The notes under the pieces are model-generated. The model saw nothing but the letters and a program-made list of their open reading frames with translations. It was not told the origin of the DNA and did no database searches. A stretch of DNA of 64,000 bases from Minisyncoccota bacterium (GTDB lineage Bacteria > Patescibacteriota > Minisyncoccia > Phycocordibacterales > UBA9973), in contig JBAZVG010000001.1 of the NCBI GenBank assembly GCA_041661005.1, positions 671,515 through 735,514 on the forward strand, in the 5' to 3' direction. Below are positions 1 to 64,000 of this stretch, piece by piece. Made by a program: the position numbers and the translations under genes. Each line of letters opens with the position of its first letter. Position 1 is the stretch's first letter.

Positions 1-2492
1 ACGCACGCCAATTTTTGAATCAAATGCCCAAACCAGATGTAGATGAAATTACTGGTCTTTCTCCAGCGATTTCGATTGATCAAAAATCTCGTTCGAACAA
101 TCCGCGTTCGACAGTGGCTACAATTACTGAAATTTATGATTACCTTCGAGTTATGTATGCGCGCATCGGACATCCGCATTGTCCAAAATGTGGAGAAGAA
201 ATTAAAAAACTTTCGAACGAAGAAATTTTAAATTTTGTTTTAGAAAAGATAGATGTTTTGAGTAAAAATTCAAAGAACAACAAAAAAATTATGGGAGTGG
301 AGTGGAATGAGATGCAAATTAATATTTTCTCCCCAATAGTGCGTGGACGGAAAGGGGAATATTATCAATTACTTTATGATTTGCTTGGAAAAGGTTTTTC
401 TGAAATTCGTCTCGATGGGGTGATGAAGAAGCTCCGTGAACAAATAACTCTTTCAAAAAATAAAGCTCACAAAATTGATATTTTAGTCGATAATTTTGCC
501 ATACACGAGTTTAAAGATAATAAAGAAAATAGTCGAATGCGTCTTTCTGAAGCGATTGAACGTGCGTTGATTGAATCTGATGGTCTTGTGACGATTTCTT
601 TTGGTAATCCGGAGCAGAAACATACTTTTTCGAATGGTCTGGCCGGGGGAGGGACCCGGGGAACCGAGGACCTGAGTAAAAAGAATGTTTCTACGGAGGA
701 GGAATTTATTATGTCCGCGAAATTTGCTTGCAAAAATGATGGTTTCTCTTTCCCTGAAGTTGAACCTCGATTATTCTCCTTCAATTCTCCGTATGGCGCA
801 TGTTCGGCCTGCAACGGTCTCGGCTCAAAATATTTTATGGGATCGGAACCTTGTGATGTTTGTCATGGTGCGCGACTTCGTCCTGAAGCCTTGAATGTTT
901 TTTTAACTGCTTCAAAAAAGAAAGTTAATATTTTAGATCTCTCTTCTTTGTCAATTGCTGATGCGCATGATTTTTTTAAAAATTTAAAACTTTCAGAACA
1001 GGAAAAAGAAATATCTGTGCCAGTGGTGCGTGAAATTGAAGCTCGACTTCAATTTATGTTAGATGTTGGCCTCGATTATCTACAGCTTTCTCGCAAGGCC
1101 AACACGCTTTCAGGCGGTGAAGCTCAACGCATTCGACTTGCTTCTCAGCTTGGTTCGCGTCTTGTTGGTGCGCTTTATGTTTTAGATGAACCTACAATCG
1201 GTCTGCATCAACGCGACAACGATCGGCTGATAACAACATTGCAAAATTTGCGGGATTTGGGCAATACTATTTTGATTGTAGAACACGATGAAGACACTAT
1301 TTACGCCTCGGATTATATTGTAGATATTGGACCAAAAGCTGGGGTGCATGGTGGAGAAGTCATTGTGTCTGGATATCTAGAAGAGTTATTAACTGCCAAC
1401 CTCGTAGGAAAAAATACTAAGTCTAGGACCCTTGGCTACCTAAGAGGTGAATTAAAAATAGAAGTTCCCAAGAAGCGACGCGATTCAAAAGGACAGTTGC
1501 GTATCGCCGGAGGAAAAATTTTCAACATAAATAATTTAAATGTTGAAGTTCCCCTCGGTGTGATGACTTCTATTACTGGAGTGTCTGGTTCCGGAAAAAG
1601 TTCTTTTATGTATGAGATTCTTTATAAAAATCTTCAGGCTCGATATGAACGCAAATATCGTTCAGCGCAGGTGTTTAATTGTTCTTCATTTTCGGGTACT
1701 GAATATCTCTCTCGCGTAATTTTGATCGACCAGTCTCCAATCGGCAGAACTCCACGTTCAAATTTGGCGACTTACACAGGTGCGTTTACCCACATTCGAG
1801 ATCTTTTTGCCACGACGGAAGAAGCACGATTGCGTGGCTGGAAAGCAAACCGGTTTTCTTTTAATGTGAAAGGTGGTCGCTGTGAAGCTTGCGAGGGAAA
1901 CGGTGAATTGGCTGTCGAGATGCATTTTTTGCCAACAGTTTATGTGACTTGCGATGTCTGTAATGGAAAACGTTTCGACAAAGAAACTTTAACGGTAAAA
2001 TACAAAAAGAAAAATATTTATGAAGTTCTGCACATGACTGTCGAAAATGGACTTGTCTTTTTTAAAGATATTCCAGCTATTTCTGATAGATTGCAAACTC
2101 TCCTCGATGTGGGGCTTGGCTACCTAGAGCTTGGCCAGAGCGCGACAACGCTCTCTGGAGGAGAGGCGCAACGGGTAAAGATATCTAGCGAGCTTTACCG
2201 TCCACACACAGAAAAAACAATCTATCTTTTAGACGAGCCGACGGTCGGACTTCATTATGACGATGTACAGAAACTTCTAGAAGTTTTAAATAAACTTGTG
2301 GTAAAAGGCAACACCGTTGTTCTCATAGAGCACAACCTTGATATTATAAAAAGCTCGGATTACATTATAGACATAGGTCCCGAAGGGGGAGTAAATGGAG
2401 GTAATTTGGTGGCCAAAGGCACCCCAGAAGAAGTGGCCAATAATTTAAAGAGTTATACGGGAAAGTATTTAAAGAAAGCTCTACGCAAATGA
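1..2492 (+). CDS. uvrA: Excinuclease ABC subunit A (UvrA), 5'-truncated by window edge
   Basis: The frame is open to position 1, so the true start lies upstream and the TTG at 15 is an ORF-caller artefact. Two ABC ATPase domains are present (Walker A 'GVSGSGKSS', signature 'LSGGEAQR' twice) with the UvrA zinc-finger cysteines. Collinear with the UvrA 'GLSPAISIDQKS...' region. Confidence 0.95.
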   Translation, partial: ARQFLNQMPKPDVDEITGLSPAISIDQKSRSNNPRSTVATITEIYDYLRVMYARIGHPHCPKCGEEIKKLSNEEILNFVLEKIDVLSKNSKNNKKIMGVEWNEMQINIFSPIVRGRKGEYYQLLYDLLGKGFSEIRLDGVMKKLREQITLSKNKAHKIDILVDNFAIHEFKDNKENSRMRLSEAIERALIESDGLVTISFGNPEQKHTFSNGLAGGGTRGTEDLSKKNVSTEEEFIMSAKFACKNDGFSFPEVEPRLFSFNSPYGACSACNGLGSKYFMGSEPCDVCHGARLRPEALNVFLTASKKKVNILDLSSLSIADAHDFFKNLKLSEQEKEISVPVVREIEARLQFMLDVGLDYLQLSRKANTLSGGEAQRIRLASQLGSRLVGALYVLDEPTIGLHQRDNDRLITTLQNLRDLGNTILIVEHDEDTIYASDYIVDIGPKAGVHGGEVIVSGYLEELLTANLVGKNTKSRTLGYLRGELKIEVPKKRRDSKGQLRIAGGKIFNINNLNVEVPLGVMTSITGVSGSGKSSFMYEILYKNLQARYERKYRSAQVFNCSSFSGTEYLSRVILIDQSPIGRTPRSNLATYTGAFTHIRDLFATTEEARLRGWKANRFSFNVKGGRCEACEGNGELAVEMHFLPTVYVTCDVCNGKRFDKETLTVKYKKKNIYEVLHMTVENGLVFFKDIPAISDRLQTLLDVGLGYLELGQSATTLSGGEAQRVKISSELYRPHTEKTIYLLDEPTVGLHYDDVQKLLEVLNKLVVKGNTVVLIEHNLDIIKSSDYIIDIGPEGGVNGGNLVAKGTPEEVANNLKSYTGKYLKKALRK
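636..678 (+). repeat. GC-rich in-frame insert in uvrA, homologous to the loop of the uvrA-uvrC intergenic hairpin (reverse orientation)
   Basis: 'ggtctggccgggggagggacccggggaaccgaggacctgag' aligns with the reverse complement of 2529-2570 ('ggtctggctggggcgcggggccccagagaaccgaggacctg'). It encodes 'GLAGGGTRGTEDL', which is absent from canonical UvrA at this point. Confidence 0.7.
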
Positions 2493-2499
2493 TAGTTTC

Positions 2500-2582
2500 G
2501 CCAGCAGAAGCATTTATTCAGGTCCTCGGTTCTCTGGGGCCCCGCGCCCCAGCCAGACCGTTCATAAATGCTTCTGCTGGCT
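2500..2582. repeat. Long hairpin element: 18-bp perfect inverted repeat (gccagcagaagcatttat / ataaatgcttctgctggc) around a 47-nt GC-rich core
   Basis: Perfect arms at 2500-2517 and 2565-2582. The core contains 'ggggcccc' and the family-1 motif. It lies between the uvrA stop (2492) and the likely uvrC start (2595); the ORF-caller ATG at 2568 sits inside the right arm. Confidence 0.8.
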
Positions 2583-2594
2583 TCACATAAATAT

Positions 2595-3968
2595 ATGAAA
2601 ATTGAATCTTTTAAAAAATCAAGATTGCCTGACAAACCAGGTGTTTATTTCTTTAAGAATAAGAAGAGTATTTTATATATCGGAAAGGCGACTTCCTTGC
2701 GGGATAGAGTAAAAAGTTATTTTGGCAAAGACCTGATTGAAACAAGGGGTCCAATACTTGTGGATATGGTTTTTAATGCGGCAAAAATTGACTGGCAAGT
2801 TACTGATAGTGTGCTTGAAGCCATAATCCTTGAAGCGAATCTAATAAAAAAATATCAGCCGAAATATAATACAAAAGAAAAATCTGACAAAAGTTTTAAT
2901 TATGTTTGCATTACAAGAGAACCTTTACCCAAGGTGGTTATCGTGCGGGGTAAAAACCTCGCCCCTTTCCATTTTTCGTCCCTGCGCCCTTCCCTTGAGT
3001 ACAAGGGCGGGACCCTCGGGAAGCTCAAAATAGAAAGGGGCTCGGTTTCATTTACTAGCATATTTGGTCCTTATACTAGCGGTTCTCAACTTCGTGAGGC
3101 GATGAAAATTATCCGCAGAATTTTCCCCTTTTTAGATGATAAAAGTAAAAATTATATGGAGTTTTATAGGCAGATAAATTTAGTGCCTGATTTGGATGAC
3201 CTGCCTCGACTAGGCAAGGCGGGTCGAAAAATGTATTTACAAAATATTAGAAATATAAAATTGTTTTTTGAGGGTAAAAAGAAAAAAGTTTTGCAAAATT
3301 TACAGAAAGAAATGAAAGAATATGCGCAAAAGCATGAATTCGAAAAAGCGGGTGAAGTGAAAAGACAAATTTTTGCTTTGCAACATATTAATGATATAGC
3401 TCTTTTAAGGAACGGAGAGCAGTATGTTCTCAAGGGAACCCTTGGTAGGAGTGGCGACGACGGACAGAGAAAATTTCCAGCAGGAAATTTTCGTGGTGAG
3501 TCTGAGAATATGCTGCTAGAAGTTTTTAAGATAGAAGCCTATGACATCGCCCACATGGGGGGCAAAAATATGGTGGGGGTGATGACTGTTGTTGAAGATG
3601 GGGAAGTAAACAAAAGCGAATACAAAAAATTCAAAATAAAAACTCAAATTAATGCGAATGACACAGGAGCGCTCAAAGAGGTTTTAGAGAGACGTTTGAG
3701 ACACACAGAATGGCCTTTTCCATCTTTAATCGTTGTCGATGGGGGAGTTGCCCAGTTAAATGTGGTAAAAACCGTCTTAAATAAAATAAGTGTAAATATT
3801 CCAGTGGTATCAGTGGTAAAGGATGAAAAACATAACCCAAAAAGTATCATGGGTAATGAAGAATTTATTTCTAAATATAAATCATCTATTTTACTTGCAA
3901 ACAATGAAGCGCACAGGTTTGCCATTGCTTACCATAAAAACATGCGCAATAAAAATTTCTTAAAATGA
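2595..3968 (+). CDS. uvrC: UvrC-like excinuclease subunit (GIY-YIG nuclease, short form lacking C-terminal HhH)
   Basis: N-terminus 'MKIESFKKSRLPDKPGVYFF...ILYIGKATSLRDRVKSYF' is a GIY-YIG motif. The start was refined to the ATG at 2595, outside the hairpin. It contains two GC-rich in-frame inserts (2941-3050 and 3439-3502). Confidence 0.85.
   Translation: MKIESFKKSRLPDKPGVYFFKNKKSILYIGKATSLRDRVKSYFGKDLIETRGPILVDMVFNAAKIDWQVTDSVLEAIILEANLIKKYQPKYNTKEKSDKSFNYVCITREPLPKVVIVRGKNLAPFHFSSLRPSLEYKGGTLGKLKIERGSVSFTSIFGPYTSGSQLREAMKIIRRIFPFLDDKSKNYMEFYRQINLVPDLDDLPRLGKAGRKMYLQNIRNIKLFFEGKKKKVLQNLQKEMKEYAQKHEFEKAGEVKRQIFALQHINDIALLRNGEQYVLKGTLGRSGDDGQRKFPAGNFRGESENMLLEVFKIEAYDIAHMGGKNMVGVMTVVEDGEVNKSEYKKFKIKTQINANDTGALKEVLERRLRHTEWPFPSLIVVDGGVAQLNVVKTVLNKISVNIPVVSVVKDEKHNPKSIMGNEEFISKYKSSILLANNEAHRFAIAYHKNMRNKNFLK
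3439..3502 (+). repeat. Family-2 64-nt element, in-frame within uvrC (copy 1)
   Basis: 62/64 nt identical to 47214-47277 in rnhA. It contains the hairpin 'gaaaattt-ccagcagg-aaattttc' and encodes 'LGRSGDDGQRKFPAGNFRGES'. Confidence 0.9.
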
Positions 3969-4450
3969 AAAAAAATACAGAAAATATTTTAATATTGCAT
4001 GATATCAGAAGTGTAGAAAATGTCGGCGCGATGTTTCGGACGGCGGACGCGGCTGGGATAGATAAAATTTACTTGACTGGCTACACATCTGCGCCACTTG
4101 ATAGGTTTGGGAGGAAAAGAAAAGATTTAGCAAAGTCGGCTCTAGGTGCGGAAGAATTTGTGCCTTGGGAACAGAAAAAAAATGTTAAATCACTGCTTTT
4201 ACAATTAAAGAAAAATAAATTTCTAATTATCGGTATCGAGCAAGATGAAAAGTCAGTTGATTATAAAACCCTTCGACTTCGCTCAGGGCAAGGAAATGTA
4301 TTTATTGTGGGTAGTGAGGTAGGTGGCATACCAAAAAATATTCTTAAAAAATGTGACATAATTGCCGAGATTCCAATGAAAGGTAAAAAAGAGTCACTGA
4401 ATGTTTCTGTTGCGCTTGGAGTGGCGATTTTCAGAATTTGCAATTTGTAA
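3965..4450 (+). CDS. SpoU/TrmH-family RNA 2'-O-methyltransferase (SPOUT)
   Basis: 161 aa. 'ILHDIRSVENVGAMFRTADAAG' and the C-terminal 'NVSVALGVAIF' are typical SpoU motifs. The start overlaps the uvrC stop (ATGA). Confidence 0.8.
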   Translation: MKKNTENILILHDIRSVENVGAMFRTADAAGIDKIYLTGYTSAPLDRFGRKRKDLAKSALGAEEFVPWEQKKNVKSLLLQLKKNKFLIIGIEQDEKSVDYKTLRLRSGQGNVFIVGSEVGGIPKNILKKCDIIAEIPMKGKKESLNVSVALGVAIFRICNL

Positions 4451-4724
4451 CTGAATTCTAATAAATGACTTGCTTTTTAAAATAATTCATGCTAAATTAT
4501 AGAAGTTACCAAGCTGGTTGCATACGCGTCAGCCCATGATAATGAAGATGCGAATTTAAAGTAGCTACCTTTGTTTCATAGGTCACTTAATCTTTAGTTG
4601 GATTAGTGAGAGGTGCCAAGCATAAGCTGGTATTTCCGGTCGATCTATTTTGGGAAAATCAGATTTGTGAGGTGCGTATGAGCGCACTTTTTTGCGTTGA
4701 TTATTAAAATAATATAAAAATAAT

Positions 4725-5909
4725 ATGCAAACAACACAAATCAAAATAAAGAAATTAGCTTCATTTAGAAAGGTTTTTAGTTCTCCATCTGGAAAAAGTA
4801 AAAACATATTTATAGCAGTAGTTAATATTCAAGATATTCCTAAGGAACTTGAAAATTGGCTTGCCATAAATCCGAGAGAAGCAACAACTTCTTCTGGGGT
4901 CAGTAAAAAGATTCAGGCTTCCTTGGTTGAACAACCAGAAGCTTTTGTTTTTAAAAACAGGGGATTGACCGTAATAACTCAAGGAATAAATTTTGACGCT
5001 ACCTCAAATACAGCTTCACTTGAGATGAGAGATCCCAAAATTCACGGGTTATTAGATGGAGGCCATACCTTTAGAGTAATTCAAAATGAATTGACAAATA
5101 CTACAGATGGCAGAGAAGATCTTAAAAATGCTTATGTAAGAATCGAATTTCTTGAAGGCTTTGATGATCTAAACGAAGTTGTCGATATTGTGGATGCTAG
5201 AAATCGATCAGCTCAAGTTAAAGAACAGAGTCTAGAAGAATTAAGAAATCATTTTGAAGCTATAAAGGAAGTTCTTAAAGATCAACCTTACGCAAACAGG
5301 ATCGCTTACAAAGAAATTGAGTTATTAGAAGACGGATCAAAAAAAGATATAGATATTAAAGATATATTATCTTATCTAGTCTGTTTTGATGCAGAAGCGT
5401 TCTCTGATACGAAGCACCCTATTTCTGCGTATTCAGCAAAAGCAACAGCACTGCGACACTACACTGATAATCGTGATCGTTTGGCTAAATATACCCCTCT
5501 TTTGCCCAAGGTACTTAAGTTGGTAGATACAATAAAGCAAGATTTACCGAAAGCCTATAATTCTCAAGGAGGCAGATGGGGTGGTCTACAAGGAGTAATT
5601 ACTGAAAAGGAAAACAAGAAAAAAATTGAGTTACCTTTTATAAGTAGTGACTCAGAATATCAAACACCTTCAGGTTTTATTTACCCAATTCTTGCATCTT
5701 TTCGCTCCCTTGTGGATGTTTCAAAAAACAAGGTAAGCTGGAAAGCAGATCCCGTCGATTTGTTTTCAGAGGTAAAAAAGATGCTTGCTGAGGCTATTGG
5801 TGAACAAGCGATAGAATTTAGGAATCCTAATAAATTAGGTAAAGATAGTGCTACATGGAGATTATGTTATGCTCTGGTTGCTCTTGAGGTTGCTAAAAGA
5901 GGATATTAA
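4725..5909 (+). CDS. Hypothetical protein with ParB/Srx-superfamily-like motif (DGxH; DGQHR/DUF262-like), possible defence-associated solitary gene
   Basis: 'KIHGLLDGGHTFRVI' resembles the DGQHR/DGQQR motif of DndB/GmrSD N-terminal domains. The gene is AT-rich and monocistronic, preceded by a 274-nt non-coding region and followed by a strong terminator. Confidence 0.55.
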   Translation: MQTTQIKIKKLASFRKVFSSPSGKSKNIFIAVVNIQDIPKELENWLAINPREATTSSGVSKKIQASLVEQPEAFVFKNRGLTVITQGINFDATSNTASLEMRDPKIHGLLDGGHTFRVIQNELTNTTDGREDLKNAYVRIEFLEGFDDLNEVVDIVDARNRSAQVKEQSLEELRNHFEAIKEVLKDQPYANRIAYKEIELLEDGSKKDIDIKDILSYLVCFDAEAFSDTKHPISAYSAKATALRHYTDNRDRLAKYTPLLPKVLKLVDTIKQDLPKAYNSQGGRWGGLQGVITEKENKKKIELPFISSDSEYQTPSGFIYPILASFRSLVDVSKNKVSWKADPVDLFSEVKKMLAEAIGEQAIEFRNPNKLGKDSATWRLCYALVALEVAKRGY

Positions 5910-5934
5910 AATTTTTCTTTATGCTACAGTCAAC

Positions 5935-5962
5935 AAAAAAGCCATCATTGATGGCTTTTTTG
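5935..5962. terminator. Rho-independent terminator (bidirectional) between convergent genes
   Basis: 'aaaaaagccatcattgatggctttttt': 8-bp stem gccatca/tgatggc flanked by A-run and T-run. Confidence 0.75.
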
Positions 5963-5972
5963 TTCTGTTGTT

Positions 5973-6935
5973 TTATTTCTGACAGTTTGGACAAAAGATA
6001 GTTGTACGAGTTTGAATGATCGTCTTTTCTAATGGTTTGCCACAGTTGGTGCACATTTTTCCAGCCTTTCCATATACTTTATGTTCTCTCGCATAATTGC
6101 CACGAGTCTCATCGAGCAGGCGATATGTGGCTACCGAAGAACCACCCAATTTTATTGCTCTTTTCATGATGCGGATTATTGCTTTATGTAATTTTTTTGC
6201 TTCTGTATTAGAGATAGAAGATGAACTTCGGTCTGGTCGGATTCTTGATTCAAACAGGCTTTCGTCTGCATAAATATTTCCTAAGCCTGTAACTATTTTC
6301 TGATCCATCAATACTGCTTTTATTTTACCTTTTTTGTTTTTCAGCGCGTCAAAAAAATATTTAGATGTAAACTTTTTTGATAGTGGTTCTAATCCATAAT
6401 TGCCGAAATGATTTTCCATCTCAAAGTCTTTAATGCTCGGATAATACAATAAGTAGCCAAACATACGAGTATCATTGTAATAAAGTGTTCCATGATTTAG
6501 TTTAAATGTTATATGAGTATGTTTATTTGGAAGTTGTTTTTCAGAAAGTTCTATCGGGTGCCCGCCTGCAACAGCTATGCTGTAAGCATTGCGGGCAGGC
6601 CCGCCAATTATTTTTTCTTCAGTTTTGCTCCGCCTTGCCGTAGCTTTGTGCGAAGGCAGGTATACGAATTGCCCAGACATTTTTAAATGTGCCAGAATAA
6701 TTTTCCCGTGGCTTAATTTAAAAATCAGATTTTTTGCCCGACGTTCGACACTAATAAATTTTTCTCCGGCAACCCCTTGGATAAATTTATTTTTCTGTTT
6801 TAAAGAAGCTATGCGCAGAGTTCCCTTGCCGGAAACGAGTTTTGGTTTTTTTATTTCTACTCGGCGAATTTTCTGACTTACAATAGTGCGGCTCAGTCCT
6901 TGACGTAGATTTTCCACTTCTGGTAATTCCGGCAT
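5973..6935 (-). CDS. mutM: Formamidopyrimidine-DNA glycosylase (Fpg/MutM) with ~25-aa in-frame insertion
   Basis: 'MPELPEVE' N-terminus and C-terminal zinc finger 'CTNCGKPL...CPNCQ'. The insertion 'ATARRSKTEEKIIGGPARNAYSIAVAGGHPIELSEKQ' precedes the conserved 'KHTHITF' and coincides with GC-rich DNA at 6555-6672. Confidence 0.9.
   Translation of the reverse strand: MPELPEVENLRQGLSRTIVSQKIRRVEIKKPKLVSGKGTLRIASLKQKNKFIQGVAGEKFISVERRAKNLIFKLSHGKIILAHLKMSGQFVYLPSHKATARRSKTEEKIIGGPARNAYSIAVAGGHPIELSEKQLPNKHTHITFKLNHGTLYYNDTRMFGYLLYYPSIKDFEMENHFGNYGLEPLSKKFTSKYFFDALKNKKGKIKAVLMDQKIVTGLGNIYADESLFESRIRPDRSSSSISNTEAKKLHKAIIRIMKRAIKLGGSSVATYRLLDETRGNYAREHKVYGKAGKMCTNCGKPLEKTIIQTRTTIFCPNCQK
6561..6599. 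repeat. Family-3 GC-rich palindromic element inside mutM CDS
   Basis: 'cccgcctgcaacagctatgctgtaagcattgcgggcagg' against copA 19317-19356 'ccccgcctgcatcagctgtgctgaaagcactgcgggcagg'. Nested hairpins cctgc/gcagg and acagc/gctgt. Confidence 0.85.
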
Positions 6936-6944
6936 ATTTGAGTT

Positions 6945-7547
6945 TTACTTATTTCCCAAAATTTTAAGAGCTTCGCGGATTTTTTTATTTGTATCCAAAT
7001 CAGAAGAAACTTTTTTCAATGCGTCACGAGCTTCATTTTGAGAATATCCTAAAGATTTGAGCGCTTCTAAAACATCCAATTCTCCCTGCAAGTAACTGCC
7101 ACCCTTCTCGTCCTTTGTCTCTTTTGCCATTTTATCTCGCAGTTCGATTACTATCTTTTCTGCCGTTTTTTTGCCAATGCCGGATATTTTTGTCAGATAC
7201 GATGTGTCGCCTGTACCTATGGCTTTACGCAGTGTTTCAACTGAAGTAATTCCCAAGATAGCGAGCGCCGATTTTGGTCCGATGCCGGATACGCCCAGAA
7301 GCATTTCGAAGAATTCTAATTCTTTGTATTCCAGAAATCCGTATAGATCTAGCGCGTCTTCTCGCACATGGGTGTGAATCCAAAATGAGACAAGATCACT
7401 TGTTTCATTTTGCCCCGAGCTTTTGCGGGGAGCAAGCTTAGACAATGTATCCGGAGACACGCTAATTTTGTACCCAATCCCAGAAGTTTCAACAATTAAG
7501 AATTTCTCTGTTTTTAATATTATTTTTCCTTTTAAACTGCCGATCAT
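6945..7547 (-). CDS. ruvA: Holliday junction DNA helicase RuvA
   Basis: 200 aa with OB-fold N-terminus 'MIGSLKGKI...', tandem HhH motifs and a C-terminal RuvB-binding domain. Confidence 0.9.
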   Translation of the reverse strand: MIGSLKGKIILKTEKFLIVETSGIGYKISVSPDTLSKLAPRKSSGQNETSDLVSFWIHTHVREDALDLYGFLEYKELEFFEMLLGVSGIGPKSALAILGITSVETLRKAIGTGDTSYLTKISGIGKKTAEKIVIELRDKMAKETKDEKGGSYLQGELDVLEALKSLGYSQNEARDALKKVSSDLDTNKKIREALKILGNK

Positions 7548-7600
7548 AGATTAATCATAGCATATTTGTGTTTTTTCACGTTTTTTGCTATATTATATAT

Positions 7601-7855
7601 ATGCCAATAACACAGTCAGCTAAAAAAGCAATCAGAGGTTCCTTGCGTAAAAAGGCTTTTAATGACAGCCGTAAGCGCGCGATGAAGGAGATAATCAAGA
7701 AAATCGAGAAAATTGCTAAGACAGACAAGAAAGAGGCGCTTAAAATGCTATCTTCGGCTTTTGCTATCATAGACAAAGCAGCTCAAAAGAACGTTATCAA
7801 GAAAAACAATGCTGCTCGCAAGAAGGCTCGTTTATCAAGATTAACCAAAAGCTAG
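7601..7855 (+). CDS. rpsT: 30S ribosomal protein S20
   Basis: 'MPITQSAKKAIRGSLRKKAFNDSRKRAMKE...'. The start was refined to the ATG at 7601, with a -10-like 'tattatat' upstream. Confidence 0.9.
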   Translation: MPITQSAKKAIRGSLRKKAFNDSRKRAMKEIIKKIEKIAKTDKKEALKMLSSAFAIIDKAAQKNVIKKNNAARKKARLSRLTKS

Positions 7856-7870
7856 ACATTTTATTTTTTA

Positions 7871-7934
7871 GGGTACAGATTTTTTGAAGCTTAAAAAATC
7901 CTGAAGTTCTCGGCTCGCCAGCCTCGAAACCCCC
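7871..7934 (+). repeat. Intergenic repeat family, copy A (two-hairpin element)
   Basis: 'gggtacagattttttgaagcttaaaaaatcctgaagttctcggctcgccagcctcgaaacccc' is about 95% identical to 45211-45276 and matches the reverse complement of 49226-49289. Confidence 0.9.
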
Positions 7935-7964
7935 TAAAAAACAAAATCTCCAGCTTTTTAAAAC

Positions 7965-8228
7965 ATGAACCATCTATTAGAATTCTATGGAACGGAATGC
8001 CCACATTGTGTAACAATGCATGGGTTAGTGGAAAAATTAGAAAAAGAAGAAGGAATAAAAGTTGAAAGCTTGGAAGTCTGGCACAACAAGGAAAATGAAA
8101 AGCGTCTTTTGGAATTAGATAAAGATTTGTGTGGCGGTGTTCCTTTTTTATATAACTTAAAATCAAAAAAGTGGATATGCGGGGAAGCGAGCTATGAAGA
8201 GCTAAAGAATTGGGCTCAAGATAAATAA
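7965..8228 (+). CDS. Glutaredoxin/thioredoxin-fold protein (CPHC active site)
   Basis: 87 aa with 'YGTECPHCV' CxxC motif. Confidence 0.6.
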   Translation: MNHLLEFYGTECPHCVTMHGLVEKLEKEEGIKVESLEVWHNKENEKRLLELDKDLCGGVPFLYNLKSKKWICGEASYEELKNWAQDK

Positions 8229-8242
8229 AAATAGACAAAATA

Positions 8243-8269
8243 AAAAACCACCCGTGAGGGTGGTTTTTT
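8243..8269. terminator. Rho-independent terminator
   Basis: 'aaaaaaccacccgtgagggtggtttttt', placed between the convergent glutaredoxin-like gene and csp. Confidence 0.8.
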
Positions 8270-8305
8270 ATTGGAAGAATTCCCGCCGTGCTGGCCGGGA
8301 CAAGC

Positions 8306-8503
8306 TTATGCGCGTTGTACGTTCACAGCATTCAATCCTTTTGGTGATTCCTCTGTTTCAAAAGAAACAGCATCACCTTCTTTGAGCTCATCAAAAGTTA
8401 CGCCAACTAGAGAATTGCTGTGAAAGAATAAATCCTTCGCAAGTCCTTCTCCAGTAATGAAGCCGAAACCTTTATCAGTGAGTCTTTTTATTGTACCAGT
8501 CAT
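8306..8503 (-). CDS. cspA: Cold-shock protein (CspA family)
   Basis: 65 aa, 'GTIKRLTDKGFGFITGE...FFH' RNP motifs. A long non-coding leader lies upstream. Confidence 0.9.
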   Translation of the reverse strand: MTGTIKRLTDKGFGFITGEGLAKDLFFHSNSLVGVTFDELKEGDAVSFETEESPKGLNAVNVQRA

Positions 8504-8694
8504 TGATTTTTAGTTAAATTATTAAAACAAAAGTGTTCTACGAAATCGACTCTTTTCTTTATCCATTCGGGTCGGGAAACTCTCCAGACCCTCAAGATCT
8601 ACGACCTACTTTGTCTATAGAGCATAGCATAATAGCACCCACTTTGTCAAGTCAGATTATATCTGTCGCTATTTTGTTTAAAATAGGCTAATCT

Positions 8695-10197
8695 ATGAGA
8701 ATGTCTAAAGAAACGAACGATAATCAAAAAACCCAAGAAACTATAGTTAGATTCGACAATGTCTCCTTTGAATGGGGAGTCAATAAGCCTATTTTAGATG
8801 GGGTAAGTTTTACCATTAGGCGCGGTATGAAATTCACTTTGATGGGTCAAAATGGGGCTGGTAAAAGTACTATTTTTGGTTTAATTTCCGGGATTTATGT
8901 TCCTGAGTCTGGGATTATAAATGTTGTCAAAGGAGTCAGTATTGCAACTTCACGTCAAGTGATTCCCAAAGAGGAAACGAGTTTAACTGTGCGGGAATTT
9001 TTTCAGAAATGTTTCAAGGAGAAAGTGTATGATATAGATCCCAAAATTGATGAAGTTTTAGAAGTAGTGAATTTGAAAGGACATGAAAAAGTACACGATA
9101 GGATAATCAAAACTTTTTCCGGTGGACAACAAGCCCGACTGTTGCTAGCCTCTGCTCTTATTCAAAATCCGGATTTGCTTTTATTGGATGAGCCCACGAA
9201 TAATTTAGATAAAGCTGGGATTGTTCACTTGACGAATTTTTTGATTGATTACAAGAAAACAGTTTTGGTTATTTCTCACGACGCAGAATTTCTCAATGCC
9301 TTTACGCAAGGCGTGCTTTATTTAGACGTTTATACAAAAAAGATTGAGCAATATGTTGGTAATTATTTTAATGTGGTTAAAGATATTACCGCCAGAGTTG
9401 AAAAAGAGAATATGAAAAATGCCCAACTGCAAAAAGAAATCCAAGCCAAGAAAGATCAAGCGAATGTGTTTGCTTATAAAGGCGGAAGGCTACGATTAGT
9501 CGCAAAACGCATGCGTGAGAAAGCCGAAGAACTCGAAGAGGAGATAGTGGAAGTGCGAAAAGAAGACAGGTCTATCAGACCTTTTATTATTCCGAGCCAG
9601 CCTGACCTGATAGGGGAGATTTTAAATATTTCTTCTTTTACCACTATGAAAAATGGAAAAATTGTAAAACACAAAGCCAAAATATCTTTGAATAAAAATG
9701 TTCACTTATTGTTGCAAGGTCCAAATGGCATAGGGAAGACGACATTGTTGGAAAGATTGGCCAGTGGTCATGCTGATGGCGAAAAAGTAAAAGAGGGAAT
9801 ACGCATCGGATATTATAGGCAAGATTTTTCTACACTTAATTTTGAAGATACAGTCTATCAATCTCTCGCAAGCGCGATGCTTGCGGGCGGAGAAAAGTTG
9901 GACGAAGAGCGCATGCGTTCTGTGGCTGCTGGATTTTTAATTACTGGAGAATTTATCCGCACAAAGATAGGTGACCTCTCCGAAGGACAGAAAGGGTTGG
10001 TGGCTTTTACGAGGTTGGTTCTCCAAAAGCCCGGGCTTCTTATTCTCGATGAGCCAACCAATCACATAAATTTTCGCCATTTGCCCGTCATCGCTAAAGC
10101 TCTCGATGAATACAAAGGCGCCATGATCCTCGTTTCCCACGTGCCAGAGTTTGTTAAACAGATTCGGATTGATGAAGTACTTGATTTAGAAAAATAG
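8695..10197 (+). CDS. ABC-F family ATPase (tandem ABC domains, no TM domain)
   Basis: Two Walker A motifs ('GQNGAGKST', 'GPNGIGKTT'), two signature motifs 'FSGGQQAR' and 'LSEGQKG', and an inter-domain linker. Confidence 0.85.
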   Translation: MRMSKETNDNQKTQETIVRFDNVSFEWGVNKPILDGVSFTIRRGMKFTLMGQNGAGKSTIFGLISGIYVPESGIINVVKGVSIATSRQVIPKEETSLTVREFFQKCFKEKVYDIDPKIDEVLEVVNLKGHEKVHDRIIKTFSGGQQARLLLASALIQNPDLLLLDEPTNNLDKAGIVHLTNFLIDYKKTVLVISHDAEFLNAFTQGVLYLDVYTKKIEQYVGNYFNVVKDITARVEKENMKNAQLQKEIQAKKDQANVFAYKGGRLRLVAKRMREKAEELEEEIVEVRKEDRSIRPFIIPSQPDLIGEILNISSFTTMKNGKIVKHKAKISLNKNVHLLLQGPNGIGKTTLLERLASGHADGEKVKEGIRIGYYRQDFSTLNFEDTVYQSLASAMLAGGEKLDEERMRSVAAGFLITGEFIRTKIGDLSEGQKGLVAFTRLVLQKPGLLILDEPTNHINFRHLPVIAKALDEYKGAMILVSHVPEFVKQIRIDEVLDLEK

Positions 10198-10813
10198 CTA
10201 ATTCTTCGCCTTTTATTTCTCGCAGAGCATTTGGCATGAGTTTCCCCAATTTTATATTCATGATTCTTTCACGTTTCAAGTCGGCGACTTCTTGGAAGAG
10301 GTTGGAACACATGCGTCTGATTTGATGTTTCTTGCCTTCGGTCAATATTACTCTGAAAGTAAAATCATTTATTATTTTTACTTTGCATTTCTTGGTCAAA
10401 TATCCCTCGATGTTTACACCAGCTTCCATCTTTTGTTTAAAATTAGAACGGAGTTTATTTAAAGTTTTGACCAGATATTCTTTTTCATGAATATATTTTG
10501 GATTTAAAAGCTGATCAGTGATTCGTCCGTCGTTGGTGAGAATTAATAGCCCATGAGATGCCTTGTCCAGCCTCCCGAGTGGAAAAAGATCTTCTCTGGG
10601 AGAATCTGTCTCGATTCCGATTGGCTTATTGTAAGCGTAGTATAGATATTTTTTTTCTTCTACTCCTCGCACTTCCACTTTATCATTTTCATTTATTTTA
10701 CTGCCCAATACTGCCAATTTGCCATTGATAAAAACTTTTTTTTCTTTCACCAATTCATCTGCGCCTCTCCGAGTGGCGATTTTTTTGAGAGCAAGATATT
10801 TGTTTATTCTCAT
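10154..10813 (-). CDS. Pseudouridine synthase, RsuA/RluB family (S4 domain + catalytic)
   Basis: 'MRINKYLA...GRLDKASHGLLILTNDG'. The start was refined to the internal ATG at 10813 so the gene no longer overlaps the upstream surface-protein gene. The 3' end overlaps the ABC-F gene by 44 nt, convergently. Confidence 0.8.
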   Translation of the reverse strand: MRINKYLALKKIATRRGADELVKEKKVFINGKLAVLGSKINENDKVEVRGVEEKKYLYYAYNKPIGIETDSPREDLFPLGRLDKASHGLLILTNDGRITDQLLNPKYIHEKEYLVKTLNKLRSNFKQKMEAGVNIEGYLTKKCKVKIINDFTFRVILTEGKKHQIRRMCSNLFQEVADLKRERIMNIKLGKLMPNALREIKGEELAIFLNQVLHQSESV

Positions 10814-10832
10814 TGGATATGAGTTCAAGATT

Positions 10833-12905
10833 TTATTCTTTAGTGATGGTCGTAGTTTTTTTACCCAAAGGATGGTCAATAGTAGTGATGGTTTGTTTTC
10901 GGAAGGAAGATTGGTCGAAGCTGAAAAGAAGGTATTTAGCTATTAGCATCAAAAGAAGTATAAGGATAGCAAGGAGGATCCATCCGAACATATTGGTTGG
11001 CAGAAAGCCCGTGCCGAAAACACTCGCCCCGAGAGATGTGCTGTTGTTGTCTTCGTCGACTGATGTTTGTTCATCTAAAATTTGCGCAGAAACGTTGGTG
11101 TTTACTGATTGAGGTGAGCCGGATGGATTGATGTAACTCAAAGTGGCAGGAAAATTCAAATTTATTCCAGTTGTAGTATTGTCTTGCACTCGAGTTCGGA
11201 CTGTGACTGTGTCTTGGCCGTTTGCTCGCAATGTACCCAAATTGAAGATCAAGGTATTGCCTGATATAATAGGATTATTTGGACTGGAGAACATATAGTC
11301 CACTTCATGGGGGAGATCTATTCTCAAAGTTAAGCTGGTGATTGATGCTGTGCCGATGTTTTGATAGTTTACAGTGTAATTTATTTCATCTCCCGGATGC
11401 GGTCTAGTATTATCAATCGCGGATGCGATTGATTGGTTGTGGTTGATAGAAGAATTGATCAAGACGAGAGAGGTCGGGGCGGGTCTTGGGGTTGTGGTTG
11501 TAGTAGTTACTTGTCCGCGAACGCCTACTGTTACTGAATCAGTAGAGGATCCGAAATTATTACTGCAAGTTATCGTGTAGGTTTTTGTTCCTGTCAATAA
11601 CCCTGTAAAGAAATAACCTGGGCCGATGTTTCTAGTTCCTGCCCATCCGAGAGATCCACCACTCGCAACACAAAAGGTAGCATTAGTGGTGTTCCATCTA
11701 ATGGTGGTAGCCGTATTGAAAGGCAAACTTACTTGGTCTGCGTAAATTACCACTGTCGGTTGATCGTTGACCACAATGGAACCGGAACCGGTTTTTGTTC
11801 TGAAAGTAAAGATGTTTCCATAAACTGTATCTTGTGAATTCCTTGCCACTGCTCTAAAGTAGTAAGTAGTATTTGCGTAAAGTCCGGAGATACTTTTATT
11901 ATAGTTGGTTGTTCCAGAACCACGGGAACTCTCAGAAGTTGAAAATTCAAAGTTGGTATTCGTGCCGTATTCAAACCAAGAGCGGACAGAAGAGCCGTTT
12001 CCATCTACTTGTCCGTTCAGTGTAGCGTTAGAAATGCCTATGCTAGTTGCATTTCTGGTTGTTACTTCAGGTTCATCATTATTATTGTCGTTATCAACAC
12101 GAATAGTCACAGAATCATTGGCCGAATCATTGCCGTTATAACAAGTGATACGGAATGTTTTGTTTGAGGTTAATGATCCTGTGTGAAAACTTCCAGAAGT
12201 GTTTATGTCTTCATCATCCCAGTCATTGGTGCCACCACTTGGTATACAATAGTCCGCATTATCTGAATCCCAACGGATTCGTGTTTCGTCATCAAAATCA
12301 ATACTAGTATCATCTGCGGTGATATTGACATTGACGTTAAGATTATGAACTTGGCATGATGTATTTGTATATGATTGTGTAGATGGACCGTAACAATAAG
12401 CTCCGCCATTTGATGGACTTGGGTTTGTACAAGTACGAGTTTGAATACCTGAATATCCACACTGAGTATTTTGCGCACTCCAATTACTCCATCCTCCATT
12501 TATTGGATCTGGAACTGATGGAATCGGATCGCATGATGCAGTTGTGAAACTTTTTATATTCGAACGGCTCGGAGCTGGATATGTTCCAAAATAATTTGTA
12601 ACCCTGAGGTGGTAATAATAAGTGGTATCGGAGTAGAGATTATAGATGGATTTTTTAATGGGAAAGACTCCCGCTGTAGGCAAGTAAAGTGTCGAGGTCC
12701 CTGTGCCTTGGCCAGTTAATACGTCATCATAGCTTGTGCTATATCTGTATTGGGCATAAGCCGGACCGAGACCCAAGGTGATTACATCAGTGAGAGTGGC
12801 GCTGTCGCAAGACTCTGCGGATGCAGGTGTTGCAGACAAGAAAGATCCAAAGAGTATGAAAACTCCCAGCATCAGTCCTATAGAAAATTGTATTTTTTTA
12901 TTCAT
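10833..12905 (-). CDS. Large cell-surface protein: signal peptide, thrombospondin type-1-like repeat, DUF11-like repeat domain, C-terminal TM anchor
   Basis: N-terminal 'MNKKIQFSIGLMLGVFILFGSFLSATPASA'. 'WSNWSAQNTQCGYSGIQTRTCTNPSPSNGGAYCYGPSTQSYTNTSC' matches the TSP1 consensus (WSxWSxCSxTCG..R.R.C). C-terminal hydrophobic 'GWILLAILILLLMLIAKYLLF'. Confidence 0.7.
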   Translation of the reverse strand: MNKKIQFSIGLMLGVFILFGSFLSATPASAESCDSATLTDVITLGLGPAYAQYRYSTSYDDVLTGQGTGTSTLYLPTAGVFPIKKSIYNLYSDTTYYYHLRVTNYFGTYPAPSRSNIKSFTTASCDPIPSVPDPINGGWSNWSAQNTQCGYSGIQTRTCTNPSPSNGGAYCYGPSTQSYTNTSCQVHNLNVNVNITADDTSIDFDDETRIRWDSDNADYCIPSGGTNDWDDEDINTSGSFHTGSLTSNKTFRITCYNGNDSANDSVTIRVDNDNNNDEPEVTTRNATSIGISNATLNGQVDGNGSSVRSWFEYGTNTNFEFSTSESSRGSGTTNYNKSISGLYANTTYYFRAVARNSQDTVYGNIFTFRTKTGSGSIVVNDQPTVVIYADQVSLPFNTATTIRWNTTNATFCVASGGSLGWAGTRNIGPGYFFTGLLTGTKTYTITCSNNFGSSTDSVTVGVRGQVTTTTTTPRPAPTSLVLINSSINHNQSIASAIDNTRPHPGDEINYTVNYQNIGTASITSLTLRIDLPHEVDYMFSSPNNPIISGNTLIFNLGTLRANGQDTVTVRTRVQDNTTTGINLNFPATLSYINPSGSPQSVNTNVSAQILDEQTSVDEDNNSTSLGASVFGTGFLPTNMFGWILLAILILLLMLIAKYLLFSFDQSSFRKQTITTIDHPLGKKTTTITKE

Positions 12906-13038
12906 ATTTAGATGGTTTGTCCTTACGGAGATGGTTGATTATTAAAGACGAAAAAACAGACTCTTATACCTATAGAGTATGGTATCATATTCTATATAAA
13001 ATGTCAATAGCTCCCCGAGGCGCGTAAAGTTGTCGTTT

Positions 13039-13422
13039 TTAACTAAAATTGATTAGAAAATTATACATACCCATGCCACAGACTCCTTGCAACGGCTCTC
13101 CTGCTTTTGGTATTCCGAGGTCGATTTCCGTTTTTCCAGTTTGGGGTAGAATTTTTTGATAACCAATGGATTTGATCACTAAAGAAGATGAACAATCATA
13201 TGCTCCGCTTGTTTCCATAATCAATTTTGTCGGAATTCCTGCTTTCGCGCTGGATACTTTTGGAGAATATCCGCCTCTTGCATTGATCGTAATATATTGA
13301 ATGCCGTTTTTGATTTCTACATTTTGCACAGATTGAAAATCTGGATTTGGTTTTCCAAAAAAGACGATGCCCATGGCCACCAAGAGTCCTAGAATTATGA
13401 TAATTGAAACTGTTTTGTTCAT
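13039..13422 (-). CDS. Secreted cupredoxin_1-like domain protein (metal site residues non-canonical)
   Basis: Signal peptide 'MNKTVSIIIILGLLVAMG'. 'ITINARGGYSPKV...AKAGIPTKL...CGMGMY' follows the cupredoxin_1 pattern. Last gene of the copper operon. Confidence 0.5.
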   Translation of the reverse strand: MNKTVSIIIILGLLVAMGIVFFGKPNPDFQSVQNVEIKNGIQYITINARGGYSPKVSSAKAGIPTKLIMETSGAYDCSSSLVIKSIGYQKILPQTGKTEIDLGIPKAGEPLQGVCGMGMYNFLINFS

Positions 13423-13429
13423 ATGGTAA

Positions 13430-14512
13430 TTATATACTAAATAATGGATCAATAATGCCGAGTCCCGCAAGTCCGGCTAGGAGCGCGAATAATCCAAGTC
13501 CTATTACGACTACTCCTGATGATTTGAAAAATAGGGGAGCATGCTTTGAATGTGCAAAAGAAGCGGATCCGAATGAAAGCAATGCGAGTACTGGGAGAGT
13601 TCCGAGCGCGAATGCAAACATAATTAAAAATCCTGAATTGAATGATCCACTGGAAAGCGCTGCTACTTGCATTGATTGTGTGAATCCGCATGGCAAGAAA
13701 AATGTTCCGAATCCGATGATGAGTGGAGTAAGGGTTTTATGTTCAATTCTTCTGAAAAAATTGAAAATGCCTGAAGGCAGAGCAATTTTATTTTTAGCAA
13801 ACACTCCAACCAAATTCAAACCAAGGATCAGCATGACAATAGATGCAATGATTCCAAGAATTGCGCTAAACATAAAGTTTATACCTATGGCACTACCGAT
13901 TAATCCAAGAACTCCACCCAGCACAGCGAAACTCACTAATCTCCCTGTGTGAAAAAGAAAAAAAGTTTTATTGTCGCTTACATTATCTTGTGACACTTTT
14001 GCTGAGAGTGACAATACCAACCCTCCCACGATTGCAAGACATGAAGAAACCGATGCGATGAGTCCGATGATGAAGCTTGTTACTGGAGTTGTTTGTCCCC
14101 CAATTCCAATATTGAGGATGCCTGATTTCTGTAAAAGGAAAAATAGGATAAGAAAAATTAATCCTATCGGTATTGCTTTCCAGATAGCATCATTATCTTT
14201 GTTTTCTGGAATTTTTTTCCCTGTGGTGAGTTTATCGAATCCATCAACAGAAATAATATAACCACTTGATCTTACTTTTTCTGTAAATATTTGAGCTAAT
14301 TCTTCTATATTTTTTTCACTTTCTGTCTCTATTTCAACAATTTCTTTTGCTAAATCAACTCGAACTTTTCGAACGAGATTCTGCTCTTCTTGTGGTGAGC
14401 CTGCTTGCAGTGAGCTTGTCGAACCTGTCGAATCCATCAAGATATCTTCAATCAAGATTTTACATGATGCGCAATGTGTGCCTGTGACGTGAAATGTGTA
14501 TTTTTTTGACAT
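13430..14512 (-). CDS. HMA-domain (GTHCASC) polytopic membrane protein, probable metal handling/transport
   Basis: N-terminal heavy-metal-associated motif 'VTGTHCASCKILIE', followed by about 7 TM helices with Cys motifs ('SSCLAIVGG', 'LPCGF'). Confidence 0.6.
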   Translation of the reverse strand: MSKKYTFHVTGTHCASCKILIEDILMDSTGSTSSLQAGSPQEEQNLVRKVRVDLAKEIVEIETESEKNIEELAQIFTEKVRSSGYIISVDGFDKLTTGKKIPENKDNDAIWKAIPIGLIFLILFFLLQKSGILNIGIGGQTTPVTSFIIGLIASVSSCLAIVGGLVLSLSAKVSQDNVSDNKTFFLFHTGRLVSFAVLGGVLGLIGSAIGINFMFSAILGIIASIVMLILGLNLVGVFAKNKIALPSGIFNFFRRIEHKTLTPLIIGFGTFFLPCGFTQSMQVAALSSGSFNSGFLIMFAFALGTLPVLALLSFGSASFAHSKHAPLFFKSSGVVVIGLGLFALLAGLAGLGIIDPLFSI

Positions 14513-14537
14513 TGGACACGTATTCTACCATGAAGAA

Positions 14538-15476
14538 TCATGCCCCACAACTCGTTCCACTTTTTTGTTCTTGCGGTTTTATTTGAGACATCACTTTTTG
14601 AATACCAGTGGCAGAAGAATATTCAGCTCCTAGAATTTTCTTTGGATCAACGGTATTCCAATCAGCACCCTCTGATGTTATGAAAGTTTTAATTGTCGCG
14701 TATTGATCTGGGAACCAAAGAGTATTTACCTGTAGAGCAACTTTATACATATCCACTTCCGACACTCCCTGTGAGGCCATAAGTTCTAATAATCCAAGCA
14801 TTGCCATACCGTGATTGCAGTCAGGGAAATAGGTAGAATTATCACAACATGGTCGATAAATATTTTTAGCAACTCGTTCGACTAATGCTTGCTGTTTTGG
14901 TGTTAGTGTTATGAATTTATGCATACTGTAGTGAGACATTGCTTTGCCATCTGCCAAATTCCAACCTCCTGTAGATGCAAAATTCCCGGCACCGCCATAC
15001 TTAGGGTCCATCATCGGACCGTTTTCAAGGATTGCATTCTTGTTTCCTAATCCAAGTGCCCAAAGCATATTTAAGATTACTCCAGAATTTTCAGAATTAA
15101 TTACAAGGTTTTCGTTGTCGGCATATTCAAGTAATTTTTTATTCGATTCGGAGAGTCCGCCTCGGCTGTTATACAGATTTTCAAACTTTACTTTATCAAT
15201 TACTCCTGCTTCGGTCATTTGCATCCCTAAGCTTCCCCATTTTACGGGAAGTTCTATTCCATTTTGCAAAATTTCTTTTTGCTGTTCAGCGCTCAGTTTT
15301 GCAGGATGTGAATTTCCTATTTCTCCTTGATTCTTTAATCGTGTTGTGTAAACAAAAGCCCCAACAATTAATGCTACTACGATAATAATGCTCGTTACTG
15401 GAGGTAGATTGTTTTCCTTTTTCACCTGCCCGACTGAATCGTCCAGGTGGGTTTCAACTTCTTTTTCATTTTTCAT
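14538..15476 (-). CDS. Membrane-anchored hypothetical protein with Cys-rich motif (CCDNSTYFPDCNHG)
   Basis: One N-terminal TM segment. No confident family assignment. Confidence 0.5.
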   Translation of the reverse strand: MKNEKEVETHLDDSVGQVKKENNLPPVTSIIIVVALIVGAFVYTTRLKNQGEIGNSHPAKLSAEQQKEILQNGIELPVKWGSLGMQMTEAGVIDKVKFENLYNSRGGLSESNKKLLEYADNENLVINSENSGVILNMLWALGLGNKNAILENGPMMDPKYGGAGNFASTGGWNLADGKAMSHYSMHKFITLTPKQQALVERVAKNIYRPCCDNSTYFPDCNHGMAMLGLLELMASQGVSEVDMYKVALQVNTLWFPDQYATIKTFITSEGADWNTVDPKKILGAEYSSATGIQKVMSQIKPQEQKSGTSCGA

Positions 15477-15485
15477 GTTTTTAAT

Positions 15486-16265
15486 TTAGATGAATAAGAT
15501 TAAGATGCCAATTACAATCATTGCAATTCCCGCCCAAAGTTTCAACCCTCCTATATTGTCGCGTTTCCATATTTGTACTTTATCAACCAATAATTTATTT
15601 GCCGAGATGAATAATACAGCAACTAACGGAATAATCAGAATGAGATTATAGAGAAGAAGATAATTAAATCCACTCACATAAGTCATTTGATCTTTCAAGA
15701 GCCCGATGACCATAAGATATGGTCCGCCCATGCATGGGAATTGGCAAATTCCTACCAGAATGCCGAGGCCGAATACAGCCGGGAAGGATGCTTTATCCAT
15801 CAGTTTAGCCATTGCGCCTTTTGCCATGGTGGGTATTTTGAGTTTTATCGGGAATGCTGGGAAAAAACGATTAAGAAGATTAAGCACACCGAAGGTGATG
15901 AGAATCGTTGCACCTAATTTCCCCATAAAATGAGGAGTGTTGAAGATGTGCAATACTTTCAGTATGCCGAGGCCGATAAGGAAATATGCAGAGAATATTC
16001 CAGCGATGTAGGTTCCACCTAATTGAAGAATTTTCCTTCGATTTAATTGCATTCCAAAAAAGAATGCAATAGTTATGAGAAGAATCGAGAATGAACAAGG
16101 ATGCACGCTGTCTAGTATTGCCGATACTAATATGAGTGGCAACAACCACGTTCCTTGTTTGCTTATATTCCAGATAATTTCTGAAGTAGCTGGACTATTT
16201 TTTAATATAACTATTCCGACTATGATGGCAAGTACGACACTGATTGTGATAATAATTTTTTTCAT
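15486..16265 (-). CDS. CcdA/DsbD-like transmembrane thiol-disulfide electron transporter
   Basis: Polytopic, with conserved Cys in TM segments ('VHPCSF', 'CQFPCMGGPY'). Confidence 0.6.
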   Translation of the reverse strand: MKKIIITISVVLAIIVGIVILKNSPATSEIIWNISKQGTWLLPLILVSAILDSVHPCSFSILLITIAFFFGMQLNRRKILQLGGTYIAGIFSAYFLIGLGILKVLHIFNTPHFMGKLGATILITFGVLNLLNRFFPAFPIKLKIPTMAKGAMAKLMDKASFPAVFGLGILVGICQFPCMGGPYLMVIGLLKDQMTYVSGFNYLLLYNLILIIPLVAVLFISANKLLVDKVQIWKRDNIGGLKLWAGIAMIVIGILILFI

Positions 16266-16269
16266 AATT

Positions 16270-16788
16270 TTATGGGGTTACATTTGCCTTTATCTCGAAT
16301 TGAAGCTTGTTACCTTCTGTATCTTCGAGATAAACAAATCTATTAATCATCCCGACTCCAGCTGGACCATGCGCATTGGGATCATAGACAACCTCAACAT
16401 CCGCAGACTCTCCCGCCTTTATTGTTTTGTTTAGTTTTGGAATAACTCCCATTCCCGGCATGCCGAAGGGCCCTTTTTTTCTTCCATCGGATTCTATAAA
16501 GTAAGCTTTTGTACACATACAAGAAGTAGTTAAGCTCGGAATTAAGACATCTGTGTTAGTTTCGTTGGTAACTTTGAATGTTTTACTTACATCTCCATTT
16601 TTCATGGAGATTGTGCCAAAATCATAGAATGTTTCAGTCGCTTTTAACGCCAATACAGCCGAAGCTTGACCAGATTCAACGCTTATTTTTTTATTTTCAT
16701 TTTTGCCGGGTTTTCCAAATAAGAAAAGTCCGATAAAAAGAACAACAATGACAGCAATAAATACAATAATTTTATTTTTTTCTTTCAT
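16270..16788 (-). CDS. DUF1573-like membrane-anchored protein
   Basis: TM anchor plus a 'TSCMCT' motif reminiscent of DUF1573. The start was refined to the internal ATG (MKEKNKIIVF...). Confidence 0.45.
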   Translation of the reverse strand: MKEKNKIIVFIAVIVVLFIGLFLFGKPGKNENKKISVESGQASAVLALKATETFYDFGTISMKNGDVSKTFKVTNETNTDVLIPSLTTSCMCTKAYFIESDGRKKGPFGMPGMGVIPKLNKTIKAGESADVEVVYDPNAHGPAGVGMINRFVYLEDTEGNKLQFEIKANVTP

Positions 16789-16867
16789 TTTTTTTCTAGA
16801 GATTAAATAGTAAAAATCCCTTATTAGGGATCTCAAAGACATAGGCAAAAACTTTACGACAAAGTAA

Positions 16868-17275
16868 TCAGCTATGCCTCACATACGAAAGAGAGGGGCT
16901 ATTTATAAAAAGAGACAACCATTTAATAATTTTATTATCGTAAGTACTTAAATTTTTGTTATATAGGTAATATTTCCACCTGTAAAAATACTTGGTTTGT
17001 TTTAAAAGCTTTTGTTTGTTGTAAAAATACAAAATTATTCCCAGTATTAAGAGCGAGGAAAATATTAAAGTTGGGAAAATTGCATTTGAGAACTGACGCC
17101 AGTTATTTATATGTGCAAAACTATTTTCACACAATGAAAAACCACCTTGTGCATAAGGACAATTAGGCATAGGCATTTCGGTGACATGATTTAACTGAAA
17201 CAATCCAAATACACCGATGCTTAGATAGGCGAGGAAGATGAAGCCTATAAATAATCTTGTGTGCTTTAAGTTCAT
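16868..17275 (-). CDS. Small 2-TM membrane protein with Met/Cys/His-rich loop ([22 protein letters not shown]), translationally coupled to copA
   Basis: The start overlaps the copA stop (ATGA at 17272-17275). The loop motif is suggestive of Cu(I) binding. Confidence 0.45.
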
Positions 17276-19578
17276 AATTTTTTACTTTTAATTCTTAATG
17301 AATTCGACACTACGGATACTGAAGACATAGCCATCGCGAATCCAGCAAAGACGGGGGAGAGGAGCCAGCCAAAGATCGGATAAAACAGTCCGGCTGCCAG
17401 TGGGATACCTACTATATTGTAAATGAATGCCCAGAAAAGATTTTGCTTTATTCCTCGCATGGTTATTTTTGAAAGCCTGATTGCTTTAACAAGCTTGGAG
17501 ATGTCTCCTCCAAGCAGGGTAATGCCAGCTGATTCTATTGCCACGTCTGTGCCAGTGCCCATGGCGATGCCCACATCAGCTTGCGCTAGCGCTGGGGCGT
17601 CGTTGACGCCATCGCCAGCCATCGCCACAATGTGCCCCTCTTTTTGCAGCTTTTCTATCTCTGATAATTTATCTGCGGGTAATACGTGCGCTATGACATC
17701 ATCAATGCCGACGAGCGACGCCATGTATTTTGCGGCCTTTTCGTCGTCTCCGGTAAGCATGATTACTTTGATGCCGAGCTTGTGGAGATCTTTCACGGCC
17801 TGCATTGACTCAGTTTTTATTTCATCTGCCACCATCACAAATCCCAAAACTTTTTCTGCTGTAGCAAGAATCACAGGAGTTTTTCCCTGCATTGTGTATT
17901 GTTCTAGTTTTGAATTATCGAAATCTAATTTCAGATCTTGTATCAGTTTTGCATTTCCAACAAAATATTCAACACTACCGACTGAGCCTTTTATCCCCCT
18001 GCCTTGCAAATTTTCAAAATTTTGCACCTCTAAAAGTTTTATATTTTTTCCTGCCCCGTAGGAAGTACTCTTTCCTTCGGGGTCTTGTGCATAACTCACA
18101 ACAGCGTGAGCGATAGGATGTTCAGATTTTTTTTCAAGTGATGCAAGGATTGACAAGAATTCTACATCTTTTAAAATTGAAAAATTTTTTATATCAACCA
18201 GTGTTGGTTTCCCGATAGTTATTGTTCCAGTTTTATCGACGATGACAGTGTCAACTTTGTGAAGTTTTTCTAATGTTGCGGCGTCTTTTATCAAGATTCC
18301 TTCTTTGGCGCCTTTCCCAACTCCAACAATAATGGCAGTGGGGGTGGCGAGTCCGAGCGCGCATGGACAAGCAATAACCAAGATACCGACAAAAGAAATT
18401 AGACCGAAAGAAAGCGCTTGTGAGAAACCGAGATATTGTGTGCCGATGAGGAGCCATGTGCCAAGAGTGACAAAAGAAATTATAAGCACAATAGGCACGA
18501 AGATGCTTGAAATCTTATCAGCTAGGGCTTGAATCGGTGCCTTACTTCCCTGTGCTTCTTCAACCATTTTTATAATATGCGCAAGCAATGTCTCTTTCCC
18601 GACTTTTGTCGCCTTGAATGTGAATGATCCAGTCGTGTTTATCGTCGCAGCTATTACGTCGTCTCCGACTTTTTTTTGAGCGGGCATCGGTTCGCCAGTC
18701 ACCATAGATTCGTCTATGAAAGAAGTTCCTTCTGTGATTATTCCATCAACTGGAATCTTGGTTCCAGGTTTTACAATTATCAGATCGCCATGCACAACTT
18801 GTTCGACAGGTATCTCAATTTCTTTACCACTGCGAATTACCAAAGCGGTTTTTGCTTGCAGATTTAAAAGTTTCTCAATAGCATCACCCGTTTTTATTTT
18901 TGATCGAGCTTCCAAATATTTTCCCAGCGCGATAAATGTAATGACGATGATAGTCACATCATAATAAGTGCTGTTTGTATTTATAAAAGGTTTGAGTATA
19001 TCCTCAAATGCCGAGACTGCAAAGCTGTATAGATATGCTGTCAGTGTGCCTATGCCGATGAGGGTATCCATATTTGCTTTTCCATGACGCAGAAAGCGAT
19101 AAAAACCCAAAAGATATGGTTTGCCGACAACAAAAAGTATGTATGTGGCGAATAGGGGAAGGAGGTGATGGAAAAATTCTTCAATCGTGAAACCCATCTC
19201 TGGAACTATGTTGTAGCCGGATAAAATTTCCCAACCCATTACGAATATGCTGATTACAGCTAGTGGAATAGCCGAAATTACTTTTGTTCGCATAGCTTTA
19301 ATCTCTGCCAGTTTTTCCCCGCCTGCATCAGCTGTGCTGAAAGCACTGCGGGCAGGTTTTTTAGATTGGTCAATGACGAGAGAATAACCCAATGGCTCTA
19401 TTTTTTGAGATAATTTTTCTGGGTTTGTTTTTGTTTCGTCGAAATTAATTTTTACAGACTCATTGCCATAATTTGCTTCCGCCATGTTAACCCCGTCGAT
19501 TTTTTTGAAAGTTCTCTCAATAATGCCTGCGCAAGAAGCACAATGCATGCCTTTTATTTTATATGTTTCTTTTTTCAT
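17272..19578 (-). CDS. copA: Copper-translocating P1B-type ATPase
   Basis: N-terminal HMA 'GMHCASCAG', 'CPC' in '[11 protein letters not shown]', 'DKTGTIT', '[10 protein letters not shown]'. Confidence 0.95.
19317..19356. repeat. Family-3 GC-rich palindromic element inside copA CDS
   Basis: See 6561-6599. It encodes '[15 protein letters not shown]' in the linker after the HMA domain. Confidence 0.85.
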
Positions 19579-19602
19579 TTTATTTATGGTGAGCTTATCG
19601 AA

Positions 19603-19866
19603 CTATTTACGCTTGAGCTGATAAACTTTTAAAATTTCCTTGGTTGCCTTGTTTATTTGACCGTTCTTTATTTGATCCACCAAACAATGCCCCAGATGAC
19701 CTTCCATCAGAGCGTCTTCTACATTTGAAAGACCCTGCTTGATGGCAGATGTTTGAGTAATGACATCTATGCAATAGATATCTTCAGCTATCATTTTTTG
19801 CAGTCCACGCACTTGACCCTCAAGAATTTTTAATCTTCGAATCAACTTTTCTTTATTTGTATGCAT
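19603..19866 (-). CDS. csoR: CsoR/RcnR-family metal-sensing transcriptional repressor
   Basis: 'RLKILEGQVRGLQKMIAEDIYCIDVITQ...HLGHC' with the conserved Cys/His/Cys ligands. Confidence 0.85.
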   Translation of the reverse strand: MHTNKEKLIRRLKILEGQVRGLQKMIAEDIYCIDVITQTSAIKQGLSNVEDALMEGHLGHCLVDQIKNGQINKATKEILKVYQLKRK

Positions 19867-19877
19867 AGCTAAAGTAT

Positions 19878-19895
19878 ATACCCCCTAGGGGGTAT
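19878..19895. promoter_or_regulatory. 18-bp perfect palindrome ATACCCCCTAGGGGGTAT, putative CsoR operator
   Basis: It lies 12 nt upstream of the csoR start codon. GC-rich dyads of the form TACCC...GGGTA are characteristic of CsoR operators. Confidence 0.6.
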
Positions 19896-19986
19896 TGTCA
19901 ATGTGTATAACTTGTAATGACGGTGGTGTAAAAATGCTTGCTTGATATAAAAATAAATAGTGATAGTGTAATCAAAGAGGCGTAAC

Positions 19987-20532
19987 GTGTGTTATGTTCT
20001 TTGGAAACAACAGAAACCTGAAACTACCAAATTCATGAAAAAGACGATAGACAGATTACACAAGCAACTGGATGCTCACCAAGAGCAAGTTGCGGCGATT
20101 GTGTCAATGCAAGAGGTTCTTGCGGAATTCTCACGAAGTGGGAAATTACCCTCTGGTACCTCCTTTGAGGTCCATATTCAATGCTATAAGCCTGACCAGC
20201 GTTCGATCAGGACGTCGGCGGCTTCGGTGTGCCAGGCTTACGACGAAGCCGTTGCTCTGTGGAAAGAACACAATGCTAAACTCGGTGGTTGTGGCCGAGC
20301 AGAGCTTTTTGTCTGCACAGAAGCCTTGCTAGTTGCGGTATCCTGGGTGGACGCTGTACAAATTGCCAACAGTGAAAACACTGGCATGGTATTTTCTTCA
20401 ATACATTTTGGCGTTGACGACCGTTTGGTTGACGAGGTCTCCAAAACCGTCTGGAGGATAGGCGAGGAGTTGCCAGGCTGGCATGCAAACAAGTTTACCA
20501 AACACAAAACGGCAGAAGTTGTCACTGCTTGA
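19987..20532 (+). CDS. Hypothetical protein in a compositionally atypical (GC-rich, about 50%) segment
   Basis: By eye the GC content is much higher than the flanks. Both strands are densely covered by overlapping ORFs (20072-20332 +, 20238-20525 -, 20276-20488 -), as expected for high-GC DNA. A likely start is the ATG at 20035 (MKKTIDRL...). Confidence 0.45.
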   Translation: MCYVLWKQQKPETTKFMKKTIDRLHKQLDAHQEQVAAIVSMQEVLAEFSRSGKLPSGTSFEVHIQCYKPDQRSIRTSAASVCQAYDEAVALWKEHNAKLGGCGRAELFVCTEALLVAVSWVDAVQIANSENTGMVFSSIHFGVDDRLVDEVSKTVWRIGEELPGWHANKFTKHKTAEVVTA

Positions 20533-20634
20533 TGGGTTTACTTCAAAGGAATCGTCGCGACTTCCTCTTTCCATAATGGAAAAAAAATTGTCGCGTATCG
20601 TGTGGCCCGGATAATCAATATTATCTGGGCTTTA

Positions 20635-21192
20635 CTATTTATATTGCGGAGCTTCTTCTTTTGCATTAGCTGAATGATTGAACATGCGGGCGAAGGCGTA
20701 AAGGACGCTCGAAAGACGATTAAGATAGGCTAGGGTGTCTTTACCTATTTTTATTTTTCCCTCGTCTGTGACTCCGACGACTCGTCTTTCAGCTCTGCGA
20801 GCTATGGTGCGAGCAATGTCGGATAGGGTAGCGAGCTCGGTGCCTCCGGAGACGAAAAAAGTTTTAATTGGCGGGAGAGTTTTTTCTATGCTATCAATAA
20901 TTTCTTCTAGCCATTTCACTTTTTCTTCGGCAATAGTTTTGGGAGCGCCGGCAAGCTCGGCTTGAATTATAAAAAGATCTTGCTGGATGCGGTCAACTGT
21001 TTCAGAAACAGTAATTTTATTATCAGGCAAGTTAAAAGCAATTTTTTCAGCTTTTACTTTTATTAGCCCAAGAAAAGAATTTATCTCATCGAGTGAACCC
21101 AATGCTTCAGCGATGCTGGAGCTTTTAGATATTCTCTGATCACAACCAAAAGTTTTAGTTGTTCCCGTATCTCCTTTTCTGGTGTATAACAT
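20635..21192 (-). CDS. pduO: ATP:cob(I)alamin adenosyltransferase, PduO type
   Basis: 'MLYTRKGDTGTT...' PduO/MMAB N-terminus, 185 aa. Confidence 0.8.
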   Translation of the reverse strand: MLYTRKGDTGTTKTFGCDQRISKSSSIAEALGSLDEINSFLGLIKVKAEKIAFNLPDNKITVSETVDRIQQDLFIIQAELAGAPKTIAEEKVKWLEEIIDSIEKTLPPIKTFFVSGGTELATLSDIARTIARRAERRVVGVTDEGKIKIGKDTLAYLNRLSSVLYAFARMFNHSANAKEEAPQYK

Positions 21193-21365
21193 AATTTTAG
21201 TGGATTGAAACTATTTTTTGAAACTTGTTGCAGGTGTAGTTTTAGATAGACATTGCACAGGCTGACGAGCCGAGCATAGCAAATTTTCAGCAGAAAATTA
21301 TGTCGTGTCTAGATAAAACTATACCAAGAAAGAGTTTCAAAAGAAAATAGTTTCAATAATAAATT

Positions 21366-23672
21366 TTAGACTTCGCAAACTCCTGATACACAGGCAAATT
21401 CCTTTGCGCCAGTAGTGTTGTCCGCGGCTTCGTATTGAGAAAGTTTAGAGAAATCAATTTTGCCGATAGATTTGGCACGCTTCTCGTATTCTTCTTTGGT
21501 GATTGCTTCGTAGGGGGCAAGTTGATAGACATGTTCGGATCTTGGAAGGAAGGAAAGTCCACCAATCCAATCCCAGTTTTCATAAACGAAGTTTCCGACA
21601 GCTAGCCATTCGTTTGGGCCGACATAGATGGTGGCGGAAGGGTTGTGTTCCACAAAATGTTCCTTGAGTCTCTTCCATTCTTTCATCAAATCCAGCGCAG
21701 AAACTTCATCTTTAAAGATTGCCCCCTTTGGCGCTTTGACTGGGAACTCCAATACAAAGGTTGTGGCTGTCGCTTCGGATTGGCCAACTTCCGGCAAACA
21801 AGGCACTCCTTGATCTCGAGCCATTTGCAAAAGTGTGTCAGTGTGAGAGATGCGCACTCGACGGATGAAGTATGGAGCATACCAAGGGTGCATTCCTGAA
21901 CCGACGCCCAAAAGCTGTCCAGAGTTACCGTGGGGCTTTACGCAAGTGATGGCTGTAGAAGCATTTATTCCGAAACGTTTCGCGTATTTTTTATTTGTTT
22001 CTATGGAATCTGCTTTTAAAGTGTCCAATACTTTGTCGTCTCGGACTATTGGATTGTCATAATAGCCAGTGAGTGAGACGCCCAATAATCTTTCAGCTTC
22101 GCAGTTTTCTTTCCATTTCTTTGAAAGATAGCCAAAATTGGTCAAAGTGGATTGGTAAGTTCCCAGGAGTGTTGCCAATTCCATTTTTCTTTTCAAAGTT
22201 TCTACCGTATCTTTTGGACGGATAACAATACTGGTCAAGTTACAAAATTGTTTTGATCGCAAATAAATTTCTCCACAAGGATTCAGTCCGATCTGTCTTT
22301 CATCTTTGATGGCTGCCCACCTACGAGCTGGTAGCTGTTTTTCGAGTCCTCCGCGATTAAAGATTCCACGTTCGCCGGATTTTGATTTCACCAGAGCCGT
22401 CCATTCATCCAAAAATTCTTCAGCTCCTGGCTTTACATTATAAACTGCTGAATTGTTTGCCATACTCCTTTGGCCTTCGGTCAGATAAAATTGACCTTTC
22501 TTTGCATCACGCATATCCATGTCTTCGAGTTCAGAGAGGGATATGAGCGCGCTACGTCTGACTCCGCCAGCCACCACAATCATTCCTATTTGGCAAATGA
22601 TGTCGTGCATGTCCAAGTTCGAAAGGCGTCTGCCTTGTTTAGCTAAAATTTTTCGTCTTGCGAATTCCATTAAATCCATGAGTGGTTGTGGTCCGGATGC
22701 TCGTCCGCCAGCGGTTTCTAATCTCGATCCAGCCGGTCTGACAAATGAATAATCAAATTTTACATCTCTGCCATCAAACCACGCTTCAAGACCCATCACA
22801 AAAGCGTCTGCCCAGCCTTCTTTGCTGTCATTTACGATATGCGCGGTTGGCTTTTCTGCAGTTTGTTTTTTGATCTGTGGAAATTTTTGAACATTTTCCC
22901 ATTCAACAGCGAAACCAAGTCCTGCGCCACACATCGAGACATACATGATTTCTCCCAAGTCTTGCGGGCAAGTCGGAGCGATGTAAGAGCAGTTGTATGC
23001 CCAAACATTTGAGTTTCTACAAGCCTTACCGGCTGACCAGAGAAGTCGCATCGAAGGGCAAATGTCTTGATTTAAAATGGCTTCTCGAACCTCGCTATAT
23101 TCCTTGGCTGAGAGCTTGTCTCCCAAATTCTCTTTCATGTAGGCCATGTAACGGTCAATCGTCTCTACCCAAGTTTCACGACGGCCTAATTCTGGAACCC
23201 AGCGAGAGTAAAATTGATAGAAAATATATTCTGAGTAAGGGCTGGAAAAATATTTACTGGATTCTTCGACGGCTGTGCGGACCGCTTCGGACACTGGCCC
23301 GAAAGCGGCTCTGAGTTCTGAACGTCTGTTGCGATACAGGATATATTTTTTTGCTGTTTCGGTAAAACTTTGTTTCATTAATTCTTTTTCAACCAAGTCT
23401 TGGACTATCTCCACCGTCGGCAAGAATTTTGCTCCTTTGTTTTTGCTGACTAGGTCATCTCGAAGCCCGAGGAGGGTTTTAAAAACACGATTGGCTACCG
23501 CATGAGATTCCAATTCTCCTCCTTCTCCGGCAACTTCAAAAGCTTTGAAGATGGCTCGAGCGACTCTGTCTAGGTCGAACGGAACAACTTCACCAGTCCT
23601 TCTTCGGATCGATTTTATTTTTGCTCGGTCGCTTTTTAAAATTTTTTCACTTGCTGTTGTTTTTGTTTTCAT
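21366..23672 (-). CDS. nrdJ: Ribonucleotide reductase, adenosylcobalamin-dependent class II (NrdJ-like) with N-terminal ATP-cone
   Basis: ATP-cone 'RRTGEVVPFDLDRVARAI', a large RNR catalytic barrel and a C-terminal Cys pair 'CVSGVCEV'. It is co-located with pduO. Assignment to class II is inference. Confidence 0.75.
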   Translation of the reverse strand: MKTKTTASEKILKSDRAKIKSIRRRTGEVVPFDLDRVARAIFKAFEVAGEGGELESHAVANRVFKTLLGLRDDLVSKNKGAKFLPTVEIVQDLVEKELMKQSFTETAKKYILYRNRRSELRAAFGPVSEAVRTAVEESSKYFSSPYSEYIFYQFYSRWVPELGRRETWVETIDRYMAYMKENLGDKLSAKEYSEVREAILNQDICPSMRLLWSAGKACRNSNVWAYNCSYIAPTCPQDLGEIMYVSMCGAGLGFAVEWENVQKFPQIKKQTAEKPTAHIVNDSKEGWADAFVMGLEAWFDGRDVKFDYSFVRPAGSRLETAGGRASGPQPLMDLMEFARRKILAKQGRRLSNLDMHDIICQIGMIVVAGGVRRSALISLSELEDMDMRDAKKGQFYLTEGQRSMANNSAVYNVKPGAEEFLDEWTALVKSKSGERGIFNRGGLEKQLPARRWAAIKDERQIGLNPCGEIYLRSKQFCNLTSIVIRPKDTVETLKRKMELATLLGTYQSTLTNFGYLSKKWKENCEAERLLGVSLTGYYDNPIVRDDKVLDTLKADSIETNKKYAKRFGINASTAITCVKPHGNSGQLLGVGSGMHPWYAPYFIRRVRISHTDTLLQMARDQGVPCLPEVGQSEATATTFVLEFPVKAPKGAIFKDEVSALDLMKEWKRLKEHFVEHNPSATIYVGPNEWLAVGNFVYENWDWIGGLSFLPRSEHVYQLAPYEAITKEEYEKRAKSIGKIDFSKLSQYEAADNTTGAKEFACVSGVCEV

Positions 23673-23675
23673 GGT

Positions 23676-24230
23676 TTATGTTGTTTTAGGATTTAAGACG
23701 TTGATAAAGGGTATGGATTTTTTTTCTTTTTTCCGAATTAAGTAATTATAGATAGCGGGGGAGAGGATGAAAGCGAAGGCAATGTTACTTATCAGGTGTA
23801 GAGCCGTAAATGGGATTTGTCCGATTAACGACCCCCAAAACGATTGATGGAAGAATATCGGACCGACGGTGAACCCGGTCAGGCTGTCGAATAACAATGT
23901 TCCCCATATCGCAAAACGGACATAATCAGCCGTAGTGCCCTTGCTTTTTTTAAAATAACTTGTCGCCCATAGGCCGAGTATCCCAAAGGTTCCAGCGGTA
24001 AAAAAAGTCTGCATTCCGAGCGTGCCAGTCAGTGTGTCATAGAGCAAAATACTCAAGACCGCAAAAGAAAATCCTACAAAGGCTCCGTAAGCCTTGCTCA
24101 TGGGCATCATAGTCGTAAGAATCGGTTCTACATTTGGCGCGCGAAATGGAATAAGCCTTACTAGAAGGCACAAAATGAGAGCCAAAGAAAACTTAAAATA
24201 ATTTTTTTCGCCTGCGTTCATCAGAGCCAT
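23676..24230 (-). CDS. Small polytopic membrane protein, candidate B12/vitamin uptake S-component (ECF-type)
   Basis: 184 aa with 5-6 TM helices, immediately upstream of nrdJ in the same orientation. The function is inferred from context only. Confidence 0.4.
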   Translation of the reverse strand: MALMNAGEKNYFKFSLALILCLLVRLIPFRAPNVEPILTTMMPMSKAYGAFVGFSFAVLSILLYDTLTGTLGMQTFFTAGTFGILGLWATSYFKKSKGTTADYVRFAIWGTLLFDSLTGFTVGPIFFHQSFWGSLIGQIPFTALHLISNIAFAFILSPAIYNYLIRKKEKKSIPFINVLNPKTT

Positions 24231-24478
24231 TATACATGAAAATAGTCCCTTGATGTAAAGTGGATAACCGTATTTTTAGCATTAAAACACAGAATTTTTT
24301 TTTATAAAACACCTCGAGTGGAATCGGGTTTAAAAATGTAGTAAATCAGGTGTATTGGTGCGTTTATTCTACCAAATCAGAATCTATTTCTAAGATAAAA
24401 TATGGACTTGGTTTTGCGAAACTATTTTGCGGGAAGAATGCGGGGCGGGCGTTTGGGCTCTCTAAATTAATGTAGATT

Positions 24479-25483
24479 TTAATTTAGTTTGAAACTCGTA
24501 ACCATTTGGTTTAAGGTAGGATTTTTGTCTAAGTTAAGACCATTAGAAGAACCAGGAGCATATCCTACTTTTGTAATAAGTTTGTAAGCAATTCCATTTC
24601 GTATTGCACAATATTCAGTAGCACTAGCGGGACTATTCATTCCGCTCATCTCTTTACTCATACTAAATGTTAGAAAATTAATACCATTAATATTTGTATT
24701 AGTTCTGTCCGCACCACTAGCGGTATCACTACAATTAGGGGGTGACGATAAAACGCCATTATTCCAAGCTTGAGTTACTACTTGTACTATTACTGTACCT
24801 TGAGAAGTTGTAAAAAATATACTTCGTCCACCGCTTATGTCCACATCACTTATTTGAGTACCCGTAGGATGCTGAATTGAAAAACCATATTTAGTATTTG
24901 TATAAGTTTTCAAATTTGAAGTATTGGCTTGAGCAGTAATAGTGAATTGAACTGCATTACTTTTGCCAGCCATCTGTATAGTAGCTGTTTCAGGTAAAAA
25001 TAATGTTCCTTTTACTATTTGACCAGAGGCAATTGCCGAAGAATCAACCACATAAACTAATCCACTTTTTAGGCTAGGATAGTCACTTGGTTTGAATGTA
25101 ATGGTCTTTCCATCAACCGAAGGAAGACCAACCAACAAAGCAGAAGAAGAAAATACTACTGTATTTGTAGTTGAAAATCCTGTTCCCTTAATGGTAACTG
25201 TTTGGTTTGAACTGGCAGGATTTGGGCTTATAGATATTATTGATAGTGGTAAGACTGAATTATTTGTTTGTGTATTAATTGGTGGAGTAACATTATTATT
25301 CGTATTAGATGTTGTCGGCGGAGTATAATTCTGATCAGCTTGCGGGAAATAATTTGAATTATCACTTACCTCATTTTTCGGAGCTGAACTTTTTCCCACG
25401 AAGTACGCACCTCCGCCGACTGCTAAAACTCCAAGTACTACTATTAAAATTAAAACTGGCGCAAAACCTTTATTGTATTTCAT
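24479..25483 (-). CDS. Membrane-anchored extracellular protein (N-terminal TM, Thr/Asn-rich linker, Ig-like domain)
   Basis: 'MKYNKGFAPVLILIVVLGVLAVGGGAYFV' anchor, then a low-complexity 'TPPTTSNTNNNVTPPINTQTNN' stretch. Confidence 0.55.
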   Translation of the reverse strand: MKYNKGFAPVLILIVVLGVLAVGGGAYFVGKSSAPKNEVSDNSNYFPQADQNYTPPTTSNTNNNVTPPINTQTNNSVLPLSIISISPNPASSNQTVTIKGTGFSTTNTVVFSSSALLVGLPSVDGKTITFKPSDYPSLKSGLVYVVDSSAIASGQIVKGTLFLPETATIQMAGKSNAVQFTITAQANTSNLKTYTNTKYGFSIQHPTGTQISDVDISGGRSIFFTTSQGTVIVQVVTQAWNNGVLSSPPNCSDTASGADRTNTNINGINFLTFSMSKEMSGMNSPASATEYCAIRNGIAYKLITKVGYAPGSSNGLNLDKNPTLNQMVTSFKLN

Positions 25484-25627
25484 AATGATTTAATTCTAAC
25501 ATAATTACTAGCTAGCAAAAAGCTCCTAGCCAAGCGTGGCAACCGTACGGTTACCCATACCGATTTCCCGAAATGTCGTGACCAACATTCTCTAAATTTC
25601 TTTCAAAGCCGTTGAGTTCTGTTTTTG

Positions 25628-25699
25628 TGCCCTCGGTAGGAATCGAACCTACATTTCAACTTCCGCAAAGTTGCGTCCTATCCATTGGACGACGGGGGC
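25628..25699 (-). tRNA. tRNA, anticodon GCG by manual fold (tRNA-Arg)
   Basis: Minus-strand sequence GCCCCCG-TC-GTCC-AATGGATA-GGAC-G-CAACT-TTGCGGA-AGTTG-AAAT-GTAGG-TTCGATT-CCTAC-CGAGGGC-A. D, anticodon and T stems pair perfectly; the acceptor stem has one C-A mismatch. T-loop TTCGATT. CCA is not encoded. Confidence 0.75.
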
Positions 25700-25754
25700 A
25701 TTAAATCTAGACTAGCAGTTTTTTAGAAAAAACAAAAGCAAGATCAAAGATAGT

Positions 25755-26210
25755 TTAAAAACCCAAAGATTCCATTATTTTTGAAGATGGATGTTCCTTC
25801 ATTTCTTCTTCGGAAACATTTTTGAAAAGCATGATGGAACGTATATCTTCTGCCTTGTCATCATCTATGGGCATTGAGATAGCCGGCATAAATACTCTCT
25901 CTGATCTTATAAAGAGCGTAGGTTTTACTCCTGTTTGCACCCAAAAAGATTTTATATTTTCGTAAAGATAAAGGTGGTTTCTGATTTTCAACCCCTGATT
26001 GTTTAATTCATAAGAAATTAGGTCTGGTTTTTTAATTGCGAAGAACCCCAGCAGTAGTCCGCTTATAAAAAGGAGAGTTGCAAAAAAATAATTGCCGTAA
26101 ATAATCGAAGCGACAGAGCTGGTCACGACTATGACGCCGAGCGCCCAAAACCAATCAGCGCTCCGTTCTTTTTCTTCATATTCCAAGGCAGACCATTCTA
26201 GCTTGTCCAT
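25755..26210 (-). CDS. Hypothetical membrane protein
   Basis: 151 aa with two predicted TM helices and no recognisable domain. Confidence 0.45.
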   Translation of the reverse strand: MDKLEWSALEYEEKERSADWFWALGVIVVTSSVASIIYGNYFFATLLFISGLLLGFFAIKKPDLISYELNNQGLKIRNHLYLYENIKSFWVQTGVKPTLFIRSERVFMPAISMPIDDDKAEDIRSIMLFKNVSEEEMKEHPSSKIMESLGF

Positions 26211-26276
26211 GAGTTAATTATAACAACAAACGAGGAGTATAAACAAGTTTATTTGTTTGATATCCGAATGCTGTTG

Positions 26277-26891
26277 TTATATAGCAGTCTTATTTGCTTG
26301 AATAGCGGACGCTTTGGATTTAGTGACTATCTCATCAACGATTCCGTATTTTTTTGCTTCTTCGGCGTCCATAAAAAAATCTCGCTCCACATCTTTTTCT
26401 ACCTGAGCTAAAGATTTTCCAGTATTTTTTGCTAAAAGTTTGTTTAAATTATCCCTTGTTTTCAAAATATGTTTTGCCGTAATTGCGATGTCTGTGGCTT
26501 GACCCTCTACTCCGCCGAGTGGCTGATGAATCATAACTTCAGCATTTGGCAGGATGTAGCGTTTGCCTTTTTTTCCAGACGACAAGATAATCGCTCCACC
26601 GCTCGCGGCAAGACCGACACAAAAAGTAGAAACATCTGGACGTACATGGTTGATAGTGTCTACTATTGCCATAGTGGAGGTGACTGATCCGCCGGGAGAA
26701 TTTACATAGAGAGAAATATCCTTTTTTGCGTCTTCAGACTCTAGAAAAAGAAGTTGAGCGATTATGATATTAGCCGTATGATCGTCAATCGGTCCGCCTA
26801 AAAAGATAATACGCTCGCGTAAAAGCCGTGAGTATATATCATAAGCTCTTTCGCCAAATTGAGATTTCTCTATGACTGTTGGTATAAGCAT
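26277..26891 (-). CDS. clpP: ATP-dependent Clp protease proteolytic subunit
   Basis: '...[24 protein letters not shown]...[11 protein letters not shown]...MIHQPLGG' with the catalytic Ser/His context. Confidence 0.9.
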
Positions 26892-26931
26892 ATTTATAAT
26901 ATTATCAATAAAAAGTTAAAATATCAATTTT

Positions 26932-28053
26932 TTATTGACTCTCTAAAAATTGAAATATTTTTTCGTTGGTTAAAACATTTTCTGCGTGTATTTTGGCACG
27001 TTCCGGATCCGCATCCTTATAGTGTTCTAAGATAACCGCAACTTCTTTGGCTACAAGATCTTGATCAGCTACTATTTTTTCAACTTTAGCAATTTCATTT
27101 AAAACAAGAGCTAGTTTGGCTTTTTTTTCTCCATCATTTTTGAATTCTTTTCTCAAATCTTCTTTGGTTTTATTCAAGTGTTTCAGATAATCTTCAAACT
27201 TGAGCCCCATCTGGGTGATGTCGGATTCCATTCTATATAAAATTTTATCCAATTCAACCTCAATTAAAATCTCTGGCACATCAAAAGTGCTGTCTTCAAT
27301 TATTTTTTCAATTATTTTCAGCCTTGTTTTTTCTTTTTGTTGATTTCCTTTTTCTAATTTTAGATTTTCTTTCAGTTTTACCTTAAAATCAGCCACATCC
27401 TTAAACGGTCCGAGGGCTTGCACAAAATCGTCGTTGAATTCCGGTAATTTCCCGATGCTCTGATCTTCGTCAGAGGTCGGGATCCCGACTCCATCGGACG
27501 TCGGGACTTTTTCGTGTTTATGTTCTTCGCCCTCCTTGTGCACATGATGTTCGACTTCTGTGATGTGCTTTTTAGGCGCCCGGGATTTTCTGATGTCCAT
27601 TATGGTGGCCTCCAAATCTTGCTCAGTTACATCTATATTTTTTTCAGCGTCAGTGAGATTCCCGATAACTTTTTTAGCGATGTCTTTATAAGAGGGGAGT
27701 TTAATTTCCGGCAATACAGCGGTTTTTATCTTGAATCCTAGTGGATTTTTTCTGGCCAGTTTTGTAATAGAAATTTCCGGTCGACTTATGGCGTCGATTT
27801 TATTTTCTTCGAGGATTTTAGGATAATGTTCGCCAAGCGCCAATTCTGCCATTTCTTCTAGGATGCGAATTTCAGGGATATTAGAGAGCAAAACATTTTC
27901 GGGTATTTTTCCATTTCTAAATCCGTCTAATTTCAAGTTTTCACCGAGTCTCTTCAGCGCTTTTGAAAAATAACTTTCAAATACTTCTGTTTCCAGTTCT
28001 CCCTCAATTTCTACTTCGCTTTTTGGTAATTTTTTTATATTTATTTTTAGCAT
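26932..28053 (-). CDS. tig: Trigger factor lacking the FKBP PPIase domain; His/Glu-rich linker instead
   Basis: N-terminal ribosome-binding signature 'GFRNGKIP'. At 373 aa it is shorter than the canonical ~430 aa. The central region is 'HITEVEHHVHKEGEEHKHEK...' with no FKBP motifs. Confidence 0.8.
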   Translation of the reverse strand: MLKINIKKLPKSEVEIEGELETEVFESYFSKALKRLGENLKLDGFRNGKIPENVLLSNIPEIRILEEMAELALGEHYPKILEENKIDAISRPEISITKLARKNPLGFKIKTAVLPEIKLPSYKDIAKKVIGNLTDAEKNIDVTEQDLEATIMDIRKSRAPKKHITEVEHHVHKEGEEHKHEKVPTSDGVGIPTSDEDQSIGKLPEFNDDFVQALGPFKDVADFKVKLKENLKLEKGNQQKEKTRLKIIEKIIEDSTFDVPEILIEVELDKILYRMESDITQMGLKFEDYLKHLNKTKEDLRKEFKNDGEKKAKLALVLNEIAKVEKIVADQDLVAKEVAVILEHYKDADPERAKIHAENVLTNEKIFQFLESQ

Positions 28054-28086
28054 ACAGCTATACTATCTTTGTCGAGGCCTTTTGTC

Positions 28087-28123
28087 AAAAAGACCCATCG
28101 CTTGCATGCAATGGGTCTTTTTT
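28087..28123. terminator. Hairpin terminator flanked by A- and T-runs (bidirectional)
   Basis: 'aaaaagacccatcgcttgcatgcaatgggtctttttt'. Confidence 0.65.
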
Positions 28124-28141
28124 CTTCCGTTTTTAGTTTTC

Positions 28142-28378
28142 TTATTGGACGCTATTTATAGCATTAGCTCCCACATCAATGTCTGCTACATCAACCTCTT
28201 GTCCCAAGGTGTCCAGTTCAGTTGAATCTGTTGTTGATACAGATTCTGTCTGACCATTGATGGTATTGGTTGCAGGACTTTTATTTGATTGCCACAAATA
28301 TATTCCGCCTATAATGAGGATTATAATGATAACGATTAATCCAACAAGAGCTCCGTTTGATTTTTTTTCTGGGTCCAT
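28142..28378 (-). CDS. Small membrane-anchored hypothetical protein
   Basis: 78 aa with one TM helix, 'ALVGLIVIIIILIIGGIYLW'. Confidence 0.4.
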   Translation of the reverse strand: MDPEKKSNGALVGLIVIIIILIIGGIYLWQSNKSPATNTINGQTESVSTTDSTELDTLGQEVDVADIDVGANAINSVQ

Positions 28379-28449
28379 GTTTTTTTTAAGTTAATTGATA
28401 ATTTTAACCTCTAGATTAATAAATTTTTTGTGATAGGTTTTTTGGTCTA

Positions 28450-29343
28450 CTAGTCGTTGTCACTTTCTTCTGTTTCTCCGGCGCTAGCTTTGTCTGCTTC
28501 CATTTTTATCTTTGTTGCGTCCTTCAAAGCTTTTATCGAATCTTTTAACGCTTGATGCGCTTCTCTCACCGAGGTTTGGATTTCCTGGGTTAATGTTCTT
28601 AGCTTTGTCTTATTTTCCTTGGTAAGTTCATTGGTCGAAACGACTAGCAATGTATTAGCTTCTAGTATTTTTTCTTTCGCGATGTTTAGCTTTGTTTCGG
28701 CTATCGTTATGAAGCTTTTTGCTGTCGTGGCATCTACCCCTTTCAACTCAAGGGCTGTTATTCTGGCAACGATTTTATCTTTCAGGCTAGTTATTCTTGC
28801 TACCACTCCATCAAATCTTTCTAGCGCTTTCTCTCTGCCTTCTACTCGGACTTCTTTTATCTTTGCTTTTGCCTCATCCTTTTCACTCTTGATACTTTCT
28901 CTCAAAGCTTCCATTTTCACTTTGGCTTCTTCTCTCTTTATTTCCAGTTCTTTCTTCAGCGCCTCTCTTTTAATCTCGAATTCTCTTTTTATTTCCTCTC
29001 TTTTTATTTTTGCGTCTTTATCTATATCATCATTTTTACCATCATTGTCATTATCAAATGGTTTTAGATCTTTTAGATCAGAGATGCCATCGTCATCATC
29101 ATCTTGGTCCACAGAGTTAATAATTCCATCGTCGTCGTTATCTTGGTCTTTTGAATCATCACTTCTATCGTCATTTTTATCTTCGTCTTCATTATTGTCA
29201 TCTAATGATTCAACTTTTGCGCTATCGTCGTCTGAATCTCTTCCGCCATTTTCTGCACGAACAACTTTGGCGTTTAGAAAAACCATTAACGCTAGAACAA
29301 TAAACAATGCCAAATATTTTTTCATAAATGTTTTTTTCGCCAA
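28450..29343 (-). CDS. Secreted acidic (Asp-rich) coiled-coil protein
   Basis: Signal peptide, then a 'DSDDDSAKVESLDDNNEDEDKNDD...' region, then 'IKREEIKREFEIKREALKKELEIKREEAK' heptad-like repeats. The antisense Ser-rich ORF (28619-29380 +) is a low-complexity mirror. Confidence 0.55.
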   Translation of the reverse strand: MAKKTFMKKYLALFIVLALMVFLNAKVVRAENGGRDSDDDSAKVESLDDNNEDEDKNDDRSDDSKDQDNDDDGIINSVDQDDDDDGISDLKDLKPFDNDNDGKNDDIDKDAKIKREEIKREFEIKREALKKELEIKREEAKVKMEALRESIKSEKDEAKAKIKEVRVEGREKALERFDGVVARITSLKDKIVARITALELKGVDATTAKSFITIAETKLNIAKEKILEANTLLVVSTNELTKENKTKLRTLTQEIQTSVREAHQALKDSIKALKDATKIKMEADKASAGETEESDND

Positions 29344-29381
29344 CTGGCAATCTATTAAATTAATAATTCAACCTCAGTAGA

Positions 29382-31415
29382 TTATACCAGAAAAGCCACG
29401 ATAAGCAAAGCAACAATGTTCAAGATTTTGATCATTGGGTTTATAGCAGGACCGGCAGTGTCTTTATATGGGTCGCCGACAGTATCTCCAGTAACTGCAG
29501 CTTTGTGCGCATCGCTTCCTTTACCGCCATGGTTGCCTTGTTCAATGTGTTTCTTGGCGTTGTCCCATGCGCCTCCGCCAGATGTCATGGAAATTGCCAC
29601 GAAGAGTCCAGTGACAATAGAGCCTACAAGAAGCCCTCCTAAAACTACCAGACCATTTTCTTTGCCAAAGATTACAATCACTAAAATTGGCGCGACGACT
29701 GGTATGAGCGCTGGCAGGATCATTTGTTTTATGGCTGCTCCCGTGATAATCGATACAGCTTTTGCGTAATCCGGTTTAGCTTTGCCTTCCATGATTCCTT
29801 TTATTTCTCTAAACTGTCTTCTGATCTCTTCAACCACTTTGCCGGCAGTTTTTCCTACAGCCTCCATACAAAGCGCGCCAAAATAATATGGCAATAGTCC
29901 CCCAATAAAAAGACCGACAATAACGTATGGATTGCTCAAATCAAAAGTTATGCTTTTGCCTGCTTTTACTATTTCTTCGGTATAGGAAGCAAAAAGAACA
30001 AGGGCGGCCAAGCCTGCAGAACCGATGGCGTAGCCTTTGGTGACAGCTTTCGTGGTATTTCCCACGGCATCCAATGGATCAGTGACGTCTCGAACCTCTT
30101 TTGGAAGTTCTGCCATTTCTGCGATACCTCCTGCATTATCCGTGATGGGGCCGTATGCATCTATTGCCACGATAATTCCCGTCATTGAAAGCATGGACAT
30201 GGCGGCAACCGCGATTCCGTAAAGTCCGCCGTAGTTGTAGCTAACCAATATTCCCAAAACTATTGTGATCAATGGCCATGCGGTGGATTTCATTGAGATG
30301 GCTAAACCTTGGATGACATTTGTGCCATGACCAGAAACTGATGCTAGGGCTATGGATCTGACGGGGGAGTATTTTGTAGAGGTAAAGTATTCTGTGATAA
30401 GCACGAGGGCTCCGGTGACAAAAAGACCAACCAAAGAACAGATGAATAGAGCTGATATGGAATATTTCCCATTTCCAGACATCAGTAATTCAGTAACAGG
30501 GTAGAAAAGAGCAGCAGCGATCAACCCAGAAGCAATCAAACCTTTATATAGCGCGCCCATTATATTTACCCCGTCCTTGGCGGGGTTTTGAGATTTACCC
30601 AAACGCACAAACCAGGTGCCGACGATTGACGCGAATATTGCCATTCCGCCAATTACTAGCGGATAAATAATTGCATTTTCGAATTTAACAAAGAGAAGCG
30701 AGCCAAGCAACATTGTAGCTACTGAGGTGACAGCGTAAGTTTCAAAAAGATCGGCAGCCATACCAGCGCAGTCTCCGACATTGTCTCCGACATTGTCCGC
30801 AATAACCCCAGGATTCCTAGGATCATCCTCCGGAATGCCTGCTTCGAGTTTACCAACAAGGTCAGCTCCGACATCAGCTGCTTTGGTAAATATTCCTCCA
30901 CCTAATCTCGCAAAAACAGAGATAAGTGAAGCGCCAAAACCAAGCCCTACGAGAGCCGTGACATCTTTTGTAATAGCATAAAATAAGGTTACTCCGAGCA
31001 GGGCAAGTCCAACCACTAAAAGTCCAGTGACTGTTCCGCCTTTGAACGCCAGAGAAAGGGCGCTATTGATTCCACTTCTTGCGGCTTCAGTTGTTCTGAC
31101 ATTTGCTCTGACTGACACATTCATACCAATGTAACCCGCAAGAGCAGAAAAAATTGCTCCGACTAAAAATCCGAAAGCCATAGTCCAGCCAAGTTTTGGA
31201 ATAAAACCAATGACAAAGAAAAGTAATGTGGCAATGACGCCAATAGTTTTATACTGTTTATTCAAATAAGCTTGAGCTCCTTCTTGGATAGCTTTTGCAA
31301 TCTCTTGCATGCGAGCATTTCCTGGGCTCTTTTTTAAAATCGATTTTGCTAAAAATAGACCATAAACGATAGCAACCACTGCACTCACAATCGCAAACAA
31401 TAAAAATTGATTCAT
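29382..31415 (-). CDS. hppA: Membrane-bound proton/sodium-translocating pyrophosphatase (V-PPase)
   Basis: 677 aa, about 16 TM helices, with conserved 'GGG(I/L)[14 protein letters not shown]' and '[12 protein letters not shown]' motifs. Confidence 0.9.
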
Positions 31416-31484
31416 GTTTTTTCTTGTTTCCTATACTCCATCTCGCTGGTTAGCGAGAAATGGGTAAGTTATTTAATAATAATT

Positions 31485-32693
31485 TTATTCTTCTTTAACT
31501 TTTACACTATCTTCATCTGTCACTGTAACTTCTTTTCCATTGCCTTTAATGTCTATTCTCCATCCAGTTAGTTTAGCCGCTAGGCGCACATTTTGTCCAC
31601 CCTTACCGATGGCAAGAGAAAGTTGGTCGTCAGCCACTTCTACGGTGGCCTTATGATCTTTCTCGTCTATTTCGATAGAAATAACTTTTGCTGGAGAAAT
31701 GGAATTGGAAACAAAAATCTTCGGATCTTCTGACCATGGAATGATGTCTATTTTTTCTCCACCCAACTCCTGTGTGATAGTGTTTACTCGCGTGCCTTTT
31801 TGTCCGACGCACGAGCCGACGGCGTCAATGTGTTCATCGTTTGAATGCACCGCTATTTTAGAGCGAGCGCCCGGTTCTCTGGCGATGGATTTTATTTCAA
31901 CAATCCCGTTTTGAATTTCTGGCGCTTCCATGGCAAAAAGTTTTTCTATGAATTTTGGATGCGCGCGAGATAGGCGCAGGTTTATGCCCCTTGGTGTGTC
32001 TTCCACGCTGTAGAGGTAAGCGCGCACACGTTGCCCCCTTTCCCAGAATTCTCCTGGTATTTGTTCTTCCATGGGTAATATGCCGGTAGCGCGATTGAAA
32101 TCAATATAGACATTTCCTCTCTCTACTTTTTGCACTATGCCTCCGATAATTTCTCCTTCTTTTGTGCCATATTCATCAATGATAGATGTGCGTTCAGCTT
32201 CGCGTATTTTTTGGATTATTACTTGCTTGGCGGTTTGAGCGGCGATACGTCCGTAATCTTCTTTTGATTCCAGTGGAAAAATAATCTCATCATTTAACTC
32301 TACCCCTTTTTTTATTTTTTTTGCATCTTCCAAGAGCATGTGGTGTTCTGCATTAAAATGAGCTCGCTCATCTCCTGCGTCTTTGAGAGAATATTCCCTA
32401 AACGCTTCTGCTGAAGCGTCGGGCGATCCGGCTTTGCCGGATTTAGCCTCCTCTCTCTTGTCTCCATCTATGATGGCGATGCTTTCGTCTACCACAATCT
32501 TTACTTGAAAAAAGTCTGTCTTTCCAGTTTCCAGGTCAAACTTGGCGCGGATGATTTGTCCTTTTTTGCCATAATCTTTCTTGTACGCAGCAGCCATAGC
32601 TTGCTCGATAGCGTCCAATATTTTTTCTTTTGGAATTTTTCTCTCTTCTTCCAATTGTTCCAATGCCGACTTGAATGTTTTTAGATCTAACAT
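31485..32693 (-). CDS. nusA: Transcription termination/antitermination factor NusA
   Basis: N-terminal domain, S1 and two KH domains ('[25 protein letters not shown]', '[20 protein letters not shown]'). Confidence 0.9.
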
Positions 32694-32859
32694 ATAGTTA
32701 TTTTATTTAATTTTATTAAAAAAAGCCCTGTTTTGACAGGACTCATACGCATCAAGAATACCACAATCTTTTTTTTAACGCAAATGCTTTAGTTATCCAC
32801 ATTGTAAATTTTAATTATTTACCGACTAATAATTTCAGTGTTATAATACAGAATACTAT

Positions 32860-33810
32860 ATGAGTTTCAATAATATAAACCACAGAAAACTATTTCTAAT
32901 TATCACTTTTTCCCTTCTTTCTTTCTTAGCGATAAATTCGCAAGTTCGATCTGCTCCGTCACCAACACCCATCTCTGGCTGGGCTTGGTCTTCGAATATT
33001 GGTTGGATCAGCTTTAGTTCCAGCAATGATCATGATGCGAATACTGCTGGAACTCAACAATCAGCATTTAGTTATGGTGTTAATAAAAATTCGAGCGGTG
33101 ATCTTACAGGATATGCCTGGTCGTCAAACATCGGTTGGATACAATTCGGTGGGCTTGCCGGCTGGCCAACGGGAGGTGGCACCACAGGGTCAAATGCAAA
33201 AATTGTCGGTAATTCTCTTGTCGGCTGGGCCAAGGCGCTTTCTGCCGACGGTAATGGTTGGGATGGTTGGATTTCTTTGGATGGAACAAATTATGATATC
33301 ACTTTGACCACTGCCGCTGGCGCTTTTTGTCCATCGGTAGATTGTACGGGATATGATTTTGCGTGGGGTTCGGATGTTGTGGGTTGGGTTGGTTTTGATG
33401 GTGTTATTGATTCCAATGCGCCTGCGCCCAGTGTCAGTCTTTCGGCAAGTGATACTAACATAACTTCAGGTCAACCTTCCACTCTTACGTGGGTTGCAAT
33501 TAATTCCACATCATGTGACGCTACTTTTACATCAAGCAATTCAGTATCAGGCTCTCAGTCAGTCAGTCCTACAACAGAGACTACATACAGTATTTCCTGT
33601 ATTGGAATAAATGGTAGTACTGTAACAGACAGTGTTACCATATATATCGATGTTGTGCCCAGTGGTTGGGTTGTGGTTTGGGGAGCTTGTGTTGACGGAA
33701 CCAAAACAGGAACTGCCACTTGCCCTGAAGGAGTTACTTGTACCCCTTCCACTCCTCCTGATCCTATAACTCTACCGTGTGTTAAAAAACCTATTTTTAT
33801 TGAACATTAG
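32860..33810 (+). CDS. Secreted repeat protein with 'GWAWSSNIGWISF' motifs; C-terminal 'KKPIFIEH'
   Basis: Signal peptide 'LFLIITFSLLSFLAINSQVRSA'. Repeats 'ISGWAWSSNIGWISF' and 'LTGYAWSSNIGWIQFGG'. Confidence 0.6.
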   Translation: MSFNNINHRKLFLIITFSLLSFLAINSQVRSAPSPTPISGWAWSSNIGWISFSSSNDHDANTAGTQQSAFSYGVNKNSSGDLTGYAWSSNIGWIQFGGLAGWPTGGGTTGSNAKIVGNSLVGWAKALSADGNGWDGWISLDGTNYDITLTTAAGAFCPSVDCTGYDFAWGSDVVGWVGFDGVIDSNAPAPSVSLSASDTNITSGQPSTLTWVAINSTSCDATFTSSNSVSGSQSVSPTTETTYSISCIGINGSTVTDSVTIYIDVVPSGWVVVWGACVDGTKTGTATCPEGVTCTPSTPPDPITLPCVKKPIFIEH

Positions 33811-33837
33811 TAGATTAAAAAAAATTTCTAAAAATAT

Positions 33838-36471
33838 ATGAAAAAAATTATTTTGGTTGCGTTTGTTTTGTGGTTGGGTATTTCAGCGACAAGCGCTGAG
33901 GCAGGAACAAGTTCGGTGGTTGCTACTGTAAATATCTATAATGCAAGAATTGAATCTCAGAACGAAAATACTTTTAATATTTCTTTCGATCTTTCAAACC
34001 GTGAAGGTGTTCAGTCTGGAATCAAATATTCAACCGTTCTCACAAAACTTCCGAGTAACGAGATTGTTGATGAGCAGGTATATGACGAGACACTCTCATT
34101 AAGTGAAAACGAAACTGTTTCTAAAAATATTACATATACTCCCTCTACATCTTTATCTTCGGGTGTTTATACGCTTTGGATTCAAAGTAAAAACGATCGA
34201 GGTTTCTCATTTGCAATGGCCGATCTTGGGAATGTCACATTGACTTCGTCAAAATCACCGAAAGTTGAAATTCTGTCGGATACTTGTTACTTGACCATAG
34301 ACAACAAAAAACCTGTTGAAAAATATTCCCTTATTCAAGGGTTGAGTATTAATTATGCGGATGTTCTCGTTGCCACATGCAAGGTTTCCAGCACCTTTCC
34401 TGCAACGACTCATTATGTCCCAACATTTGAAACTTATTTCAGATCAACCTTTGGCGATAAAGCAAACCAGACGAGTGATCCGACTAACCTTCTTGCAATA
34501 CCAAAAGGAGTCTCTTCAATCTCCGTAGTTATTCCAAAAGCAACACAACCTCAATCCTATGAGACTAAATTTTATTTAACCGATTCTAACGGTTTGAATA
34601 AATCTAACGCGGTCAACATCAATTACGTTCTCAAAGGAATTAGTGGAACTATACAGAATGCTGTTTTTGACAAGGATGCATACATAAAGGGGGATACCGC
34701 GCGTTTGCAAATTTTTGCTACTTTTCCCGAAGGGAATCAAAAACTAGATGTTGTGATAACAGATCAGAAAGGCGATGAGTGCGGTTCATTTACGAAACAA
34801 GATCTAAAAAACGATGAACCAGTTGTTGATGTTTCTGTTGAAATAGAAAAGGATTGTGAAAATCCAATTGCGCAAGTAACTCTTTCCGGCATATTGGATG
34901 GAAACTCAGGTTTTCAAACTCTTGATTCAAGAGAATTTCAGACGTCATTGGATTCTGAGTCCGCGACTGTGGCCAAACCTGGAGTGATTATTTTAATTGT
35001 TGCTGGAATTCTGTTGATACTCGCGGTTTTATTTTTCTCGTATAGAAATAAAAGAATAATCAAGATCTCTGTTTTGTTTTTATTTTTTATTGGGATATCG
35101 ATTTTTGGAGATGTTAGGGAAGCCAAAGCTGACACAGTGACATATACTCCTGATCCGGATGTGGGTACTTTCATATTTACACTCAGCACAAATAAATCCA
35201 TATATGATGTAGGAGAAAGGGTCAGAGTTACTGGATCGGTGACTTTTTTGTTGGCGCCGAGTCGATCTTCATTTGAAGGTATAGCTGTCTCTCCATATAT
35301 AACGGCGACAATTGACAATGTGCCACCTGCCAGAAAATTTTGGCAAGATCCCTACGATATACATTTCATAAGAACGTTTGGTTCAGCATCTTTGACATTT
35401 AATAGAGCTTTATCAATTGGGAATCATCATGCTGTCTCTAATAATTTTGGCAGTGTTTTTTTTGACTCTTCACTATCGTATGGAACTATCTCTGTGCCTT
35501 TTGAAGTGAGCGCGCTTGTTCCTCCCGTTGTCACTATTCAAGCAACTCCAGCCACTGTGGAACTTCCCGCAAATGATTCTACATTACTAGAATGGTCTGC
35601 GACGAATGATCCGACAGAATGTACTGCGTCTGGTGATTGGAGTGGAGATAAAGATGTTTCAGGTTCACAGACTATTTCTGGTCTTACGGTTGGAGAATAT
35701 ACATATACTTTGGTTTGTTCAAATGCAAGCGGGTCAAGTGCTCCGAGTAGCGCGAATGTGACGGTAATAAATCCTTTACTAGACGATATGTCTGGTGTCT
35801 TGCTTGCTAATCCAGTTCACTGCGATGTTCTCGAAGGGCAAAGAAGTTGCTACACAGATCTTGCTTGGAATGTAACTAATCCTGAAATTGTGGGTGGATC
35901 TACCGTGACTAGTAATACTGATAACGATGGAAATGTTTCACATAATTTTAGTATTATTCCGCCTGTAAGCTCGGGCACCACAGACTCTGGGACAAAATCA
36001 AATGTCGCTGTTTCGCACACGGGCAGAACATTTTTCCTATACAATAACGGTCACGAATTTCCCCCAATTACGGTAACTGCAAGTTGTGCTCCGGGGGCTG
36101 ATTGGAATGCTGGTACTAAAACCTGCAAGGTTGGTGGCAATGGCAATGGTAACGGTAACTGTACCGACGGTATAAGAAATGGGGACGAGACAGGTGTTGA
36201 TATTGGTGGCCGTTGTGGTGGTGGTATTGGTAACGGTAACTGTACCGACGGTATAAGAAATGGGGACGAGACAGGTGTTGATATTGGTGGCCGTTGTGGT
36301 GGTGGTATTGATGCCAGGGGTGTCTGTTCTGATGATCATTCTCTTCCTTGTTCTTCTGGTAGGCCTAGTGAAATTTTAAGTAGTCCGAGTCTTTGGACGT
36401 GGACTTGTTCAGGGACAGACACATCTGAATTGTGCACAGAACCTAAAAGTCCTATCTTTATAGAAGATTAA
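33838..36471 (+). CDS. Large (877 aa) surface protein with signal peptide, internal TM pair, Ig-like regions, perfect 81-bp tandem duplication and C-terminal 'KSPIFIED'
   Basis: Signal peptide 'MKKIILVAFVLWLGISATSAEA'. Internal hydrophobic pair 'VIILIVAGILLILAVLFF...ISVLFLFFIGISIFG'. Two copies of the repeat 'GNGNCTDGIRNGDETGVDIGGRCGGGI'. Confidence 0.65.
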   Translation: MKKIILVAFVLWLGISATSAEAGTSSVVATVNIYNARIESQNENTFNISFDLSNREGVQSGIKYSTVLTKLPSNEIVDEQVYDETLSLSENETVSKNITYTPSTSLSSGVYTLWIQSKNDRGFSFAMADLGNVTLTSSKSPKVEILSDTCYLTIDNKKPVEKYSLIQGLSINYADVLVATCKVSSTFPATTHYVPTFETYFRSTFGDKANQTSDPTNLLAIPKGVSSISVVIPKATQPQSYETKFYLTDSNGLNKSNAVNINYVLKGISGTIQNAVFDKDAYIKGDTARLQIFATFPEGNQKLDVVITDQKGDECGSFTKQDLKNDEPVVDVSVEIEKDCENPIAQVTLSGILDGNSGFQTLDSREFQTSLDSESATVAKPGVIILIVAGILLILAVLFFSYRNKRIIKISVLFLFFIGISIFGDVREAKADTVTYTPDPDVGTFIFTLSTNKSIYDVGERVRVTGSVTFLLAPSRSSFEGIAVSPYITATIDNVPPARKFWQDPYDIHFIRTFGSASLTFNRALSIGNHHAVSNNFGSVFFDSSLSYGTISVPFEVSALVPPVVTIQATPATVELPANDSTLLEWSATNDPTECTASGDWSGDKDVSGSQTISGLTVGEYTYTLVCSNASGSSAPSSANVTVINPLLDDMSGVLLANPVHCDVLEGQRSCYTDLAWNVTNPEIVGGSTVTSNTDNDGNVSHNFSIIPPVSSGTTDSGTKSNVAVSHTGRTFFLYNNGHEFPPITVTASCAPGADWNAGTKTCKVGGNGNGNGNCTDGIRNGDETGVDIGGRCGGGIGNGNCTDGIRNGDETGVDIGGRCGGGIDARGVCSDDHSLPCSSGRPSEILSSPSLWTWTCSGTDTSELCTEPKSPIFIED
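36148..36309 (+). repeat. Perfect tandem duplication, 2 x 81 bp, in-frame within surface-protein gene
   Basis: Units 36148-36228 and 36229-36309 are identical base for base. Confidence 0.9.
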
Positions 36472-36487
36472 TAAATCAGAAAGCAAC

Positions 36488-36526
36488 AAAAAATCCTCGT
36501 TGATATTTATATTTCGAGGATTTTTT
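36488..36526 (+). terminator. Rho-independent terminator
   Basis: 'aaaaaatcctcgttgatatttatatttcgaggatttttt': 11-bp stem plus T-run. Confidence 0.8.
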
Positions 36527-36542
36527 GTTATACTGTGTACGT

Positions 36543-38303
36543 ATGCAAATCAATGAAGAGCAGTTTAAGAAAGTTATTTTAGAGGGAGGACTTGTTTCTA
36601 AAACAGATTTTAATTCTGCATTAAAGATAGCCGAAGCTAAAAAACAAAAGATTGGGAATGTTCTCCTTTCAGAAGGAAAAATAACTGAAACTGATCTAAA
36701 ACGAACAGAGGCTTTTGTCTTGGGAATACCTTTTGTCAGCTTAGTTGATCAAAAGATAGATTTCTCCGTTCTCTCGTTGATTCCTGAACCGATCGCGCGT
36801 AACGACAATATTGTTGCGTATAAAAAAAGTGAGAATGGGCTGGAAGTCGCGATGCTTGACGTGGACGATCTGCCGGTAATTGATTTTATTAAAAAGCGTT
36901 CTGGGCTCAAGATTATGCCTCGCTTGACCGACACAATTTCCATCAAAGCTGTGCTTGTGCAGTATAGGAAAAGTTTAAAAGCGGAATTTCAGAATATCAT
37001 ACAAAAAGAATCTACGACGCTCGGGGATGTGCAAGATGGGGAAGGCGAGAAATCCAGCGAAAAATCTGAATCAGAACTGAAAGAACTTGCTGAGGATTTA
37101 CCAGTTGTGAAAATTGTTGATTCTTTGATTTTTCACGCAATTCTGCAAAATGCGTCCGATATCCATATTGAACCGGGTGAACGCGAACTTACGGTGCGTT
37201 ATAGGATAGATGGCATATTGCATGATGCCATGGTCTTGGACAAGGCTGCCGGCGCTGGCATCACTGCCCGCGTCAAAGTGTTGGCAAATTTAAAGCTGGA
37301 TGAAAAAAGACTGCCTCAAGACGGAAGGTTTAAAAAAGAACAAGATGGAGAAAAAATTTCTTTTCGAGTTTCCACCTTGCCTACTTTTTTTGGAGAAAAA
37401 ACTGTTATGAGAATTTTGAAAGAAAATGCGCACGGATTTTCTTTGGAGACACTCGGTTTTCATGGAGAGGGGTTGGAGAGGATACACAATTCATTGTCTC
37501 AAAAAACAGGCATGGTTCTCGCTACTGGACCCACAGGTTCAGGAAAAACAACAACACTTTATACAATGCTTGATATTTTAAATAAGCCCGAAGTAAATAT
37601 TTCTACAGTCGAAGATCCTATAGAATATCAAATGCCAAGAGTCAACCAAACGCAGGTAAAGCCTGAAATAGGTTTGACTTTTGCCAATGGACTTCGTTCA
37701 CTCCTCCGCCAAGATCCGGATATAATAATGGTGGGCGAGATCAGAGATGGAGAAACGGCAGGGCTTGCAGTCAATGCTTCGCTTACTGGTCACTTGGTCC
37801 TCTCGACCATTCATACCAATAGCGCATCAGGCGCGATACCCAGGTTGATAGACATGGGTGTCGAACCCTTTTTGATTACGGCGACAGTTAAAACAATCAT
37901 CGCGCAAAGATTGGTGCGCAGACTTACACCGAACAAAGAAAAATATTTTTTATCATCTGTCGAAATAAAAAATTTGGCTAAAGTTGTTGACCTAGACCGA
38001 GTGCTGGGTTTTCTAAAAACCGAAAATATTATAGGCGCAAAAGATACTTGGGATAAAATTCCTTTTTATAAAGCGGTCAAGAGTAGTGAATTTGAAGATG
38101 GTTATGCAAATCGCATGGGTATGCATGAAGTGTTAAAAGTTACGCCCACCATAAAAGAGATGATCCTTGCCGGGAAATCTCAAGATGACATAGAAATACA
38201 GGCGAAGAAAGAAGGAATGATGACAATGATTGAAGATGGAGTGTTTCAAGCAGTCTTGGGTGTGACTACCTTGGAGGAAGTGTTTCGTGTTGTTTCGGAA
38301 TAG
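36543..38303 (+). CDS. pilB: Type IV pilus assembly ATPase PilB / GspE family
   Basis: T2SSE N-domain, Walker A 'GPTGSGKTT' and Asp/His boxes. The ATG at 36543 was chosen because the GTG at 36525 lies inside the upstream terminator. Confidence 0.9.
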   Translation: MQINEEQFKKVILEGGLVSKTDFNSALKIAEAKKQKIGNVLLSEGKITETDLKRTEAFVLGIPFVSLVDQKIDFSVLSLIPEPIARNDNIVAYKKSENGLEVAMLDVDDLPVIDFIKKRSGLKIMPRLTDTISIKAVLVQYRKSLKAEFQNIIQKESTTLGDVQDGEGEKSSEKSESELKELAEDLPVVKIVDSLIFHAILQNASDIHIEPGERELTVRYRIDGILHDAMVLDKAAGAGITARVKVLANLKLDEKRLPQDGRFKKEQDGEKISFRVSTLPTFFGEKTVMRILKENAHGFSLETLGFHGEGLERIHNSLSQKTGMVLATGPTGSGKTTTLYTMLDILNKPEVNISTVEDPIEYQMPRVNQTQVKPEIGLTFANGLRSLLRQDPDIIMVGEIRDGETAGLAVNASLTGHLVLSTIHTNSASGAIPRLIDMGVEPFLITATVKTIIAQRLVRRLTPNKEKYFLSSVEIKNLAKVVDLDRVLGFLKTENIIGAKDTWDKIPFYKAVKSSEFEDGYANRMGMHEVLKVTPTIKEMILAGKSQDDIEIQAKKEGMMTMIEDGVFQAVLGVTTLEEVFRVVSE

Positions 38304-38314
38304 AAGATATATTT

Positions 38315-39532
38315 ATGCTTTTCTCATACAAGGCAAAATCAAAAGAAGGCGAGGTGACAGAGGGCGTGTTGGAAGCCTCAGACCGTCTAGCGCTCGCTCA
38401 TGACTTGCGTGGTCGGGGGTTTATTCCCATATCAATAACGAAGAAAGGTGGAAGTTTTACTGACAAGCTGCCTTTTATTACTGGCATATTTTCTAAGGTT
38501 TCAAATTCTGAGCAAATTGTTTTAGCAAAAAATTTAAGCGGAATGCTGAAGGCAGGATTGTCGCTTTTCAGGGCGTTGTCGGTTTTAAAGAAGCAGACAA
38601 AAAATCCCAAACTTAGCAAGATTTTAATATCCATTTCTGACGACATAAACTCCGGCGGGACGTTATCTTCTGGGCTTTCAAAATTTCCAAATATTTTTTC
38701 AAAACTCTTTATATCGATGACACGCGCCGGAGAAGAGTCTGGCAACTTAGTCAGCGCTCTCTCTGATGTCGGATTGAATCTAGAGAAATCCAACTCTCTG
38801 ACCAAAAGGATACACGGAGCGCTGATTTATCCGGGAATAATTTTATGTGCGATGGTTGTGATCGGTGTCTTAATGTTTGCCTTTGTAGTGCCGACGCTTG
38901 CTGGCACATTCAAAGAGCTTGGCGTTGCTTTACCTCTCTCAACTCGTAGCCTTATTTTTTTTGGTAATTTTTTCTCGAATCATTTGATCCTGACTTTTGC
39001 GATTATAATCGGCGTAGCTCTCGGTTTGAGTTTTCTTTTTCGCGCAAAATTTGTGGCAAAATATATTGATTATATTGTTGTGAGGATTCCAATCATTGGA
39101 AATTTAGCAAAAGAATTAAACACCGCTCGCACTGCTCGCACTATGTCTTCACTCTTGTTGGCAGGAGTTTCCATAACCCGCGCGGTGGAAATTACTGAAG
39201 ACGTCGTGCAGAATTTTTATTACAAAAAAGTTTTAGAAGAAACAAAAATCGCGATAGAAAAAGGAATTCCGTTTTCTAAAATTTTTGAAGCAAATAGTAA
39301 TCTTTATCCCATAATGATGTCGGAAATGATCCAAGTTGGAGAAGAAACTGGGAAACTGTCGGATATGTTGCTTGAAATTGCTTTGTTTTATGAAAAGGAA
39401 ATTGAAAATAAAACTAAAAATCTATCTACAATCATAGAGCCGTTTTTGATGATCGTTATTGGAGCGGGAGTCGGATTTTTTGCCATTTCCATGATATCGC
39501 CACTTTATTCGATTTTGGGCAGTATAAATTAA
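38315..39532 (+). CDS. pilC: Type IV pilus inner-membrane platform protein PilC / GspF family
   Basis: Two T2SSF repeats, about 400 aa and 3-4 TM segments. Confidence 0.9.
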   Translation: MLFSYKAKSKEGEVTEGVLEASDRLALAHDLRGRGFIPISITKKGGSFTDKLPFITGIFSKVSNSEQIVLAKNLSGMLKAGLSLFRALSVLKKQTKNPKLSKILISISDDINSGGTLSSGLSKFPNIFSKLFISMTRAGEESGNLVSALSDVGLNLEKSNSLTKRIHGALIYPGIILCAMVVIGVLMFAFVVPTLAGTFKELGVALPLSTRSLIFFGNFFSNHLILTFAIIIGVALGLSFLFRAKFVAKYIDYIVVRIPIIGNLAKELNTARTARTMSSLLLAGVSITRAVEITEDVVQNFYYKKVLEETKIAIEKGIPFSKIFEANSNLYPIMMSEMIQVGEETGKLSDMLLEIALFYEKEIENKTKNLSTIIEPFLMIVIGAGVGFFAISMISPLYSILGSIN

Positions 39533-39560
39533 TCAGCCAGATAGAGCCTAAAGCCCTATC

Positions 39561-41012
39561 TCATTTTACTTCTTGCCAAGAAAGGATGACGTATTGCTCA
39601 GAAGTTAGCGGAAAGTTTGGTGGGGGGGCATAAAGCAAGTTTGCATCGTAAGTTATATCTCGTATGGTGTAACCCGTGCCATTTGTATATGCGAATCCAT
39701 ATCGAGCATATGATGCTATCATGCCGTAGAGAGAAATGACATCGCGGTTTCTGTAAACACAACTTCCTCCACCAAAGTAAGGTCTTCCCACCCTGTCGTT
39801 TTGAGCAATCAAGGCAGCATCTATTTCTAAATCAGTGTCACTAATCATTCCGACTGTGACGGCGCCTTGTCCAATGAGTCCGATGGTATCTGTGCCGTCA
39901 AAATAGGTGTATCTAATGTCATTATTTATAATTATATTTTTATTAACAATCGGATTTATCAAATCAGCTGCCACAATAGTCAAACGAGCTCCATCTATTT
40001 GTCCATCCACAACGATGTTGTCTTCCAGAAAAATTGTTCCATTAACGGGAAAATTATAATTACCCTGCAGGGTTTGCGCGCCAATAGTCCAACTTAAAGT
40101 GTTCGGAGCTTGCGTAGAGCAATTTCCCAAGCCTGCCCAGTTATTTATTTTATATAGATCAAAAGTATCATTGGTTTTTAAAACTATATGATAGCCCACA
40201 AACCCAGCTCCAGCCACATCTCGGTAAAACCCATTTGCTATTGCGCTTGCTTTTAGGACAGCAAGATCAGCTGTGAAGCCGGAGAAGTTTATGGTTGGTT
40301 GGCTTATTAGGCGTCCGACTTCAAAAACGTCTAGCCGAGAAGGCAACACAGTAGGTGGCGATGGATCATCGGCCCCAAGACAAGTATGAACACCCCAAGA
40401 GTCGTCGGTGCAAGCATCACTGTCTGTGTCTGTATAAGTTGTCGTTCCACTGGTTACGATATTATGCGCCAGACCGTCAAAACGAATTCCACCATTGATA
40501 TGTACTGGTCCGAAAATTTCTGTGCCTGCGCCAAAACGCATGGCATTATTTCCCGCCACTGAGTATTTTGCGATTGAAGGTTTAGCCACGAAGGTTTCTA
40601 TTTTCCGCAAAAACGATGAATCAGATGATGAGGAGCCGGTGGATTTTATTTTTACTTTAGTTGAGCCTGAGAATGGGGGAGTTATGTCAAGAGAAAATTG
40701 TCCGATGGTGTCGCCATTTTTATCTTGAAGCGGATGAACATACGGTCCCGCGATTCCTGTGCCGTCTTGATAATCAGTGGGTGCGTGTGCCAAGTGCCAG
40801 CGATAATAATCTATCCCAGCTTCAGCTGATTGAAAGGCCTGTTCTCGATTGAAAGCTACTCGGCCGGCTTTGATAGATGCAGCTGCCCAAGCTGAAAGAG
40901 CGCTAATAATCATTACGACCACCACAGCAAATACCATTGTTTGCACGATAATCATGCCACCTTGTCTATTTAATTTGCCTATTTTATTCTGTCCCATTTT
41001 TTTCTTTATCAT
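39561..41012 (-). CDS. Large pilus-associated protein with non-canonical prepilin-like N-terminus (PilX-like)
   Basis: 'NRQGGMIIVQTMVFAVVVVMII' is a hydrophobic segment after Gly with Gln at +5. Confidence 0.5.
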   Translation of the reverse strand: MIKKKMGQNKIGKLNRQGGMIIVQTMVFAVVVVMIISALSAWAAASIKAGRVAFNREQAFQSAEAGIDYYRWHLAHAPTDYQDGTGIAGPYVHPLQDKNGDTIGQFSLDITPPFSGSTKVKIKSTGSSSSDSSFLRKIETFVAKPSIAKYSVAGNNAMRFGAGTEIFGPVHINGGIRFDGLAHNIVTSGTTTYTDTDSDACTDDSWGVHTCLGADDPSPPTVLPSRLDVFEVGRLISQPTINFSGFTADLAVLKASAIANGFYRDVAGAGFVGYHIVLKTNDTFDLYKINNWAGLGNCSTQAPNTLSWTIGAQTLQGNYNFPVNGTIFLEDNIVVDGQIDGARLTIVAADLINPIVNKNIIINNDIRYTYFDGTDTIGLIGQGAVTVGMISDTDLEIDAALIAQNDRVGRPYFGGGSCVYRNRDVISLYGMIASYARYGFAYTNGTGYTIRDITYDANLLYAPPPNFPLTSEQYVILSWQEVK

Positions 41013-41626
41013 AAATTATCCTTCAAATTTCTTAAAGAAACTTGAGTGCTTAATGTCATTGGAGTGGGTGGACGATTCGGATCTTGATCCATCGTAATAA
41101 TAATTTTTATTAGACGAATCGCAGGTATATCTACAGGAAAGGTTAGTGGTGCTGTGGTTCCATCGTAGTTTTTATCATAATAGTCAAAAATTGAAGCGCT
41201 GGTTATATTATTTGCAAGGGTTGAAATATTTTCATTAAGAGCGTTATAGGTTAAAGGGCTACCTGTGGGCTTGATCACCCCTTTTTGTAATGTTGTGCCT
41301 GTCAAAAAATACCTAACTTTTTCTTTTAATCCATCATTGTCTATATCAGAGTAGAAGGTGAAAGACGAGGCTGTGGCTGCGCTTATAATATATGCTCCAG
41401 TGTCGGCAGTGGAAGCCGTGCGTATTTCAGAGACCATTGTTTTTAATAATTGTCTTCCAACGTCGGAGTTATTAAATCCGGATGAAATAAAAGTGTTGTA
41501 GATCCAGACATTTCTTGAAAAAAGAGTGAGTACCCCGATTATTACAGCAAAAATTGCTACGCTAACAAGAATTTCAATTAAGGTAAACCCACGCATTGAT
41601 TTTTTATTTTTAGTGTTGTTTGTCAT
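41009..41626 (-). CDS. Type IV pilin-like protein (prepilin-type N-terminal cleavage/methylation domain)
   Basis: 'MRGFTLIEILVSVAIFAVIIG' is a canonical G|FTLIE motif. Confidence 0.8.
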   Translation of the reverse strand: MTNNTKNKKSMRGFTLIEILVSVAIFAVIIGVLTLFSRNVWIYNTFISSGFNNSDVGRQLLKTMVSEIRTASTADTGAYIISAATASSFTFYSDIDNDGLKEKVRYFLTGTTLQKGVIKPTGSPLTYNALNENISTLANNITSASIFDYYDKNYDGTTAPLTFPVDIPAIRLIKIIITMDQDPNRPPTPMTLSTQVSLRNLKDNL

Positions 41627-41627
41627 T

Positions 41628-42953
41628 TTATGGCATAAGAATTATATTTTGATTTTGCCAGGGAATAGATACATCAATAGAAGTCACAGAATCTTGATAT
41701 CCTGCTTTGGAAACCGTGAGTGTGTATGTATCACTAGGAAGACCATTCCAAAATACCTGACCTGGGGTCGGGCATAATGCGACGGAATTTGTAGTTTTAG
41801 TTTCATCAAATCCACCACTTTCTAAACGAACGCTCGCTCCATCTATCGCGACATCGGAAGAATCTTTAACAGAGACTAGGAGAGCTCTATTTACATGTGG
41901 CACGGCAACCAATTGCAATGTTCTGCTCTCGTTTGGATTTATTGCAAAAGATGGGAGAGGAGTTGTGCCGGCCAAGTCATAGGAGGCGGAGGTAAGTAAA
42001 GCAGAATAAGTATCCCATCCCACATTTGCGATTTGATGACTACCCACCGAATTGGTAGTAAAATTTTGTGTCGGGTATTTTAAAATTCCAGGGCCGATCT
42101 CCTTGGTGCCTGTAAGAGAAAAGCCAATATTGGGGAGTGTTGCGCAAGAGGAATTCACTGTCCCGACTGTTAACAAACTCAACCTATCTATTGAAAGACT
42201 AGTTTGGGTGACTTGTTGTTGGGCAACATTGGCGTCAGGATTAGCCGGAGTTGGTCCAGCTAATCCTCCCGGCGGATAGGTCTGATCTTCCGTGTAACCA
42301 GCTTTTGTGGCTGAGATATTATAAGCATTTGCTCCAGTTGGCGCGTCTATTATTTTTACCCATCCAGTGTTGTCAGTCGTTTCATCAATAATGGTATCTG
42401 GGTTTGTTTGTGTGTTTACTATGTGAACCGATGCGTTTGGAATAGAGATACCGTTTGCATCAAAAACTCGGATAAAAAGCGCGCCATTAACAGAAGCAGT
42501 TTCGAGCGCGTGCGGGGCGACGAGAGTGGTGAATTTAAGCGGAGAGAATATTTTGCAATTTGAACATACTATATTTAAATCTGCCAATTTATAATCTGCT
42601 GGCGATATGTCGTTCGGGGTTTCTCCAATCATACCGTCAAAAGGATCGTCCGCACTTCTGATTGTTGTCTCTAAGGTAAAAGAATATCCATCTCGCAGTA
42701 TTATTTCTGTTCTTTGGATTTTTCCTACCGGAAGTCCCGCAACTATACCTACATCGTCATAAGGCAGATTGCGTATAATTTCAAATCTTTCATTGGCTAG
42801 AGCGGTGGCTGCCAATTTTGCTCGCGAAGCTGTCACAGCTTCCATTAATACTCCAAAAGCCTTGTATGCAGACAAGGCTAGGACAAGAAAAATCGCGCTA
42901 CCGACTAGTGTTTCAATTAAGGTGAATCCTTTAGAATGAGTATGTAAATTCAT
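41628..42953 (-). CDS. Large (441 aa) pseudopilin-like protein
   Basis: 'SKGFTLIETLVGSAIFLVLAL' prepilin motif followed by a large beta-rich domain. Confidence 0.7.
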   Translation of the reverse strand: MNLHTHSKGFTLIETLVGSAIFLVLALSAYKAFGVLMEAVTASRAKLAATALANERFEIIRNLPYDDVGIVAGLPVGKIQRTEIILRDGYSFTLETTIRSADDPFDGMIGETPNDISPADYKLADLNIVCSNCKIFSPLKFTTLVAPHALETASVNGALFIRVFDANGISIPNASVHIVNTQTNPDTIIDETTDNTGWVKIIDAPTGANAYNISATKAGYTEDQTYPPGGLAGPTPANPDANVAQQQVTQTSLSIDRLSLLTVGTVNSSCATLPNIGFSLTGTKEIGPGILKYPTQNFTTNSVGSHQIANVGWDTYSALLTSASYDLAGTTPLPSFAINPNESRTLQLVAVPHVNRALLVSVKDSSDVAIDGASVRLESGGFDETKTTNSVALCPTPGQVFWNGLPSDTYTLTVSKAGYQDSVTSIDVSIPWQNQNIILMP

Positions 42954-42990
42954 TATATATATTTTAACGCATTATGGTATAATTTGCTAT

Positions 42991-43755
42991 ATGTTAAAGA
43001 AAGTAATCATAGGCAACTGGAAAATGAATCCGCTTTCTTTGAAAGAAGCGGAGAAATTGTTTACTGACGTAGCAGAGGGAATGTCTCAAATTAAAAAGAC
43101 AGAAATAGTTGTTTGTCCGCCGTTTTTGTATTTAGAGAAATTAAAAAAAATTTCCAAAAAGATAACTTTGGGCGCTCAAGATGCTTCTTTTGGAGACACA
43201 GGTCCATTTACTGGGGAGGTTTCAGGTGAAATGCTTTATGACATAGGTGTGAGATATACGATATTGGGACATTCAGAAAGGCGCGCTATGGGAGAAGATA
43301 ACAGCAATATAAATAAAAAGATAAAAGCGTCGCTTTCGGCAGGACTCCGTCCGATATTATGTGTGGGAGAAGAAGCTAGGGATGCTAGTCACAGTTATTT
43401 CAATTTGGTCAAAACACAACTGGAAGAATGTCTTGTTGGAATTTCCAAAAACTCAATTTCAAAAATGATTATCGCTTACGAACCAGTTTGGGCGATTTCT
43501 AGCACCGTCAACCGCCATGATGCCACCTCCAGTGATTGTCGAGAAATGTACATTTTCATTCGCAAGATTCTCTTTGATAGATTTGGTCCTGATGCGGAAA
43601 GCATGAGAGTTATTTATGGTGGTTCGGTGAATGAAAAAGATGCCGAAGATTTTCTAAAAAATGGTGGCGTAGATGGATTGTTGTCTGGTCGCGCCAGCTT
43701 GAACGCCAAAAAATTTACAGATATTATAAAAATATGCGAAGCATTGAAGAATTAA
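42991..43755 (+). CDS. tpiA: Triosephosphate isomerase
   Basis: 'IIGNWKMN...', 'YEPVWAIS' and 'GGSV' motifs. An extended -10 'tggtataat' sits upstream at about 42968. Confidence 0.9.
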   Translation: MLKKVIIGNWKMNPLSLKEAEKLFTDVAEGMSQIKKTEIVVCPPFLYLEKLKKISKKITLGAQDASFGDTGPFTGEVSGEMLYDIGVRYTILGHSERRAMGEDNSNINKKIKASLSAGLRPILCVGEEARDASHSYFNLVKTQLEECLVGISKNSISKMIIAYEPVWAISSTVNRHDATSSDCREMYIFIRKILFDRFGPDAESMRVIYGGSVNEKDAEDFLKNGGVDGLLSGRASLNAKKFTDIIKICEALKN

Positions 43756-44849
43756 AAGATATAAAAGGGAAAGTGGTATTTTTACGAGCTGATCTCAATC
43801 TGCCTGTTGTAAACGGAAAGGCTCAAGACGATTTTCGTATAAAAAAAGTTCTGCCCACTATTCTTTTTTTACAAAAGAAAGGAGCTAAAATTATTTTAGC
43901 TAGTCATCTGAGTAAGGGTGAGGGGGGTATGGCACCAGTAAGAGAGGCACTCCGTAAATTTATCAAAGTTAAATTCGTGCCAGAAATTTTAGGAGACAAA
44001 ATAAAGACTGCAATATCGGAAATGAAGGAAGGAGAAGTAATCCTATTGGAGAATTTAAGAAATGATCCAAGGGAAAAAGAAAACAACGAAATTTTTGCAA
44101 CAGAACTTTCCAAACTCGCAGAAATTTATGTCAATGAATCTTTCCCAGTCGATCATAGGGAAGATGCATCAATTGTTCTATTACCCAAACTCCTGCCGGC
44201 GTATGCAGGACTACAGCTCCAAGAAGAAATAAAAAATCTGTCCGGCGCATTTCAGAATCCGGAACGCCCTTTTCTGTTTATCCTAGGCGGCGCGAAGTTT
44301 TCTACTAAATTGCCTTTGATTGAAAAGTATTTGGAGCTCGCTGATAATGTATTTATCGGTGGAGCGCTTTCCAACGATGTTCTAAAGGCTCGAGGGTATG
44401 AAGTGGGGCAATCTTTGGTGGATGATTCGGGTTACGATTTAACTAAACTTCTAGAAAACAAAAAGTTGATAGTGCCGGAAGATATAGTAATTCAAGTGGG
44501 TGATAGATTGGTGAATAAAAAAGTAAGCGAAGTAAAAAGTGACGAAATCATTTTAGATATTGGCGATGAAACGATAAAAAAATTAGAGCCCTATATTAAA
44601 AACGCCAAATTAATTCTCTGGAATGGCCCACTCGGTAAGTATGAAGTTGGCGGAGAAAAAGGAACCAAAAAAATATTAAAGCTAGTATCGGATTCAGGAG
44701 CCAAAAGCATTATCGGTGGGGGAGACACGGTAGCGCTCATATCTGCCATGCAAATAGAAAAAGATTTTTCTTTCATTTCTACCGGTGGCGGAGCCACGCT
44801 CGAATTTCTCGTGAGTGGCACTTTGCCCGGCATCAAAGCGCTTGGATAA
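43734..44849 (+). CDS. pgk: Phosphoglycerate kinase
   Basis: 'KGKVVFLRADLNLP' N-terminus and 'GGGDT' near the C-terminus. Overlaps tpiA by 22 nt. Confidence 0.9.
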   Translation: MRSIEELKDIKGKVVFLRADLNLPVVNGKAQDDFRIKKVLPTILFLQKKGAKIILASHLSKGEGGMAPVREALRKFIKVKFVPEILGDKIKTAISEMKEGEVILLENLRNDPREKENNEIFATELSKLAEIYVNESFPVDHREDASIVLLPKLLPAYAGLQLQEEIKNLSGAFQNPERPFLFILGGAKFSTKLPLIEKYLELADNVFIGGALSNDVLKARGYEVGQSLVDDSGYDLTKLLENKKLIVPEDIVIQVGDRLVNKKVSEVKSDEIILDIGDETIKKLEPYIKNAKLILWNGPLGKYEVGGEKGTKKILKLVSDSGAKSIIGGGDTVALISAMQIEKDFSFISTGGGATLEFLVSGTLPGIKALG

Positions 44850-45186
44850 TTTTTTTTGCGTTCTCACTTAGATTTTTTTCATCACCCGAAACTTCTGGCC
44901 ATACCCAAATGTGCGCGTGAGATATTTCCTCACCATAAACTTGAGAACGTATAATATCTGCATTAAATGCTTTTTTTTGAGCCAATGCTATTTTTTTAGC
45001 GATTTCAAAATATTCTCCAATATTTGGCACATCCCAAACCCATCGGTAATGCCTTTTTGGTATTATCTGGGTATGGCCCGGACTCATCGGCTTTATATCT
45101 AAAAAAGCCAGGAAATTTTCATCCTCGTAGACTATGTTAGCAGGTATTTCTTTTTTTACTATTTTACAAAAAATGCAATTTTCCAT
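44833..45186 (-). CDS. HIT-family (histidine triad) hydrolase
   Basis: 'MENCIFCKIV...' with histidine triad 'HAHIWVWP'. The start was refined to the ATG at 45186; the longer ORF-caller N-terminus reads through repeat copy B. Confidence 0.8.
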   Translation of the reverse strand: MENCIFCKIVKKEIPANIVYEDENFLAFLDIKPMSPGHTQIIPKRHYRWVWDVPNIGEYFEIAKKIALAQKKAFNADIIRSQVYGEEISHAHIWVWPEVSGDEKNLSENAKKIIQAL

Positions 45187-45210
45187 GGAAAGTTTTTTAA
45201 ATATAATTTT

Positions 45211-45276
45211 TTCCGGTACGGATTTTTTGAAGCTTAAAAAATCCTGAAATTCTCGGCTCGCCAGCCTCGAAACCCC
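45211..45276 (+). repeat. Intergenic repeat family, copy B
   Basis: 'ccggtacggattttttgaagcttaaaaaatcctgaaattctcggctcgccagcctcgaaacccc'. Confidence 0.9.
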
Positions 45277-45389
45277 TTCAAAAATCATATTTCAAAAAAC
45301 TTTATCTATTATATGCTAAAACAATTTCTAATGGAAATTGTTCGCACGAACATTCGCAGGGCGAATGTTTTAGTGCTAAAATTCCATTT

Positions 45390-47090
45390 ATGCAAAAGTA
45401 TGGTGAATTACTGCGGACACTTTTAGAAAAAAGGGGAATTATTGATGAGGCGCAAGCCGATATTTTTTTAAATCCAGATTACAAGCGAGATCTACACGAT
45501 CCTTTTCTGATGCGGGATATGGAAAAAGCTTGTGTTCGTTTATTTGAAGCCATAGAAAACAAACAAAAAATAGTTATTTACGCAGATTATGATTGTGATG
45601 GTATTCCAGGTGCGGTGATTTTAAATGACCTTTTTATTCTTTTAGGATATAAAAATTACGAGGTTTATATACCACAAAGAAATTCTGAGGGATATGGTCT
45701 TAACCTAGAAGCAATAAAAAAAATTGCTAAATCTGGAACCAAACTTTTAATAACCATTGATCTTGGCATCACAGCGGTGGCGGAAGTAGCGCAACTCACG
45801 GTCGATGGCATTGATGTAATAATTACTGATCACCACCTGCCTCGCGTTGACGCGAGTCAAGGCGGGTTTACCTCTTTAATTTTACCTCGCGCTTATGCAA
45901 TTTTAAATCCAAAAGTGGATGACCCACGCCAAGGCGGGGCAAGTTATCCAGAGAAAATGTTGTGCGGAGCGGGGGTTGTCTTCAAATTTGCTCAAGGTTT
46001 TCTAAAAAAATATGGCGAGTATTTCAAAGTTCGAGAGGGCGCTGAAAAATGGATGCTTGACATGGCAGGTCTCGCCACACTTTCAGACATGGTTCCACTA
46101 ACGGGAGAAAATAGAGCTATTGCGTGTTTCGGAATGAAAGTATTGAGAAAAACTCCACGTCCGGGTTTACAGAAACTTCTTGCGAAAATGAATATAGACC
46201 AACGACATCTTTCAGAAGACGATGTGGGTTTTATGGTGACACCACGGTTGAATGCCGCATCTCGAATGGACAATCCGATGCGGGCGTTTGAACTTCTTGC
46301 CACAGAAGACGAGAAAGAGGGGGGCATGCTAGCTGATCATTTGTCAAAAATAAATGATGAACGAAAGACTATTGTCACAGGAATCATGCGTGATGTAAAT
46401 AAAAAGCTTGAAGCGTATGAACACAAAGAAGTGATAGTCATAGGCAATCCTAAATGGCGCATAGGTGTTTTGGGTCTTGTCGCGGGTAAAATTTCTGATC
46501 AGTATCAAAAACCAGTTTTTGTCTGGGGAAAAGATGAAAATGATTGCATCAAAGGTTCTTGTCGTAGCGATGGTTCAGTGTCAGTAGTAGAACTCATGAC
46601 TGCAACTCGTGAATCTTTCATAGATTTTGGTGGGCATGAGCTTGCTGGGGGATTTACGATTCACAATGAGAAGATTCATTTTCTTGAAGAGATATTGTCG
46701 GCGACCTTTAATAAAGTAAAAAAAATTAAAAAAGAAAATGAAGTAGCTTATGATACTACATCTAGTTTGGGTGTAGTTAATATGAAAAATTGGCGTGAAA
46801 TAGAAAAACTTGCGCCCTTTGGATTTGGCAACCCCAAACCAGTTTTTCTCTTTGAATGTGTCAAAATAGACAAAATAAAAAAATTTGGTAAAAATGGTTC
46901 CGGTGAGCATCTGGAAATTATTTTTTCCGACCGGACAGGTAAAGCCAAGGCAATTTCTTTTTTCTCTGGTGTCGATTCTTTTCAAAAGGCTTTAGTCGAA
47001 GGGCTCTCTGTAAACTTACTTGCTACTTTCGACTTGTCTAGATTTAGAGGTAAAGAAGAGTTAAGATTAAGAATTGAGGATATAATTTAA
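45390..47090 (+). CDS. recJ: Single-stranded-DNA-specific exonuclease RecJ
   Basis: DHH motifs ('VIYADYDCDGI', 'ITDHH'), DHHA1 and a C-terminal OB domain. Small GC-rich palindromic inserts lie near the 'ITDHH' motif. Confidence 0.9.
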   Translation: MQKYGELLRTLLEKRGIIDEAQADIFLNPDYKRDLHDPFLMRDMEKACVRLFEAIENKQKIVIYADYDCDGIPGAVILNDLFILLGYKNYEVYIPQRNSEGYGLNLEAIKKIAKSGTKLLITIDLGITAVAEVAQLTVDGIDVIITDHHLPRVDASQGGFTSLILPRAYAILNPKVDDPRQGGASYPEKMLCGAGVVFKFAQGFLKKYGEYFKVREGAEKWMLDMAGLATLSDMVPLTGENRAIACFGMKVLRKTPRPGLQKLLAKMNIDQRHLSEDDVGFMVTPRLNAASRMDNPMRAFELLATEDEKEGGMLADHLSKINDERKTIVTGIMRDVNKKLEAYEHKEVIVIGNPKWRIGVLGLVAGKISDQYQKPVFVWGKDENDCIKGSCRSDGSVSVVELMTATRESFIDFGGHELAGGFTIHNEKIHFLEEILSATFNKVKKIKKENEVAYDTTSSLGVVNMKNWREIEKLAPFGFGNPKPVFLFECVKIDKIKKFGKNGSGEHLEIIFSDRTGKAKAISFFSGVDSFQKALVEGLSVNLLATFDLSRFRGKEELRLRIEDII

Positions 47091-47098
47091 GAATATAT

Positions 47099-47716
47099 AT
47101 GAAACAAAATAAAATAGTTATTTATACAGATGGGGCGGCAAAGGGGAATCCAGGAAGGGCAGGTTGGGGCGCGGTTTTTATAATTTACGGAGGTCAGAAT
47201 ACTCACGAGCGAGCCCTTGGTAGGAGTGGCGACGACGGACAGAGAAAATTTTCAGCAGAAAATTTTCGTGGTGAGTCCGTGGGTATTCTGACCGAAGTAA
47301 TTGAAATTGGCGGAGGAGTAGAACATGCGACAAATAATCAGATGGAATTAACTGCTCCGATAGAGGCGCTGAAATATTTTAAGCAAATAATAAATACACA
47401 GGCAACGCCTGTGTATGATATCGAAATTATTTCTGATTCTAAGTATGTGATCTTGGGAATTACGGAGTGGATTTTTAATTGGCAGAAAAATAATTGGCGC
47501 AATGCTGCCAAAAAGCCAGTTGTAAATCGTGAACTCTGGGAGGAACTTTATGAACTTACCCAAGAATTGAAACCCAAATGGACATATGTCAAAGGACACA
47601 ATGAGGATAAATACAACGACCGTGCGGATCTTATAGCTACAAGTTTTGCGGAAGGCGAGCCGGTGGAGCTTAATCCCGGTAGTAGAGCAAAGCTCACTAC
47701 GGGACAAGGAAAATAA
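47099..47716 (+). CDS. rnhA: Ribonuclease HI with ~25-aa in-frame repeat-encoded insertion
   Basis: 'IYTDGAAKGNPGRAGWG...TNNQMEL...' catalytic motifs. The insertion 'LGRSGDDGQRKFSAENFRGESVGIL' sits between beta strands relative to E. coli RNase HI. Confidence 0.85.
   Translation: MKQNKIVIYTDGAAKGNPGRAGWGAVFIIYGGQNTHERALGRSGDDGQRKFSAENFRGESVGILTEVIEIGGGVEHATNNQMELTAPIEALKYFKQIINTQATPVYDIEIISDSKYVILGITEWIFNWQKNNWRNAAKKPVVNRELWEELYELTQELKPKWTYVKGHNEDKYNDRADLIATSFAEGEPVELNPGSRAKLTTGQGK
47214..47277 (+). repeat. Family-2 64-nt element, in-frame within rnhA (copy 2)
   Basis: 62/64 identical to 3439-3502, in the same orientation and the same codon phase. Confidence 0.9.
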
Positions 47717-47734
47717 AATACTTTTTATTATTCT

Positions 47735-49216
47735 ATGCGAGATAGAATTTTTTATGCAATATGTTTTGGTTTTATTTTTGGAGTATTTTTACGCTCTTTT
47801 TTCTTCATAAATTTTTATTTCGTACTGTTTCTTGCTTTCTTGGCAAGTGTCTTAATTATCTACTTTAGTTTAGTAAAGTTTGAATGGGGAATAATCGCCG
47901 GAATTTTTCTGTTAGTGTTTTCACTTGGAATTTTTAGATTTCAGGTGGTTGATGTTTTAGCACCTAATATTTTTGAGTCTCAAGTTGATAAAAAAATTTC
48001 TTTATCGGGAATTGTTGTAGATGAGCCGGATATTAGGGAAAATAATCAAAAATTAACTATTGAAACGAAATCGGACGCTCTGAAAACGAAAATTTTAGTT
48101 ACTGTGAATTTTGGTCAGGATTTTAAATATGGAGATGAGATAAAATTTTCTGGAAAATTAGAGAAACCGGAGAATTTTACGACTGATCAGGGTAAAAACT
48201 TTGACTACATAAATTATTTGCGAAAAGATGGCATTCATTACGTAATGAATTACGTAACTGCTGAAATTATTTTACGAGGGAATGGTAATTTTATCAAAAA
48301 TACCCTGTTTTCTATTAAAGAAAAGTTTTTAGAAAAAATGAATTTGGCGATACATGGTTCCGAATCGCTCTTGATGGGTGGGCTTATTTTAGGGGAGAAG
48401 GCTTCTTTTAGCCAAGAATTAAGAAAGAATTTTATTGATACAGGCACGATACACATAGTGGCTCTCTCTGGCTACAACATTACTATAATTGCCGAATGGA
48501 TTATGAAGTTATTTGCTTTTTTACCTAAAAATCTTGGCATAGGGGTGGGTATTTTCGCAATTTTACTTTTTATATTAATGACTGGCGGAAGTTCTACAGC
48601 AATACGAGCAGGGATAATGGCTACACTTGCGCTTATTGCCCGCGCGACAGGTAGGAATTACGATGTCGCGCGGGCGCTCCTTCTCGCTGGTGTGGGAATG
48701 ATTTTATTAAATCCATTTGTATTGGCGTATGATGTTTCTTTTCAGCTTTCTTTTATCGCCACAGTTGCTGTTATTTTCTTGGCGCCGAAGATTGAGAAAT
48801 ATTTTTTATGGGTGCCGGATATTTTTAAATTGCGGGACATTGTATCCGTTACTTGCGCCGCGTATATCTTCGTTTTACCATTCATCCTCTACAAAATGGG
48901 AAATTTATCTCTGGTTGCCTTACCGGCGAATGTTTTAATTTTACCTTTTATTTCTTTTACCATGGCGCTCGGTTTTCTGACTGGCTTTGTTGGACTTATT
49001 TCACACATGCTGGCAGTGCCGTTTGGGTTTATTTCATATTTATTCTTGCATTATGAACTTGGTGTGATTGATTTTTTCTCTAGTCTTCCATTTGCTTCTT
49101 TTTCTATTCCAAATTTTCCTCTCATTTTGACAATCTTAATTTATATCTATTTTATTTATAGACTTTTTGGCAGAAACATAAAAAGTTTTTTTATTGAATT
49201 TAAAAATCAAGAGTAA
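47735..49216 (+). CDS. comEC: ComEC/Rec2 competence (DNA internalisation) membrane domain, encoded separately from its MBL domain
   Basis: 493 aa, polytopic, with a competence-domain pattern. No metallo-beta-lactamase domain is present within this ORF. Confidence 0.7.
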   Translation: MRDRIFYAICFGFIFGVFLRSFFFINFYFVLFLAFLASVLIIYFSLVKFEWGIIAGIFLLVFSLGIFRFQVVDVLAPNIFESQVDKKISLSGIVVDEPDIRENNQKLTIETKSDALKTKILVTVNFGQDFKYGDEIKFSGKLEKPENFTTDQGKNFDYINYLRKDGIHYVMNYVTAEIILRGNGNFIKNTLFSIKEKFLEKMNLAIHGSESLLMGGLILGEKASFSQELRKNFIDTGTIHIVALSGYNITIIAEWIMKLFAFLPKNLGIGVGIFAILLFILMTGGSSTAIRAGIMATLALIARATGRNYDVARALLLAGVGMILLNPFVLAYDVSFQLSFIATVAVIFLAPKIEKYFLWVPDIFKLRDIVSVTCAAYIFVLPFILYKMGNLSLVALPANVLILPFISFTMALGFLTGFVGLISHMLAVPFGFISYLFLHYELGVIDFFSSLPFASFSIPNFPLILTILIYIYFIYRLFGRNIKSFFIEFKNQE

Positions 49217-49225
49217 TGTTTTTAA

Positions 49226-49289
49226 GGGGTTTTGAGCGCGACGGCGCGAAAATTTCAGGATTTTTTAAGCTTCAAAAAATCCGTACCGG
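49226..49289 (-). repeat. Intergenic repeat family, copy C (inverted orientation)
   Basis: 'ggggttttgagcgcgacggcgcgaaaatttcaggattttttaagcttcaaaaaatccgtaccgg' is the reverse complement of copies A/B. The GC hairpin ggct-cgcc-agcc is replaced by cgcg-acgg-cgcg, a compensatory change. Confidence 0.85.
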
Positions 49290-49310
49290 CAAAAATATTA
49301 CTCTTGATTT

Positions 49311-49910
49311 TTATTTTGCTTCAATAAAATTCTTTTCAATTACCTCCCAATTTAAGTTTTCAAAAAATGCCTCTACATATTTTTTCTTTTCTGAAGTAGG
49401 GTAGTCGTAAACGAAAGCATGTTCCCACATATCCAGCGCAAGAATTATCTTACAAGTGGCAAGTTGTCCCAAATGCTGTTCGTCTACCCATGCATTTAAA
49501 AGACGTTTGGTTTGAGGATCATAGTAGAGCATAGCCCAGCCTATGCCACGGGTAAGAGCTGTAGATTTAAAACGATTAAGCCACACGTCAAAAGAATTCC
49601 ATTCGGCAACGATAGCTTGTTTTAATTTACTATCATCCGCGAGAGTGTGAGCTCCACCAGAAAGAGATTCAAAATAAATCTCATGATTTCGCATGCCATT
49701 GTATTCAAATCCGAATCTGCGCTGGATTTCGCTTACGACGTAGGGCGCAAAAGCATCCTCTTTCGCATAACCCTCGTATTCAGGAATTTTTTCCAGAATA
49801 AGATTCGTATTTTTCACATAACCCGCATAGAGCTTTAGATGCTCTTCAATGTTTTTAGCTGATATTCCTTTCAATGTTCCGATATTAAATTTTATTTCTT
49901 CAAATTTCAT
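49311..49910 (-). CDS. sodA: Superoxide dismutase, Fe/Mn family
   Basis: '...HHxxHH...' motifs and the C-terminal 'DMWEHAFVYDY' motif. Confidence 0.9.
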   Translation of the reverse strand: MKFEEIKFNIGTLKGISAKNIEEHLKLYAGYVKNTNLILEKIPEYEGYAKEDAFAPYVVSEIQRRFGFEYNGMRNHEIYFESLSGGAHTLADDSKLKQAIVAEWNSFDVWLNRFKSTALTRGIGWAMLYYDPQTKRLLNAWVDEQHLGQLATCKIILALDMWEHAFVYDYPTSEKKKYVEAFFENLNWEVIEKNFIEAK

Positions 49911-49928
49911 ATGTGCTAGTATTGTATC

Positions 49929-50822
49929 ATGTTTGAACAGAGGAAAACATATGCCAAGAGATATGGTTTGTTTATCTTCACCTTTTTTCTTTTAATTGCC
50001 ACTATCTTTCTTTTTTACCAAGATTTTAAAAATTCTCACAAAGGTCTGACATTTGCGATGCTGGATGTCGGTCAAGGTGATGCGCTTTTTATCGAGTCGC
50101 CGACTGGCGCACAGATACTGGTGGATGGAGGACCGCCGAGGAAAATACTAAGTCAGCTTTCGAGAGTTATGTCCCCGTTTGATACGCATCTAGATGCGAT
50201 TTTAATTACTAATCCAGACCAAGATCATATCGGAGGATTTTTGGATGTCTTGAAAGTTTATAAAGTAGATAAAGTTTTTGAGCCTGGGACAATCAATGAT
50301 TCCAAAATTTATCAAAATCTTGAGGCCGATATATACGATAAGATAAAAAATAAAAAAATTCAGAAAATTTTAGCAAAAAAGGGTATGCGGTTAGATATTG
50401 GTGGCGGAGCGATGATTGATATTTTATTTCCCGATAGAGATGTTTCATTTTGGAATACTAACGATGGATCAGTCGTGGCGAGGCTCTCTTATGGCAAGAC
50501 GTCTATCATGTTAACAGGGGATGCTACCTCTGAAACAGAAAAAATAATTCTAAAAGAAAATTCCAAAGCAAGGTTTCAGAGCGATATTTTAAAAGTAGGG
50601 CATCATGGTTCGCGGACTTCGACTAGTGCCTCATTCGTGCAAGCTGTAGCTCCGGCTTATGCTCTCATATCAGATGGTAAAGATAATAAATATGGTCATC
50701 CGCATCAAGACACATTGGCAACTTTGACTAAATTTGGCGTCAAGGTTTTCAGAACCGACTTACTTGGAACTATAATAATGAAATCTGATGGAGAAAATGA
50801 AGTTTTTAGTTTTCAGAGATAG
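49929..50822 (+). CDS. Metallo-beta-lactamase domain protein (ComEC C-terminal-like), N-terminal TM anchor
   Basis: 'MLDVGQGDALFIE' and the 'ITNPDQDHIGG' HxHxDH-type motif, as in the ComEC MBL domain. Confidence 0.7.
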   Translation: MFEQRKTYAKRYGLFIFTFFLLIATIFLFYQDFKNSHKGLTFAMLDVGQGDALFIESPTGAQILVDGGPPRKILSQLSRVMSPFDTHLDAILITNPDQDHIGGFLDVLKVYKVDKVFEPGTINDSKIYQNLEADIYDKIKNKKIQKILAKKGMRLDIGGGAMIDILFPDRDVSFWNTNDGSVVARLSYGKTSIMLTGDATSETEKIILKENSKARFQSDILKVGHHGSRTSTSASFVQAVAPAYALISDGKDNKYGHPHQDTLATLTKFGVKVFRTDLLGTIIMKSDGENEVFSFQR

Positions 50823-50859
50823 TTGTTTTAAACAAGAAAAGATGTGATATTATGTAGGT

Positions 50860-51726
50860 ATGAATTTAGAAAGCACTTCTCCAAATATCAACAAAACAGA
50901 AAAAGTAAGAAATAAAATCAAGGCTGAATTGAAGGGTTTTGGTGTTCCTGAAATTCCAGAAATCGTGGATCACCTTGTTGTTCTTGAAGAAAATTCTCGA
51001 TTTAATGATGATTCTAGAATGATTCTTGAAGGTATAGGAAATGTTCTAGATTTGATAGATTCATTCAAGCTTACAACAATACAAAGGAAGAGACTTTTTC
51101 TGGCTACTTATTTAGGTGATATTGGTAAGACTTCTTCCTCTAAAGATACTGAATGTCAACTGGCGGTAGCAAGATTGTTTTCAAAAGAAAATCTAGATTC
51201 CAATCAGAAAGTTACTAGAGTCCTTCAACTTTATTTTCCAGCCGAAGAAGTGGATCCTGTGATTTTAAATTTATTTAAAGTTGGAATAGGTCCTGATACC
51301 TTGATGCCAGAGTTTTGGAGAAAGCATGCATTTTGGACACAAGAAATACTCGATAGGCATCAGGATGTTTTCGATAAATCTACCAGGACAATAGCCGCAA
51401 GTCACCACATAAATAGTGGTATTGACCCCTACAAAATTAGAGTTGAGGGTAAAGTAAAAGGTACATGGGAATGGGAAGTTTCAAATGAAGAAAAATTTTC
51501 CATTCTTCTATTTATGGCTATGGATAAATATCAGGCTTTTATTGTAAGGAGTAAAAAAAGTCACAAGGAAGCAATTAAACTTTTAAAAGATGAGTTGAAA
51601 CCATTTGATGGTGATGATCTTAAAGATATGATTGTTAGGGCTATTGAACAGTTAGGTGGTACCGATAGTGTGTTTCCTGAAGGTTTAAAGGATTTAAAAG
51701 CAAAAAAAGATGGTATTATTAAATAA
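50860..51726 (+). CDS. Hypothetical protein with degenerate HD-like motif (LGDIGK instead of LHDIGK)
   Basis: 'ATYLGDIGKT' and 'AASHHINSG'. Low-confidence family assignment. Confidence 0.4.
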   Translation: MNLESTSPNINKTEKVRNKIKAELKGFGVPEIPEIVDHLVVLEENSRFNDDSRMILEGIGNVLDLIDSFKLTTIQRKRLFLATYLGDIGKTSSSKDTECQLAVARLFSKENLDSNQKVTRVLQLYFPAEEVDPVILNLFKVGIGPDTLMPEFWRKHAFWTQEILDRHQDVFDKSTRTIAASHHINSGIDPYKIRVEGKVKGTWEWEVSNEEKFSILLFMAMDKYQAFIVRSKKSHKEAIKLLKDELKPFDGDDLKDMIVRAIEQLGGTDSVFPEGLKDLKAKKDGIIK

Positions 51727-51741
51727 TAAACTTATAAAGAA

Positions 51742-52986
51742 ATGCGAGACAAACTAGTAGAAAAATTTATAAAAGGGGAGGAGAAAAGACAAAGAGAGGG
51801 ATTGGAGCTTATTCCATCCGAGAATTACGTTTCTGAAGATGTTTTAAAAGCGAACGGCTCGGTTTTTACCAACAAATATTCTGAAGGTTATCCGGGACGC
51901 AGGTATTATGGAGGGCAGGAGTTTACTGACCAGGTGGAGCGTCTGGCTATTGAACGCGCGTGTAAATTGTTTAAATGCAAATTCGCCAATGTGCAACCGC
52001 ATTCAGGGGCTCCGGCAAACTTGGCTGTATACGCAGCGCTTCTCGAGCCAGGAGACACAGTCATGGGTATGGATCTCTCACATGGAGGGCACCTCACTCA
52101 TGGACATCCGATGACTCTCCCTGCCAAGATTTACAAATTCGTGACTTATAAAATGAAAGATCCAGAAACGGGAGAAATCGACTATGAAGACATGAGGAGA
52201 GTGGCTATTGCCAATAAGCCCAAGCTGATCATTGCCGGATTTTCTGCTTACCCACGCACATTGGACTATAAAAAATTTGTGGAAATCGCTCATGAGGTGG
52301 GAGCTATTACTATGGCAGACATGGCGCACATTGCCGGACTCATTGCGGCTGGAGTCCTTCGCAATCCGTTCGATGATGGTTTTGACATTATCACTTCCAC
52401 GACACACAAGACCCTCCGTGGCCCAAGAGGAGGTATAATTCTCACACGAGAAAATGAAGAAATAGCAAAGAAAATTGATAAAGCAATTTTCCCGGGAATT
52501 CAAGGTGGTCCGCATATGCATATTGTCGCTGCAAAAGCTGTTGCTTTTGGAGAAGCGATGACGCCAAAGTATAAAAAATACGCCGTACAGATTTTGAAAA
52601 ATTCCAAAGCCATGGCAGAAATTTTTCGTAAAAATAAAATCAGGATGATCGGTGGTGGCACTGACAATCATTTGATTCTGGCTGACGTTTTTGGTTCTTT
52701 GGGTGTGACAGGCAAGGAAGCTCAGACAGTGCTAGACGAGGTGGGCATAACGCTCAACATGAATGCAATTGCGGGGGATACTAGAAAGCCACTTGACCCG
52801 TCAGGCATCAGATTTGGCACACCGGCGATAACGACACGAGGTTTCAAAGAGAAAGAATGCAAGCATGTTGCTGAACTCATGATTGAGGTATTGAAAAATA
52901 AAGATGATAAAAAATTAAAAGAAAAAGTACACAAAGAAATCAAAGCGCTTGCCAAAAAATTTCCGATACCAAAAAAGTTTGTATAA
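51742..52986 (+). CDS. glyA: Serine hydroxymethyltransferase
   Basis: 'ELIPSENYVS', 'TTHKTLRGPRGG' (PLP-Lys). Confidence 0.95.
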   Translation: MRDKLVEKFIKGEEKRQREGLELIPSENYVSEDVLKANGSVFTNKYSEGYPGRRYYGGQEFTDQVERLAIERACKLFKCKFANVQPHSGAPANLAVYAALLEPGDTVMGMDLSHGGHLTHGHPMTLPAKIYKFVTYKMKDPETGEIDYEDMRRVAIANKPKLIIAGFSAYPRTLDYKKFVEIAHEVGAITMADMAHIAGLIAAGVLRNPFDDGFDIITSTTHKTLRGPRGGIILTRENEEIAKKIDKAIFPGIQGGPHMHIVAAKAVAFGEAMTPKYKKYAVQILKNSKAMAEIFRKNKIRMIGGGTDNHLILADVFGSLGVTGKEAQTVLDEVGITLNMNAIAGDTRKPLDPSGIRFGTPAITTRGFKEKECKHVAELMIEVLKNKDDKKLKEKVHKEIKALAKKFPIPKKFV

Positions 52987-53007
52987 AAATTAATTAAACA
53001 AATAAAA

Positions 53008-53751
53008 TTGATGCTAAAAGGTAAAAATATTTTAATAACGGGTTCATCGTCAGGTATCGGCGCCGCGACAGCTAGGTTGGCAAAGAAATACGGCGCGAAT
53101 GTTATTCTGCACGGAAAGGAAAAATCTTCCAAACTCGACGCGCTGAAGAAAGAGCTCAACGCGGAAGAAATTATCTGCGATATCCGAGATAAAAAGGAGG
53201 TTTTGCGCGAAGTCAATAAATTGCTTGATAAGAAAATACATATAAATTGTTTGGCAAACGTTGCCGGGATCGTAAAAAATCGCGGACCGTTTCTGGAAGC
53301 AACAGATGAAGAGTGGCTTTCTACGTATGAGATAAATGTTTTGGGTATTGTGCACATGTGTCAAGCGGTCATACCAAACATGCAATCCCAAAAATACGGG
53401 CGTATAGTGAACGTCAGCTCAGTCAGGGCGTATCCGCAGGGGACTCTCTCCACTCGCGCGTCTTATTCTTGTTCCAAGGCCGCGGTTCTAAATTTGACGG
53501 TTGCCCTCGCAAAAGAATATGCCAAAGATGGCATCAGCGTGAATTCAATTTCTCCCGGCGGAGTGAATACTGAGATTGTGAAGGAATGGGATGCGGATAC
53601 TTTGAAAAGAAATTCCGATGTTCTACTCGGACGCATAGCAGAACCAAATGAAATTGCCGAGGCGATTTGTTTTTTCCTGAGTGATAGGGCGAGTTATGCC
53701 ACTGGACAAGATTTTGTCTTTGACGGTGGCTATTTAGTTTCGGGAAAATAA
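53008..53751 (+). CDS. Short-chain dehydrogenase/reductase (SDR) family oxidoreductase
   Basis: 'ILITGSSSGIGAA' Rossmann motif, 'NAG', catalytic 'YSCSKAAV'. Confidence 0.85.
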   Translation: MMLKGKNILITGSSSGIGAATARLAKKYGANVILHGKEKSSKLDALKKELNAEEIICDIRDKKEVLREVNKLLDKKIHINCLANVAGIVKNRGPFLEATDEEWLSTYEINVLGIVHMCQAVIPNMQSQKYGRIVNVSSVRAYPQGTLSTRASYSCSKAAVLNLTVALAKEYAKDGISVNSISPGGVNTEIVKEWDADTLKRNSDVLLGRIAEPNEIAEAICFFLSDRASYATGQDFVFDGGYLVSGK

Positions 53752-53780
53752 AGTTGGTTACTTTAGTTAACTAAAGTGGA

Positions 53781-54203
53781 TTGAAATTAATTATGAAAAT
53801 ATATTTTGCTGGGTCAATACGAGGAGGCAGAGAGAATAAAGAAATTTATTCTGAAATTATTGATACGCTTAAAAAATACGGGGAGGTTTTGACTGAACAT
53901 ATCGGTGACCAATCCTTGACTCATCTTGGGGAGGTAAATGTTCCAGATGGACACGTTTATAAGCGTGATATGGATTGGTTGAAAAGCTCTGATGTGCTAG
54001 TGGCTGATGTGAGCACACCTAGTCTGGGTGTAGGATACGAAATCGCTTCGGCTGAAATTTTAGGTAAGAAGATATTGTGTCTATATAGACAGGGGAGTGA
54101 AAAAAAACTTTCGGGAATGATAAACGGTAACAAAAATTTAACGATTAGAACTTACAATACGGTAAAAGATTTACCAGAAATTTTCAAGAATTTTTTTGTA
54201 TGA
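53781..54203 (+). CDS. Nucleoside 2-deoxyribosyltransferase / DNPH1-like protein
   Basis: 'KIYFAGSIRGG...' and 'VLVADVSTPSLGVGYEIASA' follow the NDT/Rcl family pattern. The gene overlaps the tmk start (ATGA). Confidence 0.55.
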   Translation: MKLIMKIYFAGSIRGGRENKEIYSEIIDTLKKYGEVLTEHIGDQSLTHLGEVNVPDGHVYKRDMDWLKSSDVLVADVSTPSLGVGYEIASAEILGKKILCLYRQGSEKKLSGMINGNKNLTIRTYNTVKDLPEIFKNFFV

Positions 54204-54892
54204 ACAGGAAAGGAAAATTAATCGTAATAGACGGCACGGACGGGAGCGGGAAGACTACTCAGGCGAATCTGCTCATGAAGCATCTAAAAAAAGATGGGTA
54301 TAAAGTGAAATTTATCCATTTTCCACGCTACGAAGATAATTTTTTTGGGAAGTTTATTGCGCACTGTCTTTCTGAACAATATTACAACTGGGTCAATATT
54401 CACCCAAAGATTGCCTCTATTGTCTATGCGGCCGATAGATGGGAATCAAAAGAAAAAATACAAAATTGGATACAGCAAGGATATATTGTGGTTATGGATC
54501 GATATATTTCTTCAAATCAGATACATCAAGGCGGTAAAATTTCAAATATCAAAAAGCGTGAAGCGTTCTTGATGTGGCTAGCGGAAATGGAGTATAAAGT
54601 TTTCAAAATTCCGGCACCGGATCTGACAGTTTATTTATCTTTGCCCGTAGAAATGGTTTTAAAATTAATAAAAGTACGTGACTACAAAGGCGCTCGCGCA
54701 TATTTGGGTAGCAAGAAAGATGTTCACGAGAAGGATAAGAACTTTTTGAAAAATTCTATCAAGAGTGCACTTTGGCTCGCGAAGACGCAGAAAAATTGGA
54801 TGAAGATTGAATGTATGGAAAATGGAAAACTTTTAAGTTTTCCTGCTATTCACGACGAAATTTATAAAAAAATAAAAAAAATTATTAAATAG
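54200..54892 (+). CDS. tmk: Thymidylate kinase
   Basis: 'LIVIDGTDGSGKTTQ' P-loop and 'DRY' motif. Confidence 0.9.
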   Translation: MNRKGKLIVIDGTDGSGKTTQANLLMKHLKKDGYKVKFIHFPRYEDNFFGKFIAHCLSEQYYNWVNIHPKIASIVYAADRWESKEKIQNWIQQGYIVVMDRYISSNQIHQGGKISNIKKREAFLMWLAEMEYKVFKIPAPDLTVYLSLPVEMVLKLIKVRDYKGARAYLGSKKDVHEKDKNFLKNSIKSALWLAKTQKNWMKIECMENGKLLSFPAIHDEIYKKIKKIIK

Positions 54893-54944
54893 TTTATGCA
54901 CAGTTAGGCTTAAAGTAAACTTTCCGTGTGGTATAATATTTGTC

Positions 54945-56699
54945 ATGATTACTCCAGAACTTGTTTCCTTCCTTAAGCTTTCCAAAGAAAAAGGAGTTCC
55001 ATTTGAAACAACTAAGAACAATTTGCTTGGCGCTGGCTGGAATGAATCGGATATCAACCAAGCTCTCGCTACTATAGATGTTCCCGCTTCTGTTGCTCCC
55101 ATCTCTCCAATTTCAAATACTTCTCCTGTTGTTGCAGGAAATATTTCCAATTCTGGTTCTCTGCATTCAGGAATTATCGTAACCACCCATAAGAAGAATA
55201 AGTTTTTTCTGTCTCTAGTTATTTTTATTTTAGTGCTCTTATTGGGAGCGGGCGTTGTTTATTCCTACATACAGAAACTTGGTCCATTTGCAAAATTTGC
55301 AAATTTATATAGTGAAACCAACCTCTTGTCTGGCTTGCTAGACAAATCTTCACAAATTCGCACTTCTTCTTATGCCGTCTCAGCTTCTCTTGCCGTAGGG
55401 CCACGAGATTCTGATGCTCGACCTTTTACTCTCGCGCCTATTGCCATCTCTCCAGAGTCACCCAAGCCACTTTTTGCGACTTTGGGTGAGCAAGCTAAAT
55501 ATCTTCCAGAAGAATTCGGAGTCGATCTTACTTTCAGCGCAAAAACTGATTGGGAAACTGTTGATCTAGCTGATTGGGCTGTCAATTTAGATGCCAATGG
55601 AGATTTTGGGGATCTTGTTTATAAAGTGAATGTCGATGCTTTAAAGAAAGGCGAGGATTTTTATATAAAAATAAACAACATTCCCAGCATTCTCTTAAGC
55701 AGTTTTTCTAATCTTAAAGGTGAATGGATAAAAATAAGTCCAAAGAAAAAAGACGACAAATCTACTGGTAGCTATCAAAGCTATGATCCGTTTTCTTCTA
55801 TAACTGATTCATTTACAAGGAGCGAGAGTTCTTATAAAGAAAATCGAGCGAAATTTATGGAGTTACTTAAAAAAGCGGCTCAATTTGCCGATGAAGAAAA
55901 ATTAATTGGGTTTAAAAATAAACCAAAAAAAGAAACCATCAATGAGCGAGAGTTATATCGCTATGATTTAAAAATAAACCGAGACTCCATCGTTCCTTTT
56001 TATCAAAAATTAAGAACTGAAGCTGAACAGGTTCAAGAAGTTGGGGAAATTTTTGATGATAGTGGTTTGTTAGCATATCTCCAGACTAAAGAATTCAATG
56101 ATGTTTTTGACTACTATCAAGCTAACACCTTTCTCTCTATTTGGGTGGATGATAAAGGATTTCCAGCAATTATAAAATACACATTCCGTTTGGTTCCTCC
56201 GGACAGCGCCGAACAATTGAAAGACAAACAAGCTAATTTAGAATTCTCATTGAGTTTTTCAGATATAAACAAACCAGTAAATATTGAAATTCCAGTTGGA
56301 GCAAAAAACATAGAAGACATGCCGGCCTTCAAGACAGCCAGAAATAAAGGGACAAATGCCTCAATTAAAGCAAATTTATCAAATATGCGATCAGTGGCGG
56401 AAATTTATTATGATAAAAACAATTCTTATGGAGCTACAGTAAATAATAATTGCAATTCTGCTTCGAACACTTTATTTAGTGATAAAATTATGGCTGACAT
56501 TATAATAAACGTAAAAAAATCTATGGAAGAAGGCGGGGTAGAGCCTGTATCAGTTAGTTGTTACAGTAACAGAACCGCATGGGCGATCTCAGCTAAACTT
56601 ATAGATACTGAACAAGATAGTGGTTATTGGTGCGTGGATAGTAAAGGTTCTTACAAACTTGTCACAAAACCAATTTCTTCCGCTGTTTGTCCAAAATAA
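54945..56699 (+). CDS. Membrane-anchored hypothetical protein with type IV pilin-like C-terminal globular domain
   Basis: TM segment at about residue 95. The C-terminal 'ARNKGTNASIKANLSNMRSVAEIYYDKNNSY...C...C' resembles a pilin headgroup with a terminal disulfide pair. Confidence 0.45.
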   Translation: MITPELVSFLKLSKEKGVPFETTKNNLLGAGWNESDINQALATIDVPASVAPISPISNTSPVVAGNISNSGSLHSGIIVTTHKKNKFFLSLVIFILVLLLGAGVVYSYIQKLGPFAKFANLYSETNLLSGLLDKSSQIRTSSYAVSASLAVGPRDSDARPFTLAPIAISPESPKPLFATLGEQAKYLPEEFGVDLTFSAKTDWETVDLADWAVNLDANGDFGDLVYKVNVDALKKGEDFYIKINNIPSILLSSFSNLKGEWIKISPKKKDDKSTGSYQSYDPFSSITDSFTRSESSYKENRAKFMELLKKAAQFADEEKLIGFKNKPKKETINERELYRYDLKINRDSIVPFYQKLRTEAEQVQEVGEIFDDSGLLAYLQTKEFNDVFDYYQANTFLSIWVDDKGFPAIIKYTFRLVPPDSAEQLKDKQANLEFSLSFSDINKPVNIEIPVGAKNIEDMPAFKTARNKGTNASIKANLSNMRSVAEIYYDKNNSYGATVNNNCNSASNTLFSDKIMADIIINVKKSMEEGGVEPVSVSCYSNRTAWAISAKLIDTEQDSGYWCVDSKGSYKLVTKPISSAVCPK

Positions 56700-56724
56700 A
56701 AAATAATTTTCTTATTTATTAATT

Positions 56725-56756
56725 TAGCATTAACAAACGGTCGTACACTATTGCTG
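56725..56756. repeat. 32-nt direct repeat (copy 1) flanking PaaX-like gene
   Basis: 'tagcattaacaaacggtcgtacactattgctg'. Copy 2 at 57333-57364 differs at one position. Each copy is itself a hairpin (agcatta / taatgct). Confidence 0.9.
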
Positions 56757-56758
56757 TT

Positions 56759-57322
56759 TTAACGTAAATCAAATTTCTTCATTAAGTGTAGTTGATTATC
56801 TATCTTTTCAGCTAAAATAAAACGTACATGTTTTCTGGCGTCATAGAATTCTAAAATAAATTCAATTTCTTTGTTGCAAGGGTAGGGGAATACAAATACT
56901 GATTTCTGGAGTTCAATCAAGCCTATTTCTTTAAAATGCAAACGAAGAGAATCGCGCATTTTTCTTAATTTTTCTGGGATATCAAACATTACGACCCTCC
57001 ATTTTTTATCCCAATGAGCTAACTTCTTAATCTCTAAGTTGTCAATATTAAATCGCAGAGCTTTTTGTTTTCCATTCTCACTTAAAACCAGAGTAGTTGT
57101 GCCATCCTTGTGATGTTCTTCACTTACTAAATGCGAAGTGTATAAAGAATTGATTGCTCTTCGCAGGGCTTGACGATTCTCCCTTTCCCATTCTTTGGGT
57201 ATTTGTTTTAAAATCCACCAATGTTTTTTAGGTGATCTAGTTAAGCTCAGTGCAATACCTGCCAATAGAAGTAAAAGCACTTTCTTTTTTAGATTTCCCA
57301 TTCGCGGTGTATCGTGCTTCAT
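56759..57322 (-). CDS. PaaX_C-like domain protein with N-terminal TM segment
   Basis: 'HWDKKWRVVMFDIPEKLRKMRDSLRLHFKEIGLIELQKSVFVFP' matches the PaaX C-terminal pattern (W..W.lv.f.iPe..R..R..Lr..L...Gf..lq.svw..P). Confidence 0.55.
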   Translation of the reverse strand: MKHDTPRMGNLKKKVLLLLLAGIALSLTRSPKKHWWILKQIPKEWERENRQALRRAINSLYTSHLVSEEHHKDGTTTLVLSENGKQKALRFNIDNLEIKKLAHWDKKWRVVMFDIPEKLRKMRDSLRLHFKEIGLIELQKSVFVFPYPCNKEIEFILEFYDARKHVRFILAEKIDNQLHLMKKFDLR

Positions 57323-57332
57323 CTATGCATTA

Positions 57333-57364
57333 TAGCATTAACAAACGGTCGTACACTAATGCTG
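57333..57364. repeat. 32-nt direct repeat (copy 2) flanking PaaX-like gene
   Basis: 'tagcattaacaaacggtcgtacactaatgctg'. Confidence 0.9.
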
Positions 57365-57417
57365 AGGTGTATAAATTTGTTTTTCAGACGGAAAGATATA
57401 TAATAAATAACAATAAA

Positions 57418-57918
57418 ATGAGAATTCCAATTGTAAATGAACAAGACGAGATTATAAAAATTATTGATTCAACTGATAGACAGAAATCTGATATTTGTCG
57501 GGTTTCTGCTCTTTGGGTTACAGATAGGGACGGTAATGTATTACTTGCACAACGATCTTTTAGTAAAAAATTCAGTCCTGGACTTTGGGGTCCAGCAGTT
57601 GCAGGGACACTAGAAGAAGGAGAAACTTATGAATCAAATATTTTGAAAGAAGCTCAGGAAGAAATTAATCTTGTTGGCATAAAGCCAAATAAAGAAAACA
57701 AAACACGCATGTCCACTACTCATGAATATTTTTGTCAGTGGTTTAGCGTGGTGGTTGATGGTGGATATCCTTTTGTAAAACAGGATTCCGAAGTAGAAAA
57801 AGTTAAATGGTTTACAAAGGAGGAATTGCTGAAATTGTTTGCTGATAAACCAGAAATATTTGTACAGAGTTTCAAATATTTAGTAAATTATTTTATAAAA
57901 CATGCAAATCAAAGTTAA
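57418..57918 (+). CDS. NUDIX hydrolase
   Basis: Nudix box 'GTLEEGETYESNILKEAQEEINL'. The start was refined to the ATG at 57418; the upstream part of the ORF-caller frame reads through repeat copy 2. Confidence 0.75.
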   Translation: MRIPIVNEQDEIIKIIDSTDRQKSDICRVSALWVTDRDGNVLLAQRSFSKKFSPGLWGPAVAGTLEEGETYESNILKEAQEEINLVGIKPNKENKTRMSTTHEYFCQWFSVVVDGGYPFVKQDSEVEKVKWFTKEELLKLFADKPEIFVQSFKYLVNYFIKHANQS

Positions 57919-58324
57919 AAAACTTAAAGAGGGAGCGAAGTTGCCGAAGTATCATCATCCGGGAGATGTGGGGATGGATCTGTATTCGATGGAGACGGTG
58001 ACGGTAAAGCCGGGCGAGCATTATCGTTTTTGGCATGGTTTTGCGCTGGAATTTCCCGAAGGGTATGGGGCTATTATTATGGATAAAGGGAGTATTTCCA
58101 AAGCTGGCTTTGTCCACATGGGCGGGGTGTATGATCCAGGATACAGAGGTGAATACAACACACTTTTAGTAAATTTGTCTGATAAAGCGTATACTTTCGA
58201 GGAAGGTGATAAAGTTTCTCAGCTTGTGATCGTGCCTGTCGTTATCGCAAAGTTAAAAGAGGTTGATAAGTTGAATGAATCTGCGCGTGGTGAAGGAAGG
58301 TTTGGAAGCACAGGTAAAAAATAG
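57902..58324 (+). CDS. dut: dUTP diphosphatase
   Basis: 'GDVGMDLYS' and 'GVYDPGYRGE' motifs. Confidence 0.9.
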   Translation: MQIKVKKLKEGAKLPKYHHPGDVGMDLYSMETVTVKPGEHYRFWHGFALEFPEGYGAIIMDKGSISKAGFVHMGGVYDPGYRGEYNTLLVNLSDKAYTFEEGDKVSQLVIVPVVIAKLKEVDKLNESARGEGRFGSTGKK

Positions 58325-58325
58325 T

Positions 58326-58417
58326 GCGAAGTTTTTGTAAAATTTCTTGAAACTGCGCCCTCGAGGTCATAAGGACAGGGAACCCACACGTTTCTTAAAA
58401 TTTTGCAAAAACTTCGC
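58326..58417. repeat. Long hairpin element: ~28-bp AT-rich inverted repeat around a 36-nt GC-rich core, between dut and argS
   Basis: Left arm 'gcgaagtttttgtaaaatttcttgaaac'; right arm reverse complement 'gcgaagtttttgcaaaattttaagaaac'. The core 'tgcgccctcgaggtcataaggacagggaacccacac' contains the palindrome cctcgagg. Confidence 0.8.
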
Positions 58418-58425
58418 TTGATTAT

Positions 58426-60168
58426 ATGCAGAACAAGATAATAAATTTAATAAAAGACGCACTAAAAAATCTCGATATAGAGGTTAGTGATATTGCGCTG
58501 GAACATCCGGCAGATTTGAAAATGGGGGATTATTCTACAAATGTAGCCATGGCTATCGCCAAAAATGTTAAAAGCAGTCCGAAAGAGTTGGCGGAGAAGA
58601 TAGTTGTTGAGATAGCGAGATTGAATTTAGACAAGAATATAGAAAAAGTGGAAGTGGCCGGAGCGGGTTTCATAAATTTTCATCTATCGCGTAAATTTTT
58701 TGCTAAAAGCGTTGAAGAGATTGTAAACGAGGGGAACGACGTTGGTAAAAATAAAACTCTATCCGGTAAAAAAATAATGATCGAATATACCGACCCGAAC
58801 CCTTTCAAGCCTTTTCACATCGGGCACTTGATGACGAATGCTATAGGTGAATCGGTGGCGAGAATTTTAGAACATTCTGGAGCGGAAATTTCTCGCGCCA
58901 ATTATCAGGGCGACGTGGGGCTTCATGTGGCGAAGGCTATTTGGGGTCTTCAAAAAGATAAAAAACTACAAGACCAGAGTTATTCTAATGTTATACAAGC
59001 GACAAATATTGGCCTTGCGTATGCCGAAGGTAGCCAGGCTTATGAAGATGATCCGAAGGCCAAGTCTGAAATAGATGAAATAAATAAGAAAATTTACAAC
59101 AAGGATGATAAAAAAATAAACGAGATTTATGATTGGGGTTTTAAGGTAACAATGGAGGCTTTCGAAGATTTATATAAAATACTTGGCACCGAATTTAATT
59201 TTTCTTTCTTGGAAAGCCAGATGGCGGAAATTGGGGAGAGAATAGTGAAAGACAATCTTGATAAATTTATAGATTCCCCAAAAAGTAAAATGATTTTTGA
59301 AAAATCTGATGATGCTATCGTTTTCAAAGCTGAAAAGCATGATCCGAAACTTCACACCCGAGTTTTTATCACTAGAGAAGGTTTGCCCACTTATGAGACA
59401 AAGGAATTGGGGCTGACCGAAGAAAAATTTAAGACAGATCCGGATATGGACTTATCTATTGTCATTACCGCGAACGAACAAGCAGAGTATATGAAAGTCG
59501 TCGGGAAAGCCATTTCCCTGATCCACCCAGAACACGAGAAAAAAATGTTCCACATCACCCACGGCATGATGAGGTTTGCAGAAGGGAAAATGGGTTCGAG
59601 AAAAGGCAATGTGATTACCGGAGAGTCGCTCATTCGCGAGACGATAGAACTCATAAAAGAAAAAATGCGCGAGCGTGATTGGGATGAAGAAGAAAAAAGT
59701 AAAATTGCAGAGATGGTGGGTGTGGCATCCATAAAATATTCGATTCTTCGCTCGACTTCTGGCAGTGATATCGTTTTTAACAGAGAAGAATCAATCTCGA
59801 CCGAAGGGGATTCTGGTCCATATCTGCAATATTCCTATGCTCGCGCCAATTCTGTCTTAGAAAAAGCAAAGCTCGAAGATATCTTGCCAGACCCGCATGC
59901 ATATCCTCCTGAGATTTTTGAAGTGGAAAAATTATTATATAAATTCCCAGAAGTTGTCCTGCGTTCTTCTTCCGAATATGAACCACATTACATTGCAAAC
60001 TATTTGATCGAAGTCGCCCGCGCCTTCAATAGTTTTTATGGCAACAATTTGATTGTAGACAAAGCTGACAAAACTTCATCTTACAAAGTCGCTCTGACCT
60101 ACGCCTTCACCTTTGTCATGAAAAAAGGTTTGCATCTGCTTGGAATTAAGGCACCGGGGAAGATGTAA
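58426..60168 (+). CDS. argS: Arginine--tRNA ligase
   Basis: Class I 'HIGH' motif ('FHIGHLMTNAIGES') plus DALR anticodon-binding domain, 580 aa. Confidence 0.95.
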   Translation: MQNKIINLIKDALKNLDIEVSDIALEHPADLKMGDYSTNVAMAIAKNVKSSPKELAEKIVVEIARLNLDKNIEKVEVAGAGFINFHLSRKFFAKSVEEIVNEGNDVGKNKTLSGKKIMIEYTDPNPFKPFHIGHLMTNAIGESVARILEHSGAEISRANYQGDVGLHVAKAIWGLQKDKKLQDQSYSNVIQATNIGLAYAEGSQAYEDDPKAKSEIDEINKKIYNKDDKKINEIYDWGFKVTMEAFEDLYKILGTEFNFSFLESQMAEIGERIVKDNLDKFIDSPKSKMIFEKSDDAIVFKAEKHDPKLHTRVFITREGLPTYETKELGLTEEKFKTDPDMDLSIVITANEQAEYMKVVGKAISLIHPEHEKKMFHITHGMMRFAEGKMGSRKGNVITGESLIRETIELIKEKMRERDWDEEEKSKIAEMVGVASIKYSILRSTSGSDIVFNREESISTEGDSGPYLQYSYARANSVLEKAKLEDILPDPHAYPPEIFEVEKLLYKFPEVVLRSSSEYEPHYIANYLIEVARAFNSFYGNNLIVDKADKTSSYKVALTYAFTFVMKKGLHLLGIKAPGKM

Positions 60169-60193
60169 TTACGTAATAGATTACGTAACAATT
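60165..60193. promoter_or_regulatory. Tandem 'attacgtaa' palindromic motifs immediately after argS stop
   Basis: 'gtaattacgtaatagattacgtaacaatt'. The same 9-mer is the core of the 30-bp palindrome at 62479-62508. Confidence 0.5.
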
Positions 60194-60312
60194 ATTAAAA
60201 AATTTGGCAGAAAAAGAGGCGGGATTACAGCCAGACTGGAAAAATTAGGGTTAATATAACATAATTAAGTTGAACTTTAAATTTCCACCAGAAGTGCTAT
60301 AGTTCAAGGGTT

Positions 60313-61671
60313 ATGTCTGTAGATGACTTCAAAAACGTTGAAGAGGATAGACTAAAAGGTTTTTTGAAATATCCCTTAGAGACCAAAAATGTAGACTATA
60401 AATCTGGAGAAGCAATCTCCAGTAAAAACCCTTTTTCCTATAAGCTAATAAAACACATACTTGGATTCGCCAATACAGGTGGGGGCTATATAGTTATAGG
60501 TTATCAAGAGGATGGAAATAAAATACCTCAACCTCAAGACATATCAAAAGAGGTGTTAGCCTCTTATGATCCAAGCTCACTAGCTCAGATGGCGGAAAGT
60601 TTTACATCTGGAGAAAAAGTAAATTTGGAAATTCATAAAGTGTTAAATAGTGAGAACCAAAAAATATATCCAATAATAAAAGTTTCTGGTTTTAGCGAAA
60701 AACCATTTTTTTGTAAAAAAGAGTATAGAGATCCAGTAAGTAAAGATACTATTCTAAAAACCAACGCTTTGTATGTGAGGGTTTCTTCATCTAGAACTAT
60801 AGAGCTTGCAAGCCCAGAAGATTGGAACGATCTCATAGATCAATGTGTAGGCAAAAGGCAAGAAGCTTTCCTTTTTCGTTTCAAAGACTTAATGAAAGAA
60901 GTAGGTTTTATGGATTTAAAAAAAATAACAAAAAAAAATGAAGACCTCGAAGATAATGTAGAAAACTCAAACCAAAATAAAGTTAAAAAAGAATTGGTTC
61001 AAAAAAAGATGGAGTTTGCGGGTCTGGAAGTTTTCCACGAATTACCAAATAATTCTAAAAAATGGAATAGAAAAGAACTGATCGATTCCGCAGAAAAATC
61101 CCAACAGCCGAACACAGGATGGCCTATTGGTGTTATGTTAAGACATAATAAAGAAGGAATGCCAAAACCTACTGAAAATGGCATAGAGTTAAAATTAGCC
61201 GATGGTTCTAATAAAACATATGACTACTGGAGCTTAAATGAAACCGGAACTTTCTATTTTTTTCGAAATTTTCAAGAAGATGAAATAAATGATTCGGAAA
61301 AGAAACGGAAACTATTTTTTGATACTAGGATTTGGAGAGTAATAGAAGCTATTAAACACGCAGTAAGTTTATATAAAGCTTTAGGTGTTAGTCCTACAGA
61401 AAAAATATTACTAAAAATAAAACACGCCGGTATCAATAATAGAGAATTAACTGCTGGTAATCCAATGAGGATGATGTGGCATCATATAAGTGGAGATTTA
61501 AAAGAAGTTTCTTGGGAAAAAGCAGTTTCTTTTGATGATTTATTAGTTAATGGTGAAGAATTTACCAAAGAGATTGTTAGGGAACTTTTTCTTATGTTTG
61601 AATATTGGGTTCCTGAGGATAGTGTTTTGGACGGTGTTATAGAAGAGTATAATAAATCTAAGGTTAGATAA
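60313..61671 (+). CDS. AlbA_2 (Schlafen-like, 'divergent AAA') domain protein
   Basis: 'KLIKHILGFANTGGGYIVIGYQEDGNKIP' matches the AlbA_2 core (...AfaNt.GG.l.iGv.ddg...). Confidence 0.6.
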   Translation: MSVDDFKNVEEDRLKGFLKYPLETKNVDYKSGEAISSKNPFSYKLIKHILGFANTGGGYIVIGYQEDGNKIPQPQDISKEVLASYDPSSLAQMAESFTSGEKVNLEIHKVLNSENQKIYPIIKVSGFSEKPFFCKKEYRDPVSKDTILKTNALYVRVSSSRTIELASPEDWNDLIDQCVGKRQEAFLFRFKDLMKEVGFMDLKKITKKNEDLEDNVENSNQNKVKKELVQKKMEFAGLEVFHELPNNSKKWNRKELIDSAEKSQQPNTGWPIGVMLRHNKEGMPKPTENGIELKLADGSNKTYDYWSLNETGTFYFFRNFQEDEINDSEKKRKLFFDTRIWRVIEAIKHAVSLYKALGVSPTEKILLKIKHAGINNRELTAGNPMRMMWHHISGDLKEVSWEKAVSFDDLLVNGEEFTKEIVRELFLMFEYWVPEDSVLDGVIEEYNKSKVR

Positions 61672-61673
61672 AA

Positions 61674-62387
61674 ATGAAAAACAATATAATAAAATTTAAA
61701 AAATGGTTTATCTATCTTGGTTATTTCTTAGTTTTAATTATCTCTTTTGTTGCGGCATCATTATTGCCAACAAGTGAAATTTTAAAAGGTATTGTAATGA
61801 CCCCAGGTATTGGGGCTTTGTGTCTTTTTTTGAACCAATTATGGCGAGATGAAAAAGCCCATGAACGTGCTCTCGAATTACAGAATAAGCAACAAGATTT
61901 TGCTTTAGGAACAGCATCACACATGGCTGATGTAGCATACAATAAACATGTGGAATTCTGTGAAGATTATATGAAGCGGGTACAAGAAGGGTTCCAAGAA
62001 TTGCTAAGAGATGGTCCTTCAGTAAATGCAATAAAAATTGGACGTGAACTAGTAGGAATAAGAAAGAAGCATTCTTGCTGGCTTACAAAAGAAATCGAAA
62101 AAAGTCTGGAGCCTTTTGAGCATGCATTAATTAAGATAGGCGCTAAGGAAAATTTTCTTCAAAATGCAAAGTTGGATGTAGGAGAAATGAGAACAAAAGT
62201 AGTGAATGAGATTTTTGATTCCTTTGGGTTAATATTAGGGGATAGGAAATCTCTCAATGAAGAAGAAGCTGGAATTGCCATAGATGAGGTTATCGAAAAA
62301 ATAAGAAAAATACTTGGTATCAATATCTTGACCGAATTAAGGCTCAAGGCCTCTGAATTAGCTCTCAAAAGAGTAGAAGGTATATAG
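61674..62387 (+). CDS. Hypothetical membrane-anchored protein (1-2 N-terminal TM helices), partner of the AlbA_2 gene
   Basis: Its start is 3 nt after the previous stop. TM region 'WFIYLGYFLVLIISFVAASLL'. No recognisable domain. Confidence 0.5.
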   Translation: MKNNIIKFKKWFIYLGYFLVLIISFVAASLLPTSEILKGIVMTPGIGALCLFLNQLWRDEKAHERALELQNKQQDFALGTASHMADVAYNKHVEFCEDYMKRVQEGFQELLRDGPSVNAIKIGRELVGIRKKHSCWLTKEIEKSLEPFEHALIKIGAKENFLQNAKLDVGEMRTKVVNEIFDSFGLILGDRKSLNEEEAGIAIDEVIEKIRKILGINILTELRLKASELALKRVEGI

Positions 62388-62478
62388 TTTAGACTTGTTA
62401 TGGTAGCTGTTTAAACAGCCCTAACCTATTTCCAGAAAGCTAGGATTTAGAACAGTCCTTAACTTATGCTAAAATAAG

Positions 62479-62508
62479 TATGTAATCAATTACGTAATTA
62501 ATTACATA
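62479..62508. promoter_or_regulatory. 30-bp near-perfect palindrome tatgtaatcaattacgtaattaattacata upstream of AbrB-like gene
   Basis: The dyad is centred on tacgta and ends 3 nt before the start codon at 62512. Confidence 0.55.
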
Positions 62509-62511
62509 CAT

Positions 62512-62697
62512 ATGGGAGTACAAAAACTTATAAATCAAAATGTGCGGAAGATAACAAAACTGGGAGGGAAGTCTTTGGCGGTCACATTGCCGAGGGAGCT
62601 CGTGGTAGAGCTCGGATGGAAGGAAAAGCAAAAAGTGGTGGTAAAGAAAAAAGGTAGTAAATTAATTATTAGCGATTGGAAACCGAAGGGAAGATAA
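62512..62697 (+). CDS. AbrB/MazE/SpoVT-type small DNA-binding protein (antitoxin-like, solo)
   Basis: 61 aa. 'RKITKLGGKSLAVTLPRELVVELGWKEKQKVVV' has a looped-hinge-helix pattern. Confidence 0.55.
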   Translation: MGVQKLINQNVRKITKLGGKSLAVTLPRELVVELGWKEKQKVVVKKKGSKLIISDWKPKGR

Positions 62698-62748
62698 CGG
62701 ATTTTAACCTGTCCCGTACCGAGCTTGTCTCTGGTTCGGGATTAAAGA

Positions 62749-63321
62749 TTGGAAGAAATGAAATCAAACATTTTTATTTTTCACGGAACAGAAGGTCATC
62801 CAAATGAAAATTGGTTTCCTTGGCTAAAGGAAAAACTTGAAGCAAAAGGTAACAAAGTTTTTGTGCCACAATTTCCTTCACCGCCAGTGGTGCCAGCGAA
62901 AATTTCAGAATGGTTTGAAGTGCTAAAAGAATACGAACAATATATTAACGAAGATACTATTTTAATCGGGCATAGTTTGGGTGGTGTTTTTACTTTAAGA
63001 GTTTTGGAACAATTGAAACATCCAATAAAAGGTGCTTTTTTGACTGGAACACCGATAGGAGTAAGACCAAATTTAAATTATGACAGAGTTAATGGTTTTA
63101 GTGGTTTTAATTTTGATTGGGGAAAGATAAAAAAGAATGCAAAGCATTTTGATGTATTTCAATCTGACAACGATCCTTATGTGGGACTAGACAATGGGAA
63201 AGAACTGGCAAAAAATCTTGAAGTCGAACTCACATTTATTCCAAACGCAGGACATTTTAATAAAAGAGCAGGATATTTAAGTTTCCCTGATTTATTAGCA
63301 AAAGTTGAAGGAATTTTATGA
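62749..63321 (+). CDS. Alpha/beta hydrolase of the RBBP9/YdeN serine-hydrolase family
   Basis: 'IFIFHG', the 'IGHSLGG' nucleophile elbow and C-terminal 'DPYV' and 'GHF' motifs. Confidence 0.7.
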   Translation: MEEMKSNIFIFHGTEGHPNENWFPWLKEKLEAKGNKVFVPQFPSPPVVPAKISEWFEVLKEYEQYINEDTILIGHSLGGVFTLRVLEQLKHPIKGAFLTGTPIGVRPNLNYDRVNGFSGFNFDWGKIKKNAKHFDVFQSDNDPYVGLDNGKELAKNLEVELTFIPNAGHFNKRAGYLSFPDLLAKVEGIL

Positions 63322-64000
63322 AGTCAAAACTATTTAAATTTCTTAAGTTATTATTAAAAATAATCACACTTCTTATCGTAGTATATTTTATATTCTCTAT
63401 CATTGTACGACCGTCCTTGAATCGACAATGGAATAAGGATCAAGAAGTTTTGGCGCGAGCGACTTTTAATGAGAATATTATTTCCATTAAAAATATTCGA
63501 AATATAAACTATCGATCAACTACAGATTATGATGTTCGATATTACGATAAAGTTTTTGATTTAAATAAATTAAATTCAGTTTGGTATATGGTTGAGCCCT
63601 TTACGGGGCATGGGGCTGGGGCAGCGCATACTTTAGTTTCTTTTGGATTTGAAAATGGAGACTATGTTTCCATATCTGTCGAAATACGAAAAGAAAAAGG
63701 GGAATCTTTTGGAGCAATAAAAGGACTTTTGAGGCAGTACGAACTAGTCTATGTTATTGCTGACGAAAGAGATGTCATAAAACTAAGATCAAATTATCGA
63801 AAAGATGAAGTTTTCTTGTACCCAGTTGTGACTACAAAAGAAAATATGCAAAAGCTTTTCATATCTATGCTTAATAGAGCAAACAAGCTTGCAACTGAAC
63901 CAGAATTTTACAATACTCTGACAAGCACATGTACTACAAATATTGTTTCTCATGTAAATGAAATAGTTCCAAACAGAATTCCTTTTAGTTTTAAAGTTTT
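63318..64000 (+). CDS. DUF4105-like membrane-anchored protein, 3'-truncated by window edge
   Basis: Open frame from the ATG at 63318 (ATGA overlap with the previous stop) with no stop before the window end. N-terminal TM segment and 'TSTCTTN' motif. It is not in the ORF track because no stop lies inside the window. Confidence 0.45.
   Translation, partial: MKSKLFKFLKLLLKIITLLIVVYFIFSIIVRPSLNRQWNKDQEVLARATFNENIISIKNIRNINYRSTTDYDVRYYDKVFDLNKLNSVWYMVEPFTGHGAGAAHTLVSFGFENGDYVSISVEIRKEKGESFGAIKGLLRQYELVYVIADERDVIKLRSNYRKDEVFLYPVVTTKENMQKLFISMLNRANKLATEPEFYNTLTSTCTTNIVSHVNEIVPNRIPFSFKV

Follow-up and report, generated by a model that had tools for sequence, protein, structure and literature searches.

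PaaX, the phenylacetyl-CoA-responsive regulator of paa operons, is a repressor built of a winged helix-turn-helix (wHTH) and a dimerisation domain, and it represses its own Px promoter by binding TGATTC-N27-GAATCA and excluding RNA polymerase (PMC9493321). In the window, by which we mean the whole analysed stretch of 64,000 nucleotides from an ultra-small (CPR) bacterium, we identified a gene for a protein, mini-PaaX, that has in common with PaaX (structures 8a39 and 3l09) an N-terminal winged helix followed by a Cas2-like domain, at about 60% of its length (187 residues against 316 in 8a39). A long-spacer inverted repeat lies at the gene's own promoter, as in PaaX, here AGCATTA-N16-TAATGCT over the putative -10 box. 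Unlike PaaX, mini-PaaX has a predicted leaderless promoter, occurs in multiple copies and has a second site after its stop codon. It is without the PaaX_C effector domain, so that no ligand switch is evident, and no paa genes were found near the window gene or in any of the loci.

The Cas2 proteins and the Cas2/VapD superfamily share with mini-PaaX a strand-1 motif ending in an invariant Asp and a Q-x-S-V-F motif. Unlike in Cas2, the domain is fused to a wHTH, there is no cas1 among the flanking genes, and an array and a leader are missing. In the REP/RAYT systems (REPtrons) a single-copy, vertically inherited gene is likewise flanked by cognate palindromes, which differ between paralogues. 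RAYTs are relatives of HUH/Y1 transposases and REPs occur dispersed, by the tens to hundreds, whereas mini-PaaX is not an HUH enzyme and one solo copy of its palindrome was found in about 1 Mb of related loci.

Insertion sequences with a terminal repeat over the transposase promoter resemble the unit in their compactness, like ends, presence/absence and multiple positions, and overlap of the upstream end with the promoter allows autoregulation, as it would in this unit. Unlike these elements, the unit has no DDE, HUH, serine or tyrosine recombinase, no duplication and no identical copies, and its positions are conserved in synteny. An integron cassette has one attC and is served by intI and attI, whereas here the same site is found on both sides of the gene and no integrase among those neighbours in the 160 loci that were scanned. 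For LacI (O1/O2), GalR (OE/OI) and DeoR a second operator lies several hundred bp downstream of the promoter-proximal one; these auxiliary operators are inside or before the regulated genes and are not kept identical, unlike the second site of this unit, which lies just after the regulator's own stop codon. No earlier case of an autoregulator with an ever-present second site in that place is known to us, and literature searches on PaaX with Cas2, on PaaX in CPR taxa and on PF20803 or 'Cas2-like' returned no description of the family or of its layout.

Anatomy of the mini-PaaX unit

The two 32-mers that flank the gene are identical at 31 of 32 positions and lie directly beyond its stop and start codons, as the preliminary description had reported (see table). 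Both have the same orientation and are thus direct repeats, at a spacing of 608 nt with the gene enclosed, and the whole unit comes to about 640 bp. No other match to the 32-mer with up to 3 mismatches was found in the window, and none in 100 shuffles. A covariance model of the palindrome, which was built from 67 homologous sites, recovered these two copies only, at E about 1e-10, with the next best match in the window at E 0.25. A 17-nt match to the core at 20413-20429, with 3 mismatches, was put down to chance since the covariance model does not recover it. Rfam at gathering thresholds gave one tRNA in the window and nothing else, and a CRISPR-like tandem array was absent from it. The two 32-mers belong specifically to this gene and delimit a discrete unit, and they are neither a product of chance nor a generic intergenic repeat. 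The AGCATTA-N16-TAATGCT stem that had been proposed for both copies is perfect in the upstream copy only; the downstream copy has one stem mismatch.

Features of the mini-PaaX unit and of its promoter regions in the window.
Feature	Position	Strand	Remarks
Downstream palindrome	56725..56756	-	Starts 2 nt past the stop codon; gene-sense CAGCAATAGTGTACGACCGTTTGTTAATGCTA; covariance match 56722-56758 (-), 51.3 bits, E 6.9e-10
mini-PaaX gene, 187 aa	56759..57322 (stop included)	-	Predicted winged helix, about 10-94, and Cas2-like ferredoxin fold, about 102-183
Putative extended -10 element	57329..57337	-	Gene-sense TGCTATAAT
Upstream palindrome	57333..57364	-	10 nt 5' of the start codon; gene-sense CAGCATTAGTGTACGACCGTTTGTTAATGCTA; covariance match 57330-57366 (-), 54.8 bits, E 9.4e-11
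TATAAT-like box, putative promoter element	57399..57404	+	In conserved GAAAGATATATAAT; 13 nt 5' of the NUDIX ATG (57418)

Residues 102-175, in the C-terminal part of the protein, matched Pfam PF20803 (PaaX_M, the central Cas2-like domain), for which the cut-off is 24 bits, with 80.1 bits (E 1.3e-22). There was no Pfam match to PaaX_C even at E<=1, and the protein ends at residue 187; the domain that had first been taken for PaaX_C-like is PaaX_M. NCBIfam TIGR02277 (PaaX) gave 22.2 bits against a cut-off of 264.55 and covered model positions 35-152 of 279 only. The suggested likeness to Cas2 was borne out, as Pfam names PaaX_M Cas2-like and the Foldseek probability to several Cas2 structures was 1.0. 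The Cas2 sequence models stayed below their cut-offs (TIGR01573, 24.3 versus 24.5 bits; PF09827, 15.9 versus 23.8), with the match confined to residues 108-144.

An AF2 model based on a profile of 82 diverse representatives reached a pLDDT of 90.7 and placed helices at residues 10-27, 31-47 and 50-62 and a beta-hairpin at 66-80; with 28 close sequences the pLDDT was 45 and the model was discarded. The best Foldseek match was E. coli PaaX 8a39 (E 8.9e-4, 143 columns), followed by the Cas2 structures. The winged-helix part had weak profile matches (E 0.03-0.9) to wHTH regulators of the MarR/SlyA/QsrR type, and the close-family profile found no solved structure by sequence. The N-terminal segment that had been read as transmembrane corresponds, according to the AF2 model, the fold match and the wHTH profiles, to helix 1 of the winged-helix domain. 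D114 is invariant across the 82 diverse members and aligns with the Asp that ends Cas2 strand 1. Judged by its modelled fold, the protein is a half-size PaaX relative, consisting of a wHTH and a Cas2-like domain, which in PaaX serves for dimerisation; the C-terminal domain that binds the ligand is missing.

The upstream palindrome ends 3' in TGCTA, and these are the first five bases of TGCTATAAT, which lies at -15 to -7 and is conserved at 73-91% across 33 close loci; most of the distant homologues have TATACT, TATAAT, TACAAT or TAAAAT 5-9 nt 5' of the ATG. The last T of TGCTATAAT is 6 nt from the ATG, which implies a leaderless mRNA, and the element was missed by a generic promoter scan because it has no -35 hexamer. 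The centre of the upstream palindrome is 28 nt 5' of the ATG, so that the palindrome covers the putative promoter. Close loci have this distance at 27-29 nt for the most part; distant loci fall mainly at 27-30 or 46-51 nt, and in many distant members the centre is about 47 nt 5' of the ATG.

The upstream copy lies within the divergent intergenic region that is common to the mini-PaaX and NUDIX genes. Gene callers extend the neighbouring NUDIX ORF through the palindrome, and the extended form that had been pointed out before does exist as an ORF (222 aa, GTG at 57250). The real NUDIX start is the ATG at 57418, since the 166-aa form fits the domain and ATGAGAATT is the conserved start in relatives. 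The TATAAT-like box upstream of this ATG may be a promoter that points out of the unit, accompanies it and drives NUDIX-dUTPase-ArgRS. The GAAAGATATATAAT segment was found in the unit-bearing contigs and in a contig with a solo palindrome (L129), and was missing at empty sites.

Conservation and distribution of the unit

The family comprises 287 close relatives and, at E<=1e-10, 2092 representatives of 50%-identity clusters, and every match that names a source comes from Patescibacteria (CPR) genomes or metagenome contigs. The automated labels of these genes are 'hypothetical', 'PaaX' or 'CRISPR-associated', the last from one source. A paralogue, P0042, is encoded on the same 813-kb contig as the window protein, and exact-protein look-ups of the two returned nothing on record. 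Several sampled Paceibacteria genomes have from 2 to at least 5 diverged copies of the unit; copies from the same genome are 71-83% identical, and near-identical copies were not found within a genome.

The layout is conserved throughout the family. At the readable homologue loci, from 87% down to 31% protein identity, a cognate palindrome was found on each side of the gene, with pairs at 70-87%, at 43-60% and at 31% (L087, L138), and the downstream site is 3' of the stop codon in the close loci shown as well as in most of the distant loci. There were 2 covariance matches per locus in the 33 close loci (about 330 kb); 716 kb of ArgRS-anchored contigs gave 2 per intact unit, together with one solo palindrome and one beside an IS-disrupted gene. 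Of 97 strict palindromes with the family's centre, 91 were within 200 nt of a family gene. In some distant loci family-type palindromes directly follow unrelated genes, for example UvrB in L066.

The two copies also co-evolve: the identity between upstream and downstream copy is 0.91 within a locus, compared with 0.49 between distant loci. In L042 and L055 the palindromes are identical at 32 of 32 positions, with proteins that are just 79% identical. Comparison of the predicted third helix of the wHTH with the palindrome arms yielded no simple code. In L037 and L039 the residues of this helix are identical and the arms are quite different (76% protein and 44% palindrome identity), which makes direct read-out of the whole arm uncertain. 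We also observed that a GTTQRK N-terminus co-occurs with a TTTGCT arm variant, for which linkage alone could be the explanation.

At the chromosomal site of the window the unit is present in 12 related contigs; the site is empty and compact in 49 and has a solo palindrome in one, so the variation among related strains that was looked for does exist; on the ArgRS tree the presence of the unit is patchy. At empty sites the Tmk stop codon abuts the start codon of NUDIX or dUTPase. The solo palindrome of L129 sits exactly at the place of the unit in its sister L096 and both flanks align, its flanks matching, in L096, the sequence to the left of the downstream copy and the sequence to the right of the upstream copy. 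The single repeat copy that had been anticipated at an empty site was thus found in L129, but in the other 49 of the 50 contigs that lack the unit the site is free of palindromes.

Units were found at at least four chromosomal positions. For 12 of 31 proteins the nearest neighbour came from the same position, where 13.6 would be expected, and mean protein identity was 0.736 for pairs from one position and 0.764 for pairs from different positions; how similar two proteins are does not follow from where their genes lie. The neighbouring genes encode NUDIX, dUTPase, ArgRS, thymidylate kinase, SHMT, DnaE, Pth, a PilB-like protein and DapF, all of them housekeeping. Among the unit-bearing contigs the protein is 59-84% identical and ArgRS 67-79%, and by this comparison mini-PaaX is at least as conserved as ArgRS and under strong purifying selection. 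The identities of ArgRS and of the unit protein correlated with rho 0.26 (p 0.08) in these contigs, over a range too narrow to tell vertical from horizontal inheritance.

Probable self-repression and its alternatives

The layout that recurs throughout the family points in the first place to functional cis-sites of the encoded DNA-binding protein. Given the observed anatomy, family-wide conservation, co-evolution of the copies, fold and presence/absence pattern, the two 32-mers are probably a pair of sites recognised by the protein whose gene they enclose, and self-repression, by analogy with PaaX at its own promoter, is the most likely reading. The upstream site would overlap an extended -10 promoter from which a leaderless mRNA starts, and a dimer bound to this site would block RNA polymerase and so hold the level of the protein constant. 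The downstream site would be a second site for the same protein, acting either through looping, as an auxiliary operator, or as a roadblock between the very compact unit and its convergent neighbour, which would insulate the unit, and its transcript would also form the 3' hairpin of the mRNA; the downstream copy may be a second operator, an insulator or an RNA 3' hairpin. The block of about 640 bp (palindrome, promoter, gene, palindrome) would be self-contained and be lost, and somehow gained, as a block, and recombination between the direct repeats would leave a solo palindrome, as in L129. No target sites for the protein were seen beyond its own palindromes.

A different, and unlikely, explanation is that a small selfish element mobilises itself here, with the palindromes as its ends or its recombination sites. 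The wHTH/Cas2-like protein or a recruited host enzyme would cut or pair the palindromes, and the gene with one palindrome would be excised and able to re-enter elsewhere. The patchy presence on the ArgRS tree, the solo palindrome with its aligning flanks, the occurrence at several positions without regard to protein similarity and the invariance of the Cas2-type D114 are all in keeping with this explanation, and the intact, compact operon junctions at empty sites are hard to explain by repeated deletion. Moreover, the conserved sequence stops at the palindromes or about 12 nt past the upstream copy, and the downstream copies of L001 and L019 are chimeric sites with a new left and an old right arm. 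However, neither Pfam nor NCBIfam detected an integrase, transposase or HUH domain in the unit, no integrase was found among the neighbouring proteins scanned against Pfam, and no target-site duplication was found outside the palindromes. The phage and plasmid tblastn, the IMG/VR scan and PHROGs gave no relatives, and PADLOC gave weak Cas2 matches and nothing else. Empty sites hold no palindrome to recombine with, near-identical copies within a genome are missing, and purifying selection is at least as strong as on ArgRS. Ordinary slippage or recombination between 32-bp direct repeats can yield a solo palindrome, and homologous exchange of whole alleles between related strains can yield the patchiness. 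The proposal of a mobile cassette or recombination-site pair is partly supported, by the discrete unit, its presence and absence and the position-independent similarity, but the unit does not qualify as a cassette that moved recently or as a pair of recombinase sites of any known type.

Somewhat less likely still is that the palindromes act as RNA only, the gene-sense hairpins terminating or stabilising the gene's own mRNA and that of the upstream gene at their 3' ends, perhaps bound by the RRM-like Cas2 domain, and not DNA operators. The inner arms covary like a base-paired helix, with 87.6% of cells paired and double changes in 8 of 13 pairs, and the covariation score of the helix was reached by 0 of 500 shuffles. 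Intermediates on the sense strand were of the G.U type in 94 and of the A.C type in 6 cases, counts that, like those of the covariation, are not phylogenetically independent. With RNA parameters the sense hairpin exceeded its antisense counterpart in stability in 53 of the 64 comparisons without a tie (67 sites; Wilcoxon p = 1.5e-7), an asymmetry that was absent at the 67 sites under DNA parameters. Together, the covariation, the G.U bias and the RNA-specific asymmetry argue for an RNA hairpin, a feature that is superfluous if the palindromes are purely double-stranded operators. In 3 of the 4 chromosomal positions the upstream gene has the same direction as the gene of the unit, which would put the upstream copy in the 3' end of that gene, and the palindromes directly behind unrelated genes such as UvrB point the same way.

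At the position of the window, however, the upstream neighbour is divergent and the copy lies 5' of the predicted leaderless start, which would leave it outside the gene's own mRNA, and the spacing between upstream copy and promoter is fixed. None of the palindrome hairpins is followed by a U-tract or was scored by the terminator scan, whereas ordinary hairpins of stem and T-run are present elsewhere in the window. The window copies fold weakly on the gene-sense strand (-7.1 and -3.2 kcal/mol), and the one significant folding z-score was that of the + strand at the upstream copy, flanks included. The arm sequences themselves are conserved, as in the pair of loci with identical palindromes at 79% protein identity, and the two copies are kept identical.

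Slightly more doubtful again is a hitherto unrecognised autonomous CPR cassette, in which a Cas1-independent Cas2-like/wHTH protein would recognise the bracketing palindromes and promote excision, exchange or insertion of the block, by way of a hairpin or cruciform and the Cas2-type Asp, with upstream self-repression keeping the unit quiescent. The proposal draws on the unit's patchy occurrence, the compactness of empty sites, the solo palindrome, the position-independent sequence and the strand-specific hairpin signal.

Finally, a generic REP-like repeat or a remnant CRISPR-like pair that stands beside the gene by accident is very improbable and is refuted by the distribution of the motif: the palindrome of about 32 nt is like REP or CRISPR repeats, and the protein has a Cas2-like domain and is annotated as CRISPR-associated by one source, but the window holds two copies and no CRISPR-like array, the spacing holds a gene, the Cas2 model stays just below its cut-off over a short segment, the neighbours are housekeeping genes, and the related DNA of about 330 kb and 716 kb has one solo site and no other free copies.

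Significance for gene regulation in CPR bacteria

The genomes of CPR bacteria (Patescibacteria) are tiny, and to our knowledge no CPR transcription factor has been characterised experimentally. Clustered at 50% identity, the mini-PaaX family (E<=1e-10) falls into more than 2,000 groups, and sampled genomes have up to five diverged copies. As each gene is bracketed by its own palindrome, it offers a ready-made, testable pair of protein and site, and the differing palindromes of the paralogues form a natural series for the study of specificity change. If the second site loops or acts as a roadblock, the unit would represent an unusual, fully insulated and self-limiting gene design. If instead the unit moves by its own means, it would tie a Cas2-like domain to DNA mobility without Cas1, and would bear on the origin of the CRISPR adaptation machinery.

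The mini-PaaX gene and its palindromes

Based on direct sequence comparison, the two 32-mers of the window differ by one base and lie in the same orientation, as direct repeats, with their edges at the codons of a gene on the reverse strand (2 nt from the stop codon to one copy, 10 nt from the start codon to the other), as the preliminary description had claimed. No further match with up to three mismatches was found in the window or in 100 dinucleotide shuffles. The fold agcatta-N16-taatgct had been assigned to both repeats; the perfect AGCATTA/TAATGCT outer stem was present in the start-proximal copy only, the other copy having one stem mismatch, and the window copies are weak hairpins on the gene-sense strand (-7.1 and -3.2 kcal/mol). 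The extended NUDIX open reading frame of 222 aa indeed runs through the second repeat.

Residues 102-175 of the encoded protein matched the Pfam domain PaaX_M, "PaaX protein central Cas2-like domain" (E 1.3e-22), and the Cas2 Pfam match was weak. PaaX_C, which the preliminary description had recognized, was not found with Pfam, and the PaaX and Cas2 models of NCBIfam both scored under their cut-offs (22 bits against 264 bits for PaaX). An AlphaFold model built on 82 diverse representatives had a pLDDT of 90.7; a model from 28 close sequences (pLDDT 45) was discarded. The top Foldseek match was the E. coli PaaX crystal structure 8a39, followed by many Cas2 structures and the PaaX-like proteins 3kfw and 3l09, so that together with PaaX_M the suspected Cas2 resemblance was borne out. 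The hydrophobic stretch, previously taken for a transmembrane segment, is helix 1 of a winged-helix domain and matches the first helix of MarR/QsrR-type regulators in alignment. W104, D114, R123 and S141 were invariant in all 82 diverse members, and D114 aligns with the conserved Cas2 strand-1 aspartate (YDV in 3exc, FDL in 6jhz). As the protein joins a winged helix-turn-helix to a Cas2-like module and lacks the C-terminal domain that binds the effector, we call it mini-PaaX. It differs from PaaX proper as a truncated member of the superfamily, with no paa genes nearby. Although Cas2-like in fold, it is encoded in a window without a CRISPR-like array and with no cas1 nearby, and is not a CRISPR component.

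The family comprised 287 close clusters, and 2513 clusters by profile search; among the best 150 of 2092 representatives (50% identity, E<=1e-10), nearly all full-length-looking members had 180-200 aa. All family hits with a named source belonged to the Patescibacteria (CPR) group, and a second member, 80% identical, is encoded elsewhere on the 813-kb source contig of the window (Candidatus Paceibacterota MAG). A literature search found no published description of the family or its paired palindromes.

We read the flanks in 80 homologous loci fetched from reference genomes. In the close set shown (70-87% protein identity), the same palindrome of ~32-37 nt stood on both sides of the gene, one copy preceding the ATG and its partner located at the stop codon, with which it overlaps in some loci. 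Homologues with 43-60% identity kept this layout, although their arms differed and their palindromes were longer and in many cases perfect; the conserved centre was GC(T/G)AT(A/C)GC, CGRYCG or GCGATCGC. Even a 159-aa relative with 31% identity had two bracketing copies, centred on GCCATGGC; this centre also occurs in one close locus, L018, as CGCCATGAC. The paired layout is thus a family-wide property of mini-PaaX. Mean identity was 0.91 for the two copies at one locus; between loci it was 0.77 for the close and 0.49 for the distant set. Since the palindromes of L042 and L055 were identical at 32/32 positions with proteins 79% identical, the arms are constrained in sequence as well as symmetry, as judged from these alignments. 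Some distant-locus palindromes carry 5-16 extra outward base pairs, which are unlike between the upstream and downstream copies and each self-complementary; on the gene-sense strand these extensions appeared C/T-rich on the left arm and G/A-rich on the right.

The search for further copies covered the window and related contigs. A covariance model built from 67 sites matched the two known sites in the window and no others there; each of 33 close loci likewise gave the flanking pair alone. All its matches in another 716 kb of related contigs adjoined family genes, bar two exceptions (L082 and L129). Strict palindromes with a family-type centre lay within 200 nt of a family gene in 91 of 97 cases in the first 80 loci, and one of the other six (L046) was a downstream copy at greater distance. 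In the DNA searched, the motif is therefore not a general intergenic repeat, a possibility that had been raised earlier. Four family-type palindromes apart from a mini-PaaX gene were seen in distant loci; their settings include directly past the UvrB stop codon (L066), 90 nt ahead of a LAGLIDADG-like ORF, ahead of yebC (matching the palindrome of paralogue L064 in the same genome) and 72 nt ahead of a large ATPase gene. Candidate explanations are solo scars, cross-regulated targets and edges of units that continue past the fetched DNA.

Features of the window and of homologous loci (bare numbers, window positions; L001-L080, loci from reference genomes; L081-L160, ArgRS-anchored metagenome contigs)
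Feature	Position	Strand	Remark
Mini-PaaX gene	56759-57322	-	187 aa
Downstream palindrome copy	56725-56756		past the stop codon
Upstream palindrome copy	57333-57364		ahead of the start codon
NUDIX ORF extension	57250-57417	+	GTG 57250; over-extension, overlaps palindrome and mini-PaaX 5' end
Conserved NUDIX start	57418		ATG (MRIP...), GAAAGATATATAAT before it
Thymidylate kinase-ArgRS stretch	~54900-58400		hotspot of gene-content variation (L081-L160)
Pilin-like protein	54945-56699		584 aa; at the hotspot in the window only
Hairpin between dUTPase and ArgRS	58326-58417	+	directly ahead of ArgRS start codon; 92 nt, perfect-looking, 28-nt arms; -35.8 kcal/mol, z = -4.9, 0/200 shuffles fold as well
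Tandem duplication	36147-36310		perfect; 81-nt unit, 2.0 copies, 100% match
IS3-type element	L082:1294-2410		Ga0209542_10040605; 94-aa orfA and 275-aa rve-like orfB, within mini-PaaX gene
NUDIX-start remnant	L096:4550-4565		ATGAGAATTTAA (M-R-I-stop) where NUDIX is deleted, directly ahead of dUTPase
159-aa subfamily, 31% identical	L087:2445-2924; L138:3252-3831		between SHMT/NUDIX and thymidylate kinase
Outward-extended palindromes (examples)	L032:4595-4654; L055:4431-4484; L056:2328-2393; L067:3881-3934; L067:4584-4639
Palindromes apart from a mini-PaaX gene	L066:6671-6712; L074:217-254; L034:343-402; L032:8335-8378

Presence, absence and possible mobility of the unit

In close (Nomurabacteria-level) genomes the unit of palindromes, predicted promoter and gene occupied four conserved positions amid housekeeping genes: A, that of the window, between NUDIX/dUTPase/ArgRS (upstream) and thymidylate kinase; B, between DnaE and Pth; C, between a PilB-like ATPase and DapF; and D, after an ACT-domain protein, with a variable downstream side and RuvB and RuvC further on. 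Protein similarity did not track position: in 12 of 31 cases the nearest neighbour came from the same position (permutation expectation, 13.6), identity averaged 0.736 within and 0.764 between positions, and diagnostic subtypes, such as the one with a GTTQRK N-terminus and a TTTGCT arm variant, were found at both A and C.

Position A was sampled with 80 ArgRS-anchored metagenome contigs. The unit was intact in 12 and absent, together with the palindrome, from 49, in which the thymidylate-kinase stop codon directly adjoins the start codon of NUDIX or dUTPase or overlaps with it; the unit is thus not invariant among relatives, and its presence was scattered over the ArgRS tree. In L082 an IS3-type insertion had disrupted it, sparing no more than the upstream palindrome and ~26 initial codons; natural knockouts of the gene can thus occur. 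The single repeat copy anticipated for empty sites was seen at one, L129, between an AAA-type kinase gene and dUTPase. In the ArgRS tree L129 is sister to the unit-bearing L096. Its alignment with L096 covers the left flank as far as the downstream copy and resumes at the upstream copy to cover the right flank, so that L129 corresponds to L096 without the gene and one of the two palindromes. This solo palindrome has the look of a recombination product of the two direct repeats, and the unit acts as one discrete block. Unit-bearing contigs and L129, but not empty sites, also have a short segment whose -10-like box could drive the downstream operon.

At the hotspot around position A most combinations of an AAA-type kinase, NUDIX and the mini-PaaX unit occur, with two alternating dUTPase types (82-92% or 44-51% identical to that of the window). 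The hairpin ahead of ArgRS, which had no Rfam match at gathering score, may be a leader or regulatory RNA of ArgRS; the dUTPase-ArgRS gap is ~10 nt in many relatives, so it is not universal.

The preliminary description had proposed a mobile cassette or recombination-site pair. A gene-specific bracketing pair and cassette-like indel behaviour were indeed found, and the block-like presence and absence, the solo site of L129 and the disregard of protein similarity for position would all suit an actively mobile cassette. However, evidence of a recombinase-type mechanism was missing, with neither a recombinase in the unit nor a target duplication; a palindrome to pair with was absent at empty sites, searches of phage, plasmid and viral sequences gave no relatives of the family, copies within a genome were 71-83% identical, and the protein was at least as conserved as ArgRS (59-84% vs 67-79% identity). 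We therefore regard active mobility as unlikely. Slippage between the 32-bp repeats and whole-allele homologous exchange among related strains would suffice as explanations, though unproven.

Proposed roles of the upstream and downstream copies

Close loci aligned on the ATG had TGCTATAAT at -15 to -7 (73-91% conserved), an extended -10 box whose final base is 6 nt from the start codon, which predicts a leaderless mRNA. In most distant members TATACT, TATAAT, TACAAT or TAAAAT stood 5-9 nt ahead of the ATG. The upstream palindrome centre was 27-29 nt from the ATG in most close loci and mostly 27-30 or 46-51 nt in distant loci, and in the window the -10 element includes the last bases of this palindrome. 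PaaX represses its own Px promoter by excluding RNA polymerase, and its site, TGATTC-N27-GAATCA, is likewise an inverted repeat whose halves are set far apart (PMC9493321). Because PaaX acts in this way, our preferred reading of the upstream copy, from geometry and homology, is a self-repression site, where bound protein would exclude RNA polymerase and repress its own gene.

Although the downstream copy lay at a variable distance from the stop codon (0-110 nt), it tracked the upstream one in sequence. Inner arm positions covaried in a helix-like manner in the close set, with 87.6% of cells paired and both-side changes in 8 of 13 arm pairs; the score was reached by 0 of 500 shuffles and slid controls were far lower. 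Pairing intermediates on the gene-sense strand were of G.U type in 94 cells and A.C type in 6, and with RNA parameters the sense strand folded better than the antisense in 53 of 64 untied comparisons (67 sites; Wilcoxon p = 1.5e-7), counts that are not phylogenetically independent, with seven positions agreeing in direction; DNA parameters gave no difference. The covariation, the G.U bias and the RNA-only strand asymmetry suggest that the palindromes probably also matter as sense-strand RNA hairpins. The downstream copy would form a hairpin at the mRNA 3' end, and the upstream copy would sit at the 3' end of the preceding gene, which is co-directional at three of the four chromosomal positions. 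That the palindromes act as RNA alone, as the same three signals might indicate, is nevertheless quite improbable, given the fixed distance from upstream copy to promoter, the lack of a trailing U-tract and arm sequences kept beyond pairing. A dual role, as DNA site and RNA hairpin, is probable, and the downstream copy may serve as an operator for looping, as a roadblock or insulator, or as the 3' end of an RNA.

In layout the unit resembles REP/RAYT units, insertion sequences in which one end overlaps the promoter of the transposase, and repressors that use auxiliary operators for looping, but departs from each in at least one defining feature. On balance, the locus is best explained, with moderate confidence, as a mini-PaaX unit that is self-contained, represses itself and carries its cognate palindromes as a pair.
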